Shown: positions 1 to 64,000, numbered from the stretch's first letter. The stretch is 64,000 nt of DNA from an uncultured bacterium (GCA_964482725.1 CAYZYT010000001.1:186061-250060); one strand, 5' to 3'. Translations and numbers: made by a program. The notes: generated by a model from the sequence alone, not told the origin.

Positions 1-215
1 ACGGATCCGCTTTTTTTGATTCGACAGGAACTTTCGCCGGAGCAATCGAAGGAGGATCCGGTTTTCTCGATTCGACAGAGGTTTGCCATTTGACAGTCGA
101 AGACAGGACTGGTTTTTTCGATTCGGCAGGAGGTTGCGCTTGGGCCGCCGAAACCGGGTCAGTTTTTTTTGATTCGCCAGAAGTTTGCGGCTGGACCGCC
201 GAAGACGGGTAAGGA
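1..215. repeat. Tandem direct repeat, 4 units of about 51 bp. Each unit has a conserved TTTTTTYGATTCGNCAGRAR..TTTGC half and a more variable half.
   Basis: Units begin near positions 10, 62, 113 and 163. They lie in-frame inside the partial CDS above. Confidence 0.7.
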
Positions 216-403
216 ATATTTTTAACGAGAATATTTCTCGCAGAGGCTTCAAAACTCGGAGGATTTTTTTCGGACGAAAAACTCGATAAGACCCCGGTGC
301 TCTGCGTTGTCTTTGTGGGTTCGTTGCTTGCCGCGTCTTCGGATTGCGCCCAAGCAGCATTCGCCATCAATAATATCCCGATAAGGATCCAGGGCTTTTT
401 CAT
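1..403 (-). CDS. Partial CDS (continues past the window start). It encodes a secreted low-complexity repeat protein: signal peptide MKKPWILIGILLMANAAWA followed by about 17-aa repeats with an ESKK motif, encoded by the 51-bp tandem DNA repeats.
   Basis: Manual minus-strand translation from the ATG (rc of cat at 401-403) gives an open frame with no stop down to position 1. GGAG lies 7 nt upstream of the ATG. The ORF track misses it because there is no stop inside the window. Confidence 0.5.
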   Translation of the reverse strand, partial: MKKPWILIGILLMANAAWAQSEDAASNEPTKTTQSTGVLSSFSSEKNPPSFEASARNILVKNIPYPSSAVQPQTSGESKKTDPVSAAQAQPPAESKKPVLSSTVKWQTSVESRKPDPPSIAPAKVPVESKKADP

Positions 404-496
404 TAATTTTCTCCGCGCAATACTTAAAAATCTCTTAAATTCACGGCTAATCATCCAAGGAAGAGGCTGAGAGCCTACGACCTTCGGGCAATCCGC

Positions 497-679
497 TTAG
501 AACGAATAAGAATTGGGTCTCGCTCCATCCTGGCCGTCGTTCCCTGTCTGCCCTTGAGCCGGAGCTGACCTCGCCTCATAGGCGGTTATGTCATGGAAAC
601 CGGATGTTTCAGCTTCAGAATCCGTCGTGCATCCCGAAAAAACAACGGCAATCATTATGAGGAATAATATTTCCTTCAT
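497..679 (-). CDS. Small lipoprotein. The lipobox-like signal is MKEILFLIMIAVVFSGC. The ORF-track start at 745 is probably an N-terminal over-extension.
   Basis: ORF 497..745 has an internal Met followed by a hydrophobic stretch ending in a FSGC lipobox. No homology is recognised. Confidence 0.35.
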   Translation of the reverse strand: MKEILFLIMIAVVFSGCTTDSEAETSGFHDITAYEARSAPAQGQTGNDGQDGARPNSYSF

Positions 680-752
680 CGGGGTAACCCACTTCGTCCT
701 TTGAATAGGCTGGATCATGTCGCTTGATAATGGGAATCCGGTCATAGCTTTC

Positions 753-1175
753 TCACAGCTTTAACTTTCCATCTTTGCCATACACCTTAAACGTTCCCTC
801 TTGTTTTCCGTCCTTATAAAACGAATGACTCCTTAGCTGTCCATCTCCATAATAGGTCTTAAAGACCCCTTCTAGTTTTCCATCCCTGTAAGACTCCTCT
901 AAAACTAATTGCCCGTTTTCATGATAGGTCTTAAACGGTCCCTCTCGCTTCCCGCTCTTGAAGGCCCCCTCTTTTCTTAACTGCCCACTGTCGTAATACA
1001 CCTTAAACGCTCCCTCGAGCTTTCCGTCTCTGAAGGACTTCTCTGATTTCAGCTTTCCGTTTGCGTAATACTCTCTGAGAAGCTCCTCTCCCCACACGAT
1101 AGGACTCCCTATCAACCCTGAGAAAAGCGCAACTCCGATGAGACCGCGCATAAAAACACCCGCTTTAATATTCAT
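753..1175 (-). CDS. Secreted MORN-repeat protein (repeated YxxGxLxxEgxFKdGKxeG units).
   Basis: N-terminal signal peptide. At least 5 consecutive MORN-like repeats are visible in the translation. Confidence 0.6.
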   Translation of the reverse strand: MNIKAGVFMRGLIGVALFSGLIGSPIVWGEELLREYYANGKLKSEKSFRDGKLEGAFKVYYDSGQLRKEGAFKSGKREGPFKTYHENGQLVLEESYRDGKLEGVFKTYYGDGQLRSHSFYKDGKQEGTFKVYGKDGKLKL

Positions 1176-1486
1176 TTCCGTAGCCCCTCTTCAAAAATAC
1201 CTCGTTAAAATTGAATCGTGATAATTATACCCTTGCTTGAAGGAATTTGGCTAGGCGACTCTTTGCGCAGGCAACCCTTGAGCCTCTTCAAATAAAAACT
1301 CGAAAGTGCCCACAAGGGTATGGGACGAATCAAAAAACAAAAGAGCCACCAGCATCAACTGCGAGTGGCTCTCCGTATGACAAGGGGTACAGACATCGGA
1401 CGGGGCACTCCAAAAGCCCCACCGATGCAGTACCCATTCACACAAAAAAAGCCCTCTCCATTTCTGAAGAAGGCTTTTCGTGAATG

Positions 1487-1503
1487 GGTAGCGGGGGCAG
1501 GAT
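1487..1503. repeat. 17-bp exact direct duplicate (GGTAGCGGGGGCAGGAT) of the 3' end of the downstream tRNA-fMet gene. Reads as an att-like remnant.
   Basis: The identical 17-mer occurs at 1729..1745 inside the tRNA in the same orientation. Confidence 0.6.
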
Positions 1504-1625
1504 CGTGAGCGTAGACGGCTATCCTTATGTCGTCACGCGATCGCACTTGTGCATGGGCACAAGTGTTGAACCGAGCAGGATTTGGCGCCTTCCGCTTCGC
1601 TGCAGGTCGGCTACCCGCCCTATAA

Positions 1626-1648
1626 AAGCAACATCAGTTGCTTTTTTG
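1626..1648 (+). terminator. Rho-independent terminator-like hairpin: AAGCAAC-atcag-GTTGCTT followed by TTTTTTG.
   Basis: 7-bp stem followed by a T6 run on the plus strand. Confidence 0.4.
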
Positions 1649-1690
1649 TACAGGGCTCCCTTCAAATCCTGCCTCGCCCATGCACAAAAA

Positions 1691-1719
1691 ACCCGCCAAG
1701 GAATAAATCCCTGGCGGGT
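1691..1719 (-). terminator. Hairpin CCCGCCAAGG..CCTGGCGGG with a T-run on the minus strand, immediately 3' of tRNA-fMet.
   Basis: Read on the minus strand: AAACCCGCCAGGGATTTATTCCTTGGCGGGTTTTTTG. Confidence 0.5.
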
Positions 1720-1727
1720 TTCTTAAT

Positions 1728-1804
<77 letters not shown>

Positions 1805-2090
1805 ACGGTAATTCTAAAACTTGTCCGCGGGGCTAGCTTTGCTTCGCAGAATTGCCCCGCGACGACGAACATAAGACGGTACTGATTGCGGTATTGTATC
1901 AGCATTTCTTCAGGAATCAATCTTTCCCTTTTTTGTCCTTAAAACATACGCTCCCACCCCGGGCAGGAGGACTTCCCGACCATGGTATTTTTAATCTTGA
2001 GTTTTGGCCCGATTAGCCTAGAATCTTGGCTCTTTGTTGAGAATTTGATCCGAATCACACGTTATCATTTCACATTTAAAGGAGCCCCCC

Positions 2091-3044
2091 ATGTACCGAG
2101 AACAGATCAAAGTATTGGATTGCACGATCCGCGACGGCGGCCTGATGAATAACCATGATTTCGACGACCGCTTCGTCCGCGCCATTTACAAGGCGGTTTC
2201 TGAGGCCGGCATCGACTATATGGAGATCGGCTACAAGAACTCCAGGAAGCTTTTCCCGGGGGAAAAATACGGCGCCTGGAAATTCTGCTCTGACGAGGAT
2301 ATCCGGAAGGTCACGGAAGGGATCCCCTCCAAGACCAAGATCTCGGTCATGGTGGACGTGGACCGCGTGGATCTTGACGATATCAAGCCCAAAAAGGAAA
2401 GCCCCGTGACGATGATCCGCACGGCGTGCTATGTCAAAGACGTGGATAAAGCGATCTACCTCGCCAACCACTTCGCGGACAAAGGTTACGAGACCGCGGT
2501 AAACCTCATGGCGATCTCCAAAGTGCTCGAGGTGGAACTGACCGAATGTCTCCAGCAGCTTGAAAAGGAATGCAAATGCAACGTGGTGTATCTGGTCGAC
2601 TCGAACGGCTCGCTTTATCAGGAAACCGTGGAATACCTGATCAAGAAAGCCAAGAGCATCATCAAGACCAAGGAAGTCGGGATCCACGCGCATAACAATC
2701 AGCAGCTGGCCTTCGGCAACACGATCGAAGCCATCATCCATAACGCGAACTATCTGGACAGCACGATCTTCGGTATGGGACGCGCGGCCGGAAATTGCCC
2801 GACGGAACTGCTGCTGGGATTCCTGAAGAATCCCAAATTCGATATCCGTCCGATCCTGGACGTGATCTCCAAGGAAATGATCCCCCTGAGTAAAAAAGTC
2901 GAGTGGGGCTACGTGATCCCGTACGCCATCACCGGGATCCTGGATGAGCATCCCAAGTCCGCCCTGGAACTCCGCGAAAGCGACAAGAAAGATAATTACC
3001 GCGAATTTTATGACAGTTTCGCGGGGAGTTCCGAGGTCGAATAA
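2091..3044 (+). CDS. DRE-TIM metallolyase / HMGL-like aldolase family protein (pyruvate carboxyltransferase domain).
   Basis: Motifs LDCTIRDGG, GIHAHNN..A.GN and G.GRAAGNCPTE match HMG-CoA-lyase-like aldolases. It is co-directional and adjacent to eda. Confidence 0.6.
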   Translation: MYREQIKVLDCTIRDGGLMNNHDFDDRFVRAIYKAVSEAGIDYMEIGYKNSRKLFPGEKYGAWKFCSDEDIRKVTEGIPSKTKISVMVDVDRVDLDDIKPKKESPVTMIRTACYVKDVDKAIYLANHFADKGYETAVNLMAISKVLEVELTECLQQLEKECKCNVVYLVDSNGSLYQETVEYLIKKAKSIIKTKEVGIHAHNNQQLAFGNTIEAIIHNANYLDSTIFGMGRAAGNCPTELLLGFLKNPKFDIRPILDVISKEMIPLSKKVEWGYVIPYAITGILDEHPKSALELRESDKKDNYREFYDSFAGSSEVE

Positions 3045-3046
3045 AC

Positions 3047-3685
3047 GTGGAACTTCAGAGATTTCGCAAAACTCCCCTGCTCGGGATCTTGCGCGGGATC
3101 ACACCTGCGGAATTAACGCCTCTGTTTGAGACGATCGCCGCTAGCGGCCTCCAGGCTGTTGAGATCACGATGAACACCGAAGGCGCCGCCGGACTCATTC
3201 AAAAGGCGGTCAAGCAGTACGGCAAGAAGCTCATGATCGGAGCGGGAACTGTCCTGACCCTGAAGGATCTCAAGAGCGCACTTCATGCCGGCGCAACTTT
3301 TATCGTCAGCCCCGTCGTCGTCCCGTCCGTGATCAGCTACTGCGCTAAGCACAAGATCCCTGTTTTCCCGGGCGCGCTGGTCCCTCAGGATATTTATGAA
3401 GCGTGGCAAGCGGGGGCAACGATGGTCAAGGTCTTCCCTGCCGGATGTTTCGGACCCGATTATTTTAAGGAGATCAAGGGCCCGTTCCCCCAGATCGAAC
3501 TCCTGGCGTGCGGCGGAGTCACACCCGCAAACACGAAGGCTTATTTCCGGAATGGCGCCGGAGCGATCGCCGTAGGTTCCAGCATCTTCCGAAAGGAATG
3601 GATCGCCACCAAAAAATTTCATCTCATCCGCAACATGATCCAAACCTATCTCAAAGCACTACCCTCAAAAAGCTCGTCATCCTGA
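3047..3685 (+). CDS. eda: KDPG / 4-hydroxy-2-oxoglutarate aldolase (Eda family).
   Basis: The translation matches KDPG aldolase along its length (ILRGITP, VEITMNT, GAGTVLT, FIVSP, ACGGV). It starts 3 nt after the upstream stop. Confidence 0.8.
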   Translation: MELQRFRKTPLLGILRGITPAELTPLFETIAASGLQAVEITMNTEGAAGLIQKAVKQYGKKLMIGAGTVLTLKDLKSALHAGATFIVSPVVVPSVISYCAKHKIPVFPGALVPQDIYEAWQAGATMVKVFPAGCFGPDYFKEIKGPFPQIELLACGGVTPANTKAYFRNGAGAIAVGSSIFRKEWIATKKFHLIRNMIQTYLKALPSKSSSS

Positions 3686-3745
3686 GCACAGCGAAGGATC
3701 TCGAGCGAGATTCTTCTCCCGCCGTTGGCGGGATCAGAATGACGG
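3675..3745. repeat. Dispersed inverted-termini element, family F1 (CGTCATCCTGAGC...GATCAGAATGACGG), copy 1.
   Basis: The termini are inverted copies of each other. Related copies are at 14881, 25142 and 33538. It lies between the convergent eda and uvrB 3' ends. Confidence 0.55.
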
Positions 3746-3771
3746 GTATTTAAAAACCTTCGTTCGCTTCT

Positions 3772-5787
3772 TCAGCATTTCTTTCGTTTCGGTCGTGCGG
3801 CTTTTTTGAGGATGCTTTCTTTGGGATGTTCCCCTTCGATCCGGCGGATCTCGTCGCGATAACGGGCCGCCTTGTCGAACTCGAGAGCCCGGGCGCAAGC
3901 TTCCATGCGTGTTTTAAGGAACGCGAGGTAGTTCTTGGATTCGTATTCTTTCCCGGATTCATGGACCACGTCATGGACGAATTCCTCGGCTTTTTTCCAT
4001 TTTTCGATCCCGTCCTTGATCTCTTTTTGGATCGAGACCGGCGTGATATGGTGCGCGGTATTGTAATCCCCCTGGATCTTGCGGCGGCGCAAGGTCTCGT
4101 CGATCGCGCGTTTCATGGAATCCGTCACTTTATCGCCATACATGATGACCTTGCCGTTGATGTGCCGAGCCGCCCGGCCCGCGATCTGGATAAGCGAGAC
4201 GTCGCTCCGGAGAAAACCTTCCTTGTCCGCATCGAGCACGATCACCAGGGACACCTCCGGCAGATCCAGGCCTTCACGCAGGAGATTTACGCCGATCACA
4301 CAGTCGTATTTTTTGAGACGGAAATCGCGGAGGATCTCGACACGCTCGAACGCATCAAATTCGGAATGGATGTAATGGACCTTGATCCCGAGCTCCTTGA
4401 GATAGCGGCTCAGATCCTCGGCCATTTTCTTGGTAAGCGTCGTCACGATCGTCCGCTCGGATTTTTCCGCACGCGCCCGGACCTCGGCGATCAGATCATC
4501 GATCTGCCCTTCACTGGGGCGCACTTCGATCTCGGGATCCATGAGCCCCGTCGGGCGAATGACCTGCTCCGCCACGTCTTTCACGCGGCCCGTCTCGTAA
4601 GGCCCCGGCGTTGCAGAAACATAAAGACATTGGTTCAGTTTGGCTTCAAATTCCGGGAATCGAAGAGGCCGGTTATCCAGCGCGGACGGCAGCCGGAACC
4701 CATGATCGACCAGCACTTTCTTGCGCGAGGCGTCGCCGTTGAACATGCCGCGGATCTGCGGCACGCTTTGATGCGACTCGTCAATGATCACCAGAAAATC
4801 CTTGGGAAAATAGTCGATCAGCGTGTAAGGCGTAGAACCCGCAGCCCGGCCCGACAAATGGCGCGAATAATTCTCCACTCCGGAGCAATAGCCGACTTCT
4901 TTGAGCATCTCCAGATCATAGTAGGTGCGCGATTCCAGGCGCTTGGCCTCAAGATCCTGGCCCGCTTCGGTGAGCTTCTTGACATGCTCTTTCATTTCCG
5001 CTTCGATCGACACGATCGCGGCTTCGAGCCGCTCGCCCGGCGTCACAAAATGTTTGGCGGGATAGATCGCGAGCTTCTCGATCTCCCGGATCGCCGAAAG
5101 CTTCACGGGATCGAGAAGCGTGATCCGTTCAATGGATTCGGCTCCAAAATCTATTCGATACGGGTTCTGTCCATAAGAGGGTAAAAGGTCGATCCTGCCA
5201 CCCCTCACGCGAAACGTCCCGCGCCGAAGTTCCGTCTCCACTCTTTCATATTGAAGACTGATCAGACTTGAAAGGAATTTGTCCCGGTCCGCGATCTCGC
5301 CTTTCGTGATCGTGATGAGAAGTCCCTGCCAGTCCTCCGGGGCTCCGAGACCGTAGATACAGGAAACACTCGAGACGATGATGCAGTCTTTGCGCGAGAG
5401 GATGGAGCTGGTCGCGGAAAGGCGCAGGCGGTCGAGATCTTCATTGATCGATGCGTCTTTTTCAATGTAGGTGTCCGTGTGCGGGATATACGCTTCGGGC
5501 TGATAATAATCGTAATAGGACACGAAATATTCGACGGCATTTTCCGGGAAGAATTCCTTGAGCTCGGAATAAAGCTGTGCCGCGAGGGTTTTATTGTGCG
5601 AGATAAGAAGCGTGGGCTTGCCAAGTTGGGCGATCACATGCGCCATCGTGAACGTCTTGCCGGAACCGGTGACGCCTTTGAGGACCTGTTCTTTTTTCCC
5701 CGCCCGGAATCCTTCCACCAGCTGCCGGATCGCCTCGGGTTGATCGCCGCAGGGTTTCATAGAGGAAGTTAATTTAAAATCGCTCAT
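3772..5787 (-). CDS. uvrB: Excinuclease ABC subunit B.
   Basis: Full-length UvrB homology (GDQP, Walker A GVTGSGKT, helicase motifs, C-terminal UvrB/UvrC coiled coil). Start chosen at MSDFKL with AGAGG 7 nt upstream. The ORF-track start at 5802 is an extension. Confidence 0.9.
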   Translation of the reverse strand: MSDFKLTSSMKPCGDQPEAIRQLVEGFRAGKKEQVLKGVTGSGKTFTMAHVIAQLGKPTLLISHNKTLAAQLYSELKEFFPENAVEYFVSYYDYYQPEAYIPHTDTYIEKDASINEDLDRLRLSATSSILSRKDCIIVSSVSCIYGLGAPEDWQGLLITITKGEIADRDKFLSSLISLQYERVETELRRGTFRVRGGRIDLLPSYGQNPYRIDFGAESIERITLLDPVKLSAIREIEKLAIYPAKHFVTPGERLEAAIVSIEAEMKEHVKKLTEAGQDLEAKRLESRTYYDLEMLKEVGYCSGVENYSRHLSGRAAGSTPYTLIDYFPKDFLVIIDESHQSVPQIRGMFNGDASRKKVLVDHGFRLPSALDNRPLRFPEFEAKLNQCLYVSATPGPYETGRVKDVAEQVIRPTGLMDPEIEVRPSEGQIDDLIAEVRARAEKSERTIVTTLTKKMAEDLSRYLKELGIKVHYIHSEFDAFERVEILRDFRLKKYDCVIGVNLLREGLDLPEVSLVIVLDADKEGFLRSDVSLIQIAGRAARHINGKVIMYGDKVTDSMKRAIDETLRRRKIQGDYNTAHHITPVSIQKEIKDGIEKWKKAEEFVHDVVHESGKEYESKNYLAFLKTRMEACARALEFDKAARYRDEIRRIEGEHPKESILKKAARPKRKKC

Positions 5788-5797
5788 AAAACCTCTG

Positions 5798-5872
5798 GCC
5801 ACACGTCACAGGCCACATGCCACACGATGGTTTTTCGTGTGTCCTTGTAGCTTTGTGACATTCCTGTGACCT
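5798..5872. repeat. Structured element family F5 (CACATGCC.CACGA...TGTGTCCTTGT.GC.TTG), copy A, immediately upstream of the uvrB start.
   Basis: About 45 nt are alignable with copy B at 59806..59880, upstream of ispE. It contains an inverted repeat. Confidence 0.5.
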
Positions 5873-5874
5873 GT

Positions 5875-6765
5875 TCAATCGATCAAAAGAGAGAAATCGA
5901 CGGCTTTGACGGAATGGGTGAGAGACCCGACGGAGATAGTGTCCACCCCGGCGGCAGCGAACTTGCGGACATTCTCGAAGGTAATACCGCCCGAGGCTTC
6001 GAGGTTGACCCCGGGAGCTTCCTTGCGTACGATCTCCACCGCCCGCTTGGCTTCTTTAGGCGAAAAATTGTCGAGGAGAATAACCTTGGGACGCAACCCG
6101 ATCGCTTCCCAAAGCTCGCCGAGACTTCGCACTTCAATCTCGAAAGCGCCGGGATGGCGCCGGAGTTTTTTGAGGTCCCCGTGGATCCGGTGGTTCTCTT
6201 TGATAAAGATAAACTCATCAAGCCCCTGCCGGTGGTTCCGGCCGCCCCCCACCTGCACGGCCACCTTTTCCAGCTCACGCCAGATCGGGGTGGTCTTGCG
6301 GGTGTCCAGAATAAACGCCGGATATTTTTTGACACGGTTCACGAATTGACGCGTCTTGGTCGCGATCCCTGAAAGATGCCCGATAAAATTCACCATCGTC
6401 CGCTCGGTCTTGAGGATCGAGCGGATATTTCCTCGCATTTTAAAAACGATCTTCCCCGGTCGGAGCTTACCGCCGTTATGCACCCGGAATTCGAGCTTCA
6501 CTTGGGGGTCGACGATCTTAAAGATCTCCCGGACGAGACGCTCCCCGCAGAAAATGCCGTGTGCCTTGGCGATCACGCGGGCCGTTCCCCGAGCATGCGG
6601 GGGGATCAGCAAATTGGAAGTAACGTCTCCCTGCCCGATGTCCTCATGAAGCGCCTCCTTGAGAAAGCCAAGCGTCCGGCGCGACACCGGCAACGGATGG
6701 CCCGGGAAACCGCCTTTAGAAACTGGCGAGTTGGCTGTGGTAGGATACGAGAAGTTTTTTGGCAT
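5875..6765 (-). CDS. nadC: Nicotinate-nucleotide (quinolinate) pyrophosphorylase.
   Basis: A NadC domain is recognisable across the C-terminal 280 aa. The Met start at 6765 overlaps the valS 3' end by about 50 nt. The upstream part of the ORF-track frame is not NadC-like, and a GTG/TTG start further downstream is possible. Confidence 0.7.
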   Translation of the reverse strand: MPKNFSYPTTANSPVSKGGFPGHPLPVSRRTLGFLKEALHEDIGQGDVTSNLLIPPHARGTARVIAKAHGIFCGERLVREIFKIVDPQVKLEFRVHNGGKLRPGKIVFKMRGNIRSILKTERTMVNFIGHLSGIATKTRQFVNRVKKYPAFILDTRKTTPIWRELEKVAVQVGGGRNHRQGLDEFIFIKENHRIHGDLKKLRRHPGAFEIEVRSLGELWEAIGLRPKVILLDNFSPKEAKRAVEIVRKEAPGVNLEASGGITFENVRKFAAAGVDTISVGSLTHSVKAVDFSLLID

Positions 6766-9577
6766 CGGCAAGTTTCTCTTTCTCTTTTTCCAGGATCTCT
6801 TTCGGAGCTCTTTCGGCGAACGACGGGTTCTCAACTTTTTTACGGATAGTCTCGATCCACTGCTCTGTTTCCAGGATCTTTTTCTGGAGACGTTTTCTCT
6901 CCTCTTCCGGGTCCAGAACTCCCTCGAGCAGGATAAAGGCATCAAAGGCTGCAAAGGAGTTGGCCGCCACGGCGCCCTTTTTCTCGAATTCACGCACACA
7001 AGAAAGTTCCGCGAGCCGTCCCAGCACTTTTACCTCACGCTCGAAAGCGCGCAGGGTCTCCAACGTTCCCTGCTCCTTGCAAACAACGACCGCTTTGAGT
7101 TTATCGGTCGGAGAGATCTTGTAGCGGACCCGGAGATCCCGGAGACCGATCACCGCTTCCTGCAAGAGCCCGATGGCTTTCTGAGCTTCCCCATCGTGGA
7201 ATTTCATTTCCTCTTCGTGCGGCCACGGCGCGAGCATGATGGATTCGGGCCATGGACCCGATCCAACCTGGCAGGTCGAATTAATCCGACCTGCCAGGTT
7301 GGATGGGTGGGCTTTTTGCTTAAAGGTCTGCCAGATCTCTTCGGTGATGAACGGCATAAAAGGATGCAGAAGCCTCAGCATCCGCTCACAGACAAAGAAT
7401 AGGACCTTCTGCGTCTGCAATTTGAGAGCGGCATCCTCCGACAGGACCATGGGTTTCGCGAGCTCGATATACCAATCGCAGAAATCATCCCAGACAAAGT
7501 GATAAAGCTCGGTCGCCGCCTGGGCAAGGCCGAATTGGGAAAGATGCTTTTCGATCATCGCGGCTTTTGCCTCAAGCTGTGACAGGATCCAGCGGCTCGG
7601 AAGCGACAACTTGATGTTTTTGAATTGCGCCGGATCCGTGGAGGCTTCCTGAAACCCTTCGAGCTGCATCAGGACGAACCGGCAGGCGTTCCAGACCTTG
7701 GTGGCAAAATTGCGCCCCATCTCGAACTTCTCCCGGGAAAGATAAACATCCTGCGCGGAAAGCATCACGAGGCTGTAGCGGAGGGCGTCGGCCCCCATCT
7801 CCTCGATCACTTCAAGCGGATCGATGGAATTCCCGAGCGACTTCGACATCTTCAGCCCGCTCGCCGCGCGCACCGTGCCATGGATATTAATTTGGGTAAA
7901 CGGGACCTCCCCCATGAATTCGAGCCCGGCCATGATCATGCGCGCCACCCAGAAAAAGATGATCTCTGGAGCGGTGACAAGCGCCGAGGTCGGATAGAAT
8001 TTCTTCAGATCCTCGGTTTTCGCGGGCCAACCCAGCGTCGAGAACGGCCAGAGCCAGGACGAGAACCAGGTGTCGAGAACGTCCTCGTCGCGTTTGATGT
8101 CCTTTGAACCGCAGTGGGGACATTGAGTGATATCTTCACGAGACACAATCGCTCCGTCAGACTGGAGACTAGAGACTGGAGACTGGCGCTTCTGGTCTGT
8201 GGTCTTTCCAGTTTGCGACTGCGCGCATTTTGCGCAGTACCAAACTGGAAGCCGATGCCCCCACCAGATCTGGCGCGAGATGCACCAATCGCGGATCCCG
8301 TGAAGCCAGTTCAGATAAACCTTGGTCCAGCGGTCCGGAAAGAAAACTGTTTTCCCCTGTTCGTGGGCCTTCAGCGCCTTCTCGGCCAAAGGCTGCATCT
8401 TCACGAACCACTGTTTGGAAAGATACGGCTCCACGACGGTGTCGCAGCGATAGCAATGGCCGACCGCGTGCAGATGCGAGTCGCGCCGGACAAAAAGCCC
8501 CTGCGCTTCCAGGTCCTGAAGGATCTTTTTACGCGCTTCAAACCGGTCCATGCCTTGATACGGTCCGCCGTGCTCGTTGATCTTCGCGTCCGGCGTCATC
8601 ACATTGATCTGCTCGAGATTGTGCCGGTGCCCCATCGCAAAGTCATTGGGATCATGCGCCGGCGTCACTTTCACAATGCCGGTCCCGAATTCGGGGTCCA
8701 CAAAATCATCCGCGATCACCGGGATCTCGCGGTTCACAAGCGGCAGCAGGACTTTCTTCCCGATCAGGTGTTTGTAGCGGGGGTCGGTCGGATGCACTGC
8801 GACCGCGGTATCGCCCAACATGGTTTCGGGACGGGTCGTCGCGACCACAACGTGGTCGATGCCGAGTTTGTCGAGTACAGGGACAGGTCCGCTTTTGCTT
8901 GCAGGACCTGTCCCTGTGACGATCGGATACTTGAGGTGATAAAGCCCACCTTGCATGTCCTTGTGGGCGGCCTCTTCATCGGAAAGCGCTGTCTGGCAAC
9001 GAGGACACCAATTGATGATGTAGTTCCCGCGATAGATCAGTCCACGCTCGTAAAGCGTGACGAACGCCTCGCGCACCGCTTTGGAAAGGCCTTCATCCAT
9101 GGTGAACCGCTCACGGGTCCAGTCGCAGGAAGCGCCGAGCCGGCGGAGCTGGCGCGTGATGGTCGAGCCGTGCTCGTGCTTCCATTTCCAGACTTCTTCG
9201 AGGAATTTTTCGCGGCCGACATCCCAGCGAGTCTTTTTTTCTTTGGCGAGCTTCTTCTCAACCACATTCTGCGTCGCGATCCCCGCGTGATCGACCCCCG
9301 GCACCCAGAGCGTGTCCCGGCCCTTCATGCGGTTCCACCGGATGAGAATATCCTGGATGGAACTGTTGAGCGCGTGGCCCATATGCAGGATGCCTGTGAC
9401 ATTGGGCGGAGGGATGACGATAACATAAGACTTGGGACTTGAGACTTGAGACTTGAGCTTCGGATCTCTGGGCTCTGGGCTCTGGTCACTCGTCGGTTTG
9501 AAGTAGCCCTTCGCTTCCCAGAGGGTGTACCACTTCGTCTCGACTTCTTTGGAGTTGTATTGTTTGTCCAATTCCAT
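6716..9577 (-). CDS. valS: Valyl-tRNA synthetase, carrying three in-frame repeat/palindrome insertions.
   Basis: Class I motifs (PPPNVTG.LHMGHA, KMSKS), a zinc knuckle and a C-terminal coiled coil. It is 953 aa, slightly longer than typical. Confidence 0.9.
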   Translation of the reverse strand: MELDKQYNSKEVETKWYTLWEAKGYFKPTSDQSPEPRDPKLKSQVSSPKSYVIVIPPPNVTGILHMGHALNSSIQDILIRWNRMKGRDTLWVPGVDHAGIATQNVVEKKLAKEKKTRWDVGREKFLEEVWKWKHEHGSTITRQLRRLGASCDWTRERFTMDEGLSKAVREAFVTLYERGLIYRGNYIINWCPRCQTALSDEEAAHKDMQGGLYHLKYPIVTGTGPASKSGPVPVLDKLGIDHVVVATTRPETMLGDTAVAVHPTDPRYKHLIGKKVLLPLVNREIPVIADDFVDPEFGTGIVKVTPAHDPNDFAMGHRHNLEQINVMTPDAKINEHGGPYQGMDRFEARKKILQDLEAQGLFVRRDSHLHAVGHCYRCDTVVEPYLSKQWFVKMQPLAEKALKAHEQGKTVFFPDRWTKVYLNWLHGIRDWCISRQIWWGHRLPVWYCAKCAQSQTGKTTDQKRQSPVSSLQSDGAIVSREDITQCPHCGSKDIKRDEDVLDTWFSSWLWPFSTLGWPAKTEDLKKFYPTSALVTAPEIIFFWVARMIMAGLEFMGEVPFTQINIHGTVRAASGLKMSKSLGNSIDPLEVIEEMGADALRYSLVMLSAQDVYLSREKFEMGRNFATKVWNACRFVLMQLEGFQEASTDPAQFKNIKLSLPSRWILSQLEAKAAMIEKHLSQFGLAQAATELYHFVWDDFCDWYIELAKPMVLSEDAALKLQTQKVLFFVCERMLRLLHPFMPFITEEIWQTFKQKAHPSNLAGRINSTCQVGSGPWPESIMLAPWPHEEEMKFHDGEAQKAIGLLQEAVIGLRDLRVRYKISPTDKLKAVVVCKEQGTLETLRAFEREVKVLGRLAELSCVREFEKKGAVAANSFAAFDAFILLEGVLDPEEERKRLQKKILETEQWIETIRKKVENPSFAERAPKEILEKEKEKLADAKKLLVSYHSQLASF
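7263..7302. repeat. 40-bp near-perfect palindrome (CCAACCTGGCAGGTCGAATT|AATCCGACCTGCCAGGTTGG, one mismatch) inside valS coding sequence, in-frame.
   Basis: The reverse complement of the second half equals the first half except at one position. It encodes an extra peptide (..SNLAGRINSTCQVG..) near the conserved SIMLAPWP region. Confidence 0.7.
8158..8248. repeat. Composite insertion in valS: heptamer tandem repeats (GAGACTR x4, TGGTCTG x2) plus an imperfect palindrome of about 41 bp (CCAGTTTGCGACTGCGCGCATTTTGCGCAGTACCAAACTGG).
   Basis: It sits between the two Cys pairs of the ValRS zinc knuckle and encodes QSQTGKTTDQKRQSPVSSLQSDG. It is homologous to the element at 9428..9490. Confidence 0.6.
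9428..9490. repeat. Heptamer tandem-repeat insertion near the valS N-terminus (GACTTGR x4 then CTCTGGG x3).
   Basis: Encodes SDQSPEPRDPKLKSQVSSPKS between FKP and the PPPNVTG/HIGH region. It is the same repeat type as 8158..8248. Confidence 0.6.
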
Positions 9578-9586
9578 AAATACCGG

Positions 9587-9657
9587 AAGGAGGAGGGAGG
9601 ATGGCGGAGGGCGTCAAACCAGGCTTGTCGCCATCCTCCCTCCGCCTTCCGCCATCC
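9587..9657. repeat. GGATGG/CCATCC-rich hairpin element, family F2, copy 1. A 12-bp stem GGGAGGATGGCG / CGCCATCCTCCC flanks a loop of about 22 nt.
   Basis: Lies between the valS start and the cimA stop. Related copies are at 16449 and 23999. Confidence 0.55.
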
Positions 9658-11216
9658 TATCCTTTGTGTAATTTATATTCGATCGCTTCGACGAGGGCTT
9701 TCCAGCTGGCTTCGATGATGTTTTCGTGGACACCGACCGTGGTCCAGGTTTTTTGTTTATCCTGGAATTCGATAAAGACGCGTACCTTCGCCGCCGTTCC
9801 GGCCTCGGAATTGACGACGCGCACTTTATAATCCGTCAGGTGGATCTCATCGATCACGGGATACGTTTTGGCGAGCGCTTTCCGCAGCGCGGAATCGAGC
9901 GCGTTGACCGGCCCGTCCCCGTCCGCCGATTCAAAATGTTCGACGCCCTGAGCCGTGACTTGCACGTCTGCGATCGAGCGTGGGCTTCCGGCGCCGATCT
10001 CTTCGGTGCGCACGGAAACCGCGCCGGGTTGGAAGAACGGCTTGTATTTACCGAGGACCCGCTGCACGAGAAGCTCAAAACTCGCTTCCGCAGCTTCAAA
10101 TTGATACCCTTCGTATTCCAGGCGCTGGATCTCGGCGAGGATCTTCTTGGCCTCAGAAGAATCTTTCTGGAATTTCATTTCAAGTTCCTCGGCCTTGATC
10201 ATGATATTGGTCTTCCCCCCGAGCTCGGAGACAAGATACCGGCGGTAATTCCCGAGAGCTTTGGGCTCCACGTGCTCGTAGGTCTTGGCGTTCTTTACCA
10301 TGGCGTTGATGTGCACGCCGCCTTTGTGCGCGAACGCGGAGCGGCCCGTGAACGGCTGATTATTGACCAGAGGCATATTGCAAACCTCGGCCACATAATG
10401 CGAGAGCTGGGTCAGCTCCTTCATTTTCTTTGCGGGAAAGCACGGAACCTTCATCTTGAACTGGAGGTCCGGGATGATGCTTGCAAGGTTCGTGTTCCCG
10501 CAGCGCTCGCCGTAACCGTTGATCGTTCCCTGCACGAGAACGCATCCTTCGCCCACCGCCTGGATGGAATTGGCGACCGCAAGCTCGGAATCATTATGAC
10601 AGTGGATGCCGAGCGGCGTTTTCACGGAGCGCTTTACCTTCTGGATCGCGTGACGCACTTCATGCGGCAGGCTTCCGCCATTCGTATCACAGAGTGAAAG
10701 ATTGTTGGCGCCCGCTTTCGCGGCCTGCTGAAGCGTTTTCAGCGCGTATTCGGGATTCGCCTTGAACCCGTCAAAAAAATGTTCGGCATCATAGATCACT
10801 TCGATCTTCCGGTCCTTGAGGTACGCGACCGTTTCATAGATCATCAGGAGATTTTCTTTGAGCGTCGTCCGGAACACTTCAGTCACGTGCATGTCCCAGG
10901 ATTTCCCGAACACCGTCACGACCTTGGTGCCGGCTTCGAGCAGCGCTTTGATCTGCGAGTCTTCTTTGACTTTCATGTGGGCGCGGCGCGTGGAGCCGAA
11001 TGCCGCGATCTTGGAGTGTTTGATCCCGGCCTTCTTGACCGCGAGGAAGAATTCCATATCCTTCGGATTCGAACCCGGCCATCCGCCTTCGATGTAATGG
11101 ACACCGAACTGATCGAGCCGCTTCGCGATCAGCACCTTATCGTGGGAGGACAGACTGATCCCCTCAGCTTGTGAGCCATCACGGAGTGTTGTGTCGTAGA
11201 AAAGAATCTTCTTCAT
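9657..11216 (-). CDS. cimA: (R)-citramalate synthase (CimA clade of the LeuA/HMGL family).
   Basis: Motifs LRDGSQ, IEGGWPGSNPKD and HxH, plus a C-terminal LeuA-dimer regulatory domain. Start chosen at MKKILFYDTT. The ORF track extends to 11237. Confidence 0.7.
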   Translation of the reverse strand: MKKILFYDTTLRDGSQAEGISLSSHDKVLIAKRLDQFGVHYIEGGWPGSNPKDMEFFLAVKKAGIKHSKIAAFGSTRRAHMKVKEDSQIKALLEAGTKVVTVFGKSWDMHVTEVFRTTLKENLLMIYETVAYLKDRKIEVIYDAEHFFDGFKANPEYALKTLQQAAKAGANNLSLCDTNGGSLPHEVRHAIQKVKRSVKTPLGIHCHNDSELAVANSIQAVGEGCVLVQGTINGYGERCGNTNLASIIPDLQFKMKVPCFPAKKMKELTQLSHYVAEVCNMPLVNNQPFTGRSAFAHKGGVHINAMVKNAKTYEHVEPKALGNYRRYLVSELGGKTNIMIKAEELEMKFQKDSSEAKKILAEIQRLEYEGYQFEAAEASFELLVQRVLGKYKPFFQPGAVSVRTEEIGAGSPRSIADVQVTAQGVEHFESADGDGPVNALDSALRKALAKTYPVIDEIHLTDYKVRVVNSEAGTAAKVRVFIEFQDKQKTWTTVGVHENIIEASWKALVEAIEYKLHKG

Positions 11217-11244
11217 GTTTTCCCTATAACAACCCAATCAATTT

Positions 11245-11309
11245 GTGTCAGGGTGTCAAAGTATCAGAGTTTCAAAACTTTGACACTTTGATACTCTGAG
11301 ACTTTGATA
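11245..11309. repeat. Intergenic element family F3 (GTGTCAGGGTGTCAAAGTATCAGAGTTTCA...), copy X.
   Basis: A near-identical unit is present in inverted orientation at 61485..61544. It lies between lysC and cimA. Confidence 0.55.
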
Positions 11310-12527
11310 CTATCTTTTGCCGAGTCCGAATGCCTGGTGGATGGCGCGGGCGGCAAGCTTGCCTTTGTCGCCGGCGACGACGACCGAGATCTTGATCTCG
11401 GAAGTGGAGATCATATCGATATTGATCTTGTTCTTGGCCAGGGTCGAGAACATCTTGGACGCGATCCCGGAGTGCGAGCGCATGCCGATCCCGACGATCG
11501 AGACTTTCGCGACATTCTCGTCACAGACGACGTCTTTGACGCCGAGCTTCTTGGCGTTTGTCTTCACGACCTTCATAGCTTTCACAAGCTCGTTCTTGAA
11601 AACAGTGAAAGAAATGTCCGTGGAATTCGTGTTGGTCTTGTTCTGGATGATCATATCCACGTTCACGTTCGCGTCCGCCAGGGTCTGGAACACCTTGGCC
11701 GCCACGCCCGGACGGTCCGAAACCCCGAACAGGGTGATCTTGGCTTCATCTTCCGCTAACGCAACACCGCTGACGACGACTTCTTCCATTTTCTTGTTCT
11801 CCTTTGTAATAAGAGTTCCTTTGACTTCCTTATGGGAATTGCAGACCCAAATGGGCATGTTGAACTTTTTTCCGACTTCGATCGAGCGCGAGTGCATGAC
11901 CTTCGCCCCAAGCGACGCGAGCTCCAGGATCTCATCGTAAGTGGCGACATCCATCTTTGTCGCCTCCGGGATCACGCGAGGGTCTGCCGTATAGATGCCG
12001 TCCACGTCCGTATAGATCTCGCAATGTTTTGCCTTGAGCGCCACGGCAAGCGCCACGGCCGTCAGGTCGGAACCGCCGCGGCCGAGCGTTGTGATCTCGC
12101 CGGAGGGCGTCTGGCCCTGGAACCCGGCCACGATCACGATCTTCCCAGCAGCGAGGGCCTTTTTAATGCGATCCGCGCTGATATTCTGAATGCGGGCCTT
12201 GCTGTGAAATTCGTCGGTAATGATCCCCACCTGTGAACCTGTGAAAGAAACCGCCTCATGTCCCAATTTATGGACCGCCATCGCCAAAAGCGCGATCGAG
12301 ACCTGTTCCCCCGTAGAAAGAAGCATATCCATCTCACGTTCTTTGGGGTCCTTATTGATCTGATCGGCAAGCGTGATGAGATCATCGGTCATATCGCCCA
12401 TGGCGGAGACCACCACGACGACCTTGTTCCCGGCCTTTTTGGTTTTGATGACGCGCTGGGCCACTCTTAAGATTTTTTCCGCGTTGGCGACCGAAGAGCC
12501 GCCGTATTTTTGAACGATCAGTGACAT
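11310..12527 (-). CDS. lysC: Aspartate kinase (two C-terminal ACT domains).
   Basis: Motifs KYGGSSV and VVVVSAMG, with ACT repeats. Confidence 0.85.
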
Positions 12528-12576
12528 AATTAATTCCCCGTCTTTTAATTAGTTACATTTCAAAAACTTGTTATTT

Positions 12577-13776
12577 TTACTTACTCATAAAGAACGGCAT
12601 CAACTCCGTAGTTTTGCTAAATTTCACTTCCGAAGTCTTGGCCGCGATCTCCGAGAACCGCTCGATCTCATCGGCCACGATGTTCTTGCCGGTCACGGCA
12701 AACGGGACGCTGTCGCGGACGATCTCTTTCATTTTCCAAAGCGTCGCGTGCCCCGGAGTGACCAGCAGGCGCGAATCCTTGGCGCGTTCAAGATATTTCC
12801 GGATCTTCGAAAGCACAAAAAAATCGATCCCCTCGATCGCCGAGATCTTATTTTTTACTTCTCCGGTCCGCGCCGCTTCCTCAGGGGTGTGGAGATGAAG
12901 ACACACAAAATCTTTTTCTTCGAGCGCATCAATCGCCACCTTGGAGATCTTGTCATAAAAAGCCGCGGGCTCTTCGCCCTCCTCCTTGACCTCCATGACC
13001 GTAAGCCCCGCCACACGCCCCAGACCCTTGGCGTATTCGCGCGCGGCAACCATCGCGCCTCCCGAGACGTCAAAACATTCCCGAAAAGATTTTAAGACCG
13101 GCTTCATGCCCTGCCCCCAAAGCCAGACCATATTCGCCGGGTTCTCGCCGAGATCCACTCGCACTTGATTGATCTCATGGTCCTGTAAAAGAAGCCTGGC
13201 ATCGTACATCAGCTTGCGCATCAATTCTTCGCCCGGGCCCTTCGGCAGCACATCTTCGATCTTTTCGCCGATCACGCTCTCCGGCGCCTGCGTCTTCGCG
13301 GACAAGGCCTCAAATCCGTTCGCATCCTTGATCACCGCGATGTGCCGGTGCCCGGAGCCTGAGAAGAATCGGACAAAATCGCTCGCAACCTTTTTGTTCA
13401 AAAAATTGACAAGCGCTTTCGCTTCCTTGGTGGTCAGAGCCCCGGCGGTCGGATCGGCCAAGGTCCCGGCAGCTTCCGTGATAAAATTCATGCAGAACGC
13501 TACTTCCTTGTCATCGAGCGTCAATTCTTTGTCGGCGGCCTCAAGCGGCCCGCGACCCGTGTAAAGTTTCGCCGCGTCATAGCCTAAAAGATTGAACAGG
13601 CTTACATCTGCGCTAGGCGGCAGGCGATCGGACACAAGCTTTGCCGTCCCCACTTTGCCGTTTTTTGCAAAAAAGTTAAGGTTCGGCACCTTGGCCGCTT
13701 CCAGAGGAGTTTTTCCTCCGAGCTCTTCGGTCGGATGGTCCGCTGCGCCTGCAAGCACCACAACAATGGATTTCAT
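12577..13776 (-). CDS. apgM: Cofactor-independent phosphoglycerate mutase, archaeal type (ApgM family).
   Basis: N-terminus ([10 protein letters not shown]) and length match archaeal-type iPGM. Its start overlaps the thrC stop by 4 nt. Confidence 0.7.
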
Positions 13777-14843
13777 CGGATGACCTCCTTGACGGCATCA
13801 AGCGTGGACGAGACCTTCGTGACCGGATCTTCAAAACTGAGCGCGAAATCAGGGTCCTTCAACCCCGCCCCCGTAAGCGTGATCACGATGCGGGAGCCTT
13901 CTTTGAAAAATCCTTTTTTAGCAAGGTTGATAACCCCTGCCACCGGCGCAACGCTGGCCGGCTCCGCGAAAACGCCTTCGCGCTCCGCAATAAAACGGTA
14001 CGCCTTCGTGATCTCTTCATCCGTTACCATGTCGATCAAACCGCCCGATTCGTCACGAGCAGCCACCGCACCCTGCCAACTCGCGGGATTCCCGATACGG
14101 ATCGCGGTGGCAAGGGTCTCCGGCTTTTCCACCGGATGCCCCAGCACGATCGGCGCCGAACCCGCGGCCTGAAAACCGAGCATTTTGGGCAGCACCTCGG
14201 ACTTCCCTGCTTTTTTATATTCCTTGTAGCCTCTCCAATAAGCCGTGATATTACCGGCATTCCCGACCGGGATCGCGTGATATTCCGGAGCATCGCCAAG
14301 GTCGTCGACGATCTCGAACGCTGCCGTCTTCTGGCCTTCGATGCGATACGGATTGATAGAATTCACCAACGTGATCCTGCCATCCGCGGTCAGTTCCTTG
14401 ACCAACTCCAGCGCCTTATCGAAATTCCCCTCGATCATGATCACCTTCGCGCCGTAGCGATACGCCTGCAAAAGTTTTCCCTTCGCGATCTTCCCTTCCG
14501 GGATCAGCACAAAACACTTCAGGCCGCACCGGCACGCGTACGCCGCGGCCGAGGCGGACGTATTCCCGGTCGAGGCGCACATCACGGCCTTCGATCCGGC
14601 TTCGACGGCCTTGGAGATCGCCATCGTCATCCCGCGATCCTTGAACGACCCCGTCGGATTCAGGCCTTCGAACTTGTAATAGATCCGGATGTTCTTCAGC
14701 CCCAGTTCTACGGGAAGAGCTTCCGCAAGAATGAGCGGCGTATTGCCTTCATTGAGCGAAATGATCGGAGTCTTGTCCGTGACCGGGAGATATTCCTGGT
14801 AACGCTCGATGATCCCGATCTTCTTAACTGCGTATTTTCCCAT
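13773..14843 (-). CDS. thrC: Threonine synthase.
   Basis: PLP-lysine motif GSFKDRG and full-length ThrC homology. Confidence 0.85.
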
Positions 14844-14880
14844 AAAAACCGACTTTCTATTTTTTCGTTAAAATTTTATG

Positions 14881-14947
14881 GTCATCCCCGAATGTCTGAG
14901 TCGGAGGTCCCCTCTATGGATTCCCGCTTTCGTGGGAAGGACAGAAT
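14881..14947. repeat. Family F1 element, copy 2 (GTCATCCCCGAA...TGGATTCCCGCTT...GGGAAGGACAGAATG).
   Basis: Alignable with 25142..25219. Lies between the hom stop and the thrC start. Confidence 0.5.
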
Positions 14948-14953
14948 GCGCGC

Positions 14954-16249
14954 TTACGCTTCTTCGATCCGGATGACCTGGGTCTTCCCCTTGATGCAGG
15001 ACATACGGTCGATCTCGCGGACCGCGGCCCTCAGATTTTTTTCATGCGTGTCGTGCGTCAAAAGGATGAGCGGCACCGCGCGCCCGGCGCTGCGCTCGCG
15101 CTGCATGACATCCGAGATGCTGATCTTGTATTTCCCGAGGACCTTCGAAATATTCGCAAGGACACTGGGCTCGTCGATCACATAAAACCGCAAGTAATAG
15201 CGCGACAGGATCGAAAAAATGCTCTTCACCGCGATCGTTTTCCCGAGCGCCCGCACGATGAACCGGTCTTCCACGGGCCCGGCCGCGTTCGCTTTCGCGA
15301 TATCCACCAGATCCGCGATGACAGCACTTGCCGTCGGATGCGCCCCTGCCCCTCGCCCATAAAAGAGCACATCGCCCACTTCGTCGCCGCGCATCAGGAT
15401 CGCGTTGAACGATCCGCTGACGTTCGCGAGAATATGGGAGTTCGGCAAAAGCGTCGGCTGAACGCGTGCCTCCATGCCCGCGCCCGATCGCTTGGCGATC
15501 GCGAGCAATTTGATCGTGTACCCGAATTCCTTGGCGAAAGCGATATCATCGCTTGAGATCTCGGTGATGCCTTCGCAGTAAATGTCTTTGAACCGGACTT
15601 TGCCGCCAAATGCGAAACGTGCGAGGATCGCGAGCTTATGCGCGGCATCGTGGCCGCTCACATCGAGAAAGGGGTTCGCCTCCGCAAAACCCAATTTTTG
15701 GGCACCCCCCAGGGCTTCCGCGAAGCTCATGCCCTTGGCGGTCATCTGGGTCAGAATATAATTCGTGGTCCCGTTGATAATGGCATGCACCGAATCGATG
15801 CGGTTCGCCGCAAGACCTTCCCGGAGCGCCTTGATGCACGGGATGCCGCCGCCCACGCTCGCTTCAAAACAAAGCCAGCGCTTCATCCGGTGCGCGAGTT
15901 CGAAGATCTCATCACCGTACTCGGCCAAGAGAGCTTTATTCGCCGTCACAACGTGCTTGCCGTTCTTAAGGGCTTCCTTGATCAATTGCCGCGCGATCGT
16001 CGTGCCGCCGATCAGTTCGACCACCACATCAATGGACGGATCCCGCACCACGGCGAAAGCGTCCTTCGTCATGATGCTTTTGGGAGGATGGACCTTTTTA
16101 TTCCGCTCGGGATATTTCTCCGCGATCCGCGCGATCTCGAAAGACACCCCCAGCTGGCGGGCAAAAAGAGCCTTCTTCGCCGTAAGGATCTCATAGAGTC
16201 CCGTGCCGATCTGTCCCAACCCGAGAAGTCCAATTCTGATCTTTTTCAT
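14954..16249 (-). CDS. hom: Homoserine dehydrogenase (with C-terminal ACT domain).
   Basis: N-terminal NAD fold (IRIGLLGLGQIGTG) and full-length Hom homology. Start MKKIRIG with AGGAG 6 nt upstream. The ORF track over-extends to 16354. Confidence 0.85.
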   Translation of the reverse strand: MKKIRIGLLGLGQIGTGLYEILTAKKALFARQLGVSFEIARIAEKYPERNKKVHPPKSIMTKDAFAVVRDPSIDVVVELIGGTTIARQLIKEALKNGKHVVTANKALLAEYGDEIFELAHRMKRWLCFEASVGGGIPCIKALREGLAANRIDSVHAIINGTTNYILTQMTAKGMSFAEALGGAQKLGFAEANPFLDVSGHDAAHKLAILARFAFGGKVRFKDIYCEGITEISSDDIAFAKEFGYTIKLLAIAKRSGAGMEARVQPTLLPNSHILANVSGSFNAILMRGDEVGDVLFYGRGAGAHPTASAVIADLVDIAKANAAGPVEDRFIVRALGKTIAVKSIFSILSRYYLRFYVIDEPSVLANISKVLGKYKISISDVMQRERSAGRAVPLILLTHDTHEKNLRAAVREIDRMSCIKGKTQVIRIEEA

Positions 16250-16448
16250 ATGGCTCCTGCGCAAACGTCCTAAGTTCCGTAGTGATAAAACCTTAACAAA
16301 GACCGGATCGCCCTGATCTTCCATTTTTTGAAATAATAAGGTACTCGGGACCACCCAGACTTCCCTGTTAATTTCCCCAACAAAAGTCGGCGTAGTATAT
16401 CGTGCCCTTGATTAAAAATCAAACAGCCCTTGCGCCGGATATCGGATA

Positions 16449-16507
16449 ACGGATGGAGGATGGCGTAAAACTAAAGACCCGGCTCCATCCACCCTCCTCC
16501 ATCCGTC
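16449..16507. repeat. Family F2 element, copy 2 (CGGATGGAGGATGG ... CCATCCACCCTCCTCCATCCG).
   Basis: Inverted GGATGG-rich arms, upstream of hom. Confidence 0.5.
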
Positions 16508-16602
16508 ACCCCTTTGAAATTCTCGCTTTCTTTACTTTAAAACCTGTTTATGTATACTATCTTCGCTTGCACTCCTCAATGAGCTAAATAAGGGGCCTAC
16601 AA

Positions 16603-17031
16603 ATGGAAAAGAAAATTCTCGTTGTTCTTGTTCTCGTAATGGCTGTTTCTAGTGTTGGCATGGCGCGAAAATCGGACCAATACGATCAGGATGCGCGTGC
16701 TCAGGAAAAGGTCCAGAATGCCATGGATAAAGACGCCCAATCTCAAGAGAAAAGCCATCCGGCAAAGAATTTCGCCAAGGGCATCAAAGAAGTCACGTAT
16801 GATAATGTCCGGGATACTTTAAGTGACACGGGCGGATCCACGATGCATGAGAAACCGGTGGTCGGAACTTTGGACGGAACACAGCAGGCCGGAGAAAAAG
16901 TCGTCGATAACACCATCAAGGGCATCAAAAAGGTCGCGTCCCTCGGTTACGCAAAGAATGACAACTACGAGGTCCAGGAAGCCGAAAAAGGCTCCGGCGA
17001 CCCCGCCAAGATCAAACTCTTCCAGTTTTAG
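16603..17031 (+). CDS. Small secreted protein (signal peptide, Lys/Asp/Gln-rich), unknown function.
   Basis: N-terminal hydrophobic signal. Terminates at the hairpin at 17078. Confidence 0.5.
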   Translation: MEKKILVVLVLVMAVSSVGMARKSDQYDQDARAQEKVQNAMDKDAQSQEKSHPAKNFAKGIKEVTYDNVRDTLSDTGGSTMHEKPVVGTLDGTQQAGEKVVDNTIKGIKKVASLGYAKNDNYEVQEAEKGSGDPAKIKLFQF

Positions 17032-17077
17032 TCACACGATAGACTCCAGACTTCAGACCGAAGACTAAAATAAAAAG

Positions 17078-17106
17078 GCCAGGCTTAAAAAACCTGGCTT
17101 TTTTAT
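17078..17106. terminator. Bidirectional rho-independent terminator: GCCAGG-cttaaaaaa-CCTGGC followed by TTTTTTATT. It is flanked by an A-run on the other side.
   Basis: Lies between convergent genes, the 16603 plus-strand CDS and the giant minus-strand CDS. Confidence 0.6.
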
Positions 17107-17134
17107 TGTCCGGTTCTGATGACTGCAAGTCCGT

Positions 17135-20100
17135 TCAGTCCTGGCTGATGATACGCTCGGCGCCCAACAGGCAGAACGCGGTGCCTGCCAAAGAACCACC
17201 ACAGGCATTTGTCAAAACGAGGGCTTCCTGGACCGGAGCCGGGATCACTTTCCGTTTGAAGGATTCGCTGCGAAAAGGCAAGCGCCCCTTAGGAGAGCTT
17301 TTCTTGCGGGATTTTGAAGAAGACCCAAGCGACGGATCACTTCCCTTGTTATTACTTGGCGACAGGATCGCGGCCTCAAGCATCCCCGCGGTATCTTCTT
17401 TCTCCGCTTTTGCGGATTGATTCCGCCTCTGAGCCGCCCAGAAATCAGCGGCGGCAAACTTAAGCGATGGCTTCACGCTAACCCTCGGGGCAGAAGACGG
17501 AAGCGATACGGTCTGAGGCACTATCCCGGCGGCAGAAACGGCCGACGGTAATATTTCTTGCGCCATGATCGCAGGCTCCAGAGGGATCTCAACCGACGAT
17601 GCTATGAGAGGCGCAGCCTTTAACGCCACCGCCGCAAGAGGTGAAGGAACGCCTGCAGGCGCCACGATAATCCGTCTGATCTTAGCGGACGGGAAACCTT
17701 GGGCTTCCGGAAAGCTGACGACCATTTCTGAAATGTTCCAGTAAAGCGCGTCCGCCGGAATTGTAAAAATAAATTCCTTCGGAACGCCTCCCGTAGCCGG
17801 AAGAACGAATGGCTCCGAATAAACCGCCATGTTGTTGCTCCAGGAATGCTTCAGCTCGAACTTCGCACCCGTGATCGGCGTATCCGACTGGTAGGTGATC
17901 CGGATCTGGCGGTCCGACGCCCTGACGCTTTCGCTTAGTTTCCATGAAGTCGCTTTATACGCATCCCAATTAAAATTAGAAGCAGGCTTCTGCCCGATCA
18001 CAGACACGGGCGTTTGGGAATTCCAGATCGATTCGAGCTTCGCCGCTAACCCTTTATTCTCAAGATACCGGGTCATGTAATCCGGCCCCGTCCCAGTCAT
18101 CCCCAAGATGAACGTCGCGTTGTTATTGAAGACCTGGTCGGTGACCACCAAATTATTGTTCATGTTCTTGCCTTCCCAGAGGCCATGATCCGAAACCAGA
18201 TCTCGGTGGTTCGCGATAAGCTCCTGCAGAAGAGCTTCCACCTCCGCGGGACGGAACATATGCGCCGCACCCAAGTTGTAAACGGACGGCGTGGTTTCAA
18301 CGGAGAAAGACTGATCAAAGGCGATCTCCTTGATGCCCAGCGGGAAGTTGTAAACGATCTCGTAGCTACCATCCATGACATGAAAATTACGGATGGTCAT
18401 GTCCAAGGGTCCGCCGGCTTCACTGCCCGTTGCAAAAACAATTTCATCCAGATCGTTCAGAAAAGACTCCGCCGGGAGATTGATCGGCGCCGTACGCAAC
18501 GCCCCACCCGTATTCTCCAACGTTAAATTTATCGTGAGAACCGTTACGAGATCATTTCCGTATTTTTTCTTGAAATCGATCTTTGCCCCAAGAATCGGGG
18601 TGTGTGAAGAATAGTTCAATAGCAGGGTAAGGCCCGAAACGTCCATGCCCGATTCGACGAATGCCACGCCGATCCCTCGATTGTCCGTACTCGTGACATG
18701 CAACCGGGTCGCAGATTCCCGCTCCACAGTCATATCCCCGGCCCAATTGAACGTCACGACCGGACCTTGCAAAAGATCATGCGCCTGCACATCAAAACTT
18801 GCCGAAAGAAAACCCGGCTGTTCGTTCCGGTCCGCAAAATCGAGCTGAACATCCGTGTAGGTCTCGAGCATCTTTTTGAGATCCGGGTTCGTGAACTCCG
18901 GCATCAGAAGTGCGGGCCAATACATCTGGAAAGCCCCGCTGAACGGCGCCACGACTTGTCTCGTGGTGAGATCCTGCATGGTGTAGGAATGCGTCGAAAA
19001 ATTCAGTTTGGCGTAGGCGCTTGCCGGGAAGGTGTTGCCATACTGCAAGATAAGGAACAGAAGCGGCGCACTGCTTTCCGCTCCGAAATAATCGATCGTC
19101 CCTGACAAACTATGGTCCTGAATCTTCATGGTCCTGGAAAACGTATTCGTCGCGCCGTTATACATGGCCAGATAGCCGGCTCTTTGGTTTTCGATAAAGG
19201 TATTGATCTTGCCAAGGATGCCGCCGGCCCCGTGAATGGTCGTGTTGGTCGACAGAGACTCATCAAGCAGCGCGCCGTAGGCTACGGCCAGCGCATTGGT
19301 AAAATTCGTGTTGTCCTCAAAACTTACTTGCTGGCCGTAATCGCCACTCATCCGGATCCAATCGGATCCTGTATATTCAAACCATGGGAAAAGCCCCATA
19401 AAAGCAAGACTTTGATCCGCCTGGTCCACGAGAAGATGATCCATCATCGTATTCAAACGACTGATCGCTTCCGTTTTCGAGATCTTGGACGTGACAAGAT
19501 CCCCCGCCGCGATGGTCGCAAGCAAATACGCATAAAATCCGAAATTGGAAGGCTGGGTCTTTGCCTTCTGGAGCCATCCTTCCACGGGGTATTCGTGCGT
19601 CGTTTCGATCATGCCGAATGCGGGATCGAAATAAAGCAAGTTGATCTGCGTCAAAAGATCGGCGGCCGTCGTCATTTCCTGGGCTACGATCCGGTAATAA
19701 ACCGTGTTGCCGCGGTCGGCCATAGGATCCGGACAACTGATCTCGCCATATTGGTCGGCGACAAAAGAAAGCCCCTCCGGCTGCCAATCATTCGACATGA
19801 GACTCGTCCTGAACTGGACCTGATAACGCACGCCCTTCATCGCCCGGTCGAATTTGATCGTCCAGCTATTGGAAGAATTCGCGAATTGGGTGATCACGGG
19901 ACGCACGATCTCGATCGACGGCAGCGGATCTGTCGATCCGGCGGGCTCGATCGCCACGCGCTCAAGCGCTCCGTCTGCAGCATTAAAATAGCTCGTGATG
20001 TTCTTCGCGTTGGTCTTTGCGATAAGAACCCCGGAGGCATCGTATTCATAACGCATCAGCCGCTGAGTCCGGGCGACATCCGAGAATGCATCCTTGTATT

Positions 20101-21883
20101 GAACAACGCTTGTCCCGGGATGGTAGAAATAAGAGAACGCTATCTCACCCTCGGCGTTCGCGGTCTGCCGCTTCGCCCAGTCGCAAAGATTGGCAGCCGT
20201 ATCTTCGTAATGGTAATAAAAGTTCCCATCCGTATCCGCATTCAGAAGCGTTTTAGACTCGAGCCTTCCTGAGGCGTGGTAGGCATAGTTCGTCGTGTTC
20301 ACAAGAACGCCAGCGGCATTGTACTCGGACATTACAAGCAACACATCCGTCGCAGAGTAACTCTTGATGAACCTGGCCTGGTGGGTGTTCGGGAAATAGG
20401 ATTCAAAAATCTGATATGTCCCATCTTGATAGAAATTCTCCGTGAAGCCTTCGCTGTAGACAAAACGCCAGCCGGTCAGCTCTCCGTTCGAACGGATCTC
20501 TTCCACGGTGTAAGTCGCGCCCGACCGTTCATGAACGGAAAAAGCGCGATCCAGCGCAGAGATCAGCACCTCGGGCAGAAAAGCACCGCGGCCAAAAGCG
20601 GGTGAGGTTTCAGGCACTGAATAATCCTCGTTAGCGGCATCGACGAACTGAGGATCAGCAAGAACGTTCCCGCCGGTCCAGCCTTCCCCTGTTTTGGGGC
20701 TGATCGCCGGAGGAAGGTGCTGACCCGTAGCATCTCCTTTTTCCGTGTTATGAAAGAGGACATTCCCTTCCACCGCGAGTGCAGGCGTGGCGGTTTCTTC
20801 CCAGATCGACTGGACGATCTGGTGGGCCAAGATGTTGTTCCGCACCGCCGGGGCTTGCCCATTGAGGATCTGAATGCCGATCTTACTGGAAAAGCTTTCC
20901 GCAATTCTGACCCGGTACCACCTCCCGCTCACGTCAAAAGGCCCCGGGCTTGTCGCGGAGCCGTCATCCATCCAGAAGGTACTCGCCTCGGATCGATCCG
21001 CTAAAACAAGGAGATCTCCTAAAGGATCCTGAACCCGGGCACGGACCCAAGTCTTTCCACAATCATTGGAATATTCGATGTAGTAAGCATAGGCTCCCTG
21101 AGGATCCCGGATCTCGAGTTGGATCCCCTGCCCCGCCCTATAACGGAGCCCTGTGAGCTGGATGCTTTGCTCTGCCTCATAGCCTGTGATCGTGTTGTAG
21201 GCGATCGTATTTCCGGTTTTAGGTTCTTTGATGGCGATCGGATTCCCGCGGAAAAGATTTGCTTCGATCAGGATATCCGAGCCATTTCCGGAGACATAAA
21301 TCCCGGCACTTAAATTGAACAGGATCTTATTCTTGCGGACATGAACCTGGTCGCCTTCGATCTTGATCCCCGCCGCGGGGGTCTGCCCCAGCTCGTCGCG
21401 AGCGCCCGTCACGGTCAGATTTTCAATTGTGTTTTTCCCAAGCGCCCGGATCACGGAGGCGCCGGGCACATAATCGCCGTGAATGATCGTGGTCTCTGAA
21501 TTTTCTCCCCGGAGGTTCACCCCCTCCTTGAGCGTGATGCTTTCATGATAAGTTCCGGCATGAACATAAATAATATCTCCTGCCTCGGCCTGCTCGATGG
21601 CATCCTGGATCTTATCTCCTGGATGGACCTCAAGGGCTCCCTCAGGGATCGGATCGCCTTGGGCTTGAAGGTTCGGGGAGCCTAACGACAGAGGATTGGA
21701 GTTCTGGACCGCAACACCGGAGGGAATTTCATTCTGAGGAGCGGGTACGGTCTGTGCATTGGCCTGCTCCAGGGTAAGCGTCGGCACGGGTCGCTGAGCA
21801 TCGTTAAGGGTCAACTCGTTTGTGGCGGCAAGGCCGACGGGCACAGGGATGCTGCTGAAGATAAAAAAAACGGCTGTCCCCAT
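17135..21883 (-). CDS. Giant secreted multidomain protein (about 1583 aa). N-terminal right-handed beta-helix (pectate-lyase fold), then YD/RHS-like repeats, then a large (alpha/alpha)6 glycosidase-like (DUF3131-like) domain, with a C-terminal low-complexity tail.
   Basis: Signal peptide MGTAVFFIFSSIPVPVGLAA. Beta-helix-like repeats (NLTVTG, IYVSGNGSDILIEANLF). YD-like repeats. A sugar-hydrolase-like middle region. The ORF-track start at 22015 is an extension. Confidence 0.65.
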   Translation of the reverse strand: MGTAVFFIFSSIPVPVGLAATNELTLNDAQRPVPTLTLEQANAQTVPAPQNEIPSGVAVQNSNPLSLGSPNLQAQGDPIPEGALEVHPGDKIQDAIEQAEAGDIIYVHAGTYHESITLKEGVNLRGENSETTIIHGDYVPGASVIRALGKNTIENLTVTGARDELGQTPAAGIKIEGDQVHVRKNKILFNLSAGIYVSGNGSDILIEANLFRGNPIAIKEPKTGNTIAYNTITGYEAEQSIQLTGLRYRAGQGIQLEIRDPQGAYAYYIEYSNDCGKTWVRARVQDPLGDLLVLADRSEASTFWMDDGSATSPGPFDVSGRWYRVRIAESFSSKIGIQILNGQAPAVRNNILAHQIVQSIWEETATPALAVEGNVLFHNTEKGDATGQHLPPAISPKTGEGWTGGNVLADPQFVDAANEDYSVPETSPAFGRGAFLPEVLISALDRAFSVHERSGATYTVEEIRSNGELTGWRFVYSEGFTENFYQDGTYQIFESYFPNTHQARFIKSYSATDVLLVMSEYNAAGVLVNTTNYAYHASGRLESKTLLNADTDGNFYYHYEDTAANLCDWAKRQTANAEGEIAFSYFYHPGTSVVQYKDAFSDVARTQRLMRYEYDASGVLIAKTNAKNITSYFNAADGALERVAIEPAGSTDPLPSIEIVRPVITQFANSSNSWTIKFDRAMKGVRYQVQFRTSLMSNDWQPEGLSFVADQYGEISCPDPMADRGNTVYYRIVAQEMTTAADLLTQINLLYFDPAFGMIETTHEYPVEGWLQKAKTQPSNFGFYAYLLATIAAGDLVTSKISKTEAISRLNTMMDHLLVDQADQSLAFMGLFPWFEYTGSDWIRMSGDYGQQVSFEDNTNFTNALAVAYGALLDESLSTNTTIHGAGGILGKINTFIENQRAGYLAMYNGATNTFSRTMKIQDHSLSGTIDYFGAESSAPLLFLILQYGNTFPASAYAKLNFSTHSYTMQDLTTRQVVAPFSGAFQMYWPALLMPEFTNPDLKKMLETYTDVQLDFADRNEQPGFLSASFDVQAHDLLQGPVVTFNWAGDMTVERESATRLHVTSTDNRGIGVAFVESGMDVSGLTLLLNYSSHTPILGAKIDFKKKYGNDLVTVLTINLTLENTGGALRTAPINLPAESFLNDLDEIVFATGSEAGGPLDMTIRNFHVMDGSYEIVYNFPLGIKEIAFDQSFSVETTPSVYNLGAAHMFRPAEVEALLQELIANHRDLVSDHGLWEGKNMNNNLVVTDQVFNNNATFILGMTGTGPDYMTRYLENKGLAAKLESIWNSQTPVSVIGQKPASNFNWDAYKATSWKLSESVRASDRQIRITYQSDTPITGAKFELKHSWSNNMAVYSEPFVLPATGGVPKEFIFTIPADALYWNISEMVVSFPEAQGFPSAKIRRIIVAPAGVPSPLAAVALKAAPLIASSVEIPLEPAIMAQEILPSAVSAAGIVPQTVSLPSSAPRVSVKPSLKFAAADFWAAQRRNQSAKAEKEDTAGMLEAAILSPSNNKGSDPSLGSSSKSRKKSSPKGRLPFRSESFKRKVIPAPVQEALVLTNACGGSLAGTAFCLLGAERIISQD

Positions 21884-22219
21884 ACTTATCAATTTCAATT
21901 TATTGAAATGGGGGCGGCCCAAACTACATTTTTTGGAACAGAAATTAAAAGTTTGGGCGGTTAAAAGCGAAGTCATTTTACAGAAAAATCTTTTCAGCGA
22001 AGAAGGGGATCCCATGGAGTCTTTTTGTCACCTTTTCTCATCAGGAATATAGTTGCCGAAGGCTAACACACCGTCTGAAAAATGGCAAATAGCCCTCCCA
22101 GGAATCTTGGAAGGCAAGTCGCTCATTGTTTGAGATGATCCGTATCGCTATGAATTGCTAGAAGTGAATTCCTGGGACCTCAGGACAAAAATCGTTCTTT
22201 TGTATGGAGCGAAAGGAGA

Positions 22220-23983
22220 TCAGAGATTGAACTGCAGGTCGTAGAGTTTCTTGTACATCCCGCCCATGCGAAGGAGGAACTCGTTCGTTCCCTGCTGGAC
22301 GATACGTCCCTTGTCCATCACAAGAATGCGGTCAGCCTTCTGAATGGTGGAAAGACGATGGGCAATCACAAAAACCGTGCGGGCCTTCATGAGATTCTCC
22401 AAAGCGCCCTGCACTTCCTTTTCACTTTGCGTGTCAAGATGCGAGGTCGCTTCATCAAGGATCAGGATCGGAGGATCCTTAAGGAGTGCCCGGGCGATCG
22501 CGATCCGCTGGCGTTCGCCCCCTGAAAGCTTGAGTCCCCGGTCGCCGAGCGGCGTGTCATAACCTTGCGGCAGGGCTTCGATAAAATGATCGGCATACGC
22601 GATCTCCGCCGCGCGTTTAACATCTTCCAGACTCGCGTCCGGACGCCCGTATGCGATATTCTCCCGGATCGTACAATTGAACAAAACGGTCTCCTGCGAC
22701 ACGATCCCGATCTGCCTGCGCAAAGAATGGAGCGTCAGGTCCCGGACATCTCGACCATTGATCTTGATGACGCCCTCCACGGGATCATAGAAACGGAGAA
22801 GAAGGCTTACGAGCGTGCTCTTTCCGGAACCACTCGCCCCCACGAACGCGATCACTTCATTGTGCTTGGCCTTGATCTCAATATCCTTGAGCACCCACTT
22901 ATCGAATTCATAATAAAAACCGACGTGCTCATAGCTAATCTCGCGGATCGGCTCCGAAAAAATAATGGCATCGGACTTGTCATGGATCGTCGACTTGGCG
23001 TCCAGTATTTCAAAAATGCGCTGGCCCGAAGCGATCGATTGCTGGATGGTGCTGTTCACCCGGCTTATTTTTTTGAGAGGCTCGTAACAAACATAGAGCG
23101 CAATGAAAAAAGCGGCGAACCGTTCCGGCGACAGGTATTTCATCCCATACCACACCGCAAACGCGGCCCCAATCGCCCCGATCACTTCGATCAGAGGACG
23201 CTGGATGATCGTGATCTTGATGGTCCTTCGGAAAAATTCAAAAACGCTATTATTGATCTCCTCAAAACGGCGGATCTCCCCTTCTTCGCGGCCGAAGGCC
23301 TTCACGATATGGGCTCCGGCCAGGGTCTCGCCAATAAAGGAGGTGATGTCCCCGGTGCGCTCCTGCATCTTCTTCGTCAATTTGCGGAGCTGTTTTCCCA
23401 AAAGCACGATGGGGATCGCCACGACCGGGAAGATCACGATCGCGATAAGTGCGTACTTCCCGCCCCACATAAAAATAAAGGGGATGTTAAAAAGAAGGAC
23501 GAGCGGCTGCTTGATAAGATCGGTGATCACATCCGTGATCGCGCCCTGGATCTGACCGACGTCGTTAGTGATGCGGGAAAGAAAATCCCCGGTGCGACCT
23601 TTCGAGTAGAAATCATGCGAAAGATAAACCAGATGACGGTAGAGATCGTCCCGGACCTTGCGGACCGCAAGGATCCCCACATTGGCCATGTGATAGTTCG
23701 ACACGTAGTCAAAAAAACCGCGCAAAACGAAGACGCCGACCAAAATGATGGGGATCCAAATCATGGGCAACGCTACGGAGGTGATCTTGGGGAAATACTT
23801 CGAAAGAATGGGAATGTTATCAACAACGACCTGGTTCTTCTGAAAGAACCCTTTCGTGATCACATAGAGCGCGACCGAAACTAGCGAATTCGACAATGAA
23901 TATGCGAGCATGCAAAAAAAAGCGATGGCCATACGCCAGCGGTACGGCTTCACATAACCCAGCAGTCTTTTATAGATGTCCAT
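22220..23983 (-). CDS. msbA: ABC transporter permease/ATPase, MsbA-like lipid exporter.
   Basis: Six TM helices then an NBD with Walker A GASGSGKST, signature LSGGERQR and Walker B ILILDEAT. Start at MDIYKRL. Confidence 0.8.
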   Translation of the reverse strand: MDIYKRLLGYVKPYRWRMAIAFFCMLAYSLSNSLVSVALYVITKGFFQKNQVVVDNIPILSKYFPKITSVALPMIWIPIILVGVFVLRGFFDYVSNYHMANVGILAVRKVRDDLYRHLVYLSHDFYSKGRTGDFLSRITNDVGQIQGAITDVITDLIKQPLVLLFNIPFIFMWGGKYALIAIVIFPVVAIPIVLLGKQLRKLTKKMQERTGDITSFIGETLAGAHIVKAFGREEGEIRRFEEINNSVFEFFRRTIKITIIQRPLIEVIGAIGAAFAVWYGMKYLSPERFAAFFIALYVCYEPLKKISRVNSTIQQSIASGQRIFEILDAKSTIHDKSDAIIFSEPIREISYEHVGFYYEFDKWVLKDIEIKAKHNEVIAFVGASGSGKSTLVSLLLRFYDPVEGVIKINGRDVRDLTLHSLRRQIGIVSQETVLFNCTIRENIAYGRPDASLEDVKRAAEIAYADHFIEALPQGYDTPLGDRGLKLSGGERQRIAIARALLKDPPILILDEATSHLDTQSEKEVQGALENLMKARTVFVIAHRLSTIQKADRILVMDKGRIVQQGTNEFLLRMGGMYKKLYDLQFNL

Positions 23984-23998
23984 ACAAATACCCGTTCC

Positions 23999-24072
23999 CC
24001 GGATGGTGGATGGTGGATAATGCCCCTCAAAACAAAAAAACCGATCCGCCATCCGCCCTCCGCCATCCGACT
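23999..24072. repeat. Family F2 element, copy 3 (GGATGGTGGATGGTGG ... CCGCCATCCGCCCTCCGCCATCCG), in the msbA leader.
   Basis: Shares GGATGGCGGAGGGCG with copy 1. Confidence 0.5.
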
Positions 24073-24189
24073 CCCGGATCAGTTCGACCGTAACTGTAAC
24101 ATATCCGTTGACACTGCTCAAGGTTATGATTTAAGCTTCTTCGCAATTGCTCTTCTCCAAGATAACTCCTCTCATATGAAGGATTTAGG

Positions 24190-25131
24190 ATGACAAACTC
24201 TCTCAAAGTCGGCGTGGTCGGCGTAGGACATCTCGGCAAGGAACATGCGCGGATCTATCGCGACCTCCCTGAAGCGGAACTGGTCGGGATCTCAGACCTG
24301 GATCCCGCCAAAGAGGACAAAGCCAAGGAGCTCGGAACTACCTATTACAGAGATTTCCGGGATCTTATCGGAAAAGTCGATGCCGTGAGCATCGCGACGC
24401 CCACCTCCACCCATTACGCGGTCGCCAAGGAATTCCTGAAAGCCGGCATCCATACCCTCATTGAAAAACCGATCACCTTGAAGCTGACCGAAGCGGACGA
24501 GCTTCTCGAGCTTGCCCGTCAAAAAAATCTGTCCCTCCAGGTCGGGCATATCGAACGACACAATCCCGGATTCAAACGCGTCCGGGAGATCGCAAAAAAT
24601 ATCCGTTTCCTTGAGATCCACCGCCTCGGACCTTTTACGGGACGCATCAACGACTGTGGCGTCGTCCTTGATCTCATGATCCATGACCTGGATATTGTGA
24701 TGGGGCTCGTCGATTCCCCCGTTGCAGGCTTCGACGCCCTCGGCGTCAATGTCCTTACACCCTTCGAGGACATCGCGAACGTGCGCCTCAAGTTCAAGAA
24801 CGGCGCGGTCGCCAACATCACCGCCTCACGTCTGACATTCGAAAAGCAGCGAAAAATCCGCATTTTCCAGGAAGATGCTTACATTTCGCTCGATTATGGC
24901 GCTCAGACCGGCAAGATCATTCGTAAGTTCGGGAACGAAGTTATTCAGGAGGAGGTGTCGATCGAAAAAGCCGAACCTCTCAAAGAAGAGCTGAAGTCCT
25001 TCCTGAAGGGGATCAGCACGGGTCAGAGCATCGGAAAACCCGATACGGCAGCCCGCGACGCCCTTGCGATCGCGCTCGAGATCGCCCGCAAGATCCAGGC
25101 CGAGCATCCCAAACCAAGCGCGAAGGTCTGA
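24190..25131 (+). CDS. Gfo/Idh/MocA family NAD(P)-dependent oxidoreductase.
   Basis: N-terminal Rossmann motif VGVVGVGHLG and the EKP motif. Adjacent to lpxB. Confidence 0.8.
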   Translation: MTNSLKVGVVGVGHLGKEHARIYRDLPEAELVGISDLDPAKEDKAKELGTTYYRDFRDLIGKVDAVSIATPTSTHYAVAKEFLKAGIHTLIEKPITLKLTEADELLELARQKNLSLQVGHIERHNPGFKRVREIAKNIRFLEIHRLGPFTGRINDCGVVLDLMIHDLDIVMGLVDSPVAGFDALGVNVLTPFEDIANVRLKFKNGAVANITASRLTFEKQRKIRIFQEDAYISLDYGAQTGKIIRKFGNEVIQEEVSIEKAEPLKEELKSFLKGISTGQSIGKPDTAARDALAIALEIARKIQAEHPKPSAKV

Positions 25132-25141
25132 TTTTCCATTT

Positions 25142-25219
25142 GTCATCCCCGAAGGCTTCTATCGGGGATCCAGGATGAAACCCGCTCTGGATTCCCGCTT
25201 AAAACATGCGGGAATGACA
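25142..25219. repeat. Family F1 element, copy 3 (TGTCATCCCCGAAGG...CGGGAATGACAGC).
   Basis: Inverted termini GTCATCCC / GGGAATGAC. Lies between the oxidoreductase gene and the lpxB start. Confidence 0.5.
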
Positions 25220-25243
25220 GCACAAATAGGACGAATCACTGAA

Positions 25244-26383
25244 ATGTCTAAAAAAATCTTCCTCGTTGCCTGCGAAGCCTCGGGCGATCTTCACGGCGCT
25301 CATCTTATTTCTGAGATCCAAAAGCTTGCTCCGGATACATTTTTTTGCGGCGTCGGCGGTGCCAAGATGCAGGCGATGGGCATGCAGATCTTTAGCGACA
25401 TGACAAAGATCTCGGCGCTAGGCCTAGGCGACGTGCTCCGGAATTATTTCAAATATCTCAAGATCTTCAACGAAACTCTCAAAAACATCCGGAACGAAAA
25501 ACCGGACGCCGTGATCCTGATCGATTCTCCGGCTTTCAATCTCCGGCTCGCCAAAAAACTCCCCGCAGCCGCGCCTCTTCTCTATTATATCTCCCCGCAG
25601 CTTTGGGCCTGGGGAAAGCGACGGATCCATATCGTCAAGAAGCACATCCGTGAAATGCTCGTGATCCTTCCGTTCGAAAAAGATTTCTACGAAAAAGAAG
25701 GCGTGGCCGTGAAGTTCGTGGGGCATCCCTTACTTGACGCGATTCCCGAGCTTCCGGCGCCGGCGGTCCTCCGGGCGAAGATCGGCATCGCTCCGGATCA
25801 AAAAGCGATCGGCCTTTTTTCGGGTTCAAGGGAAAAAGAGGTGAAGCGCATCCTGCCGGTCATGCTCCGCGCGGCGGCTCATCTCCTGCAGGATTTTCCG
25901 GAAGCGGTCTTTTTTATTTCAAAATCCTCGAACGTGCGCCCCGAAGTCTATGAGGAACTGCTTCAGGCATCGCCTGTCAAAGTGGAATGTCCGTCCGCGC
26001 CGTTCTATGAACTTGTGAAGGCTATGGATTTTGCCTACGTTGCTTCCGGGACCGCGACGCTTGAGACCGCGCTCATCGGAACGCCGTTCTTTCTTCTTTA
26101 TAAGGCCAGCTGGTCCACCTATTTCCTGGGAAAGCACCTGATCAAAGTCCCCTACCTCGGGCTGGTGAACCTCCTTGCCGATACCCGCGTGATCCCGGAA
26201 TTCATCCAGCAAGACGCCCATCCCGAGACACTCGCCCACGAGGCCAGAGTCTTCCTCCGGAGCCCGGAACTTCAGGAGAAAATGAAAGCGGAATTCCGCG
26301 AAGTCAGAGAGAAACTCGGAGAAAAAGGCGCCAGTGCCCGCGCCGCGAAAGAAGTCTGCGATTTCTTGGCCCAAAGACCGTAA
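25244..26383 (+). CDS. lpxB: Lipid-A-disaccharide synthase.
   Basis: The N-terminus MSKKIFLVACEASGDLHG and full-length LpxB homology. The ORF track over-extends to 25064. Confidence 0.85.
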   Translation: MSKKIFLVACEASGDLHGAHLISEIQKLAPDTFFCGVGGAKMQAMGMQIFSDMTKISALGLGDVLRNYFKYLKIFNETLKNIRNEKPDAVILIDSPAFNLRLAKKLPAAAPLLYYISPQLWAWGKRRIHIVKKHIREMLVILPFEKDFYEKEGVAVKFVGHPLLDAIPELPAPAVLRAKIGIAPDQKAIGLFSGSREKEVKRILPVMLRAAAHLLQDFPEAVFFISKSSNVRPEVYEELLQASPVKVECPSAPFYELVKAMDFAYVASGTATLETALIGTPFFLLYKASWSTYFLGKHLIKVPYLGLVNLLADTRVIPEFIQQDAHPETLAHEARVFLRSPELQEKMKAEFREVREKLGEKGASARAAKEVCDFLAQRP

Positions 26384-26391
26384 ACTATAAA

Positions 26392-26432
26392 CCGGACGCC
26401 GTCCCGTTTTCGTTTTACGTTTTACTTTTTTC
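26392..26432. terminator. Short GGACG-C-CGTCC hairpin followed by a T-rich run, between the convergent lpxB and 26415..26798 genes.
   Basis: CCGGACGCCGTCCCGTTTTCGTTTTACGTTTTACTTTTTT. Confidence 0.3.
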
Positions 26433-26798
26433 AGAAGAGGGCAAGTGCTGCCAGGCAAATTCTGGCTGAAGGACAGGTTTGTAGTTCGCAGGATAAGGGA
26501 TCGCGAAGGTCACCATCTCGTAGACCCCCACCAAAGCGCGTCCCACCGCATAGATCGAACCGCGGCCTAACCCTGCCACCCAGCTGGGCGGCATCGTGTC
26601 CTTGCGAACTTCTTTGGAAAGCTCGTTGGAGATCTCGATGGGAGAAAGCGCGACATTGAGGAAACCACGCTGTGCCTTGCGCATCATGGTTCCTTCTCCC
26701 TGGATCTCCGCCTCCGGGGCCACTTCCGCGGCGATCAAAGGACAGGCAAAGGCGAGAAGGATAAAAAGCGCCACAAAAGCTCTAAAGGATTTTTGCAT
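26415..26798 (-). CDS. Small secreted protein, possibly of the exosortase-associated TIGR04073-like family.
   Basis: Signal peptide, about 100-aa mature part with RG..N and PYP motifs. The family assignment is from memory only. Confidence 0.45.
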   Translation of the reverse strand: MQKSFRAFVALFILLAFACPLIAAEVAPEAEIQGEGTMMRKAQRGFLNVALSPIEISNELSKEVRKDTMPPSWVAGLGRGSIYAVGRALVGVYEMVTFAIPYPANYKPVLQPEFAWQHLPSSEKSKT

Positions 26799-26849
26799 GG
26801 CCAGTAATTTAGCATCGAACTTTAATAAAAACCAGTCAAATCCATGCTG

Positions 26850-27386
26850 TCATGTTATCTGCTTTGGGGCAGGCCCCAGAGGAACTACGCTGACCCGGAT
26901 GAGTCCATGTTTTGTATCCGCGATCTCACGAAAAGAGGTTTGAGTAAGGTCGACCAGGCGTTTGAGCCTCTTGGCCGGGCCCCGGTCGTTCACCACGCAA
27001 ACAACAGAACGGCCGTTCTTCAAATTGGTGACCCGCACTCGGGTCCCAAGGGGGAAAAGCCAAGAAGCGCAGGTCTTCTTGGAATGATTAAAGATCGCGC
27101 CACTGGCTGTTCGCTTTTTGATACCGCGATCGGAGCGGCTATACCAGGAGGCGGTTCCAAAAAACACGGGTTCGGAGATCGTCGCGGGGAATCTTCCCAT
27201 CGAAACGGAAATACCCGGAAAAACGGACTCCGGGGACACCACGAGATCTTGTGAGAATGACACCGGCTGCGCGTACAGGAATGGGACGACGACAAGCATC
27301 AGAACCACGAAGGATCTTTTTAAACCCAGTTTCACGAGAGGACCCCTTCCCGGTAACCCAACTTCCCTCATTCGAACACATCTCAA
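26850..27386 (-). CDS. rlpA: RlpA-like septal ring lytic transglycosylase (DPBB domain) lipoprotein.
   Basis: Motifs GTASWYS, TASG, LPLGT.VRVTNL.NGRSVV..VNDRGP and a signal peptide. Confidence 0.65.
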   Translation of the reverse strand: MRCVRMREVGLPGRGPLVKLGLKRSFVVLMLVVVPFLYAQPVSFSQDLVVSPESVFPGISVSMGRFPATISEPVFFGTASWYSRSDRGIKKRTASGAIFNHSKKTCASWLFPLGTRVRVTNLKNGRSVVCVVNDRGPAKRLKRLVDLTQTSFREIADTKHGLIRVSVVPLGPAPKQIT

Positions 27387-27586
27387 ACTTTCGAATGTTC
27401 GGGATTGTGGTTTTGCCCGCAGAGCACTCTGCGGGTCCGCCGCACGATGCGGCGAACGTCACCTGATCTCTCAGGTTTTGCCCTTACAAAAAAGCTAACA
27501 TATGTATTTCAGATTGGCAAATGAGAGGGGCTCCATTCTTAAAAACAGAGACTTCCGGAGAAGGGTATGTCCTCAGAGAAAGCGAA

Positions 27587-30163
27587 CTAGCCGAAGTAGC
27601 AGACGACTTTTTGGGAGAGGATGTCAGCGGCGATCTTGAGTTCGTTCTTTTTTACGTCAAAAACCTTAACCACATGTTCGTATTTTTTATATTCCGGGGC
27701 CAGTTTTTTGAGCGTCTTGGGGATCGCATCAAAGAATTTCTGGTCCACCGAAACCCCTGCATCGCCCGGGAAAAGAGCTACATAGAAGATCCCCGTTTCC
27801 ACAAGGTCCTGGAAGAAATGCGTCCCGAACGAGATCTCAGGGGATGCGTTCTCCGTCACAAACGCGATCTCTCCAAGCACGGTAATGTGGTTGATCTCGG
27901 CAAAAGAGACCGGCACCCCCAAAGACGGCGTGGTGGTTCCCCACCGGCCCGGGCCCAAAAGCATGACAGCTGTTTTCTCTTTATTCTCGATCTTGCGATT
28001 GAGTTCTCCCACAGCGCGCGCAATATCATAACGCTCCGATTGTGTCTCCAGCCCGCAATAAGCCTCGGGATCTACGTAGATGATCCTGTCGATCGCCTGC
28101 AAAATGTTCCCGCCCAGAAAATTCCCCTTCGACTGAAAGAGAATTTTGTCCTTGGGGATCGTTTTCGGGATCTTGACGCGCTGCCCCAGTCCCTTGGTCT
28201 GCATCGGCCGGCATTGAAGCAGGTTCACCTGAAATTCCCCGTTCTTTTTAAAATTGACCGTGAATTCGATGTCCACAGGATAGCCATAAGCCGTTTCCAA
28301 TGTTTTCAGGATCTTTTGCATGATCTGGCCAAACTCGGTTTTGGAGACCAGGTTGTCGAAGGTAATGATCCAAGGCTCTTCCTCCGATCCCATCGCCCGC
28401 AACTTTTCCGCAACCTCATGATCTTTGATCGCGAGCAGCTCCAGGGGCATCTCCACCTTTTGTTTCAGTAATTCCCTAAAAGAGATCGTTTGCAGCACAT
28501 TTTCTTTGACGTTCAGGACATCCACATCGTGCTGGGAAAACCTTTGCGTCGCTGCCATCCCCGCATACGCCTTGAGAAGGGGCTCATCGAGCGCTACGAC
28601 CCTCGGATAATCCCCTTCGACACGGTTGACCGCGCGCGTCCCGAGCCCGAGAACGAGACGCAGCATCCCGGCCTTGGGATCCAACCCGTTTTTCCAGACA
28701 AAAACGTTTTGCGAGATCCCGACGCCGGCAGCATCCGGAAAAAAATAATCCTGATGATAAGCGCCGGAGACCCGCTGGACCAAAAGCGCCATTTGTTCGT
28801 CCATCTGATCCAACCCGCGCTGCAGCCGATAGGCCAAGGCATCCGGGTTCATGGTGGAGGCATAGATCCGGCGAACCGCCTCGACGAACTTCGCATACCG
28901 CTCGTCCGGTGTCCCCTGATTGACGAGAAAAACACTTTCATACTTCCCGGCGAAGGCATTCCCGTAACTATCTTCGAGCAAACTGCTGGAGCGGACGATG
29001 ATCGGCGACTGCCCGAAATATTCGATCATCTGAAGGAACTGGTCCTTGATCTCCTCGGGGAAAACGCCCCGGGACAATTCCTCATGGAGTTTCCCCGCCA
29101 CTTCAAAATAACCCTCGGGGGTCCTCTGCGTCATATGGTCTTTCCACAAGCCATTTTCAACGATGTAGGTATAGAACACATCGGAGCCAATGTAGAAAGA
29201 ATCGTGAGGCTCGAAAAGCTTCCCCACCTCCAGAGATTTTTCTTTTAACAAGATGCTCCGGGCGATCAACATCCCCACGGATTTACCGCCGATAAATCCG
29301 GTCCCGATCATCCTCGATTTGATGTTCAATAGATCCTCAAGCGCAAAATTCCCTTTGGCGAGAGCCAGCATTTTTTCATCTCGGGCTAGCACGATCCTGC
29401 ACAACTGGTCCATCATCTGTTCTTTCACTTCACGCGAACCGCTCTTCTGGCCCGCAAGATCCTCCGCCTTCATGAACAGCTGATCCCAATAGTCCAGATT
29501 CCGCTTGGCGCTCTTGGCTCCTTTTTTAAAGATCTCGGAAAAAACCTTGGCCGTGTCGGCGCTATTGGCGATCGGGATGAATTTGTCCTTCTGCCGGACA
29601 TGGGGCAGGAACATCGTCGGAGAATACCGGTTCCAAACTTTCAGGAGATGGATGTAACAATCCCCGTGGTAATAATACACATCGATCAAAAGCTGGGTGG
29701 TATCCCGGATGCGCGCCACGGTCTTGAACGAATGCCGGTTCCTCAAAAGAGCAAAATAGGCGATCGTATTTAATTCATAGAGGTAAGGACAAGTGATCTT
29801 GAAAAAATTTCCGATCATGAGGTCATTGGCCCAGGCGGAGAGCAGGTCGGAGAGGCAATCAAAAACATAAAAAACGCCTTCCCCCTCTTTTTTCGCGATA
29901 CTGTGGATCTCGGCGGAAAAAGGTTCAAAGCCCATATGCGGGTCGAGATGGTAGACCGTGATGTTCTTGTCCGCCTTCAAGAGGGGTTCGTGATTGGCAA
30001 AGCGGATGTAGACGAGTTTTCTTTTTTCCTCGAGGGCTTTTTGGACAAACGGGGTAACGAATTCCACATAATGATGGATCGCGTCGACTTGCCAGACCAC
30101 ATTGTCGCCCAACCGCAATCCTGTGGTTACTTTATCGAGACCCTTCACGCCTGAGCTGATCAA
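27587..30163 (-). CDS. PEP/pyruvate-binding domain protein (pyruvate phosphate dikinase N-terminal-like). It has a KaiC/RecA-like N-terminal region that lacks a Walker A motif.
   Basis: The central region (GTGFIGGKSVGMLIA, IVRSSSLLEDSYGNAFAGKYESV) matches the PPDK_N ATP-grasp-like fold. The N-terminus (GVKGLDKVTTGLRLGDNVVW) resembles KaiC-type domains. Confidence 0.55.
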   Translation of the reverse strand: MISSGVKGLDKVTTGLRLGDNVVWQVDAIHHYVEFVTPFVQKALEEKRKLVYIRFANHEPLLKADKNITVYHLDPHMGFEPFSAEIHSIAKKEGEGVFYVFDCLSDLLSAWANDLMIGNFFKITCPYLYELNTIAYFALLRNRHSFKTVARIRDTTQLLIDVYYYHGDCYIHLLKVWNRYSPTMFLPHVRQKDKFIPIANSADTAKVFSEIFKKGAKSAKRNLDYWDQLFMKAEDLAGQKSGSREVKEQMMDQLCRIVLARDEKMLALAKGNFALEDLLNIKSRMIGTGFIGGKSVGMLIARSILLKEKSLEVGKLFEPHDSFYIGSDVFYTYIVENGLWKDHMTQRTPEGYFEVAGKLHEELSRGVFPEEIKDQFLQMIEYFGQSPIIVRSSSLLEDSYGNAFAGKYESVFLVNQGTPDERYAKFVEAVRRIYASTMNPDALAYRLQRGLDQMDEQMALLVQRVSGAYHQDYFFPDAAGVGISQNVFVWKNGLDPKAGMLRLVLGLGTRAVNRVEGDYPRVVALDEPLLKAYAGMAATQRFSQHDVDVLNVKENVLQTISFRELLKQKVEMPLELLAIKDHEVAEKLRAMGSEEEPWIITFDNLVSKTEFGQIMQKILKTLETAYGYPVDIEFTVNFKKNGEFQVNLLQCRPMQTKGLGQRVKIPKTIPKDKILFQSKGNFLGGNILQAIDRIIYVDPEAYCGLETQSERYDIARAVGELNRKIENKEKTAVMLLGPGRWGTTTPSLGVPVSFAEINHITVLGEIAFVTENASPEISFGTHFFQDLVETGIFYVALFPGDAGVSVDQKFFDAIPKTLKKLAPEYKKYEHVVKVFDVKKNELKIAADILSQKVVCYFG

Positions 30164-30233
30164 AAAAAACTCTCCTTTTTATTCCTTTTAAAATGCGTGT
30201 CTCTGCCGGACCGCGTCCTCAAAGCCGAACCTT

Positions 30234-33200
30234 CTACTTACTCTTCAGGCCTTGATAATCCTGGATCGACCGGACATCCAGTTCATTATCCTTGACGGCC
30301 TGGAGTCCCCGGAGCGCCGCGCGCGCGGCGCTTAGCGTGGTAATACACGGGATACTGAAGGCGACCGCGAGGGACCGGATCTTTCCTTCATCTAGCATCG
30401 GACCTTTCCCGCTCGGCGTATTGATAATGAGGTCCATTTTCTTATTCCGGACCCAATCCCCGATATTCGGGCTCCCTTCCGTGATCTTCAAGATCTCCTG
30501 GACGGGCACCCGGTGATCTTTCAGCACCTGGGTGGTCCCCCGGGTCGACACGACCTTGAACCCGAGGCGATGGAATTCCCTGGCGATTTCGGCAATCTTG
30601 GATTTGTCGGAATCCTTCACGCTGATAAAAACCGTACCCTTCCGCGGGATGCAGCTCATCGCCGCATCCTGGGATTTATAGAAGGCCCTCCCGAAATCCT
30701 TGTCGATCCCCATCACCTCTCCGGTGGATTTCATTTCCGGAGAAAGAATGATATCGACCCCCGGGAACTTCACGAACGGAAAGACGGATTCTTTGACGGC
30801 GACATGTTTCGGAATGATCTCTTCCGTGAATTTCAATTCTTTAAGCGTTTTACCTGCCATAAGCTGGGCGGCAAGTTTCGCCAGCGGGACCCCGATCGTT
30901 TTACTCACGAACGGCACCGTCCGCGATGCGCGGGGGTTCACTTCCAGACAAAAGATCTGGTCCTTCTGGATCGCATATTGAACATTCATAAGCCCCACCA
31001 CGCCGAGTTCCTTCGCGATCTGCTTGGTCTTCTGAACGATCTCTTCCACGATCTCACGCGAAATGGAGAACGGAGGAATGACGGACGCGCTGTCCCCGGA
31101 ATGAATACCGGCTTCCTCGATATGTTCCATGACAGAGCCGACGACCGAGATCTTTCCGTCCGAAATAAGATCGACATCCATTTCGGTCGCATCTTCCAGG
31201 AACTTATCGATCAACACAGGATGGTCGCCACTGGCCTCCACCGCCTGTTTCATGTATTTTTTGAGCGAAGTCTGGTCGTAGGCGATCTCCATAGCGCGTC
31301 CCCCCAATACATAGGACGGCCGGACCACGACCGGGTAACCGATCCGTTTGGCAACCTCGCAGGCCTCCTCGAGACTTTTGGCGATCCCGTTCGCAGGCTG
31401 GGATAAGCGTATTTTCTTTAAAAGTTTTTTGAATTTGTCCCGGTCTTCCGCCCGATCGATCGCCTCCACGGAAGTTCCGAGGATCCGCACACCGTTCGCC
31501 TTTAGCGCCTTGGCAAGATTAAGCGGCGTTTGGCCGCCGAGCTGCAAGATAACCCCCAACGGTTTTTCGTTCTCATAGATATTGAGGACATCTTCCAGCG
31601 TAAGCGGTTCGAAGAAAAGTTTATCCGAGGTGTCATAATCCGTACTCACGGTCTCAGGGTTGGAGTTGACCATGATCGTTTCATAGCCCATTTTCTTGAG
31701 CGCCAGCACCGCGTGGACACAACAATAATCGAATTCGATCCCCTGTCCGATGCGGTTCGGCCCGCCCCCGAGGATCATGATCTTCTTTTTCCGGCTGGGG
31801 TTCGATTCGTCCTCGTCTTCATAAGTCGAATAAAAGTACGGGGTGTACGCCTTGAATTCAGCGGCGCAGGTATCCACCAATTTATAGACCGGTTTAATAC
31901 CCAAAGCCTTACGCTTTTTCCTCACGTCTTTTTCCTGAAGTCCCCAAAAGAAAGCCAGCTGCCGGTCGGAGAATCCATATTGCTTAGCCTTGCGCATGAG
32001 CGCATCCTGCTGCTTCGGTTTTCCCTGCGCTGCAAGCAATTCCCCTTCAAGATCAATGATCTGCTTGAGTTGCGCCAGGAACCACGGATCGACCCCTGTT
32101 TTTTCATAGATCTCCTCGGTGGTGTACCCGGCCAGATAAGCATATTTCAGATAAAAGATCCTGTCTTCCCGTGGGACCTTCGCACACGCAAAGATCTTCT
32201 CACGAAGGGTCTTGTCCAGCGGGACGGTCTTGAGAAATTGAAGATAAGATTCGCGCGTTTTAAGCGTGAGGTCGAAGATCTTATCCTTGCCGTCGCCCCC
32301 GAACCCGAAGCGCTTCGTTTCAAGCGATCGCAAGCCCTTTTGAAACGCCTCCTTGAACGTGCGGCCGATGGACATTACCTCGCCCACGGACTTCATTTGG
32401 GTCGATAAGCGGTCATCCACGCCCTCGAATTTTTCAAAGGCAAAGCGCGGGATCTTGACCACGCAGTAGTCGATCGAAGGTTCGAACGAGGCCGGAGTGT
32501 ATTTGGTAATATCGTTGGGGATCTCATCCAACGTCAACCCGACCGCGAGTTTGGCCGCGAATTTTGCGATCGGAAATCCCGTCGCCTTGGAGGCAAGGGC
32601 TGAAGATCTGGAAACGCGCGGATTCATCTCAATGATGACCATGCGACCCGTTTTGGGGTCAACCGCGAACTGAACGTTCGAACCCCCGGTCTCGATCCCG
32701 ATCTCGGACATGACTTTGCGTGCGGCATCGCGCATCCGCTGGTACTCCCGGTCCGTCAAGGTCTGGGCCGGCGCCACGGTAATGGAATCACCGGTATGAA
32801 CTCCCATCGGATCCAGATTCTCGATCGAACAAATGACCACAAAGTTGTCGTTCGTGTCACGCATCACTTCCAGCTCATACTCTTTCCATCCGACGATCGA
32901 TTCTTCGATCAAGATCTCATGCACACGGCTGTAATCCAGCCCTGTGCGCGCCGTAGTCCGGAGCTCTTCAATATTATGGCAAACTCCGCTCCCGGAACCT
33001 CCCAGCGTAAAACTCGCCCGAACGATCACCGGATAGCCGATCTTTTCGGCCACCTTCTCGGCTTCCTCCAGAGAGTAGGCAAAATCACTTTTAGGGAGAT
33101 CCAGGCCGATCTTTTGCATGGCCCGCTTGAACTCCTCACGATTCTCGGCTTTTTTGATCGCCTCGTATTTCGCGCCGATCATTTCGACATGATGGCGCTG

Positions 33201-33524
33201 GAACACTCCCGCTTCATAGGCCTCGACCGCAAGGTTCAGTCCGGTCTGCCCGCCCATGGTCGGCAGCACCGCGTCGGGTTTTTCTTTGATGATCACTTTT
33301 TCAAGAAATTCCACGGTGAGCGGCTCGATGTAGGTCGCGTCCGCGAGATCCGGGTCGGTCATAATGGTCGCAGGATTTGAATTGATGAGCGCCACCTTGT
33401 AGCCCTCTTCCTTCAAGGCCTTCACGGCTTGAGCGCCCGAATAATCAAACTCGCAGGCCTGACCGATGATGATCGGCCCGGACCCGATGATGAGGATTTT
33501 TTTGATGTCGGTTCTTTTAGGCAT
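30234..33524 (-). CDS. carB: Carbamoyl-phosphate synthase large subunit.
   Basis: Two ATP-grasp halves, an oligomerisation domain and an MGS-like C-terminal domain. Homology along the whole length. Confidence 0.95.
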
Positions 33525-33537
33525 AATTAAATTTTTC

Positions 33538-33602
33538 CCGTCATTCTGAGGGCAAAGCCCGAAGAATCTCGTGTAAGATCCTTCGCTACGCTCAGGATGA
33601 CG
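33538..33602. repeat. Family F1 element, copy 4 (CCGTCATTCTGAGGGCAAAGCCCGAAGAATCTC ... GATCCTTCGCTACGCTCAGGATGACG), between carA and carB.
   Basis: The two halves are inverted copies of the unit CGTCATYCTGAG..AGCGAAGRATC. Confidence 0.55.
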
Positions 33603-33605
33603 CTG

Positions 33606-34724
33606 TTAAACATTTTTTTCGATCAGGTCATAAAAACGGGTAAAGAGATAGTCGCTGTCATGCGGCCCCGGAGCATTCTCGGGGTGATATTGCACGCTGA
33701 AGAGCGGGTGTTTCTTGTGCTGCAGCCCCTCAAGTGTTTTATCATTCAAATTGATATGGGTGATCTCGACCTCGCCCTTGGGAAGCGTATCGACATTCAC
33801 CACAAAGTTATGGTTCTGGGAGGTGATCTCGATCTTCCGCGTCTTGAGGTCCATGACCGGCTGGTTATTGCCATGATGCCCGAACTTGAGCTTCGAGGTC
33901 TTCCCGCCGAGCGCCTGCCCGATCATCTGATGCCCGAGGCAGATCCCGAACATGGGCTTTTTCCCGATAAGTTTGCGGACCGTTTCAACCAGATACTTCA
34001 CCACCGAAGGATCGCCGGGACCGTTCGAGAGAAAGATCCCGTCCGGCTGGTAGGCCAGAATCTCGTCGGCCATCGCGGTCGCGGGAACGACTTGAACATG
34101 AAAGCCGTGCTGGTTGAGTTTCCGGAGGATATTCCATTTCGTTCCGCTATCCACAGCCACGACCTTGAATCTTCTCTTTTTTTGTTCACCCCAGGCGAAT
34201 TCTGCGGGCATGACCTCGTCGAACACAAAAGGTTTCTGGCACATCACCTCTTTGACAAGATCGACGCCTTCGATACCGGGAGATCTTTTGGCTTTCTGGA
34301 TGAGTTTTTTGGGATCCAGTTCCTGCGTGGAGATAACCGCTTTCTTCGCGCCGACGGTCCTGAGGTGCTTCACAAGCTTGCGGGTGTCGATCCCTTGGAT
34401 ACCGAGGATATTGTATTTTTTGAGGTATTGGTCGAGCGTCATCTCGGAGCGATAATTACTCACGATCGGGCTCAATTCCTTGATGATAAACCCTTCGACC
34501 CACGGCCGGGAGGACTCTCCATCCGCCGCATTGATGCCATAATTGCCGATATGCGGGTAGGTCATGCAGACCATCTGACCTTTATAGGAAGGATCGGTCA
34601 GGATCTCTTGATAGCCGCTCAAGCCGGTATTAAAAACCACTTCCCCGAAAGTTTCGCCCTCGGCGCCGAAACCTTCGCCTTCAAACCACACACCATCCTC
34701 GAGCGCTAGTATTGCTTTCTTCAT
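33606..34724 (-). CDS. carA: Carbamoyl-phosphate synthase small (glutaminase) subunit.
   Basis: CarA N-terminal domain plus a class-I glutamine amidotransferase domain (GICLGHQ). Start at MKKAILALEDG. Confidence 0.9.
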   Translation of the reverse strand: MKKAILALEDGVWFEGEGFGAEGETFGEVVFNTGLSGYQEILTDPSYKGQMVCMTYPHIGNYGINAADGESSRPWVEGFIIKELSPIVSNYRSEMTLDQYLKKYNILGIQGIDTRKLVKHLRTVGAKKAVISTQELDPKKLIQKAKRSPGIEGVDLVKEVMCQKPFVFDEVMPAEFAWGEQKKRRFKVVAVDSGTKWNILRKLNQHGFHVQVVPATAMADEILAYQPDGIFLSNGPGDPSVVKYLVETVRKLIGKKPMFGICLGHQMIGQALGGKTSKLKFGHHGNNQPVMDLKTRKIEITSQNHNFVVNVDTLPKGEVEITHINLNDKTLEGLQHKKHPLFSVQYHPENAPGPHDSDYLFTRFYDLIEKNV

Positions 34725-35018
34725 GGTATTTACCTGGGGTAAGTGCATCCGTGGGCTTCCGTACGTACTATCAGAAGGCCTTCATTTCGGCGCATAGAAT
34801 ACTTCAGGTTCTCATAACTGTCCAGCGCGGCGGATCCTCCGAAAAATTATGAAATCCCGTTCGCTGGGTGTTGAAAAGTCCCGGCCCTGCCCCAGCCTTC
34901 CCGAGAGCTAATGGGTTGGCTGGAACAATCACCAGGGGAGGTGATCTTGGGCCGGGATGAAATTTATTAAACTGGAACAGATCTGCTTTGCTTTCCAAGA
35001 CCTGTCCCTCAGGGTCTC

Positions 35019-36350
35019 CTAGAATAGATAGCTTAACTGCCCGCCTAGCGTGTTTTGCTGATTTTTTCCTCCAAACACATTTCCATCGCCGGCATGGGCA
35101 TAATCGATCCGATATTCCGCTCGGGCGATCACGTTCTCCCACGGCTTATACTCAAGCGTCAGGGTATTGGCAACGTCCCTGGCAGCTCCCGCGGTGCCAG
35201 CTCCGGTCCAATTCCGGTAACGCTCGCTATCATCGAAATATTCGAAACGGTAAGCCGCCGCGATCTTCTCGGTGAATTGGTACCGCGCATAGGCCGCATA
35301 ATCGAACCACTGCGCCGTTTGGAAATTGTCGTCCATCGCAATATCCACGCGCGGTTGATTCCCGATATCGAATTCTCCGGCGAAAGCGAGCTTCGGGGTC
35401 GCGTTCCAGCTGAGAACGTTTGTGGCCAAAAAGCGCTTCCCGCCACTTGCAGCGTTGTTCTCAGGCCCAAAATAGGTCGCCGTGGTCCATTTGACGTCCT
35501 TGAGCGGGCTGAAGCTGAACGCGTTTTCAAACGTCTTGTACGAGTTGTTGTCGATATCGTTATCCCAACCGTTATTGATACCTTGATAGAGGGTCAGGTA
35601 ATCGTTAAACAGAGCATACGTCGCCCGAACCCCGGTATGCGTAAAAGGGATCGCATAACCGAACGACACCGAACGGCTGATATTCCAGTTGAACGGACCC
35701 TCGATCACTTCATTTCCCGCCAAAGTGACCATCCGACCGGCTTTGATATCTACGGTGTGCGGCAGAACATCGTTATTGGCCCAAAAACCAAGCGGCGCGA
35801 TGATTTGGACATAGGCCTGCTCGACGGCAAAAGGTGAGTTGCCGCTGCTCCCACCATTCGGTGTCCCGAGATTATCCTTCTGGAAATTATTAAAGTAATA
35901 GCGAGCGTCGCTCCCCATCATCATATCAATGCGGAATCCGGCGCCGCCTTCAGGGTTCGCGACTTTCTCGAACCAGAGCTTGGCCGCATTCATGGAAAAA
36001 GTGTCAGCGGCCTTATCCGTAAGCGAACGCCCCACATTTCCATTTTGCTGCGGCGCCCCAACCTTATTTTGGAATTGGGTTTCCACATAACCGCCCATAT
36101 GGATATCCTCCATGGCCCGGAGAAAACCTTTCTTCTCATCGGCCACCGGCGGGATATAAGTCGTCTGGGCGCCCGGCGCTGGCTTTTCCAGGGTCATCAT
36201 TTTGCTGTCCATGACCTCCAGTTTCCGGCTCAGCGCATCGATCTGCGCTTTGAGCGCCGCAACCTCACTGTCCTCGGCGAAGCCAAGCGCAGACCCCATA
36301 CACATCCCGATCAAGCAAAACCCTGAAAAACCACGGAATAGCCTGTTCAT
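35019..36350 (-). CDS. Outer-membrane beta-barrel porin with an N-terminal coiled-coil segment (OprO/P-like or DcaP-like). It ends in ...LSYLF.
   Basis: Signal peptide. Coiled coil DSEVAALKAQIDALSRKLEVMD. Alternating amphipathic strands. C-terminal Phe. Start MNRLF with AGGAG upstream. It lies 41 bp downstream of glnK in the same orientation. Confidence 0.6.
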   Translation of the reverse strand: MNRLFRGFSGFCLIGMCMGSALGFAEDSEVAALKAQIDALSRKLEVMDSKMMTLEKPAPGAQTTYIPPVADEKKGFLRAMEDIHMGGYVETQFQNKVGAPQQNGNVGRSLTDKAADTFSMNAAKLWFEKVANPEGGAGFRIDMMMGSDARYYFNNFQKDNLGTPNGGSSGNSPFAVEQAYVQIIAPLGFWANNDVLPHTVDIKAGRMVTLAGNEVIEGPFNWNISRSVSFGYAIPFTHTGVRATYALFNDYLTLYQGINNGWDNDIDNNSYKTFENAFSFSPLKDVKWTTATYFGPENNAASGGKRFLATNVLSWNATPKLAFAGEFDIGNQPRVDIAMDDNFQTAQWFDYAAYARYQFTEKIAAAYRFEYFDDSERYRNWTGAGTAGAARDVANTLTLEYKPWENVIARAEYRIDYAHAGDGNVFGGKNQQNTLGGQLSYLF

Positions 36351-36391
36351 AAGCTTCTCCTTTTCTGTGCTCGTATTGAAATCGACCGGGA

Positions 36392-36733
36392 TCACCCGAT
36401 CGCCACTTCGCCTACTTCGCCAGTACGAATGCGAAAACACTCTTTGAGATCGAGAACAAAGATCTTGCCGTCCCCGATATGCCCCGTCCGCGAGCCTTCC
36501 TTGATCGCATCCACCGTCGCTTTCACGAAGGCTTCATTGACCGCGATCTCAAGTTTCACTTTTCGGAGGAGCCTTCCTGCTTCTTTATGGCCCCGGTAGA
36601 CCTCCGAAATGCCCTTCTGACGCCCGCGCCCCAAAACACTTGTGACCGTCACGAGATGGATCTCTTTTTCTTCAAGGATCCGAAGCACTTCATCCACCCG
36701 GTCCGGTTGGATCACTGCAATGATATATTTCAT
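36392..36733 (-). CDS. glnK: Nitrogen regulatory protein P-II.
   Basis: P-II fold motifs (GRGRQKG T-loop region, DGKIFV, IRTGE). Directly downstream of amtB. Confidence 0.85.
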   Translation of the reverse strand: MKYIIAVIQPDRVDEVLRILEEKEIHLVTVTSVLGRGRQKGISEVYRGHKEAGRLLRKVKLEIAVNEAFVKATVDAIKEGSRTGHIGDGKIFVLDLKECFRIRTGEVGEVAIG

Positions 36734-36754
36734 GATACGCCTCCCTTTTTCTCG

Positions 36755-38083
36755 TTAGTCTAAGATGGTGTAGCCGGATTCACGATGTTGCGTGAGATCC
36801 AACCCGATGCGTTCTTCATCCTCAGAAACTCGCAAACCCATCAGGGCATCCACGATCTTCAGAAGGACAAAAGAGACGATGAATGAATAAACAATGGTAA
36901 TGACCACAGCCTTGAGCTGGATCAGAAAAAGTCCCGGGTTCCCATAAAAGAGCCCATTATTCCCAGCCGGGTTGACCTCTTTTGTCGCCCAAAGACCTGT
37001 GGCTAAGGCGCCCCAGATTCCGCCAACGCCATGCACACCAAAAGCATCGAGCGAATCGTCATAGCCGAATTTTGTTTTCACTACGGCGACGAAGAAATAG
37101 CAGATCAACGAAACCCCGACCCCGATCCAGATGGCATCCATGGGGCCCACAAACCCTGCGGCGGGCGTAATGGCGACAAGGCCGGCGACAGCACCCGTGA
37201 TCATGCCAAGCATGGTGGGCTTCTTGCTGATCTTCCATTCCAAGAAAGACCAGGTGAGGCCTGCAGCGGCCGCAGCGACATGCGTCACCACGAGGGCGCT
37301 TGTTGCAAGGCCATTGGCGCCCAGAGCACTTCCCCCATTAAATCCGAACCAACCGAACCATAGAATGCCCGCGCCAAGCACGGCAAACGGTAGGTTGTGC
37401 GGAGGCGACATATGGCTCGGGTAACCTTTCCTTTTCCCCAGCACGATGGCGCAGACCAGGGCCGCGACCCCCGCGTTTATATGCACCACAGTACCGCCGG
37501 CAAAATCCAGAGCGCCTGAATTTCTCAAAAATCCACCCACGCCCCACACCCAGTGGCAAACAGGGTCATAAACGAACGTGGCCCAAAGGAGCGAGAAGAC
37601 GACGAACGCAGAAAATTTCATGCGCTCCGCGAAAGCTCCCAGGATAAGACCCGGCGTGATGATGGCGAACATCGCTTGATAGATCATGAAGGCTTGATGC
37701 GGAACGGTTGCTGAATAATCCACGAAAGGCTCAAGGCCGACGCCGTGCAGGCCCGCCCAGCTCAAGCTCCCAATCATCCCTTTGATGTCCGGCCCAAACG
37801 AAAGGCTGTAACCAAAGATCACCCATTGAAGCGTGATAATGCACATCAACATAAAACATTGCATGAGCACGGAGAGCATGTTCTTCTTGCGGACCAAACC
37901 GCCGTAGAAGAACGCAAGTCCCGGCGTCATCAAAAAAACCAGGGCTGCCGAGAGCAACACCCAAGCCGTATCGCCTGTATTGATGATGGGCACAACCGCA
38001 TCCGCGGCCAGCGCCAGTTTCGAGATCCCCATGAGGACAAGAAATCCTGTCACTCCGAAAAGCCACCCCGTAAATCTTCTCAT
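36755..38083 (-). CDS. amtB: Ammonium transporter.
   Basis: About 11 TM helices and Amt signatures (D..GG.VVH, FGFNGGSA). Confidence 0.9.
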   Translation of the reverse strand: MRRFTGWLFGVTGFLVLMGISKLALAADAVVPIINTGDTAWVLLSAALVFLMTPGLAFFYGGLVRKKNMLSVLMQCFMLMCIITLQWVIFGYSLSFGPDIKGMIGSLSWAGLHGVGLEPFVDYSATVPHQAFMIYQAMFAIITPGLILGAFAERMKFSAFVVFSLLWATFVYDPVCHWVWGVGGFLRNSGALDFAGGTVVHINAGVAALVCAIVLGKRKGYPSHMSPPHNLPFAVLGAGILWFGWFGFNGGSALGANGLATSALVVTHVAAAAAGLTWSFLEWKISKKPTMLGMITGAVAGLVAITPAAGFVGPMDAIWIGVGVSLICYFFVAVVKTKFGYDDSLDAFGVHGVGGIWGALATGLWATKEVNPAGNNGLFYGNPGLFLIQLKAVVITIVYSFIVSFVLLKIVDALMGLRVSEDEERIGLDLTQHRESGYTILD

Positions 38084-38193
38084 TGTGTGATCCTCCTTTT
38101 TTATATTGGAACTCTCGCTCTACGAATTCGTCTGACATTTTTGTATTTTTTGAAGCCATAAAACCCTTCGCATCCATGAACACCTGTAGATGA

Positions 38194-38209
38194 TGCAAAA
38201 GACGTGCCA
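38194..38209 (-). promoter_or_regulatory. Sigma-54 (-24/-12) promoter for amtB-glnK-porin. The minus strand reads TGGCAC-GTCTT-TTGCA.
   Basis: Perfect consensus elements with 5-nt spacing, about 110 nt upstream of the amtB ATG. Confidence 0.7.
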
Positions 38210-38242
38210 ACTTTGGGAGATAGGACAAAAGAGGTGCAGATA

Positions 38243-38262
38243 TTTTTTTTGGGGGGGGGGGG
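38243..38262. repeat. Homopolymer tract T8 G12, about 35 bp upstream of the amtB sigma-54 promoter.
   Basis: TTTTTTTTGGGGGGGGGGGG is seen directly in the sequence. Confidence 0.8.
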
Positions 38263-38541
38263 ATTTTCATGAGAGATCAGAATGATCCCGATGCAACAAA
38301 CGCATGAAGCAGACTCGCCACGCAGCGTGGCGGGTTCGTCCTCACCCAAACTTCGGGTGAGGCGAAAAAGGCGAGCCCCTCAGGGGATGAGGAAGCCCGC
38401 CTGCCTTGCCCTATTCGCGATTAATCAGAAGAAAATAGAGGACCATAGGACTATCCTTGTCTCCAATTTCATTTCTTGAATGGTGACAAGGATTGCCCCA
38501 ATCTCAGCACCGCTTCGACTGATTGGTATTGGGACTAACCC

Positions 38542-38571
38542 GGCTTTTCATCAAAAATCTGATGAAAAGCC
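38542..38571 (-). terminator. 11-bp perfect stem hairpin GGCTTTTCATC-aaaaatct-GATGAAAAGCC immediately 3' of glnN.
   Basis: Lies 24 nt downstream of the glnN stop. No clean U-tract follows. Confidence 0.45.
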
Positions 38572-38594
38572 AGGGATTGCCCTATTTGAAAAAC

Positions 38595-40709
38595 TTACAG
38601 TTTGAAAAGCATTTCGGCATAGGTGGGGACCGGCCAAAGGTTTGCCGGCATCAATCCTTCCACAGCATCAATATCCTTGCGCAGATCACTGGCCGCAACC
38701 ACCACTTTGTCGCGGAAGGCTTCAGCGCGTTTGATCAGATCCTTCGCCGCATGCGCTTTTTCGATCGCGTTCTCGAGCACCGTCAGCTTCTCATCGGCTG
38801 ATTCCAAAAGGTCGCTGACTTTCCCCAGCAATTCCTTCTGAACTTTAGAAGAAACAGCGACCGATTTGAGTTTTGAAACCGTCTTCGCAAGATCCTTCGT
38901 GAACTCGATGACGGCGGGAATGTACTGACGCTTCACCATGTGGACCGCGGCCCGGGCTTCAATGTTGACGTGTTTCACATAAGCCTCGAGATAGATCTCA
39001 TAGCGTGAGTGCAACTCCCCGGCCGAAAGCACTTTATACTTTTCAAAAAGCTTCACGGCTTCCGGCGTTGCCATTGAGGCGAGCGCTTCGACGCCTGTTT
39101 TAACGTTCGGCAAGCCGCGTTTCTTGGCTTCCGCGACCCACTCCTCCGAATAGTTATTCCCGTTAAAAATAATCCGCCCATGCTTTTTCATGGCATCCCG
39201 GATGATCGCGGTCGCTTCCTTGTGGAGGCCGCTTTTTCCGGCCTTTTCAAGACGCGTCGCGATCTCATCCAGCGCTTCCGCCGCGATCACATTGATCACA
39301 ATGTTGGGACCGGAAATCGAGGCTGAAGACCCGACCATGCGGAATTCAAACTTGTTGCCTGTAAACGCGAAGGGCGATGTGCGATTCCGGTCCGTATTAT
39401 CCTTCGGGAGTTGAGGCAAAGAATCAACACCGACCTGGACAAAATGCTGTCCGCGATTTTCGACCTTCTTGCCTTTGGCGATCCCTTCTAGGATCTCCGT
39501 AAATTCATCCCCCATAAAAATAGAGATAATGGCCGGAGGAGCTTCGTTGGCGCCGAGCCGAAGATCGTTCCCGGGATTCCCGCAGCTTGCGCGCAATTTT
39601 TCCGCGTGACGGTCCACCGCCATAATCATCGCGCTCACAAAGATCAGGAACTGTTCATTCTCAGCCGGCGTTCTCCCCGGCTCAAGCAGGTTCTGCCCGT
39701 CATCGGTCGAAAGCGACCAGTTGTTGTGCTTGCCGGAACCGTTCACACCCGCAAACGGTTTCTCATGAAGGAGACACACAAGATCATGGCGAAGAGCCAC
39801 TTTCTGCATGGTTTCCATGACCAGCTGGTTGTGATCCGCAGCAATGTTGGTCGTCGAAAAAATCGGCGCCATCTCGTATTGCGCGGGCGCGACCTCATTG
39901 TGTTTCGTTTTGGAGGAAATGCCCATCTTCCACAATTCGATATCAAGGTCCCTCATAAAATCGGCAATACGGTCCTTGATCGCACCGAAATACTGGTCTT
40001 CTAGCTCCTGCCCCTTCGGAGCCGGCGCGCCAAAAAGAGCTCGCCCGGAGACGATCAGGTCGAGACGTTTTTCATAGCATGTTTTATCGATCAAAAAATA
40101 TTCCTGCTCGGGACCGACTGTCGAGGTCACACGCTTGACGGTTTTATTACCCAGAGCCTTCACAACCCGAACCGCCTGTTTTGAGACCGCTTCCATGGAA
40201 CGAAGAAGTGGGGTTTTCTTATCCAGGGCTTCACTCGTGTAGGAACAGAAGGCCGTCGGGATACAAAGCGTCACGTTACTCGACGCATCGGTCTTAAGAA
40301 ACGCCGGCGAGGTGCAATCCCAGGCGGTATAGCCTCGCGCTTCGAACGTAGACCTCAGCCCGCCGCTCGGAAAGGACGAAGCATCCGGTTCTCCCTGTGT
40401 CAGCTGCTTGCCGGAAAACTCCATGATCACACTGCCGTCTTCGGTCGGCGCAATAAAGGAATCATGCTTTTCCGCGGTCCGTCCGGTCAAAGGCTGGAAC
40501 CAGTGCGTATAATGCGTTGCGCCCTTCTCGATCGCCCAGTCTTTCATCGCGCTGGCAACGACGTTGGCGACCTCCAGAGAAAGAGGCAACCCCTCCTGGA
40601 TCGTCTTTCTCAAAGCCTTGTAGGTATCTCTCGGGAGCCTTTCCTTCATCACCCGGTCGTTAAAAACATTACTTCCGAAAATTTCCGTTACATCGATCTG
40701 CTTGTGCAT
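38595..40709 (-). CDS. glnN: Glutamine synthetase type III.
   Basis: Length and motifs ([11 protein letters not shown] at the N-terminus, GS catalytic domain) match GSIII. Start MHKQIDV with GGAGG upstream. The ORF track over-extends to 40775. Confidence 0.85.
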
Positions 40710-40742
40710 AGCAACCTCCCCTTTTTTGTGTAATGTATGAAA

Positions 40743-40759
40743 AGCAAGTTCTATGCCAA
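40743..40759 (-). promoter_or_regulatory. Sigma-54 promoter for glnN. The minus strand reads TGGCAT-AGAAC-TTGCT.
   Basis: Correct GG/GC spacing. About 35 nt upstream of the glnN ATG. Confidence 0.6.
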
Positions 40760-40809
40760 CTTCCAAATTAATCACTCAGAGGAATTATAGCCCGAAAGGG
40801 AACGTGGAT

Positions 40810-40854
40810 ATACAAAATTGTATGCGCCTTTTTTTCGAGTATACAAAAATGTAT
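40810..40854. promoter_or_regulatory. Two 14-bp palindromes ATACA-N4-TGTAT (40810..40823 and 40841..40854), centred 31 bp apart. Candidate enhancer (UAS) for the glnN sigma-54 promoter.
   Basis: They sit about 50 to 110 bp upstream of the -24/-12 element. Spacing is three helical turns. Confidence 0.45.
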
Positions 40855-40863
40855 CTTATCCAG

Positions 40864-40904
40864 GGTCTGATTCTCATTAGTCTGGAATCAAAGGTATCCA
40901 GGAC
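40864..40904 (+). repeat. Bipartite inverted-repeat element, family F4, copy 3 (GGTCTGATTCTCATTA-N13-GGTATCCAGGAC).
   Basis: Same architecture as the copies at 42665 and 50324. Confidence 0.5.
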
Positions 40905-40959
40905 TAGCCCCAAGACTTATCCGCCTCACTAAGATAAAAGGGGGCTTTTCCCGACCCCC

Positions 40960-40997
40960 TTCGAGGAAAAGAAAATAAAAGTCAGGACCGTCCTGTC
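40960..40997 (-). terminator. Terminator of the NifA-like gene: hairpin CAGGAC/GTCCTG followed by a U-rich run on the minus strand.
   Basis: The minus strand reads GACAGGACGGTCCTGACTTTTATTTTCTTTTCC directly after the stop codon. Confidence 0.5.
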
Positions 40998-41010
40998 GAC
41001 CTTTGCATTT

Positions 41011-42609
41011 TTAACGAAGGCAGGATAGACCGTAGATCTTGACCTTATACCCCAGGATCCGCTCCGTAACCCCAAGGATCTTAGCCGCTTTCCGTTGGCT
41101 CCCGCCTGTTTTTTGGAACGCCGCCTGAATCAACTTCTTTTCGAGTTTCTCAACTGCACCCGAAAGATCCCCGCAAGATTCTTCGCTTTCCTTCTCGCCG
41201 GCAGGAGACTCGCGCTCCTTAAGCTGGATCGTAACCGGATGGCCTTTGGGCCCCGGGATCGGGAAGAGATCGGCTTCAAGCGTATCGGTCTTGCAATGGA
41301 TCACGGCCCTCTCGATCGCGTTCTCGAGCTCACGAATATTGCCGGGCCAGGCATAACCCATGAGATATTTCATGGCTTCATCGGAAACATACTTCACTTT
41401 CTTCCCGTTCTCCAGGGTCGCTTTTTTCAAAAAATGCGCGACAAGAAGCGGAACATCTTCCCGCCTCTCCCGCAAAGAAGGCAAAAGGATCGGCACCACA
41501 TTGAGCCGATAATAGAGGTCTTCCCGGAACTGCTTTTCCTGAATGGCCTTCTCAAGATCGCGATTGGTCGCCGCGATCACCCGCACATCGACGTGGATCG
41601 TCTGGGTCCCCCCCACACGCTCGAACTCCCGCTCTTGGAGCGCGCGCAAGAGCTTGACCTGCATCGACGCCGAAATATCCCCGATCTCATCGAGAAAAAG
41701 CGTTCCGCCGTCCGCCATTTCAAAACGCCCTAATTTCTTTGCCGCCGCACCGGTAAAGGCGCCCTTTTCGTACCCGAAGAGTTCGCTCTCCAGAAGCGTT
41801 TCCGGCAATGCCGCACAGGACACTTTCACGAAAGGGCCTTTGGCGCGATGGCTTCCATAATGGATCGCATGCGCCACCAGCTCTTTTCCTGTTCCTGTTT
41901 CGCCCCGCAAGAGCACGGTCGAACGCGTCCGGCTCACCATGTCGATGGCTTCATAAACTTCTTCCATTCGCTTGCTTTTGCCGATGATGTTGGCGGGATG
42001 GAATTTTTTGGCAAGTTCCCGTTTCAGCTCAACATTCTCGAACTGGAGCTTTGCTTTTTCCTTTTCACGGAGCCGGTAACTGGCAACGGTTTGCGCGAGG
42101 ATGGAACTGATAATGGTCAAAAGCCTCAGATCCTCGTCCAAGGAGACATTCCCCTCGAAAAGGCGGTCCACACTCAGCGCCCCGATGGTTTCCTGATCGA
42201 TCTTGATGGGAACACAAATGAAAGCGATCCGGTTACGACGAAAATCCTTCCGCGCACCGGTTCGATTAAGAAAAAGCGGCTCTTCTCCGATATTCGGAAC
42301 GGCGATCGGCTCTCCCGCCTCTACGACCTTCCCGGTAATCCCTTCCCCGACCTTATAGCGGCCTTTCTTTTTAGCCTGATCGTCCAGGCCATGGGCGATC
42401 TCGATCGTAAGACTTTCCCCGTCAGCGTCGAGAAGCGTCAGCGTTCCCCGGTGCATCCCCATTTTCTCCTGGAGAACATCCAGCGCCTTCCTCATACGTT
42501 CCTCGATCGGGAGCGGAGATGTCATGTGCCGGGTGATCTCATAGAGCACACTCAGCTCCTGGATCTCACGCTGAAGTCCTACGGAAGGTTTCATTTTTTC
42601 GGTGCCCAT
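41011..42609 (-). CDS. Sigma-54-dependent transcriptional activator with an N-terminal GAF domain (NifA-like, no receiver domain) and a C-terminal Fis-type HTH.
   Basis: GAF region, AAA+ sigma-54 interaction domain ([21 protein letters not shown]) and HTH ([16 protein letters not shown]). Confidence 0.8.
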
Positions 42610-42664
42610 AGATTATTTCACGGCCTGACCCGCCCAAATGACAGACTTTAAAGGTTGGCGGGAC

Positions 42665-42708
42665 GGGTCCTGATTACCTTTATTTTAAAATTAATGAGAA
42701 TCAGGGCC
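42665..42708 (-). repeat. Family F4 element, copy 1 (minus strand: GGCCCTGATTCTCATTAATTTTAAAATAAAGGTAATCAGGACCC). It overlaps the lpxI stop codon.
   Basis: The lpxI TGA is the TGA inside CCCTGATTCTC. The element ends about 50 nt upstream of the NifA-like start. Confidence 0.55.
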
Positions 42709-43516
42709 TGTCACTAACGCCATAAAGGACAATACCGGCACGATTCGCTTTTTCCACAAAGATGTCCTTACCGATAAAAAGCGTCTTATGCGCCTCGAAA
42801 GCAAAAGCCTCGGCATGCACTGCCATAAGGACCTCCAGCGTCTTCAAACCTACCGCCGGCACATCAAAACGCATGTCCTGGTTCGGCTTGGCTATTTTCA
42901 CCACGATGATCTTACCCCGCCCGAGCGCCCCGCCTCGGCGTATCGCTTCGTCGGTACCTTCAATAGCTTCGACCGCGAGCACCGCTTTATTTTTGACGAC
43001 CACCGTCTGTCCGATGTCTGCGCCGGAGATCTTCTGTGCCATTTCAAAACCGAAATCGATATTGTCCATGATCGACTTGGAGGGCTTCTTCTTGCCGAGC
43101 AGTCCCGGCCCCGGCATCATGTCTTTGAGAAGACAGGTGGAGTCCTGGAGCACGATGCCTTTTTTAAAGAGATAATCGGCAATCCCGCTTAGGAGAGAGT
43201 CGTCTTTATGGTCCTTCAGCGTCACCAAGACCGCCATCATGTCGAGGTCAAGACGCACGTTCTCTTTAAAAAAGCGAACCTTCTCGACCTTCCCGGCCAT
43301 GATCGCTTCGTGAGCACCTTCATCTTTGAGGAATTTCGAAAGCTTTTTGAGCTCGCCAACTTTTACCCAAGAAAAAGCATCCGAAATCTTTTCCAGAGAG
43401 GGTTCGGCTTCTTGTTCGATTGCGCAAGTTACAACCCGGTATCCCGCCCTTTTAGCCTCTTCGGCCACCAGGATGGGAAAACGGCCGTTCCCTGCGATGA
43501 TCCCCATGGTTTTCAT
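42701..43516 (-). CDS. lpxI: UDP-2,3-diacylglucosamine hydrolase LpxI (DUF1009 family).
   Basis: N-terminus MGIIAGNGRFP and overall LpxI-family similarity. Co-located with lpxA and lpxC. Confidence 0.7.
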   Translation of the reverse strand: MKTMGIIAGNGRFPILVAEEAKRAGYRVVTCAIEQEAEPSLEKISDAFSWVKVGELKKLSKFLKDEGAHEAIMAGKVEKVRFFKENVRLDLDMMAVLVTLKDHKDDSLLSGIADYLFKKGIVLQDSTCLLKDMMPGPGLLGKKKPSKSIMDNIDFGFEMAQKISGADIGQTVVVKNKAVLAVEAIEGTDEAIRRGGALGRGKIIVVKIAKPNQDMRFDVPAVGLKTLEVLMAVHAEAFAFEAHKTLFIGKDIFVEKANRAGIVLYGVSDRP

Positions 43517-43648
43517 GTTTTACCCCGTTCAAGAGAGGGAGCGATGGCGTACATGAGAGGAAACCTACGCTCCAAATTCTCGATTTCTTTTTATTGATGC
43601 CCAGCAGGATGGCTCATCCCGCCAAAGGCAGGATGATAGAGAATAAAA

Positions 43649-44416
43649 CTATCCGCAAATACCCCGCTCGGACTTCTCCAAAAATGAAAGAATCGTCTGA
43701 ATGGAAGGACTGAGGGGGATGTCTTGCTGGATCTGCTTGATAACGTTCTTTAAAATAAGACCCGACTTGAAGATGATCTTGAAGGCTTTTTTGATCGCCG
43801 ATTTTTCTGCTTGGGAAAATCCCGCGCGATCCAAACCCACGGCATTAATGCCGAAGGCATGCGCCGGATGACCGTCGACCATCATAAAAGGAGGGATGTC
43901 TTGCACGACCTTGGAACATCCGCCCGTAATCGACAATTTCCCGATCCGGACGAACTGGTGAACCGCAGAGAGGCCTCCGATGATCGCTTGGTCCTCCACG
44001 ATCACGTGCCCCGCAAGCGTCGCGTTATTGGCAAGCGTTGCACCATTATGGATGATGCAATCGTGAGCGACGTGCGCGTAAGCCATCAGGAGGTTGTCGC
44101 TGCCGATTACGGTCTCGGTACCGTTTAGGGTCCCAGGATTCAAGGTTGCGTATTCACGGATCGTGTTGCGATCGCCGATCTTGAGATAACTCACACCGCC
44201 ATCGGCTTTTTTGTCCTGTGTAAGGCTACCGACCACCGCGCCGGTGAAGATCTCATTATCTTCCCCGAGGGTGGTGTGCCCTTCGATCGTCACACGCGGC
44301 CCGACTTTTGTACGCGCCCCGATCTTTACCGTAGCCGCGATGATGGCCCAAGGACCGATCTCCACCCCTTCACCCAGGATGGCATCCGGATGGACGATCG
44401 CGGAAGGATGGATCAT
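43649..44416 (-). CDS. lpxA: Acyl-ACP--UDP-N-acetylglucosamine O-acyltransferase.
   Basis: Left-handed beta-helix hexapeptide repeats. Start MIHPSAIVHP. The ATGA overlap with the upstream stop is typical of operon coupling. Confidence 0.85.
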   Translation of the reverse strand: MIHPSAIVHPDAILGEGVEIGPWAIIAATVKIGARTKVGPRVTIEGHTTLGEDNEIFTGAVVGSLTQDKKADGGVSYLKIGDRNTIREYATLNPGTLNGTETVIGSDNLLMAYAHVAHDCIIHNGATLANNATLAGHVIVEDQAIIGGLSAVHQFVRIGKLSITGGCSKVVQDIPPFMMVDGHPAHAFGINAVGLDRAGFSQAEKSAIKKAFKIIFKSGLILKNVIKQIQQDIPLSPSIQTILSFLEKSERGICG

Positions 44417-45696
44417 TCCCGGTCGACCACGGCGAACTTCACATCCGCTTCGCATACAAGTTTTTCCCCCACATAGGCCTTTCCGGAACATTGACCGAAC
44501 TTGGCACGTTTCTTTAGGACCTCAACCTCCATCCGAAGCGTATCCCCCGGAAGAACCGGACTGCGCCATTTGACGGCGTCCACGCTCATGAAATAGGCGA
44601 TCTTGCCCCGGTTCTCGGGCTCGCCCAACATGATCACCCCGCCTACCTGCGCCATCGCTTCCACGATCAGCACCCCCGGCATCACCGGATGCCCGGGGAA
44701 ATGTCCCTGAAAAAAATAATCGTTCATGGTGACCTGTTTGAAACCCGTCGCGCGTGTCCCCGGCTCGAAATTCTCGATCCTATCCACAAAAAGGAATGGG
44801 TATCGGTGCGGAATGATCTTCTGGATCTCTTCGACATTCAGTGTTTTGGAGAGTGGTTTCGGTTCAGCGGGAACGTTCATCATTAATTTCCTCACAAGTT
44901 CGACGTTAAGGGCGTGGCCACTCCGGGAAGCGATGACATGCCCCCGAATAAATTTCCCACACAAAAAAAGATCCCCCAGAATATCCATCATTTTGTGACG
45001 ACAAGCTTCGTTTTCAAACCGCAAAGTGTTCTGGAGCGGCTTGTTCTTCTCAAAAATGAGTGTATTGGAAGCATTCGCTCCCTTGCCAAATCCTTGGGAG
45101 AGCAAGAGCTCCGCCTCCTTTTTAAGGCAAAAGGTGCGAGCCGAAGACAACTCCCGCTCAAAGATTTCCGGCAAGATCGGAAGCGATAGGTACTGGTCCA
45201 GAAGGTTCACATCCCGATAACTGAGCATGTAGGAGATCGAGAAAGAATCCGCCGGCAAGATCACGATCGACTGATCCCCCTGATCGATGTACACAGCCTC
45301 CTTGACCTCAAGGAACTTCCGCTCCGCCATCTGTTCCTCGAGGCCCGCGGCGATCAAGGCCTTCGTGAACTCTTGGGCACTCCCATCCATCCCGGGGACT
45401 TCTTCTCCGTCGATCTCCACCAGAGCGTTATCGATCCCGAGCCCGTGAAAAGAAGCCATAAGATGTTCGATCGTCCGAACGCGCCCCGTCCCCACCGAAA
45501 TCGCGGTTTGGCGCATCTCATCGGAACAGACATTCTCGATCGAGGCCTTCACCTTAAGGTCAGGGGCCAGATCCACGCGGCAAAAAAGTATGCCGGCATT
45601 TTCCGAAGCGGGACGCACACACACCGTGACCTTGCGACCGGTATGGAGCCCCGCACCTTCGAAAACGGCCTGGCTTTTGAGAGTCCTTTGCTTCAT
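44413..45696 (-). CDS. lpxC-fabZ: Bifunctional UDP-3-O-acyl-GlcNAc deacetylase / 3-hydroxyacyl-ACP dehydratase (LpxC-FabZ fusion).
   Basis: N-terminal LpxC domain (HTGRKVTV, zinc ligands) fused to a C-terminal hotdog FabZ domain (HFPGHPVMPGVLIVEAMAQ). Confidence 0.85.
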   Translation of the reverse strand: MKQRTLKSQAVFEGAGLHTGRKVTVCVRPASENAGILFCRVDLAPDLKVKASIENVCSDEMRQTAISVGTGRVRTIEHLMASFHGLGIDNALVEIDGEEVPGMDGSAQEFTKALIAAGLEEQMAERKFLEVKEAVYIDQGDQSIVILPADSFSISYMLSYRDVNLLDQYLSLPILPEIFERELSSARTFCLKKEAELLLSQGFGKGANASNTLIFEKNKPLQNTLRFENEACRHKMMDILGDLFLCGKFIRGHVIASRSGHALNVELVRKLMMNVPAEPKPLSKTLNVEEIQKIIPHRYPFLFVDRIENFEPGTRATGFKQVTMNDYFFQGHFPGHPVMPGVLIVEAMAQVGGVIMLGEPENRGKIAYFMSVDAVKWRSPVLPGDTLRMEVEVLKKRAKFGQCSGKAYVGEKLVCEADVKFAVVDRE

Positions 45697-45708
45697 CGTT
45701 CTCGGGAC

Positions 45709-46221
45709 TTAAGCTTTCTTATATTTCTTCGCGAGCTCCGCAGAGACCTGCGCCGTGACATCAAAAGACTTTTTCTGGGCGAGAAGCACGCGTTTATTGA
45801 AGATCATGTCATAACCGCCTTTGGCCGAAAGGTCCTGGACGATCACATCGATCTCCTGGAAGATCTCACGAACCACCTTATCGCGCTGCTCCGCGAGTTG
45901 CTGACGGACGCCGCGATCAAAATCCTCGAGCTGACGTTTCTTCTCGATCAATTGTTCCTGCTTGGCGGCACGGGCATCCGCCGCGAGAAGGGCCAATTCA
46001 TCTTCCATCGAACGGATCTTGGCCATCATATCATTACGTTCTTTTTCCTTGGCTTCTCCCGCGGTCTTAAGCACCAGGTCCTGATCCTTAGTCTTTTGGT
46101 AATTGTCAAAAACCTCGCCCACATCCACATACGCAACCTTCATCTCAACCGCGAAGGCCGGAAGGCTCATGCCCAACATCATCAATAGGGTTAGAAAACC
46201 CGCTGTCATTTTACGGCTCAT
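45709..46221 (-). CDS. skp: Periplasmic chaperone Skp (OmpH).
   Basis: Signal peptide, then a coiled-coil-rich 150-aa protein. Located between bamA and the lpx genes. Confidence 0.75.
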   Translation of the reverse strand: MSRKMTAGFLTLLMMLGMSLPAFAVEMKVAYVDVGEVFDNYQKTKDQDLVLKTAGEAKEKERNDMMAKIRSMEDELALLAADARAAKQEQLIEKKRQLEDFDRGVRQQLAEQRDKVVREIFQEIDVIVQDLSAKGGYDMIFNKRVLLAQKKSFDVTAQVSAELAKKYKKA

Positions 46222-46263
46222 GGTAGTTCTCCTTTGTTAGAATGGAACGGTGGTTGAAACTTT

Positions 46264-48804
46264 TTAAAAACTACGGCTCAAACTAAATTCAAAACGTCCG
46301 TTTTTGTTTTTGGTATCCCGGTTCGAAATGGGAAGACCATAATAAAAAGCCAAAGGCCCGATCGGTGTCTTGACCTTGATCCCGGGGCCGACGCTCACGG
46401 CGAATTTCCCGAAATCGATATTGTAAGAATCCTTGCTAACATTACCCGCGTCAATAAAAAACACCCCGCGGAATGCGTCAAGATACGGCAGCGGAAAAGT
46501 GTAGTCCAGGTTCACGATGGCCATGGTCTGACCGCCCACAGCTTCCCCGCCCTCCTGAGGCCCCACGCGACGGTAATTGAAACCACGCACGGTGCCGAGA
46601 CCGCCCGCAAAGAATCGGTCGTAGGCGGGGGTCGTCGAAGTTTTCCCGAAGGATTGCGCGGAAGCCAAACGGGCCTGAAATTCGATCTGATGCTTTTTAT
46701 GGAACGTAAGATATTCCGTGTACCCGGATCTCAGGATATAATACTCCTGGTCGCCTCCAAGGAAACTCCCGATCAGCTCACCGGCAAGATTGATCACGCG
46801 CCCCTTGGTGGGGTTGAACACATTGTCACGATTGTCAAAAGTCGTGAACGCGCGAAGTCTTGAGAGCCAATCCGGTCCTTCAAACTCCGTGACAGAAACA
46901 GGCGCGCTGCTCGAGACGTCCCGAAGTTCCACACGTTCCAACGTATACCCGCCGCCCGCCCGGAGGACATCTTTAAAGAGGCGTGACAACGTCGTGGAAG
47001 CCCCCATTCGCCGCTGACCAAAATCGGTGTTCTTATTGTCTTGGGAAGTGGCAAAGAGATTTGTGCCCCAGGAAATCGGTTTATTGAAAAGGTACGGCTC
47101 CACGAAGCTGACGTCATATTCCTGATTGATCGTTCCCATTTGCCCGCGGATCGAAAGCGACTGCCCGCCGCCCGTGAAACGGGGCCAGTTGAGGATATCG
47201 AAATTCCTCTGGGAGATCTCGGCAAAACCCATGAAGGTATCAATGGAACTGACACCGCCCCCGAAGGAAAGTTCCCCGGTGCGTTTTTCTTTCACTCGGA
47301 AAATGAGGTCCTTGCGGTTCGCCCCGGCGTCCGTGGGTTCGGTATCATACGTGATCTCTTCAAAATAGTTCAGATTCTGGAGACGCTCCTTGGACTTCTC
47401 GATCTTCTTGCCGTCAAAGCGCTCGCCCGGTCGAATGCGTAGTTCGCGACGAATGACCTTGTCACGGGTCTTGGTGTTCCCGCGGATCTGGACCTTCTCG
47501 ACAAAATAGAGGTCCCCTTCTTGGATCTCGTACATGATATCCACTTTACCGCTATCGCGATTCAGTTTTACGTCAGGCACCACGCGAGCTTCAATATAGC
47601 CTTCACTGGCGTAGAACTGACGTATCTTTTCAATATCCTGAGCGACGTAGAATTGAGAATAGGTCAGGCCGGGGAGCATTTCAAGCTGCTGCCAAAGTTC
47701 GGACTCGGGGAAAATCGTGTTCCCTTTGAACTTGATCTCGCCGGTGAGATAGTGTTGCCCCTCATCAATCTTGATCAGGATCTTGATCGTGTTCTGGTCC
47801 TTGTTATAATCGAATTCGGGAAGCACCTTGACGTCCAGATAACCTTCTTTCTGGTAGAAAAAGCTGATCTTCTCAAGGTCTTTCTCAAAGTCACCCTCCT
47901 TGAATGTCCCGAAGAGGAACCACTTCTTTTCTTTCGTCTTCATGAGCCTTTGAAGCTGCTTGACCTTGAAGGCTTGCACCCCTTCAAAAGAGATCTTGGT
48001 GATCTTAAACTTTTTCCCCTCGAAGACCTTGATCGTAATCACAGCCTCTTTGGTCTGAGGATCCACGTTCACCGTCGTCTGAAGATCTACGAACCGGAAG
48101 CCCTTGTCCGCGTAAAGCTTGCGGATCTCTTCTTCGCCCTTTTTGACGGCCTTGCGATCCAGGATCTGCCCTTCGATCACGCCAAGCGTCTTGCGGAGCT
48201 TATCTTCTTTAAAGGAAGTGGCCCCTTCGATCGTAATCTGCTTAACGATCGGCTTCTCCTCCACCTCCACGATCAATTTATACCCTTCAGGGAGTTCTTC
48301 CACCTCGAGCTTCACATCCTCAAAAAATCCAGTCGCATAGAGCCGTTTGATATCCTCGTTAACGGTCTGCTGCTTGAGAGCAAGACCCTGCTTCGTTTGG
48401 ATCTTACTTAAAATAGTATTCGTGCTCACGATGCGATTCCCACGAACATCCATCGCCACGACTGTTTTGGGCGTTGGCTGGGGCTCCGGAGCGGAAGCCG
48501 CGGGTTGGGAATTAGAACTTGAAGCGAGAGCCTCGGGCGCTGCAACCGGAGCCACCTCTTCCTTCGTATCGGAGGGAACTGTCTCAGCCGCCGGTGGGAC
48601 AGCAGGACTTGAAACAGAAGACTCTGTCGCTGGAGCCCCTGCAGAGGGGGCTGTCGCATTTTCATTCGCAGGTGCCGAGGCCGTTGCCGAAGAAGCCCCA
48701 ACAGCCTCAGGCATTGTTTTCTCAGCCGCATCTTCGGCAAGAACCGGAAAAGCATGGAACGCGCAAAAAGATATCCCTAAAAAAAGCACTATCAAACGCT
48801 TCAT
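46264..48804 (-). CDS. bamA: Outer membrane protein assembly factor BamA. A roughly 100-aa Ala/Pro/Ser-rich low-complexity linker follows the signal peptide.
   Basis: POTRA repeats and a C-terminal Omp85 barrel ending RFEFSLSRSF. Confidence 0.9.
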   Translation of the reverse strand: MKRLIVLFLGISFCAFHAFPVLAEDAAEKTMPEAVGASSATASAPANENATAPSAGAPATESSVSSPAVPPAAETVPSDTKEEVAPVAAPEALASSSNSQPAASAPEPQPTPKTVVAMDVRGNRIVSTNTILSKIQTKQGLALKQQTVNEDIKRLYATGFFEDVKLEVEELPEGYKLIVEVEEKPIVKQITIEGATSFKEDKLRKTLGVIEGQILDRKAVKKGEEEIRKLYADKGFRFVDLQTTVNVDPQTKEAVITIKVFEGKKFKITKISFEGVQAFKVKQLQRLMKTKEKKWFLFGTFKEGDFEKDLEKISFFYQKEGYLDVKVLPEFDYNKDQNTIKILIKIDEGQHYLTGEIKFKGNTIFPESELWQQLEMLPGLTYSQFYVAQDIEKIRQFYASEGYIEARVVPDVKLNRDSGKVDIMYEIQEGDLYFVEKVQIRGNTKTRDKVIRRELRIRPGERFDGKKIEKSKERLQNLNYFEEITYDTEPTDAGANRKDLIFRVKEKRTGELSFGGGVSSIDTFMGFAEISQRNFDILNWPRFTGGGQSLSIRGQMGTINQEYDVSFVEPYLFNKPISWGTNLFATSQDNKNTDFGQRRMGASTTLSRLFKDVLRAGGGYTLERVELRDVSSSAPVSVTEFEGPDWLSRLRAFTTFDNRDNVFNPTKGRVINLAGELIGSFLGGDQEYYILRSGYTEYLTFHKKHQIEFQARLASAQSFGKTSTTPAYDRFFAGGLGTVRGFNYRRVGPQEGGEAVGGQTMAIVNLDYTFPLPYLDAFRGVFFIDAGNVSKDSYNIDFGKFAVSVGPGIKVKTPIGPLAFYYGLPISNRDTKNKNGRFEFSLSRSF

Positions 48805-50165
48805 GCAGATTCCTCCGATCTGAAAAATTCGGGATTATCGAAACGCGTCCATTCTTTGAGAAACACCAGCGGGATCACCCCCGTGGGGCCGTTGCGCTGT
48901 TTCGCAATGATCGCCTCGGCCTTGTTCTTGTTCTCTTCAGATGGCTGATAATACTCTTCTCGGAAAAGAAATACAACCACGTCCGCATCCTGTTCGATGG
49001 CTCCGGACTCACGAAGATCGGAAAGTTGAGGACGATTACCGGTTCTTGACTCCACCGCGCGGGAAAGCTGGCTCACCGCGATAACGGGAACCCGGATCTC
49101 GCGCGCAAGAGCCTTAAGGGATCTGGAAATTTCGGAGATCTCCTGCTGACGGTTCTCAGAGGACTTCGACCCCTGCATGAGCTGTAAATAATCGATTACG
49201 ATCAGCGAAATATCGTGCTTCATTTTGAGACGGCGGGCCTTGGCACGGATCTCGAGCACGGTCTGGCCCGGCGAATCGTCGATAAAGATCGGAGCCTCGG
49301 AGAGTTTCCCGGCAGCGTTTGTCAGCTTCGGCCAATCCTGATGAGAAAGATACCCCGTACGAACTTTTTGCGCGTCCACACGCGCGTGAGAGCAGAGCAT
49401 CCTCTGCACAAGTTGCTCTTTGCTCATTTCAAGCGAAAAAATAACCACGGGTTTCTTCAGGTTGATGCCCGCGTGCTCGCAAATCGCGGTAGCAAAAGCG
49501 GATTTCCCCATCGAGGGACGGCCGGCCACGATCACCAGGTCCGAAGGCTGCAGCCCGGCTGTCTTCATATCAAATTCGTGAAAGCCGGTCGCAATGCCGG
49601 TAATGTGTTCTTTGCGCTGGAAAAGCTGGTCGATCGTTTCCATGCTCTCATGAATGATGTCCTTGATCTGGACGGTCTTATTTTCGATCTGGGATTGTCC
49701 GATATCAAAGATCATTTTCTCCGCGCTATCGATCATCTCACGGGCGTTCCCTTCGGCCTCCAGGCTGTTCTGAACGATCTGCGTCCCCGATTGGATAAGC
49801 TTGCGAAGAAGGGCTTTGTCTTTGACGATCCTGGCGTAATGCTCAATGTTCGCCGCAGTCGGAACGATCGTGGTCAATTGTGTGAGGTAGCTGATCCCGC
49901 CCAGGTCCTCAAGCTGCTTGCGTTTCTTGAGCTCTTCGGAGACCGTAATGAGATCCACAGGGTGATTGCGGGAAAAAAGAGTCGTCATCGCACTAAAAAT
50001 GTTTTGATGACGTTGATCGTAGAAAAAATCAGGGGTCAAGACTTCGATGGCTTTTGCGAGTGCGATCTCGTCAAAAAACATCGCACCCAGAACGCTCATT
50101 TCAGCTTCGCGATTCTGGGGCGGAAGTTTTTCGTAAAGATTGACCGTTGTCTTCAGTTCAACCAC
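48801..50165 (-). CDS. dnaB: Replicative DNA helicase.
   Basis: N-terminal DnaB domain, then a RecA-like domain with Walker A GRPSMGKSAFA. Confidence 0.9.
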   Translation of the reverse strand: MVELKTTVNLYEKLPPQNREAEMSVLGAMFFDEIALAKAIEVLTPDFFYDQRHQNIFSAMTTLFSRNHPVDLITVSEELKKRKQLEDLGGISYLTQLTTIVPTAANIEHYARIVKDKALLRKLIQSGTQIVQNSLEAEGNAREMIDSAEKMIFDIGQSQIENKTVQIKDIIHESMETIDQLFQRKEHITGIATGFHEFDMKTAGLQPSDLVIVAGRPSMGKSAFATAICEHAGINLKKPVVIFSLEMSKEQLVQRMLCSHARVDAQKVRTGYLSHQDWPKLTNAAGKLSEAPIFIDDSPGQTVLEIRAKARRLKMKHDISLIVIDYLQLMQGSKSSENRQQEISEISRSLKALAREIRVPVIAVSQLSRAVESRTGNRPQLSDLRESGAIEQDADVVVFLFREEYYQPSEENKNKAEAIIAKQRNGPTGVIPLVFLKEWTRFDNPEFFRSEESA

Positions 50166-50323
50166 AAATGGCCTCTAAAGAGGTTTAAGACGTTCGCCCA
50201 ATTCCCCTTCGTCTTTTCTTGAAAGAGGAACTGGACTACCCAAGTCTTCTTGTTTCAATTCCACATCGGCTGACTTAGACCGCCCCAATCTCCACCGTGT
50301 AAAAAGGATGTTTTCTGGGGCGG

Positions 50324-50367
50324 TCCTGATTACCCGTTGATCTGTAATTAATGAGAATCTGGGCCGC
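50324..50367 (-). repeat. Family F4 element, copy 2 (minus strand: GGCCCAGATTCTCATTAATTACAGATCAACGGGTAATCAGGACC). It overlaps the rplI stop codon.
   Basis: The rplI terminal codons CAT TAA lie inside CTCATTAA. The element sits upstream of dnaB. Confidence 0.55.
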
Positions 50368-50803
50368 GAACAAGTTCGACCGTCAGACGCGTCTTGACCT
50401 GCGGGTAGATCTCAAGATCGACCTGGTGCGTGCCGAGGGTCTTTAGCGGATCCTTGATCCGGACCTGTTTTTTCTCGAAGCTGTGCCCTTGCTTTTCAAG
50501 CGCCACGCGGAGATCTTCCGCCGTCACAGAGCCATAAAGCTTGTCACCTTCACCCGCACGAACCTCGAGCGTGATCGTAAGATCCTTCATCTCTTTAGCG
50601 CGTTTCTCCGCAGCCTCTTTTTCTTTGGCTTTTCGGACCACGTTGCGAGCGCGCTTTTCTGCGAAGAATTGCTTGTTAGCGCGGGTCGCCGGGATCGCAA
50701 GCTCCTGAGGCATCAAGAAATTTCTTGCGAATCCGTCACGCACACGCACAACATCGCCTTTTTTGCCAACGTCGACTACATCTTTCAAAAGCAATAACTC
50801 CAT
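50348..50803 (-). CDS. rplI: 50S ribosomal protein L9.
   Basis: Full-length L9 homology. Confidence 0.9.
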   Translation of the reverse strand: MELLLLKDVVDVGKKGDVVRVRDGFARNFLMPQELAIPATRANKQFFAEKRARNVVRKAKEKEAAEKRAKEMKDLTITLEVRAGEGDKLYGSVTAEDLRVALEKQGHSFEKKQVRIKDPLKTLGTHQVDLEIYPQVKTRLTVELVRGPDSH

Positions 50804-50846
50804 GGATCAATTCCTCTTTTTTCTTTTTTTAAAATGGCCCCGGCGA

Positions 50847-51167
50847 TCAGTTCGCCTGGAATGCTAAAAGCCCCGAGTGGCGTGACTTTTTAATGAGACG
50901 TGTGAGCGTCCGCTGGTCCTTAGAGCTCAAACGCGTGATACGCCGCGGCAGGATCTTGCCTTTCTCGGTAATGTATTTCCCGAGAGCTTCCACATCTTTG
51001 TAATCCATGAGCGGCAGGACGCGACGCATACGCTTGCGCACGGGCCGGGAAGGACTCCGGCTCGGAGAACCATAACCCTTTTCGCCTTTTTTGGGACCAC
51101 GCGCATTCTTATCAAAAGGCTTTTTCTTTTCGAATTTTCCAAACTTTGAAGAAGATCTCGGTTTCAT
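50847..51167 (-). CDS. rpsR: 30S ribosomal protein S18 (with a basic N-terminal extension).
   Basis: [19 protein letters not shown]18 core. Confidence 0.85.
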
Positions 51168-51187
51168 ATTTTTTACACCTGGCTGAT

Positions 51188-51673
51188 TTAGAAGGGAATT
51201 TCTTCGTCGGGTTTAAGTTCGTCCTTTGAAAGGGAGACGGAATCCTTTTTGGAAGGCATGCCGCCCTCCGGGGCTTCAAAAATACTGTCATCCACATCCA
51301 TGACCGGGACATCCGCTCCCTCGCCCTTCCCGCCTCCGGGCTTCGAGCCGAGGAACTGGACGTTGTCGGCAACCACTTCGGTGGAATATCGTTTATTACC
51401 ATCCGGGCCATCCCAACTTCGTGTCTGAATTCTTCCCTCCACAAAAACGGGGCGGCCTTTTTTTAAATATTCATTGCAGATCTCGGCAAGACGCGCCCAA
51501 ACCACGATCCGGATAAAACAGACTTCTTCTTTTTTTTCCCCCGCCTTGGAATTGTACGTGCGGTTGACAGCGATCGTAAACGTCGTCACGGCCTGTCCCG
51601 AAGGGATATACCGAAGTTCCGGATCCCGAGTAAGATTCCCGATCAACATGACTTTATTCAAACTTACGGCCAT
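51188..51673 (-). CDS. ssb: Single-stranded DNA-binding protein.
   Basis: OB fold and the acidic tail DEEIPF. Confidence 0.9.
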
Positions 51674-51704
51674 AGGTCACCCGATATTTTGCACGTTGGA
51701 TTGA

Positions 51705-52046
51705 TTATGCCTTTGGGGTCGCAGCGGGAGCACTCGGAAGAGGCGGTAACGTAGGCTTCTTCGCGGGGATGCTCACCATATATCTCAAAAGATTTTCCTG
51801 AAGTTCCAGTTCCTTGCGGAAATCCTGCGCCCGGGACGGATCCATTTCAAACTCAAAAACAAAAGTTCTGCCGTCTTTGTATTTTCGGATCATATGTCCG
51901 AGCGCCTTTTTCCCGAGATCGGTCTTCTGAATCACTTTCCCCTGAAACTTCTCGATCCACTTCACAACCTCTGAGGCAGGATCCTTGTGCCCCTCCCCCG
52001 TAATCTCCGGCGGAAAAATAAACAAACCTTCGTATTTTTTCATCAC
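51705..52046 (-). CDS. rpsF: 30S ribosomal protein S6.
   Basis: S6 homology. First gene of the rpsF-ssb-rpsR-rplI-dnaB array. Confidence 0.9.
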   Translation of the reverse strand: MMKKYEGLFIFPPEITGEGHKDPASEVVKWIEKFQGKVIQKTDLGKKALGHMIRKYKDGRTFVFEFEMDPSRAQDFRKELELQENLLRYMVSIPAKKPTLPPLPSAPAATPKA

Positions 52047-52472
52047 ACACTCCCTCGGCGTCTAGCACCGTTCTCCATATATTTTAAATGGTTGAACGGT
52101 ACAGCACTGCGAACCTTTTCAAATCAACCGCAACGCAGTGCTAGATTAAAATGATAACTCTTCCCGTAAGTTTCATAAACAGAAGCTACAGAAGCAGTTA
52201 TGAAGTTTTTAGGCCTTCGAAAAGGCTAAAAGAGGAGACAATGTAACATAAATGCCGCTCTTGAGCAACCCTGACTTTTATTTTCTTTTATGGCTAGTGA
52301 GTCAGAACCTACGCGCTGCGTAGGGACTTGATTCTCATTGAATAAAAAACTTACGCGTCATCCGCACGGAACAGCCCTTACGGCTTTAAAGGCAGATCCG
52401 TGCAGTCCTAAACACTCTTTTTAAAAAGAACCAAAGATGAGAGCCGGATAGTCCAAAAGCCTATCCCTCAAA

Positions 52473-53075
52473 CTACAATTCCGCGGCATTGACCCGATTC
52501 ATCGCCTTCGCCAAAGGCTCCAGGACCCAGGAGCGGCATGCTTCCATCCCTCTTCCAAGGAGCTCTTTCATCCCCTTCTCTTCCGCGGTATTAAAAGCGG
52601 AAAGGACATAATCCCGCAGCGACGACTCAGACCCTACGGACGCTGCGTTTGTTTTGTTGTCGCGACGACCGATCCCGATCCGAAGCCTCGGATATTCACG
52701 ACTTCCAAGATGTTCTTCGATCGAGGCTAGGCCATTATGCCCGCCCGAACTTCCCTCACTTCGCAAGCGAAACTTTCCAAAAGGCAACGCAACGTCATCG
52801 ACCACGACCAAGAGCTCTTTGTTTGCCGCTATTTTCCAATATCGCACAAGCGCCGCAATCGCTTCGCCGGAAAGATTCATATAGGTCAACGGGTGCGCCA
52901 AATGGAGGGTCTCTTCATCCCATAAGATCGTCGCCAGGGCCGCCTTCTTGGATTTTTGGGAAGTGAACTTTACCCCTTCAACTCCCGCAATGAACTCCAT
53001 AAGCCGCCGCCCAACGTTATGCCGTGTGTGGGCGTATTCATCTCCGGGATTCCCAAGTCCCACGATGAGTTTCAT
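52473..53075 (-). CDS. pth: Peptidyl-tRNA hydrolase.
   Basis: Begins MKLIVGLGNPG and contains HNVG. Confidence 0.85.
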   Translation of the reverse strand: MKLIVGLGNPGDEYAHTRHNVGRRLMEFIAGVEGVKFTSQKSKKAALATILWDEETLHLAHPLTYMNLSGEAIAALVRYWKIAANKELLVVVDDVALPFGKFRLRSEGSSGGHNGLASIEEHLGSREYPRLRIGIGRRDNKTNAASVGSESSLRDYVLSAFNTAEEKGMKELLGRGMEACRSWVLEPLAKAMNRVNAAEL

Positions 53076-53204
53076 CAGAGCCCTCAATTACTGCTTGAAT
53101 ATTCATTCTAGGGGTCCTCCGAGCTGTATCGTTAGACCCATAAAAATATAAACCCGGCACAAGATCCTCCCAGGAATGTTTCCACAACTCCTGAGCGGTC
53201 GGTC

Positions 53205-53948
53205 TTACTTGCCTTCTTTCCCCGGAGCTGCGGCAGTTTTTCCTGCAGCAGGTGCGGCAGGTTTGGCTCCGGCAGGCGCGGCCTTCGCGGGAGAGCCTTC
53301 TTCGCCTTCTTTATCCTTCTTGCCCTTCTCCATCACCTCGGGCTCAGCAGCGCCCTCTTCAGCAGGCTTCACTTCCTCCTCCCGAGGAGGATGGATTGCA
53401 AGAACCACGTCCTCCGGCGAAAGCATGCACTTGATCCCCGCAGGGAGGGTCAAGTCCTTCACCTGGACGGCGTCGTTGATCTTCATGGCCTTTGTTTCGA
53501 TCTCAATCTTTTCCGGGATCTGCGTCGGCAAACACTCCACCTCGATCTCGCGATGGACCAGATCGAGCGACCCGCCCTCCTTGATACCAGGCGCCTCTTC
53601 AGGATGAAGAAGGACCACCGGCACTTTGACCTTGATCTTTTCGGTCAGCGAGATGACCATGAAATCAATGTGATCGATCTTGTCGGTGACGGGATTATTC
53701 TGGATCGCCTTGATGCGACACGTTGATTCCTTCAGCTTTACGCCTTCGACCTGAAGCGTGATCAGAACGTTGGCGCCGGCCTTGGTGTGGATCGCCTTAA
53801 GAAATGCGCGATCCGGCACTTCGATGGCAAGAGGTTTCATGCCATGGCCGTAGACCACCGCAGGAAACATTTCGTTACGACGGACCGCGCGCGCCTTGCT
53901 GGTCCCGTCCGGAGTGCGTGCCTTAGCTTGCAGTTCAAAAGTTTGCAT
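53205..53948 (-). CDS. rplY: 50S ribosomal protein L25 / general stress protein Ctc (long form).
   Basis: L25 N-terminal and beta-barrel domains, then an A/P/K/E-rich tail. Confidence 0.85.
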   Translation of the reverse strand: MQTFELQAKARTPDGTSKARAVRRNEMFPAVVYGHGMKPLAIEVPDRAFLKAIHTKAGANVLITLQVEGVKLKESTCRIKAIQNNPVTDKIDHIDFMVISLTEKIKVKVPVVLLHPEEAPGIKEGGSLDLVHREIEVECLPTQIPEKIEIETKAMKINDAVQVKDLTLPAGIKCMLSPEDVVLAIHPPREEEVKPAEEGAAEPEVMEKGKKDKEGEEGSPAKAAPAGAKPAAPAAGKTAAAPGKEGK

Positions 53949-54195
53949 TGAAAAATCCTCCCTTGCCTCGTTAGAGGCTTAATTGATTAAAACGATGACA
54001 ATGAACAAAAACTATTTGTCTTATCATCGATGAAATGGTCCCACTCTAAAATAGACCTGTAACGGGGCAAGCCCGCGCTAGAGATCCACGAATTCCAAAC
54101 AAATGGCTTTGTTAAATCCGTTCTACTTTTTAAAACAGTTAAAGTCCGTTAAATCCCTACTGGGTAAAATGCTTAACGCTCCCCCAGCATTGTTT

Positions 54196-55173
54196 TTATG
54201 CTTCAACGCCTGCGCGTGAAAAAAGGGTGCTGATCGATTCATTATAGTGGATCCGGCAAATCGCGTCCGCGAGAAGTGAAGCGATCGAAAGCTGTGTGAT
54301 CTTCTTGATCTGCTTCTCCTTGCCCATCGGGATGCTGTCCGTCACAATAAGTTCTTTGATCACGGAGTTCTGGATCCTCTCCACGGCGCTCCCGGCCAGG
54401 ACAGGATGCACAATGTTAGCATAGATGTCCAATGCGCCCGCGTTCTTGAGAGCCTTGGCGGCTTCCACGAGCGATCCCCCCGTCGAGATCATATCATCGA
54501 TAATGATGACATTTTTCCCCGCCACGGAACCGATAATGTGCATCACATGCGTCTGGGACGCGCTTTCACGGCGTTTGTCGACGATCGCAAAATCGCAATC
54601 AAAAAGTTTGGCATATCCGCGCGCCATCTTGATTCCGCCTACGTCCGGCGAAACGACCACGAGGTCCTTGATCTTTTTCTTCTTAAAATAGGTCCCCATC
54701 ACGGTGATCGAATAGAGATGGTCCACCGGGATGTCGAAAAATCCCTGGATCTGCCCCGCGTGAAGGTCCATCGTCAGCACCCGGTTCGCGCCGGCGCTCA
54801 CGATCAGGTTTGCCACAAGCTTCGCGGTGATCGGAACGCGCGGTTTGTCTTTGCGGTCCTGACGGGCATAGCCAAAGAACGGCAGCACGGCCGTGATCCG
54901 CTTGGCCGAGGCACGGCGCGCGGCATCGATCAGGATCAAAAGCTCCATCAAACTTTCATTGGGAGGCGTGCAGGTCGGCTGGACGATAAAAACATCCTTC
55001 CCCCGGATATTATCGCGGATCTGGAGTTGAATCTCCCCCTCCGGAAATCGGCCGAGCATCACATCCCCGAGAGGAATGCCGAGATGCTTCGCAATCGCTT
55101 TGGCGAGCTCCGGATGAGAGCTCCCTGTCAAAAGGACCATATCGCCACTGTGCTTCTTCTTCATTTTCGTCAT
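54196..55173 (-). CDS. prs: Ribose-phosphate pyrophosphokinase.
   Basis: PRPP synthetase motifs (VDHLY, DLHAGQIQGFF, PRPP-binding loop). Confidence 0.9.
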   Translation of the reverse strand: MTKMKKKHSGDMVLLTGSSHPELAKAIAKHLGIPLGDVMLGRFPEGEIQLQIRDNIRGKDVFIVQPTCTPPNESLMELLILIDAARRASAKRITAVLPFFGYARQDRKDKPRVPITAKLVANLIVSAGANRVLTMDLHAGQIQGFFDIPVDHLYSITVMGTYFKKKKIKDLVVVSPDVGGIKMARGYAKLFDCDFAIVDKRRESASQTHVMHIIGSVAGKNVIIIDDMISTGGSLVEAAKALKNAGALDIYANIVHPVLAGSAVERIQNSVIKELIVTDSIPMGKEKQIKKITQLSIASLLADAICRIHYNESISTLFSRAGVEA

Positions 55174-55182
55174 AAGGACACC

Positions 55183-56433
55183 TTACCTTTTCTTCTTTGA
55201 GATGGGCCGCGCGGGAACGCCGACGACCACATCGCCTTTTTTAATTTTTGTCTTCGGGATCACCACCGACCCCGCACCGGTCTTCGCCCCGTCCGGGATC
55301 CGGACAGGCGCCACGAAAACCGTATTGGACCCGACCATCACGTTCTTTCCGATTACCGTGGAATGCTTTTTATTTCCGTCAAAATTAGCCGTGATGGTCC
55401 CAGCCCCGATATTCACGCCGTCACCAATGACGGCATCCCCCAAATAGGTCAAGTGCTTGGCCGAAACCTTTTTTCCGAGACGGCTCCGGTTCACTTCCAC
55501 GAAACTTCCGATCACCGAACTGTCCCCGATCACCGTGCCGCGGCGAAGTTTTGCGAATGGCCCGATCTCACAATTCGCACCGATCTCGACAGCCGCCTCG
55601 ATAAAACACCACGGATAGATCGTGGTGCCTTTGCCGATCTTCACGCCCGGAGCGACAAAGGTTTGATCCGGCGCCATGAACGTCACGCCTTTTTCCTGAT
55701 GCTTCGCGATCTCCCGCTCATTGATCTTTTTTGTCACGGTGGCCAGATCTTTCTGGGAATTGATCCCTTGCCCTTCTTCCGCGCTCGCTAAGAGGAACGC
55801 CTCCACACAATATCCTTCACGCCGGAGAATTTCAATGGTGTCGGTCAGATAATACTCGCCCTTTTGATTCCCCCGCCCGACCTTCTCCAGAGATTCAAAC
55901 AAAACTTTTTTATCAAAAAGATAAATCCCCGTGTTCACTTCCCGGAGCGTACGCTCCTCCGGAGTAGCATCCAGCTCTTCGCGGATCGCCGCGAAACGGC
56001 CTTCGTCCCGCACGATCCTCCCATATCCGGTCGGATCTTCTTGGTCACAGGAGAGCACGCTGACGTGGGCCTGCGATTTTTTGTGCGCCGCCAAAAATTT
56101 CTCGAGCGTCTCCGACTTCACGAGAGGCATATCGCCCGGCCAGATCAACACAGGGCCCTGCGCAGCCTTAAGCGCCGTTTGAGCCATCATCACTGCATGA
56201 CCGGTCCCTTTTTGCTCGCTCTGAAGCACCGGGATCGCACCAAACGCCTTGGAAAAAGAACGCACAGCATCGGCTTGATGACCCACGACCACATAAAGAT
56301 CTTTCATGCCGGCCCCGGCCAACACTTCAAGCACATAGCCGAGCACGGGCTTGCCGAACACCGGTTGAAGGACCTTCGGCAATTCCGAACACATCCGCGT
56401 CCCTTTTCCTGCGGCGAGTACTATCGCTTCCAT
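55183..56433 (-). CDS. glmU: Bifunctional GlcNAc-1-P uridyltransferase / GlcN-1-P acetyltransferase.
   Basis: N-terminal nucleotidyltransferase (LAAGKGTRM) plus a C-terminal left-handed beta-helix. Confidence 0.85.
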   Translation of the reverse strand: MEAIVLAAGKGTRMCSELPKVLQPVFGKPVLGYVLEVLAGAGMKDLYVVVGHQADAVRSFSKAFGAIPVLQSEQKGTGHAVMMAQTALKAAQGPVLIWPGDMPLVKSETLEKFLAAHKKSQAHVSVLSCDQEDPTGYGRIVRDEGRFAAIREELDATPEERTLREVNTGIYLFDKKVLFESLEKVGRGNQKGEYYLTDTIEILRREGYCVEAFLLASAEEGQGINSQKDLATVTKKINEREIAKHQEKGVTFMAPDQTFVAPGVKIGKGTTIYPWCFIEAAVEIGANCEIGPFAKLRRGTVIGDSSVIGSFVEVNRSRLGKKVSAKHLTYLGDAVIGDGVNIGAGTITANFDGNKKHSTVIGKNVMVGSNTVFVAPVRIPDGAKTGAGSVVIPKTKIKKGDVVVGVPARPISKKKR

Positions 56434-56435
56434 CT

Positions 56436-57392
56436 TTAACCCTTGATCCCCGTTAATTTGATACCTTCAACAAAGAACCGCTGATTGAATATAAAGACGA
56501 TCAAGATCGGCAGGATCATCATCATCGACGCCGCCATAAGAAGCGTCCAATCCGTGTTGTGAACCCCCTGAAAATAGGCGAGTCCAACCGGCAACGTGTA
56601 CTTCTTGGGAGTATTGATCACAATCAAAGGCCACATCAAGTTCATCCACGACCCCATAAAGGTAAAAGTTGTCAAAGTCGCCAGGGCCGGCTTCGACAGC
56701 GGCAGAATGATGTGCCAAAAGATCCGAAGATAAGAGCAGCCGTCGATCTTCGCCGCATCTTCCAGATCCTTCGGCAACGTCAAAAAAAATTGCCGCAGCA
56801 TGAATGTCCCGTAGGCCGAAAAAATGCCGGGGAGAATCATCGCCTTATACGAATCGATCCATCCAAAATACCGGAGCAAGATGAAAACCGGGATCATCGT
56901 TACCGCGCCCGGGATCATCATCGTCGCAAGGTAACCAAAAAAAAGTTTGTTGCGCCCTGGGAACTCAAGCCTTGCGAACGCATACGCGGCCATCGCGCTC
57001 GTAGCCACTTGTCCAAACGTAATGAATACGCTGACAAAAAAAGAATTGAGATACCACCTGGCGAATGGCACCACTTGCCAAACCTTCCAGTAATTTTGCC
57101 AAACGAACGTGGTGGGAAGCCATTCCTGCCACCACGGACGATTCTCCGCGAAAACCTGCCCCGCTTCAGCAAGCGATGTCGAGACCATCCAGAGGAATGG
57201 CGCTGCCATGCTCACCGCACCCGCGAACAAAGCCAAAAAAAGCACCGCGCGCTGCAACCGGACTTTCAAAGGAGATTTTTCCTTCAGCTCGGTCATCACC
57301 TTCACAGGTATTTTTCTTTTAGAACGGGAGACAGCTGCCGCCATCTCCTGTTTCATTTCTTCCTGGATCAGCGAATCAATGTGGTTGCCCAT
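56436..57392 (-). CDS. Carbohydrate ABC transporter permease (CUT1, MalG/UgpE-like).
   Basis: Six TM helices and an EAA loop (EDAAKIDGCSYLRIFWHIILP). Confidence 0.8.
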   Translation of the reverse strand: MGNHIDSLIQEEMKQEMAAAVSRSKRKIPVKVMTELKEKSPLKVRLQRAVLFLALFAGAVSMAAPFLWMVSTSLAEAGQVFAENRPWWQEWLPTTFVWQNYWKVWQVVPFARWYLNSFFVSVFITFGQVATSAMAAYAFARLEFPGRNKLFFGYLATMMIPGAVTMIPVFILLRYFGWIDSYKAMILPGIFSAYGTFMLRQFFLTLPKDLEDAAKIDGCSYLRIFWHIILPLSKPALATLTTFTFMGSWMNLMWPLIVINTPKKYTLPVGLAYFQGVHNTDWTLLMAASMMMILPILIVFIFNQRFFVEGIKLTGIKG

Positions 57393-57424
57393 AACGCCCT
57401 CTTAAGAACTTGCTATCAGTCAGA

Positions 57425-57450
57425 GACGGTTCTCTTTGAAGAGAACCGTC
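57425..57450. repeat. Perfect 12-bp-arm palindrome GACGGTTCTCTT-tg-AAGAGAACCGTC between the two permease genes.
   Basis: Seen directly in the sequence. An intercistronic hairpin. Confidence 0.6.
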
Positions 57451-57477
57451 CCTAAAAGCCTGATATTCGGACAGGCT

Positions 57478-58392
57478 CTAAGTGTAGTGAACGATCTTTC
57501 CAAAAAAGCGCCATTTCACGACGGTGACGGCAAAAATGATCAGGAACAGGACCCAAGAAATAGCCGCTGCGTATCCCATTTTGAACCAGACGAATGCATA
57601 ATTGTAAATATAGTAAACAATGGTCGTCGTAGATCCATTCGGTCCGCCGCCCGTCATAATGTAAGCCTGATCGAACCCCGCCTGAAATCCACCGATTAAA
57701 CTCATGGTCGCGATGAAGAAAGTCGTCGGCGAGATCTGCGGCCAAGTAACATTCCAGAACTTCTGCCAGCTACTAGCGCCATCGATTTCCGCTGCTTCAT
57801 AAAGATCCCGCGGCACACCCTGCAACGCCGCAAGATAAAGGATCATATTGTAGCCGCCGATCGATTGCCATACACTCATAATGATAAACGCCGGCTTTGC
57901 CCACGCCTCATCCGTCAGCCAATTCGGCCCGATCAATCGAAGACCGAGCATATCCCCGAATTGAGCGATCATTGAATTAAAAAGCCCGAAATTCGGATTG
58001 TAGATCAAACGCCAAAGCATAAAGATCGCAACGCCCGAACAGATCGTCGGGAGAAAATAGAGCGTCCTGAAAATGACCGTTCCTTTGAGCTTCTGGTTAA
58101 GGGCGATCGCCAGGAGAAGCGATCCTGCCATACTGATCGGAATGGCCGCTATCAGGTAAAGCGTATTCCAGCAATACTTCCCGAAGAAAGGATCTTTCGC
58201 TAACTCGATAAAGTTTTTGAGCCCTGCGAACGCGGGCCCCGAATCGGACAAGAGATCCCATTTCATAAAACTCAGCCAAAGCGACGCCAGCACCGGGATC
58301 GATGTGAAGAGAAGAAATCCCAACAGGTTCGGCATGAGGAACCCGTAGGCCGCGATCGTCTCTTTCGTTTTATCTTTCAGTCCGTTTTTCAT
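57478..58392 (-). CDS. Carbohydrate ABC transporter permease (CUT1, MalF/UgpA-like).
   Basis: Six TM helices and an EAA loop (EAAEIDGASSWQKFWNVTWP). Confidence 0.8.
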   Translation of the reverse strand: MKNGLKDKTKETIAAYGFLMPNLLGFLLFTSIPVLASLWLSFMKWDLLSDSGPAFAGLKNFIELAKDPFFGKYCWNTLYLIAAIPISMAGSLLLAIALNQKLKGTVIFRTLYFLPTICSGVAIFMLWRLIYNPNFGLFNSMIAQFGDMLGLRLIGPNWLTDEAWAKPAFIIMSVWQSIGGYNMILYLAALQGVPRDLYEAAEIDGASSWQKFWNVTWPQISPTTFFIATMSLIGGFQAGFDQAYIMTGGGPNGSTTTIVYYIYNYAFVWFKMGYAAAISWVLFLIIFAVTVVKWRFFGKIVHYT

Positions 58393-58488
58393 GGCTTCAG
58401 ATTTTCAATTCTCATTTTTTCATGAACTGCGACGCGGGAGAGAGCCGTCTTTGAGCTCTCCCAGCGTCGTAGTTTTGCACTGGCAAAA

Positions 58489-58559
58489 CTGCCCGGCCTG
58501 GGCTCGAACCAGGAATCTTGCCTCCAAAGGGCAGTGTGATACCATTTCACCACCGGGCA
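58489..58559 (-). tRNA. tRNA-Gln (anticodon TTG), 71 nt, CCA not encoded.
   Basis: Reverse complement TGCCCGG-TG-GTGA-AATGGTA-TCAC-A-CTGCC-CTTTGGA-GGCAA-GATT-CCTGG-TTCGAGC-CCAGG-CCGGGCA-G. It folds as a cloverleaf with a T-loop TTCGAGC and one A.C mismatch in the anticodon stem. Confidence 0.8.
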
Positions 58560-58581
58560 ATAATCTATTTATTTCAAAAGA

Positions 58582-58890
58582 TCAGCGTTCGAACGGATCA
58601 TCATCATTCAAGGCCTGCGCCTGGGGCTGATGCTCAATGAAGAGCTCGTAGGCATTCAAGACCTCCTGCTGGATATAATTTTTAAACTCCGCTGTGATGG
58701 GATGCGCCACATCCCGGTAATCGTCGCCCTTGACCTTCCGGGACGGCATCACCACAAAAAGGCCCTTCGTCCCCTCAAGCACCTTCAGCCCGCGCACCAC
58801 GAAACAGCCATCAAAAGTGATATTGGCGAAGGCACACAACTTGTTTTCTTTATTGGCTTGGGGAAAAACACGAATTTCTGTGATCTTCAC
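58582..58890 (-). CDS. spoVG: Septation protein SpoVG.
   Basis: The N-terminus MKITEIRV and the block FDGCFVVRGLKVLEGTKGLFVVMPSRK... are SpoVG-like. Confidence 0.85.
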   Translation of the reverse strand: MKITEIRVFPQANKENKLCAFANITFDGCFVVRGLKVLEGTKGLFVVMPSRKVKGDDYRDVAHPITAEFKNYIQQEVLNAYELFIEHQPQAQALNDDDPFER

Positions 58891-58914
58891 TTTCCGACCT
58901 CAGCACCTTATGTA

Positions 58915-59790
58915 CTACAATGAGTGACAAATCACCTTGCGAAAAGGAAAGGGTACTTCTTTCAATCTCTTCGATAGGCCTAAAGCTTCTTCCCGGTTGG
59001 AGAACGCTGCAAAGACCGTGGCCCCGCTTCCACTCATCAGAGCGAAGGGAGCTCCAAGATCTTTAAGGGCCGCGATGGCTCTGGGGATGGCTGGCATCAA
59101 GCGAAACGCCGGAGATTCCAGATCATTTCGCGCAAATTCCGAAGCTTCCCGGACCCTCTTTTTTTCGAGAAAAGAGCGCAGGATTCTAGCAATACGCTTT
59201 TCCTTTGTCAAGGAAAGGGGCCGTCCGGTCCAGGCAAGCGCCTGATAGACCTTTTTTGTGTTCAGCCCCTGGTCCGTCACGAGTAAAAGGAACCCCAGAC
59301 GACGGGTGCAGGGCACTTTTTGAAGCTTATCCCCAATCCCCCAAGCCATGGCCTGCCGGGTGTCCGAAAGAAAGAACGGCACATCCGCACCGAGCGTTTT
59401 TCCTATAGCGCTAAGCTCTTTGGAAGAGATCTTGAGCTTGTAGAGTTTTTTCATGCCGAGTAAAAAGAATGCCGCATTGCTGGAACCCCCTCCCAACCCG
59501 GCACCCAGGGGAATACGCTTGGTGAGCCGCACCGAGACCCCCCCCAGCGCAGGAAATTTCTTCTGAAGCGCTCGATAGGCCTTGGTGATGAGATTATCTT
59601 CTCCGGTCTCAAGCGAGGGAATGTTCGTGGTAAGTTTAAAACCACTTGGTTTTTTTTGGATAGTGATCCTATCCGCGAGCGAGATGCGGTGGAAAAGCGT
59701 CAGTAGCTTATGATATCCGTCCGACCGCTTCCCGAGAATACGCAGATGGAGATTGAGTTTGGCGGGACTCTTCAGAGTGAGCGCTTGCAT
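58915..59790 (-). CDS. ispE: 4-diphosphocytidyl-2-C-methyl-D-erythritol kinase.
   Basis: GHMP kinase motifs (PAKLNLHL, PLGAGLGGGSSNAA). Confidence 0.85.
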   Translation of the reverse strand: MQALTLKSPAKLNLHLRILGKRSDGYHKLLTLFHRISLADRITIQKKPSGFKLTTNIPSLETGEDNLITKAYRALQKKFPALGGVSVRLTKRIPLGAGLGGGSSNAAFFLLGMKKLYKLKISSKELSAIGKTLGADVPFFLSDTRQAMAWGIGDKLQKVPCTRRLGFLLLVTDQGLNTKKVYQALAWTGRPLSLTKEKRIARILRSFLEKKRVREASEFARNDLESPAFRLMPAIPRAIAALKDLGAPFALMSGSGATVFAAFSNREEALGLSKRLKEVPFPFRKVICHSL

Positions 59791-59793
59791 GGA

Positions 59794-59802
59794 CCCCCCC
59801 CC
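59794..59802. repeat. Homopolymer tract C9 (G9 on the coding strand), located 3 nt upstream of the ispE ATG and forming its presumptive RBS.
   Basis: The minus strand reads TTAAGGGGGGGGGTCCATG. Confidence 0.8.
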
Positions 59803-59805
59803 TTA

Positions 59806-59880
59806 AAGACACAAAGCCACAAGGACACATGCCCCACGAGCATTTCTTTTGTGTCCTTGTGGCCTTGCAACTTTGTGAAC
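59806..59880. repeat. Family F5 element, copy B. A 14-bp perfect stem GCCACAAGGACACA / TGTGTCCTTGTGGC sits upstream of ispE.
   Basis: Alignable with 5798..5872 upstream of uvrB. Confidence 0.55.
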
Positions 59881-59885
59881 TAAAA

Positions 59886-59984
59886 CTAGGACCAGTCTTT
59901 TTTCTTGTGACGGTTCCGGCGCAACTTCTTCTTGCGCTTATGCTTGTTCATCTTCTTCTTGCGCTGTTTGCGAGCCCAGGGCAT
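59886..59984 (-). CDS. Small basic ribosomal-protein-like peptide (32 aa, MPWARKQRKKKMNKHKRKKKLRRNRHKKKDWS), resembling bacterial bS22.
   Basis: Found by manual translation. GGAGG lies 5 nt upstream of the ATG. Below the ORF-track length cutoff. Confidence 0.5.
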   Translation of the reverse strand: MPWARKQRKKKMNKHKRKKKLRRNRHKKKDWS

Positions 59985-60055
59985 TGTTTCCTCCGGTTGT
60001 AAATCGTCAGTAGTAAGTTTCTTTACGGCTTACCACCTACTGCTTATCACTGCTG

Positions 60056-60937
60056 TTATGGAATAACTTTATTGAGCGGATATTCGATGATACCTGAGGC
60101 GCCAGCCTTCTTGAGCGCCGGGATCAGTTCGCGAACCACAGACTCATCAATGATCGTCTCGACGTCCAGCCAATTCTTGTCCGTAAGATTCGCAATCGTC
60201 GGTTTTTTCATAGCCGGGAGAAGGCTTAGAACCCTCTGGAGATTCTTCTTCTCGACATTCATCTTAAGGCCCACTTTTTCTTGAGCACGCATCGCGCCAT
60301 CAAGAAGCATGATCAGGTTATCCATCTTCTGCTTCTTCCAGGGATCTTTGACGCTTTTTTTGTTGGCGATGAACTTCGGAATGGAAACGATCACGGTATC
60401 GATGATCTTGAGTTTGTTCGCACGAAGACTGGATCCGGTCTCGGTCGCCTCCACGATAGCATCCGCAAGGCGTGGCGGCTTGGCTTCCGTGGCACCCCAC
60501 GAGAATTCCACTTCCGCGTTCACTTTATGCTTTTTAAGATAACGCTTCGTCACACTTACAAGCTCGGTCACAACCTTCTTTCCATTCAGGTCCTTGACGC
60601 TTTCAAAAGGCGACGACTCATGCACCGCCAGGACCCAACGCACAGGGTTGGAAGTGCGCTTCGAGTATTGCAACTCACAAAGCTCCACCACATCAGATTC
60701 ATTCTCCACGATCCAGTCATGCCCCGTCAGGCCACAATCCACGATACCCTCTTCAACATAACGGGACATTTCCTGAGGGCGGAACAGTACGACCTCGATC
60801 TCGGGATCGTCAATGGAAGGGATATAAGAACGGGAACTGACATTGATCTTGAAGCCGGCCCGCTTGAAGAGATTATAGGTCGCTTCTTCAAGGCTGCCTT
60901 TGGGTAATGCGATTTTGAGCTTGTTCACTGTCGTCAT
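60056..60937 (-). CDS. hisG: ATP phosphoribosyltransferase, long form with C-terminal regulatory domain.
   Basis: Begins [10 protein letters not shown] and contains the PRPP-binding loop, with HisG C-terminal similarity. Confidence 0.85.
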
Positions 60938-60995
60938 AGGGAGCGGATTCTATCTTTTTGCTCTCAGGGTGTCAATCTTGGAAATATTCATCCGC

Positions 60996-61475
60996 TTAAG
61001 CTGTATGGTGCGGCTTCTTCTTAGGAAGAATATCTTGTTCGAATTTCTGGAAGAGGACCAACACGATAAGTACCAGGAGTGTTGTGAATATTGCAGGTTT
61101 GAAAAGCCCGATGCCGCACGCCAAACCGATGCCGCAAACAGCCCAGATCCCGGCCGCCGTCGTCAGCCCCCGGACTCCCTGATCGCCACGGATGATCGCC
61201 CCCGCCCCCAAAAATCCGATACCGGTCACGACCTGCGCCGCAATACGCGAAGGATCGACCACCGCCAGCCCCCTGTAGATCAAAAAAATGTCCGCGGAAA
61301 TGATCATCATCAGCGCTGATCCCAAGCAGACGAGCGTATAAGTTTTGAAACCGGCTTCTTTGCCGTTGTATTCCCTTTCTAAACCGATCAAAGCCCCAAG
61401 CCCCGTGGCGGTTAAGAGCCGGATAAAATTCTCAACATCATGCGGTGTCAAACCCAACATAAAACCTCCTCTCAA
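60996..61475 (-). CDS. mgtC: MgtC/SapB family membrane protein.
   Basis: MgtC N-domain signature (GLEREY..K.AG.RT) and 4 to 5 TM helices. Confidence 0.7.
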   Translation of the reverse strand: MRGGFMLGLTPHDVENFIRLLTATGLGALIGLEREYNGKEAGFKTYTLVCLGSALMMIISADIFLIYRGLAVVDPSRIAAQVVTGIGFLGAGAIIRGDQGVRGLTTAAGIWAVCGIGLACGIGLFKPAIFTTLLVLIVLVLFQKFEQDILPKKKPHHTA

Positions 61476-61484
61476 AAAAAATGC

Positions 61485-61544
61485 GTGTCAAAGTATCAAC
61501 GTTTCAACGCATCATGAAACTCTGATACTTTGATACCCTGACAC
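61485..61544. repeat. Family F3 element, copy Y. The palindrome is built from two inverted copies of GTGTCA(GGGTAT)CAAAGTATCA..GTTTCA.
   Basis: The reverse complement of the right arm, GTGTCAGGGTATCAAAGTATCAGAGTTTCA, matches 11247..11276 almost exactly. Confidence 0.55.
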
Positions 61545-62546
61545 TTACTTTATTTGCAGCGCGGGATCGCCTGTCATATTAAGTTTCGACCGTTTTCCTT
61601 GTTTGTAAAGCTCAAACCCTCGGCGCGCGATCATGGCTGCGTTGTCGGTCGAAAGAACAAACGGCGGGAACCAGACCTTGATCCCCTTTGCTGCGCCGTC
61701 CCGCGTCAGTTTTTCGCGAAGATACGAATTCGCGCTCACGCCCCCGCCGACCACAATATCGGAAGCGCCTTTAAATTCGCAGGCATCAAGCGCCTTCTCG
61801 ACAAGCCACCCGATGGCAGCATGCTGAAAACTTGCGGCCATATCTTTTTGAGACAACGCGTCAGGGTTCGGCCTCCCGGTCTTCGGATCCTGATAATGAT
61901 AAAGCACGGCCGTTTTTACGCCACTAAAACTAAAGCTGAAGCGCCCCTCTTGTTTCGGTCTTGTGAATTGAAAAGCCCGCGGGTTTCCTTCTCGCGCCAG
62001 CTTATCCAGGATCGGCCCGCCGGGATAACTGAGCCCCATGATCTTCGCGACCTTGTCGTAGGCCTCGCCCACAGCGTCATCCACCGTCTCGCCCAGAATA
62101 TGGATCTTCCCTTTTTCGCAGAACGTGAGCATCGTGTGTCCGCCGGAAACCAAAAGACCGATGTAACGCTTGGGTTCCGGCGCCCCAAAAAAATTCGCCA
62201 CGAGATGAGCTTCCATATGATTTACGCCGACCAGCGGGATCTCGAGCTGATACGCGAGCGCCTTGGCGAACGCGACGCCGACAAGGAGTGAGCCCATGAG
62301 ACCGGGACCCTGGGTCACGGCAATGAGATCAAGGTCCTTGGCTTTGATCTTGGCTTCATGAAGCGCTTCCTCGAACACGCATTGGATCTGTTCCATGCAA
62401 TGCCGCGAGGCGATCTCGGGCACCACCCCGCCGAATTTCTTGTGCCGGAACAAACTGGAGGACACGACATTGGAAAGGATCGTATCTTTACCTTTTAGTA
62501 TCGAACACGACGTTTCGTCGCAGGAGGTTTCTATCCCGAGCGTCAA
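61545..62546 (-). CDS. tsaD: tRNA N6-adenosine threonylcarbamoyltransferase. The probable start is a TTG that gives MLTLGIETSCDETS. The ORF-track Met at 62618 is an extension.
   Basis: Kae1/TsaD motifs throughout. The canonical N-terminus begins at LLTLGIETSCDE. Confidence 0.8.
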   Translation of the reverse strand: MTLGIETSCDETSCSILKGKDTILSNVVSSSLFRHKKFGGVVPEIASRHCMEQIQCVFEEALHEAKIKAKDLDLIAVTQGPGLMGSLLVGVAFAKALAYQLEIPLVGVNHMEAHLVANFFGAPEPKRYIGLLVSGGHTMLTFCEKGKIHILGETVDDAVGEAYDKVAKIMGLSYPGGPILDKLAREGNPRAFQFTRPKQEGRFSFSFSGVKTAVLYHYQDPKTGRPNPDALSQKDMAASFQHAAIGWLVEKALDACEFKGASDIVVGGGVSANSYLREKLTRDGAAKGIKVWFPPFVLSTDNAAMIARRGFELYKQGKRSKLNMTGDPALQIK

Positions 62547-62626
62547 CAAAGCTGACGCTCGCGTGGAACGGCTAACGGTTAACGTTGAACGCTTTAGTTT
62601 TTTCGTTCCCCGTTCCACGTTACCCG

Positions 62627-64000
62627 TTACCCGTTAACGAGCTTCTGCATTAGAAGCTCGTTAACTATTTTTGGATTCGCTTTTCCGCCAGTTTCTTTCA
62701 TCACCGCGCCGACGAGAGCGCCGAGGGCCTTTTGTTTTCCGGCCTTGAATTCCGCGACCGCAGTCGGGTTCGCCGCGATGGATTTTTCGACCGCTTTTTC
62801 GATCAAGCCGGTGTCCGAAACCTGTGTCAGGCCTTTTTCTTTGACGATGCTATCAGCATCTTTCCCGGTCTCGAACATCATTCCAAGCACGTCCTTTGCG
62901 GTCTTCCCGGAGACGGTCCCGTTGTCGATCAGCTTGAGAAGTCCGGCAAAAGCTTTCGCCGTGACGAGGCAGTGTTCGATCCCAAGACCTTTACTGTTCA
63001 GGACCGCAAGCAGTTCAGTCAGGACCCAGTTGCTGGCAAGTTTTGCCAGGGACAGGTCCTCTTTTTTCAGGACCTGTCCCTGAGTGACAACCGCCTCAAA
63101 ATATTCCGCGAGTTTTTTATCTTCCACAAGCGTATACGCGTCATATTCAGAGAGAGCGAATTCCTTTATGAACCGCTTCGCGCGTTCGAGCGGAAGTTCG
63201 GGTAAAGTTTTTCTAATTTCCTCGACCACCTCACGGGACAAGGTGAACGGCACCAGATCCGGCTCCGGGAAATACCGGTAATCATGGGCTTCTTCCTTTG
63301 AGCGCATGGAAAAAGTCGTACCCTTAGTGTCATTCCAAAGCCGCGTCTCCTGCACGATCGTCTCCCCGGCTTCGCAGGCTTCGGTTTGCCGTTCGATCTC
63401 GTACTGGATCGCTTTCTGAACCATCTTGAAAGAATTCAGATTCTTGATCTCAACCTTGGTCCCGAGTTTTTCCTGGCCTACGGGTCGCACCGACACGTTC
63501 GCGTCGCAGCGGAGGCTTCCCTTTTCCATATCGCAGTCGCTTACCTCCACATATTGGAGGATCGCTTTGAGCGCGGTGAGGTAATCATAAGCTTCCTGCG
63601 GGCTGCGAAGGTCGGGCTCAGAGACGATCTCAAGAAGCGGAATACCGCCGCGGTTGTAATCCACCAGGCTTCCGTCCGTGATCCCTTCATGCAGAAGTTT
63701 CCCGGCATCTTCTTCCAGGTGCGCGCGCGTGATGCCGATCCTCTTGACGACGAACAACTCAGGGACAGGTCCTCTTTTTTCAGGACCTGTCCCTGTCTCG
63801 ATATCAAGCCACCCTTTCCCATTCACGGGCATGTCAAACTGCGAGATCTGGTAGGCCTTGGGAAGATCCGGATAAAAATAATTTTTCCGATCAAATTTGA
63901 GCCGCTCTGCCACTTTACAATTAAGAGCGAGCCCCACCCGAATCCCGAGTTTCAAGGCCGCCTCGTTTAAGACGGGCAACGACCCCGGCCAACCGAGACA
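62627..64000 (-). CDS. gatB: Asp/Glu-tRNA amidotransferase subunit B, partial. The N-terminus lies beyond the window end. It carries two identical in-frame 36-bp palindromic insertions.
   Basis: GatB homology starts at about residue 50 and continues in-frame through the last base of the window. Confidence 0.9.
   Translation of the reverse strand, partial: CLGWPGSLPVLNEAALKLGIRVGLALNCKVAERLKFDRKNYFYPDLPKAYQISQFDMPVNGKGWLDIETGTGPEKRGPVPELFVVKRIGITRAHLEEDAGKLLHEGITDGSLVDYNRGGIPLLEIVSEPDLRSPQEAYDYLTALKAILQYVEVSDCDMEKGSLRCDANVSVRPVGQEKLGTKVEIKNLNSFKMVQKAIQYEIERQTEACEAGETIVQETRLWNDTKGTTFSMRSKEEAHDYRYFPEPDLVPFTLSREVVEEIRKTLPELPLERAKRFIKEFALSEYDAYTLVEDKKLAEYFEAVVTQGQVLKKEDLSLAKLASNWVLTELLAVLNSKGLGIEHCLVTAKAFAGLLKLIDNGTVSGKTAKDVLGMMFETGKDADSIVKEKGLTQVSDTGLIEKAVEKSIAANPTAVAEFKAGKQKALGALVGAVMKETGGKANPKIVNELLMQKLVNG
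63047..63082. repeat. 36-bp perfect palindrome CAGGGACAGGTCCT-cttttttc-AGGACCTGTCCCTG inside gatB, in-frame. It encodes QGQVLKKEDLSL.
   Basis: 14-bp perfect arms. Identical to 63760..63795. Confidence 0.8.
63760..63795. repeat. Second identical 36-bp palindrome inside gatB, in a different frame. It encodes TGTGPEKRGPVP.
   Basis: Exact 36/36 match to 63047..63082. Confidence 0.8.

Follow-up and report, generated by a model that had tools for sequence, protein, structure and literature searches.

Palindromic elements of Rickettsia (RPE) were reportedly described by Ogata et al. in 2000 and 2002. Classic RPE-1 elements are about 100-150 bp long and carry a conserved peptide of 30-50 residues. 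REPINs, which form another kind of short palindromic repeat, are mobilised by RAYTs, as Bertels and Rainey are said to have found in 2011. REPs that lie within genes were catalogued in 2013 for the GTAG and the CGTC superfamilies, and the list includes tRNA synthetase genes as well as double insertions in one gene (Di Nocera et al., PMC3733652). The highest GTAG count was that of Opitutus terrae, a PVC bacterium with many intragenic REPs, and the short Rickettsia elements RPE-4 and RPE-6 are CGTC REPs (PMC3733652). RPE-1 and other intragenic small repeats have been reviewed, and SPRITE of pneumococcus, an example of a terminator-like mobile hairpin, is listed among the abbreviations of that review (PMC10969869). 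A preliminary description of the DNA studied here had held that palindromic repeats inserted in frame into essential genes would be new outside a Rickettsia-like lineage. This claim is not borne out, as such repeats had already been described in the 2013 catalogue. Since both the REPs inside genes and the RPEs of Rickettsia had been described before, the repeat family treated here, designated F1, is not a new kind of element; the family itself is new, and so is the phylum Omnitrophota as a place where intragenic palindromic repeats occur. A literature search on palindromic repeats or palindromic insertions in Omnitrophota yielded nothing for the phylum, and a search with the core sequence of F1 yielded unrelated primer matches only.

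The window, i.e., the whole stretch of 64,000 nucleotides that was analyzed, derives from an uncultured bacterium, which, judged from the relatives of its GatB and ValS proteins, is a member of the Omnitrophota; all close relatives with a named source belong to this phylum. What is known of this phylum comes almost exclusively from genomes that were assembled from metagenomes. The gatB product matches the full-length GatB protein P0001 (497 aa) with 100% identity; P0001 and its ValS counterpart P0121 are NCBI proteins from a contig of 356 kb. The gatB product contains the Pfam domains GatB_N and GatB_Yqey, and is matched by GatB proteins in the PDB with E values down to 3e-152. The 36-mer CAGGGACAGGTCCTCTTTTTTCAGGACCTGTCCCTG (+ strand) occurs twice within this ORF, in the same orientation and with 0 mismatches, exactly where the preliminary description had placed it, and no match appeared in 100 shuffled versions of the window with preserved dinucleotide composition. 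It had been called a perfect palindrome, but it consists of complementary arms of 14 bp and an asymmetric loop of 8 nt, CTTTTTTC, and the element therefore has an orientation. Translation of the minus strand bears out that the two copies are read in different frames and add the peptides that had been given for them, TGTGPEKRGPVP, i.e., (T)GTGPEKRGPVP, at site 1 and QGQVLKKEDLSL at site 2. Five of the six frames of the 36-mer are free of stop codons, and gatB uses exactly the two open frames of the sense strand. Classification as a CRISPR repeat was rejected, because there are only two copies, separated by 677 bp, and both lie inside the conserved gatB ORF.

The same family is represented a third time in the window, by a copy in valS that had been overlooked (Table 1). 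Its 13-nt arms are identical to those of the gatB copies, while its loop, GCTTTTGCTTGCA, has a length of 13 nt, and it is translated as TGTGPASKSGPVP, i.e., (T)GTGPASKSGPVP. At this site most ValS orthologues read GKSGP, and the protein encoded in the window is longer by nine residues. In addition to F1 and further repeat-derived insertions, valS carries a second palindromic element, F4, which the preliminary description had reported at 7263..7302; the palindrome is real, but slightly larger. F4 has the pattern ATCCRACC-N5-GGTYGGA, which is present twice, and it is translated as PSNLAGRINSTCQVGSG. Most ValS orthologues are devoid of it. In two of them (L160 and L161) F4 is found at the same codon site with perfect arms, and seven to eight stem positions differ from the window copy, each difference being matched on the opposite arm. 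Further copies were found in gatA of L158 and in an intergenic region of L046. In a comparison of five F4 copies, 8 of 22 stem pairs were changed on both sides and 98% of the cells were paired, a result equaled by none of 500 shuffles. The length of the ValS orthologues varies between 899 and 988 aa; they contain several indel hot spots, and the same peptide families recur in them. A further hairpin in valS, at 8206-8250, has one arm that is the conserved coding sequence for LPVWYCAKC, and the other arm is an inverted copy thereof.

Table 1. Positions of the genes and hairpins in the window and at three loci of other phyla with a Y1_Tnp gene.
Sequence	Feature	Position	Strand	Remarks
Window	gatB (Asp/Glu-tRNA amidotransferase subunit B)	62627..64000	-	5' end outside window; ORF and translation
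Window	F1 hairpin, gatB site 1	63760..63795	-	exact 36-mer; residues 109-120 of P0001; RNA hairpin -32.3 kcal/mol, z -6.45
Window	F1 hairpin, gatB site 2	63047..63082	-	exact 36-mer; residues 347-358 of P0001; RNA hairpin -31.3 kcal/mol, z -5.3
Window	valS (valine-tRNA ligase, 953 aa)	6716..9577	-	translation; 100% identical to P0121
Window	F1 hairpin in valS (third copy)	8878..8916	-	39 bp; inverted-repeat scan; RNA hairpin -33.7 kcal/mol, z -6.9
Window	F4 double palindrome, in frame in valS	7258..7307	-	25-nt arms, 92% complementary, no loop; RNA hairpin -45.2 kcal/mol, z -9.2
L070 (Tepidisphaeraceae)	Y1_Tnp gene	7238-7912		
L070 (Tepidisphaeraceae)	core hairpins	7157-7200, 7936-7981		
L080 (Lysinibacillus)	Y1_Tnp gene	1130-1888		
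L080 (Lysinibacillus)	core hairpins	1080-1121, 2153-2197		
L112 (Mageeibacillus)	Y1_Tnp gene	5806-6687		
L112 (Mageeibacillus)	core hairpin	5696-5741		

It is firmly established that the segments in gatB and valS were inserted in frame, are specific to the lineage, and belong to a dispersed family of hairpin repeats; they sit in tolerant loops and persist over species-level divergence. That they are insertions rather than ancestral sequence, as had been proposed, is borne out by an alignment of 45 orthologues, in which the base-state GatB proteins (480-481 aa) lack both inserts. In L157, one of the base-state orthologues, neither insert is present at the DNA level, and the solved structures agree; for example, GatB of Aquifex (3H0L_B) has gaps of 11 residues at site 1 and of 8 residues at site 2. 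Deletion of the 36 nt at site 1 leaves a loop of five residues, equal in length to that of short-form GatB. At gatB site 2 and at the F1 site of valS the net gain over base-state orthologues amounts to no more than 24 and 27 nt, respectively, and these two insertions are thus not clean blocks. The placement of the gatB inserts was checked on an AF2 model of the protein (mean pLDDT of 80), according to which insert 1 would form a loop between the strands 103-109 and 124-137, with a pLDDT below 50 at residues 114-117, and insert 2 would lie in the connection between the helices 335-347 and 353-376.

The orthologues show that the two sites in gatB are hot spots for indels throughout the Omnitrophota. 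In the set of the 120 closest GatB proteins, site 1 is expanded in about 34 and site 2 in nine, and about eight families of hairpin-type peptides were distinguished by eye at these sites. In one orthologue (L120) site 1 is occupied by a related hairpin, AAAGGGGGACAGGCTCCTTTTT...AAAAAGGTGCCTGTCCCCTTT, in another one (L159) by an insert of heptamer repeats, and site 2 of L158 is taken up by a perfect hairpin that is unrelated and resembles a terminator. The element at site 1 is identical at 36 of 36 positions, loop included, in L163 and L162, the gatB genes of which are 88% and 81% identical overall and 70% and 53% identical at four-fold degenerate sites, respectively. For an element that changes as fast as these sites do, the chance of such an identity would be 2e-6 for L163 and 9e-11 for L162. 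This comparison shows that the hairpin has been preserved better than neutral sites. The fate of the element at site 2 has been different: L120 (43% identity at four-fold sites) has a decayed copy at the same codon position, with 32 of 36 positions identical, in L163 the element is rearranged, and in L162 a 36-nt insertion is nested inside the loop.

The arms of F1 are CAGGGACAGGTCC and GGACCTGTCCCTG, the loop is variable in sequence and length, and the size of the element ranges from 32 to 50 bp. When one genome of each species (596 Gb) was searched for GGGACAGGTCC-N(6-24)-GGACCTGTCCC, at least 118 stretches in many phyla were detected, compared to fewer than one expected by chance, according to our own estimate for 22 specified bases, 19 gap lengths, and 596 Gb. 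With the 13-nt arms as query, 36 loci that carry the element, mostly in intergenic regions, were added from metagenomes. The Omnitrophota genome nzgw332 contains at least nine F1 copies in the parts that were examined; most of them are intergenic, often just 3' of a stop codon, three lie within giant ORFs, and they have short non-palindromic loops and the same CA...TG ends as the window copies. In-frame hairpins were also found inside the Pfam domain matches of additional conserved proteins, i.e., aconitase C (L121), ALAD/HemB (L138), MqnA/D (VitK2_biosynth, L139), the Glyco_transf_9 match of a family 9 heptosyltransferase (L152), and, from the genome scan, the DAO match of a GlpD-like FAD oxidoreductase (L066). 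A radical SAM protein (L154) has an in-frame copy outside of the matched Pfam stretch, and a DUF1016-SNase protein (L147) has one between its two domains. All three frames of the arms are used (GTGP/GPVP, QGQV/DLSL, and RDRS/TCP). At least four unrelated loci have the loop GCTTTGCT in common. At the metagenome loci the span from CAG to CTG is frequently not divisible by three; values of 34, 37, 38, and 41 nt occur. The notion of a family that inserts in frame, as put forward in the preliminary description, has therefore to be narrowed: F1 is dispersed and is found in frame in other conserved genes, but most of its relatives are intergenic, and thus F1 is not specifically an in-frame-inserting element. 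Two matches in Microvirga (L079 and L103) were rejected, as they represent a chance GST motif, GQVP...DLSL, in coding sequence. No F1 hairpin was present in 2.9 million viral contigs, and neither the window copies nor the metagenome copies revealed a target-site duplication or a conserved flank.

In other phyla, the 11-nt core GGGACAGGTCC forms the center of REPIN-like double palindromes, which are present in the stretches found in the genome scan. Each arm is a near-palindrome, GGGAC-NN-GTCC(C), with lineage-specific flanks, and the two arms are inverted relative to one another. At three loci the core hairpins directly adjoin a Y1_Tnp gene (L070, L080, and L112; Table 1). The proteins of L080 and L112 match PF01797 with E values of about 1e-14. 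For the proteins of L070 and L080 the best NCBIfam match is the REP-associated tyrosine transposase, with 62-65 bits and thus below the RayT cut-off of 80, and close relatives of these Y1 proteins have been named RayT by NCBI. A RAYT of Pelotomaculum, which belongs to the same clade and was selected by its protein and not by a hairpin, is flanked by repeats with the related core GGGGACGGTTCT. The RAYT-like ORFs next to the core hairpins were traced via weak tblastn matches of approximate TnpA (IS200) and RayT (E. coli) queries. No gene for a RAYT or another transposase was found in the window or in Omnitrophota-type DNA amounting to about 0.35 Mb. The best 120 RAYT relatives in a profile search contained no Omnitrophota proteins, but only proteins from Bacillaceae, Clostridia, and Phycisphaerae. 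From the pairing of hairpin and RAYT in other phyla we infer that F1 in the source genome may be mobilized in a RAYT-like manner.

The nearest known kind of element for F1 is the REP/REPIN, rather than RPE-1. Like REPs, which are 20-40 bp long, F1 elements are short stem-loops, and inverted doublets occur. In number and location F1 may resemble REPs, which are present in many dispersed copies and predominantly between genes: three copies, all intragenic, lie in the 64 kb of the window and at least nine in the examined parts of nzgw332, where, as at most metagenome loci, intergenic copies prevail, often near the 3' end of a gene. As with intragenic REPs, a minority of copies lies wholly inside ORFs and adds residues to proteins, tRNA synthetases included, and sometimes one gene is hit twice. 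The likeness to REPINs consists in the inverted doublets of palindromic units, with F4 as a clear double palindrome, and in the finding that, in other phyla, genes for RAYT-like Y1 transposases are flanked by the same core. There are also differences. In contrast to the REP superfamilies, the window and metagenome copies of F1 have no unpaired GTAG or CGTC tag, and only relatives in Bariatricus have GTAG; the loops vary in length and sequence; and all three window copies are intragenic. In contrast to REPINs, no RAYT was found at the Omnitrophota loci examined, and the RAYT-like proteins of other phyla score below the NCBIfam cut-off. The resemblance to RPEs that had been noted for the gatB copies holds insofar as palindromic repeats are inserted in frame into unrelated essential genes, are translated, are compatible with the protein fold, and have hit the same gene repeatedly (PMC10969869). 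It does not extend to RPE-1, because the window copies have only 36 and 39 bp and only the 13-nt arms are conserved; furthermore, the host belongs to the Omnitrophota and not to the Rickettsiales. The comparison with RPEs was made by description.

We regard it as probable that F1 is a REP/REPIN-type repeat that is dispersed in the Omnitrophota by RAYT-type spread, is tolerated in protein loops, and is subject to copy correction. In such a scenario a single-strand transposase (Y1/HUH) of the RAYT type would disperse F1 copies in trans, as in the case of REPINs, and some copies would land in protein-coding DNA such as gatB and valS. Survival inside a gene would require a length that keeps the frame, a frame without stop codons, and a surface loop or an inter-helix connection that accommodates 12-13 additional residues, while selection would remove copies that break the frame, bear stop codons, or disrupt the fold. 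The in-frame length of the intragenic copies is most simply explained as the outcome of this selection, and the surviving inserts would be translated as Gly/Pro-rich or charged loops. The complementarity of the arms would be kept by copy correction, i.e., by gene conversion from other copies or by hairpin-templated repair, and not owing to any benefit for GatB or ValS. Several observations count against this explanation. The loops of F1 differ in length and sequence from copy to copy, unlike those of a simple copy-paste element; the conservation above neutral level and the covariation would equally fit a selected function; and F1 has neither a tag nor a target-site duplication, its CAG-CTG spans are often not triplets, not all insertions are clean blocks, and no RAYT was found in the Omnitrophota DNA examined.

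The last but one of these observations leads to an alternative that we consider unlikely, namely that the hairpins are domesticated and have been selected as RNA or DNA structures in host genes, e.g., as sites of ribosome pausing, as sites for an RNase or for mRNA stability, or as sites of protein binding. Such a function would be in agreement with the complete identity of the site 1 element in two orthologues in which four-fold sites are only 53-70% identical, with the perfect pairing of F4 in three valS orthologues despite seven to eight changed stem positions, and with the very high stability of the hairpins (-31 to -45 kcal/mol, z values of -5 to -9). However, presence or absence varies even among close orthologues, unrelated hairpin families occupy the same sites, copies at site 2 decay, are rearranged, and take up nested insertions, and the same element is found in many unrelated genes as well as in intergenic regions. 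A scan of the window and 16 loci at the Rfam gathering thresholds detected only tRNAs and no family that includes the hairpins. Covariation of the same extent would also arise without any function, if one arm were corrected from the other or if copies were replaced by other copies. For the excess conservation and the compensatory changes, copy correction or replacement by a genome-specific master copy is therefore favored over selection for structure, given the variable presence among close orthologues, the unrelated hairpins at shared sites, and the decay and nesting at site 2. Improbable in our view is also a wider proposal of two parts, according to which the Omnitrophota hairpins are working parts, either mRNA elements that tune the translation or decay of gatB, valS, and housekeeping transcripts, or domesticated substrates of a RAYT-like enzyme that rewrites the loops, and the GGGAC-core hairpins from Bacillaceae to Planctomycetota constitute a third, untagged REP superfamily with a RAYT clade of its own. 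If such an enzyme repeatedly rewrote surface loops, this would account for the existence of hot spots, for nested insertions, and for the fact that all four half-sites of the valS palindrome have changed in concert.

Another view dispenses with mobility altogether: the hairpins would have been made in place when, in the course of replication or repair, template switching or snap-back synthesis produced inverted copies of nearby sequence, and their arms would have been kept matched thereafter. The arms of F4, which are perfectly complementary within each orthologue and different between orthologues, would fit to such an origin, as would the inverted copy of the LPVWYCAKC coding arm in valS, the hypervariable loops with their nested insertions, and the net gains that are smaller than the element. 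We nevertheless think that an origin in place is doubtful, because identical 13-nt arms are present twice in gatB, in valS, and at dozens of unrelated loci and genomes, the loop GCTTTGCT is shared by unrelated loci, and the core is tied to a transposase gene in other phyla. Two identical 36-mers in one gene, 713 bp apart, could moreover be taken for an internal duplication, for ancestral GatB sequence, or for an assembly artefact. The flanks of the two copies are unrelated, however, and there is a third copy in valS, inserts with the same peptides are present in relatives that were assembled independently (ENA, JGI, and NCBI), and base-state orthologues and the GatB proteins in the PDB are devoid of the inserts. 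All three possibilities were rejected on the basis of the orthologue and family data and have become extremely improbable. The REP/REPIN-type reading is the one that is preferred here.

With these results, palindromic repeats within the reading frames of essential genes, hitherto known from Rickettsia and a few bacteria rich in REPs, are documented for the Omnitrophota as well. The phenomenon appears to be common in this phylum, with about a third of the close GatB orthologues having a hairpin-derived loop at one site. The orthologues represent a natural data set on how proteins gain new surface loops, and, as orthologous copies show compensatory changes, they have a bearing on the question whether intragenic hairpins are tolerated or actively maintained. 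There are also practical aspects: the inserts inflate protein lengths and create apparent low-complexity loops, and they can mislead alignments, phylogenies, and structure predictions for marker genes of Omnitrophota. With the shared GGGAC core, which in several phyla adjoins RAYT-like genes, a testable recognition motif is available for a little-studied clade of transposases.

With MITEs and SPRITE, F1 shares that it is a small, non-autonomous repeat with inverted ends. No parent IS or long element bounded by F1 arms was found in about 1.4 Mb of examined DNA, and in contrast to MITEs there is no target-site duplication. A role as intrinsic terminator was rejected for the window copies, as the sense strand has no T run after the hairpins; the bases that follow them are AGTTGTTCG, GCAAAACTT, and TACTCGAC. 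The intergenic F1 copies, in contrast, look like terminator-type hairpins, and some of them are followed by a T run, for example in the genome of an uncultured bacterium assembled from a metagenome (L093), in which seven T residues follow the F1 copy.

Hairpins built on the 11-nt core GGGACAGGTCC of the F1 arms (F1 is the 36-39 bp hairpin repeat present in frame in gatB and valS of the window) were detected by the genome scan in at least 118 stretches from widely separated phyla (L001-L118; e.g. L018, L033, L013, L023, L019, and L034). The hosts are Bacillaceae, Lachnospiraceae, Thermotogaceae, Cloacimonadota, Planctomycetota, Acidobacteriota, and one archaeal bin, and the flanks and the inner loop of the hairpins are specific to each lineage. 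Each single arm contains a near-palindrome of its own, and because of this feature the elements resemble REPINs. RAYT-like genes, encoding relatives of the REP-associated tyrosine (Y1) transposases, have such hairpins as their immediate neighbours or are flanked by a related core (see the table). These hairpins and genes, taken together, may represent a REP superfamily that lacks the tag and has a RAYT clade of its own. No paper containing the core sequence was found in the literature.

Not all pattern matches are repeat elements, as is exemplified by the matches in Microvirga (L079 1058-1095, L103 5659-5696), which are ordinary glutathione S-transferase coding sequence (motif GQVP...DLSL) that fits the pattern by coincidence. 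In the Omnitrophota MAG nzgw332, a giant ORF with a recurring hairpin covers an entire 8-kb locus. The copies have an identical loop and similar right flanks, and therefore they represent an internal protein repeat at this locus rather than separate insertions. The valS-type double palindrome F4 was also found outside of valS, once within a gene and once close to an F1 hairpin.

Coordinates of hairpins, short arrays, and associated genes
Feature	Locus	Position (nt)	Host or setting
RAYT-like Y1 transposase gene, adjoining GGGAC-core hairpins	L070	7157-7981	Tepidisphaeraceae
RAYT-like Y1 transposase gene, adjoining GGGAC-core hairpins	L080	1080-2197	Lysinibacillus
RAYT-like Y1 transposase gene, adjoining GGGAC-core hairpins	L112	5696-6687	Mageeibacillus
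RAYT-like relative, flanked by related core GGGGACGGTTCT	L164	2280-3600	Pelotomaculum
F4 double palindrome (CCAACC-N5-GGTTGG x2)	L158	3766-3805	in frame in gatA, another Omnitrophota genome
F4 double palindrome (CCAACC-N5-GGTTGG x2)	L046	2310-2353	intergenic, about 50 bp from F1 hairpin
Hairpin copy	L077	1944-1974	giant ORF, nzgw332
Hairpin copies	L082	2598-2628, 6918-6948	giant ORF, nzgw332
Hairpin with 19-nt arms	window	8206-8250	valS
7-/8-nt unit arrays	window	8159-8186, 9428-9457, 9466-9485	valS
7-/8-nt unit arrays	window	9585-9657, 24001-24069, 59805-59867, 61484-61545, 62604-62636	
Decayed F1-like hairpin	L163	about 9850-9900	in frame, 3' part of gatA
Extra genes	L158	5401-5997	between gatA and gatB
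Extra genes	L159	4115-5957	between gatA and gatB
Extra genes	L157	4788-5956	between gatA and gatB

The net gain in length at two F1 sites is smaller than the element itself, namely, 27 nt for the 39-nt element in valS (8878-8916) compared to L160/L161, and 24 nt for the 36-nt element at gatB site 2 (63047-63082) compared to L157/L159. The native sequences of the insert-free orthologues in these comparisons (AAGAGCGGTCCT; AAAGAGGGC) are similar to the stretch of F1 where the loop passes into the right arm, and this similarity could reflect a microhomology-guided insertion, a partial replacement, or a coincidence. At gatB site 2 of the relative L162 (about 358-1977), the loop of the F1 hairpin carries an additional insertion of 36 nt, composed of two small hairpins. 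The translation of this region is QGQVL-PPPLAGSRPEAG-KKEDLSL. Therefore, the loop is itself targeted or is a mutational hot spot. The GatB protein P0244, which shares a 90%-identity cluster with the GatB of the window (P0001) and P0243, has no insert at site 1, which is of the long form that is typically found in another clade, but nevertheless has an F1-type site 2. These mixed states suggest that Omnitrophota populations have recombined within gatB.

A decayed F1-like hairpin (CAGGGGCAGGTCC...GGATCTGTCCCTA) is present near the end of gatA in L163, the closest relative, and probably also just past the right edge of the window. The interval between gatA and gatB contains extra genes in some relatives, including a T5orf172/MUG113 (GIY-YIG-like) gene and a DUF2971 gene, while the synteny is otherwise conserved.

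A further hairpin in valS of the window looks like an inverted duplication that was formed in place, and not like an imported element. One arm is the conserved coding sequence of a zinc knuckle (LPVWYCAKC), and the other is its inverted copy, which encodes the extra residues AQSQTGK. In addition, short arrays with three to four copies of a unit of 7 or 8 nt are numerous in the window. Some of them lie in frame within valS, and others form intergenic hairpins by pairing with the array of complementary sequence. The product of (ACAGACC)n, the peptide TDHRLQTT, is found again in the GatB and ValS proteins of further Omnitrophota.
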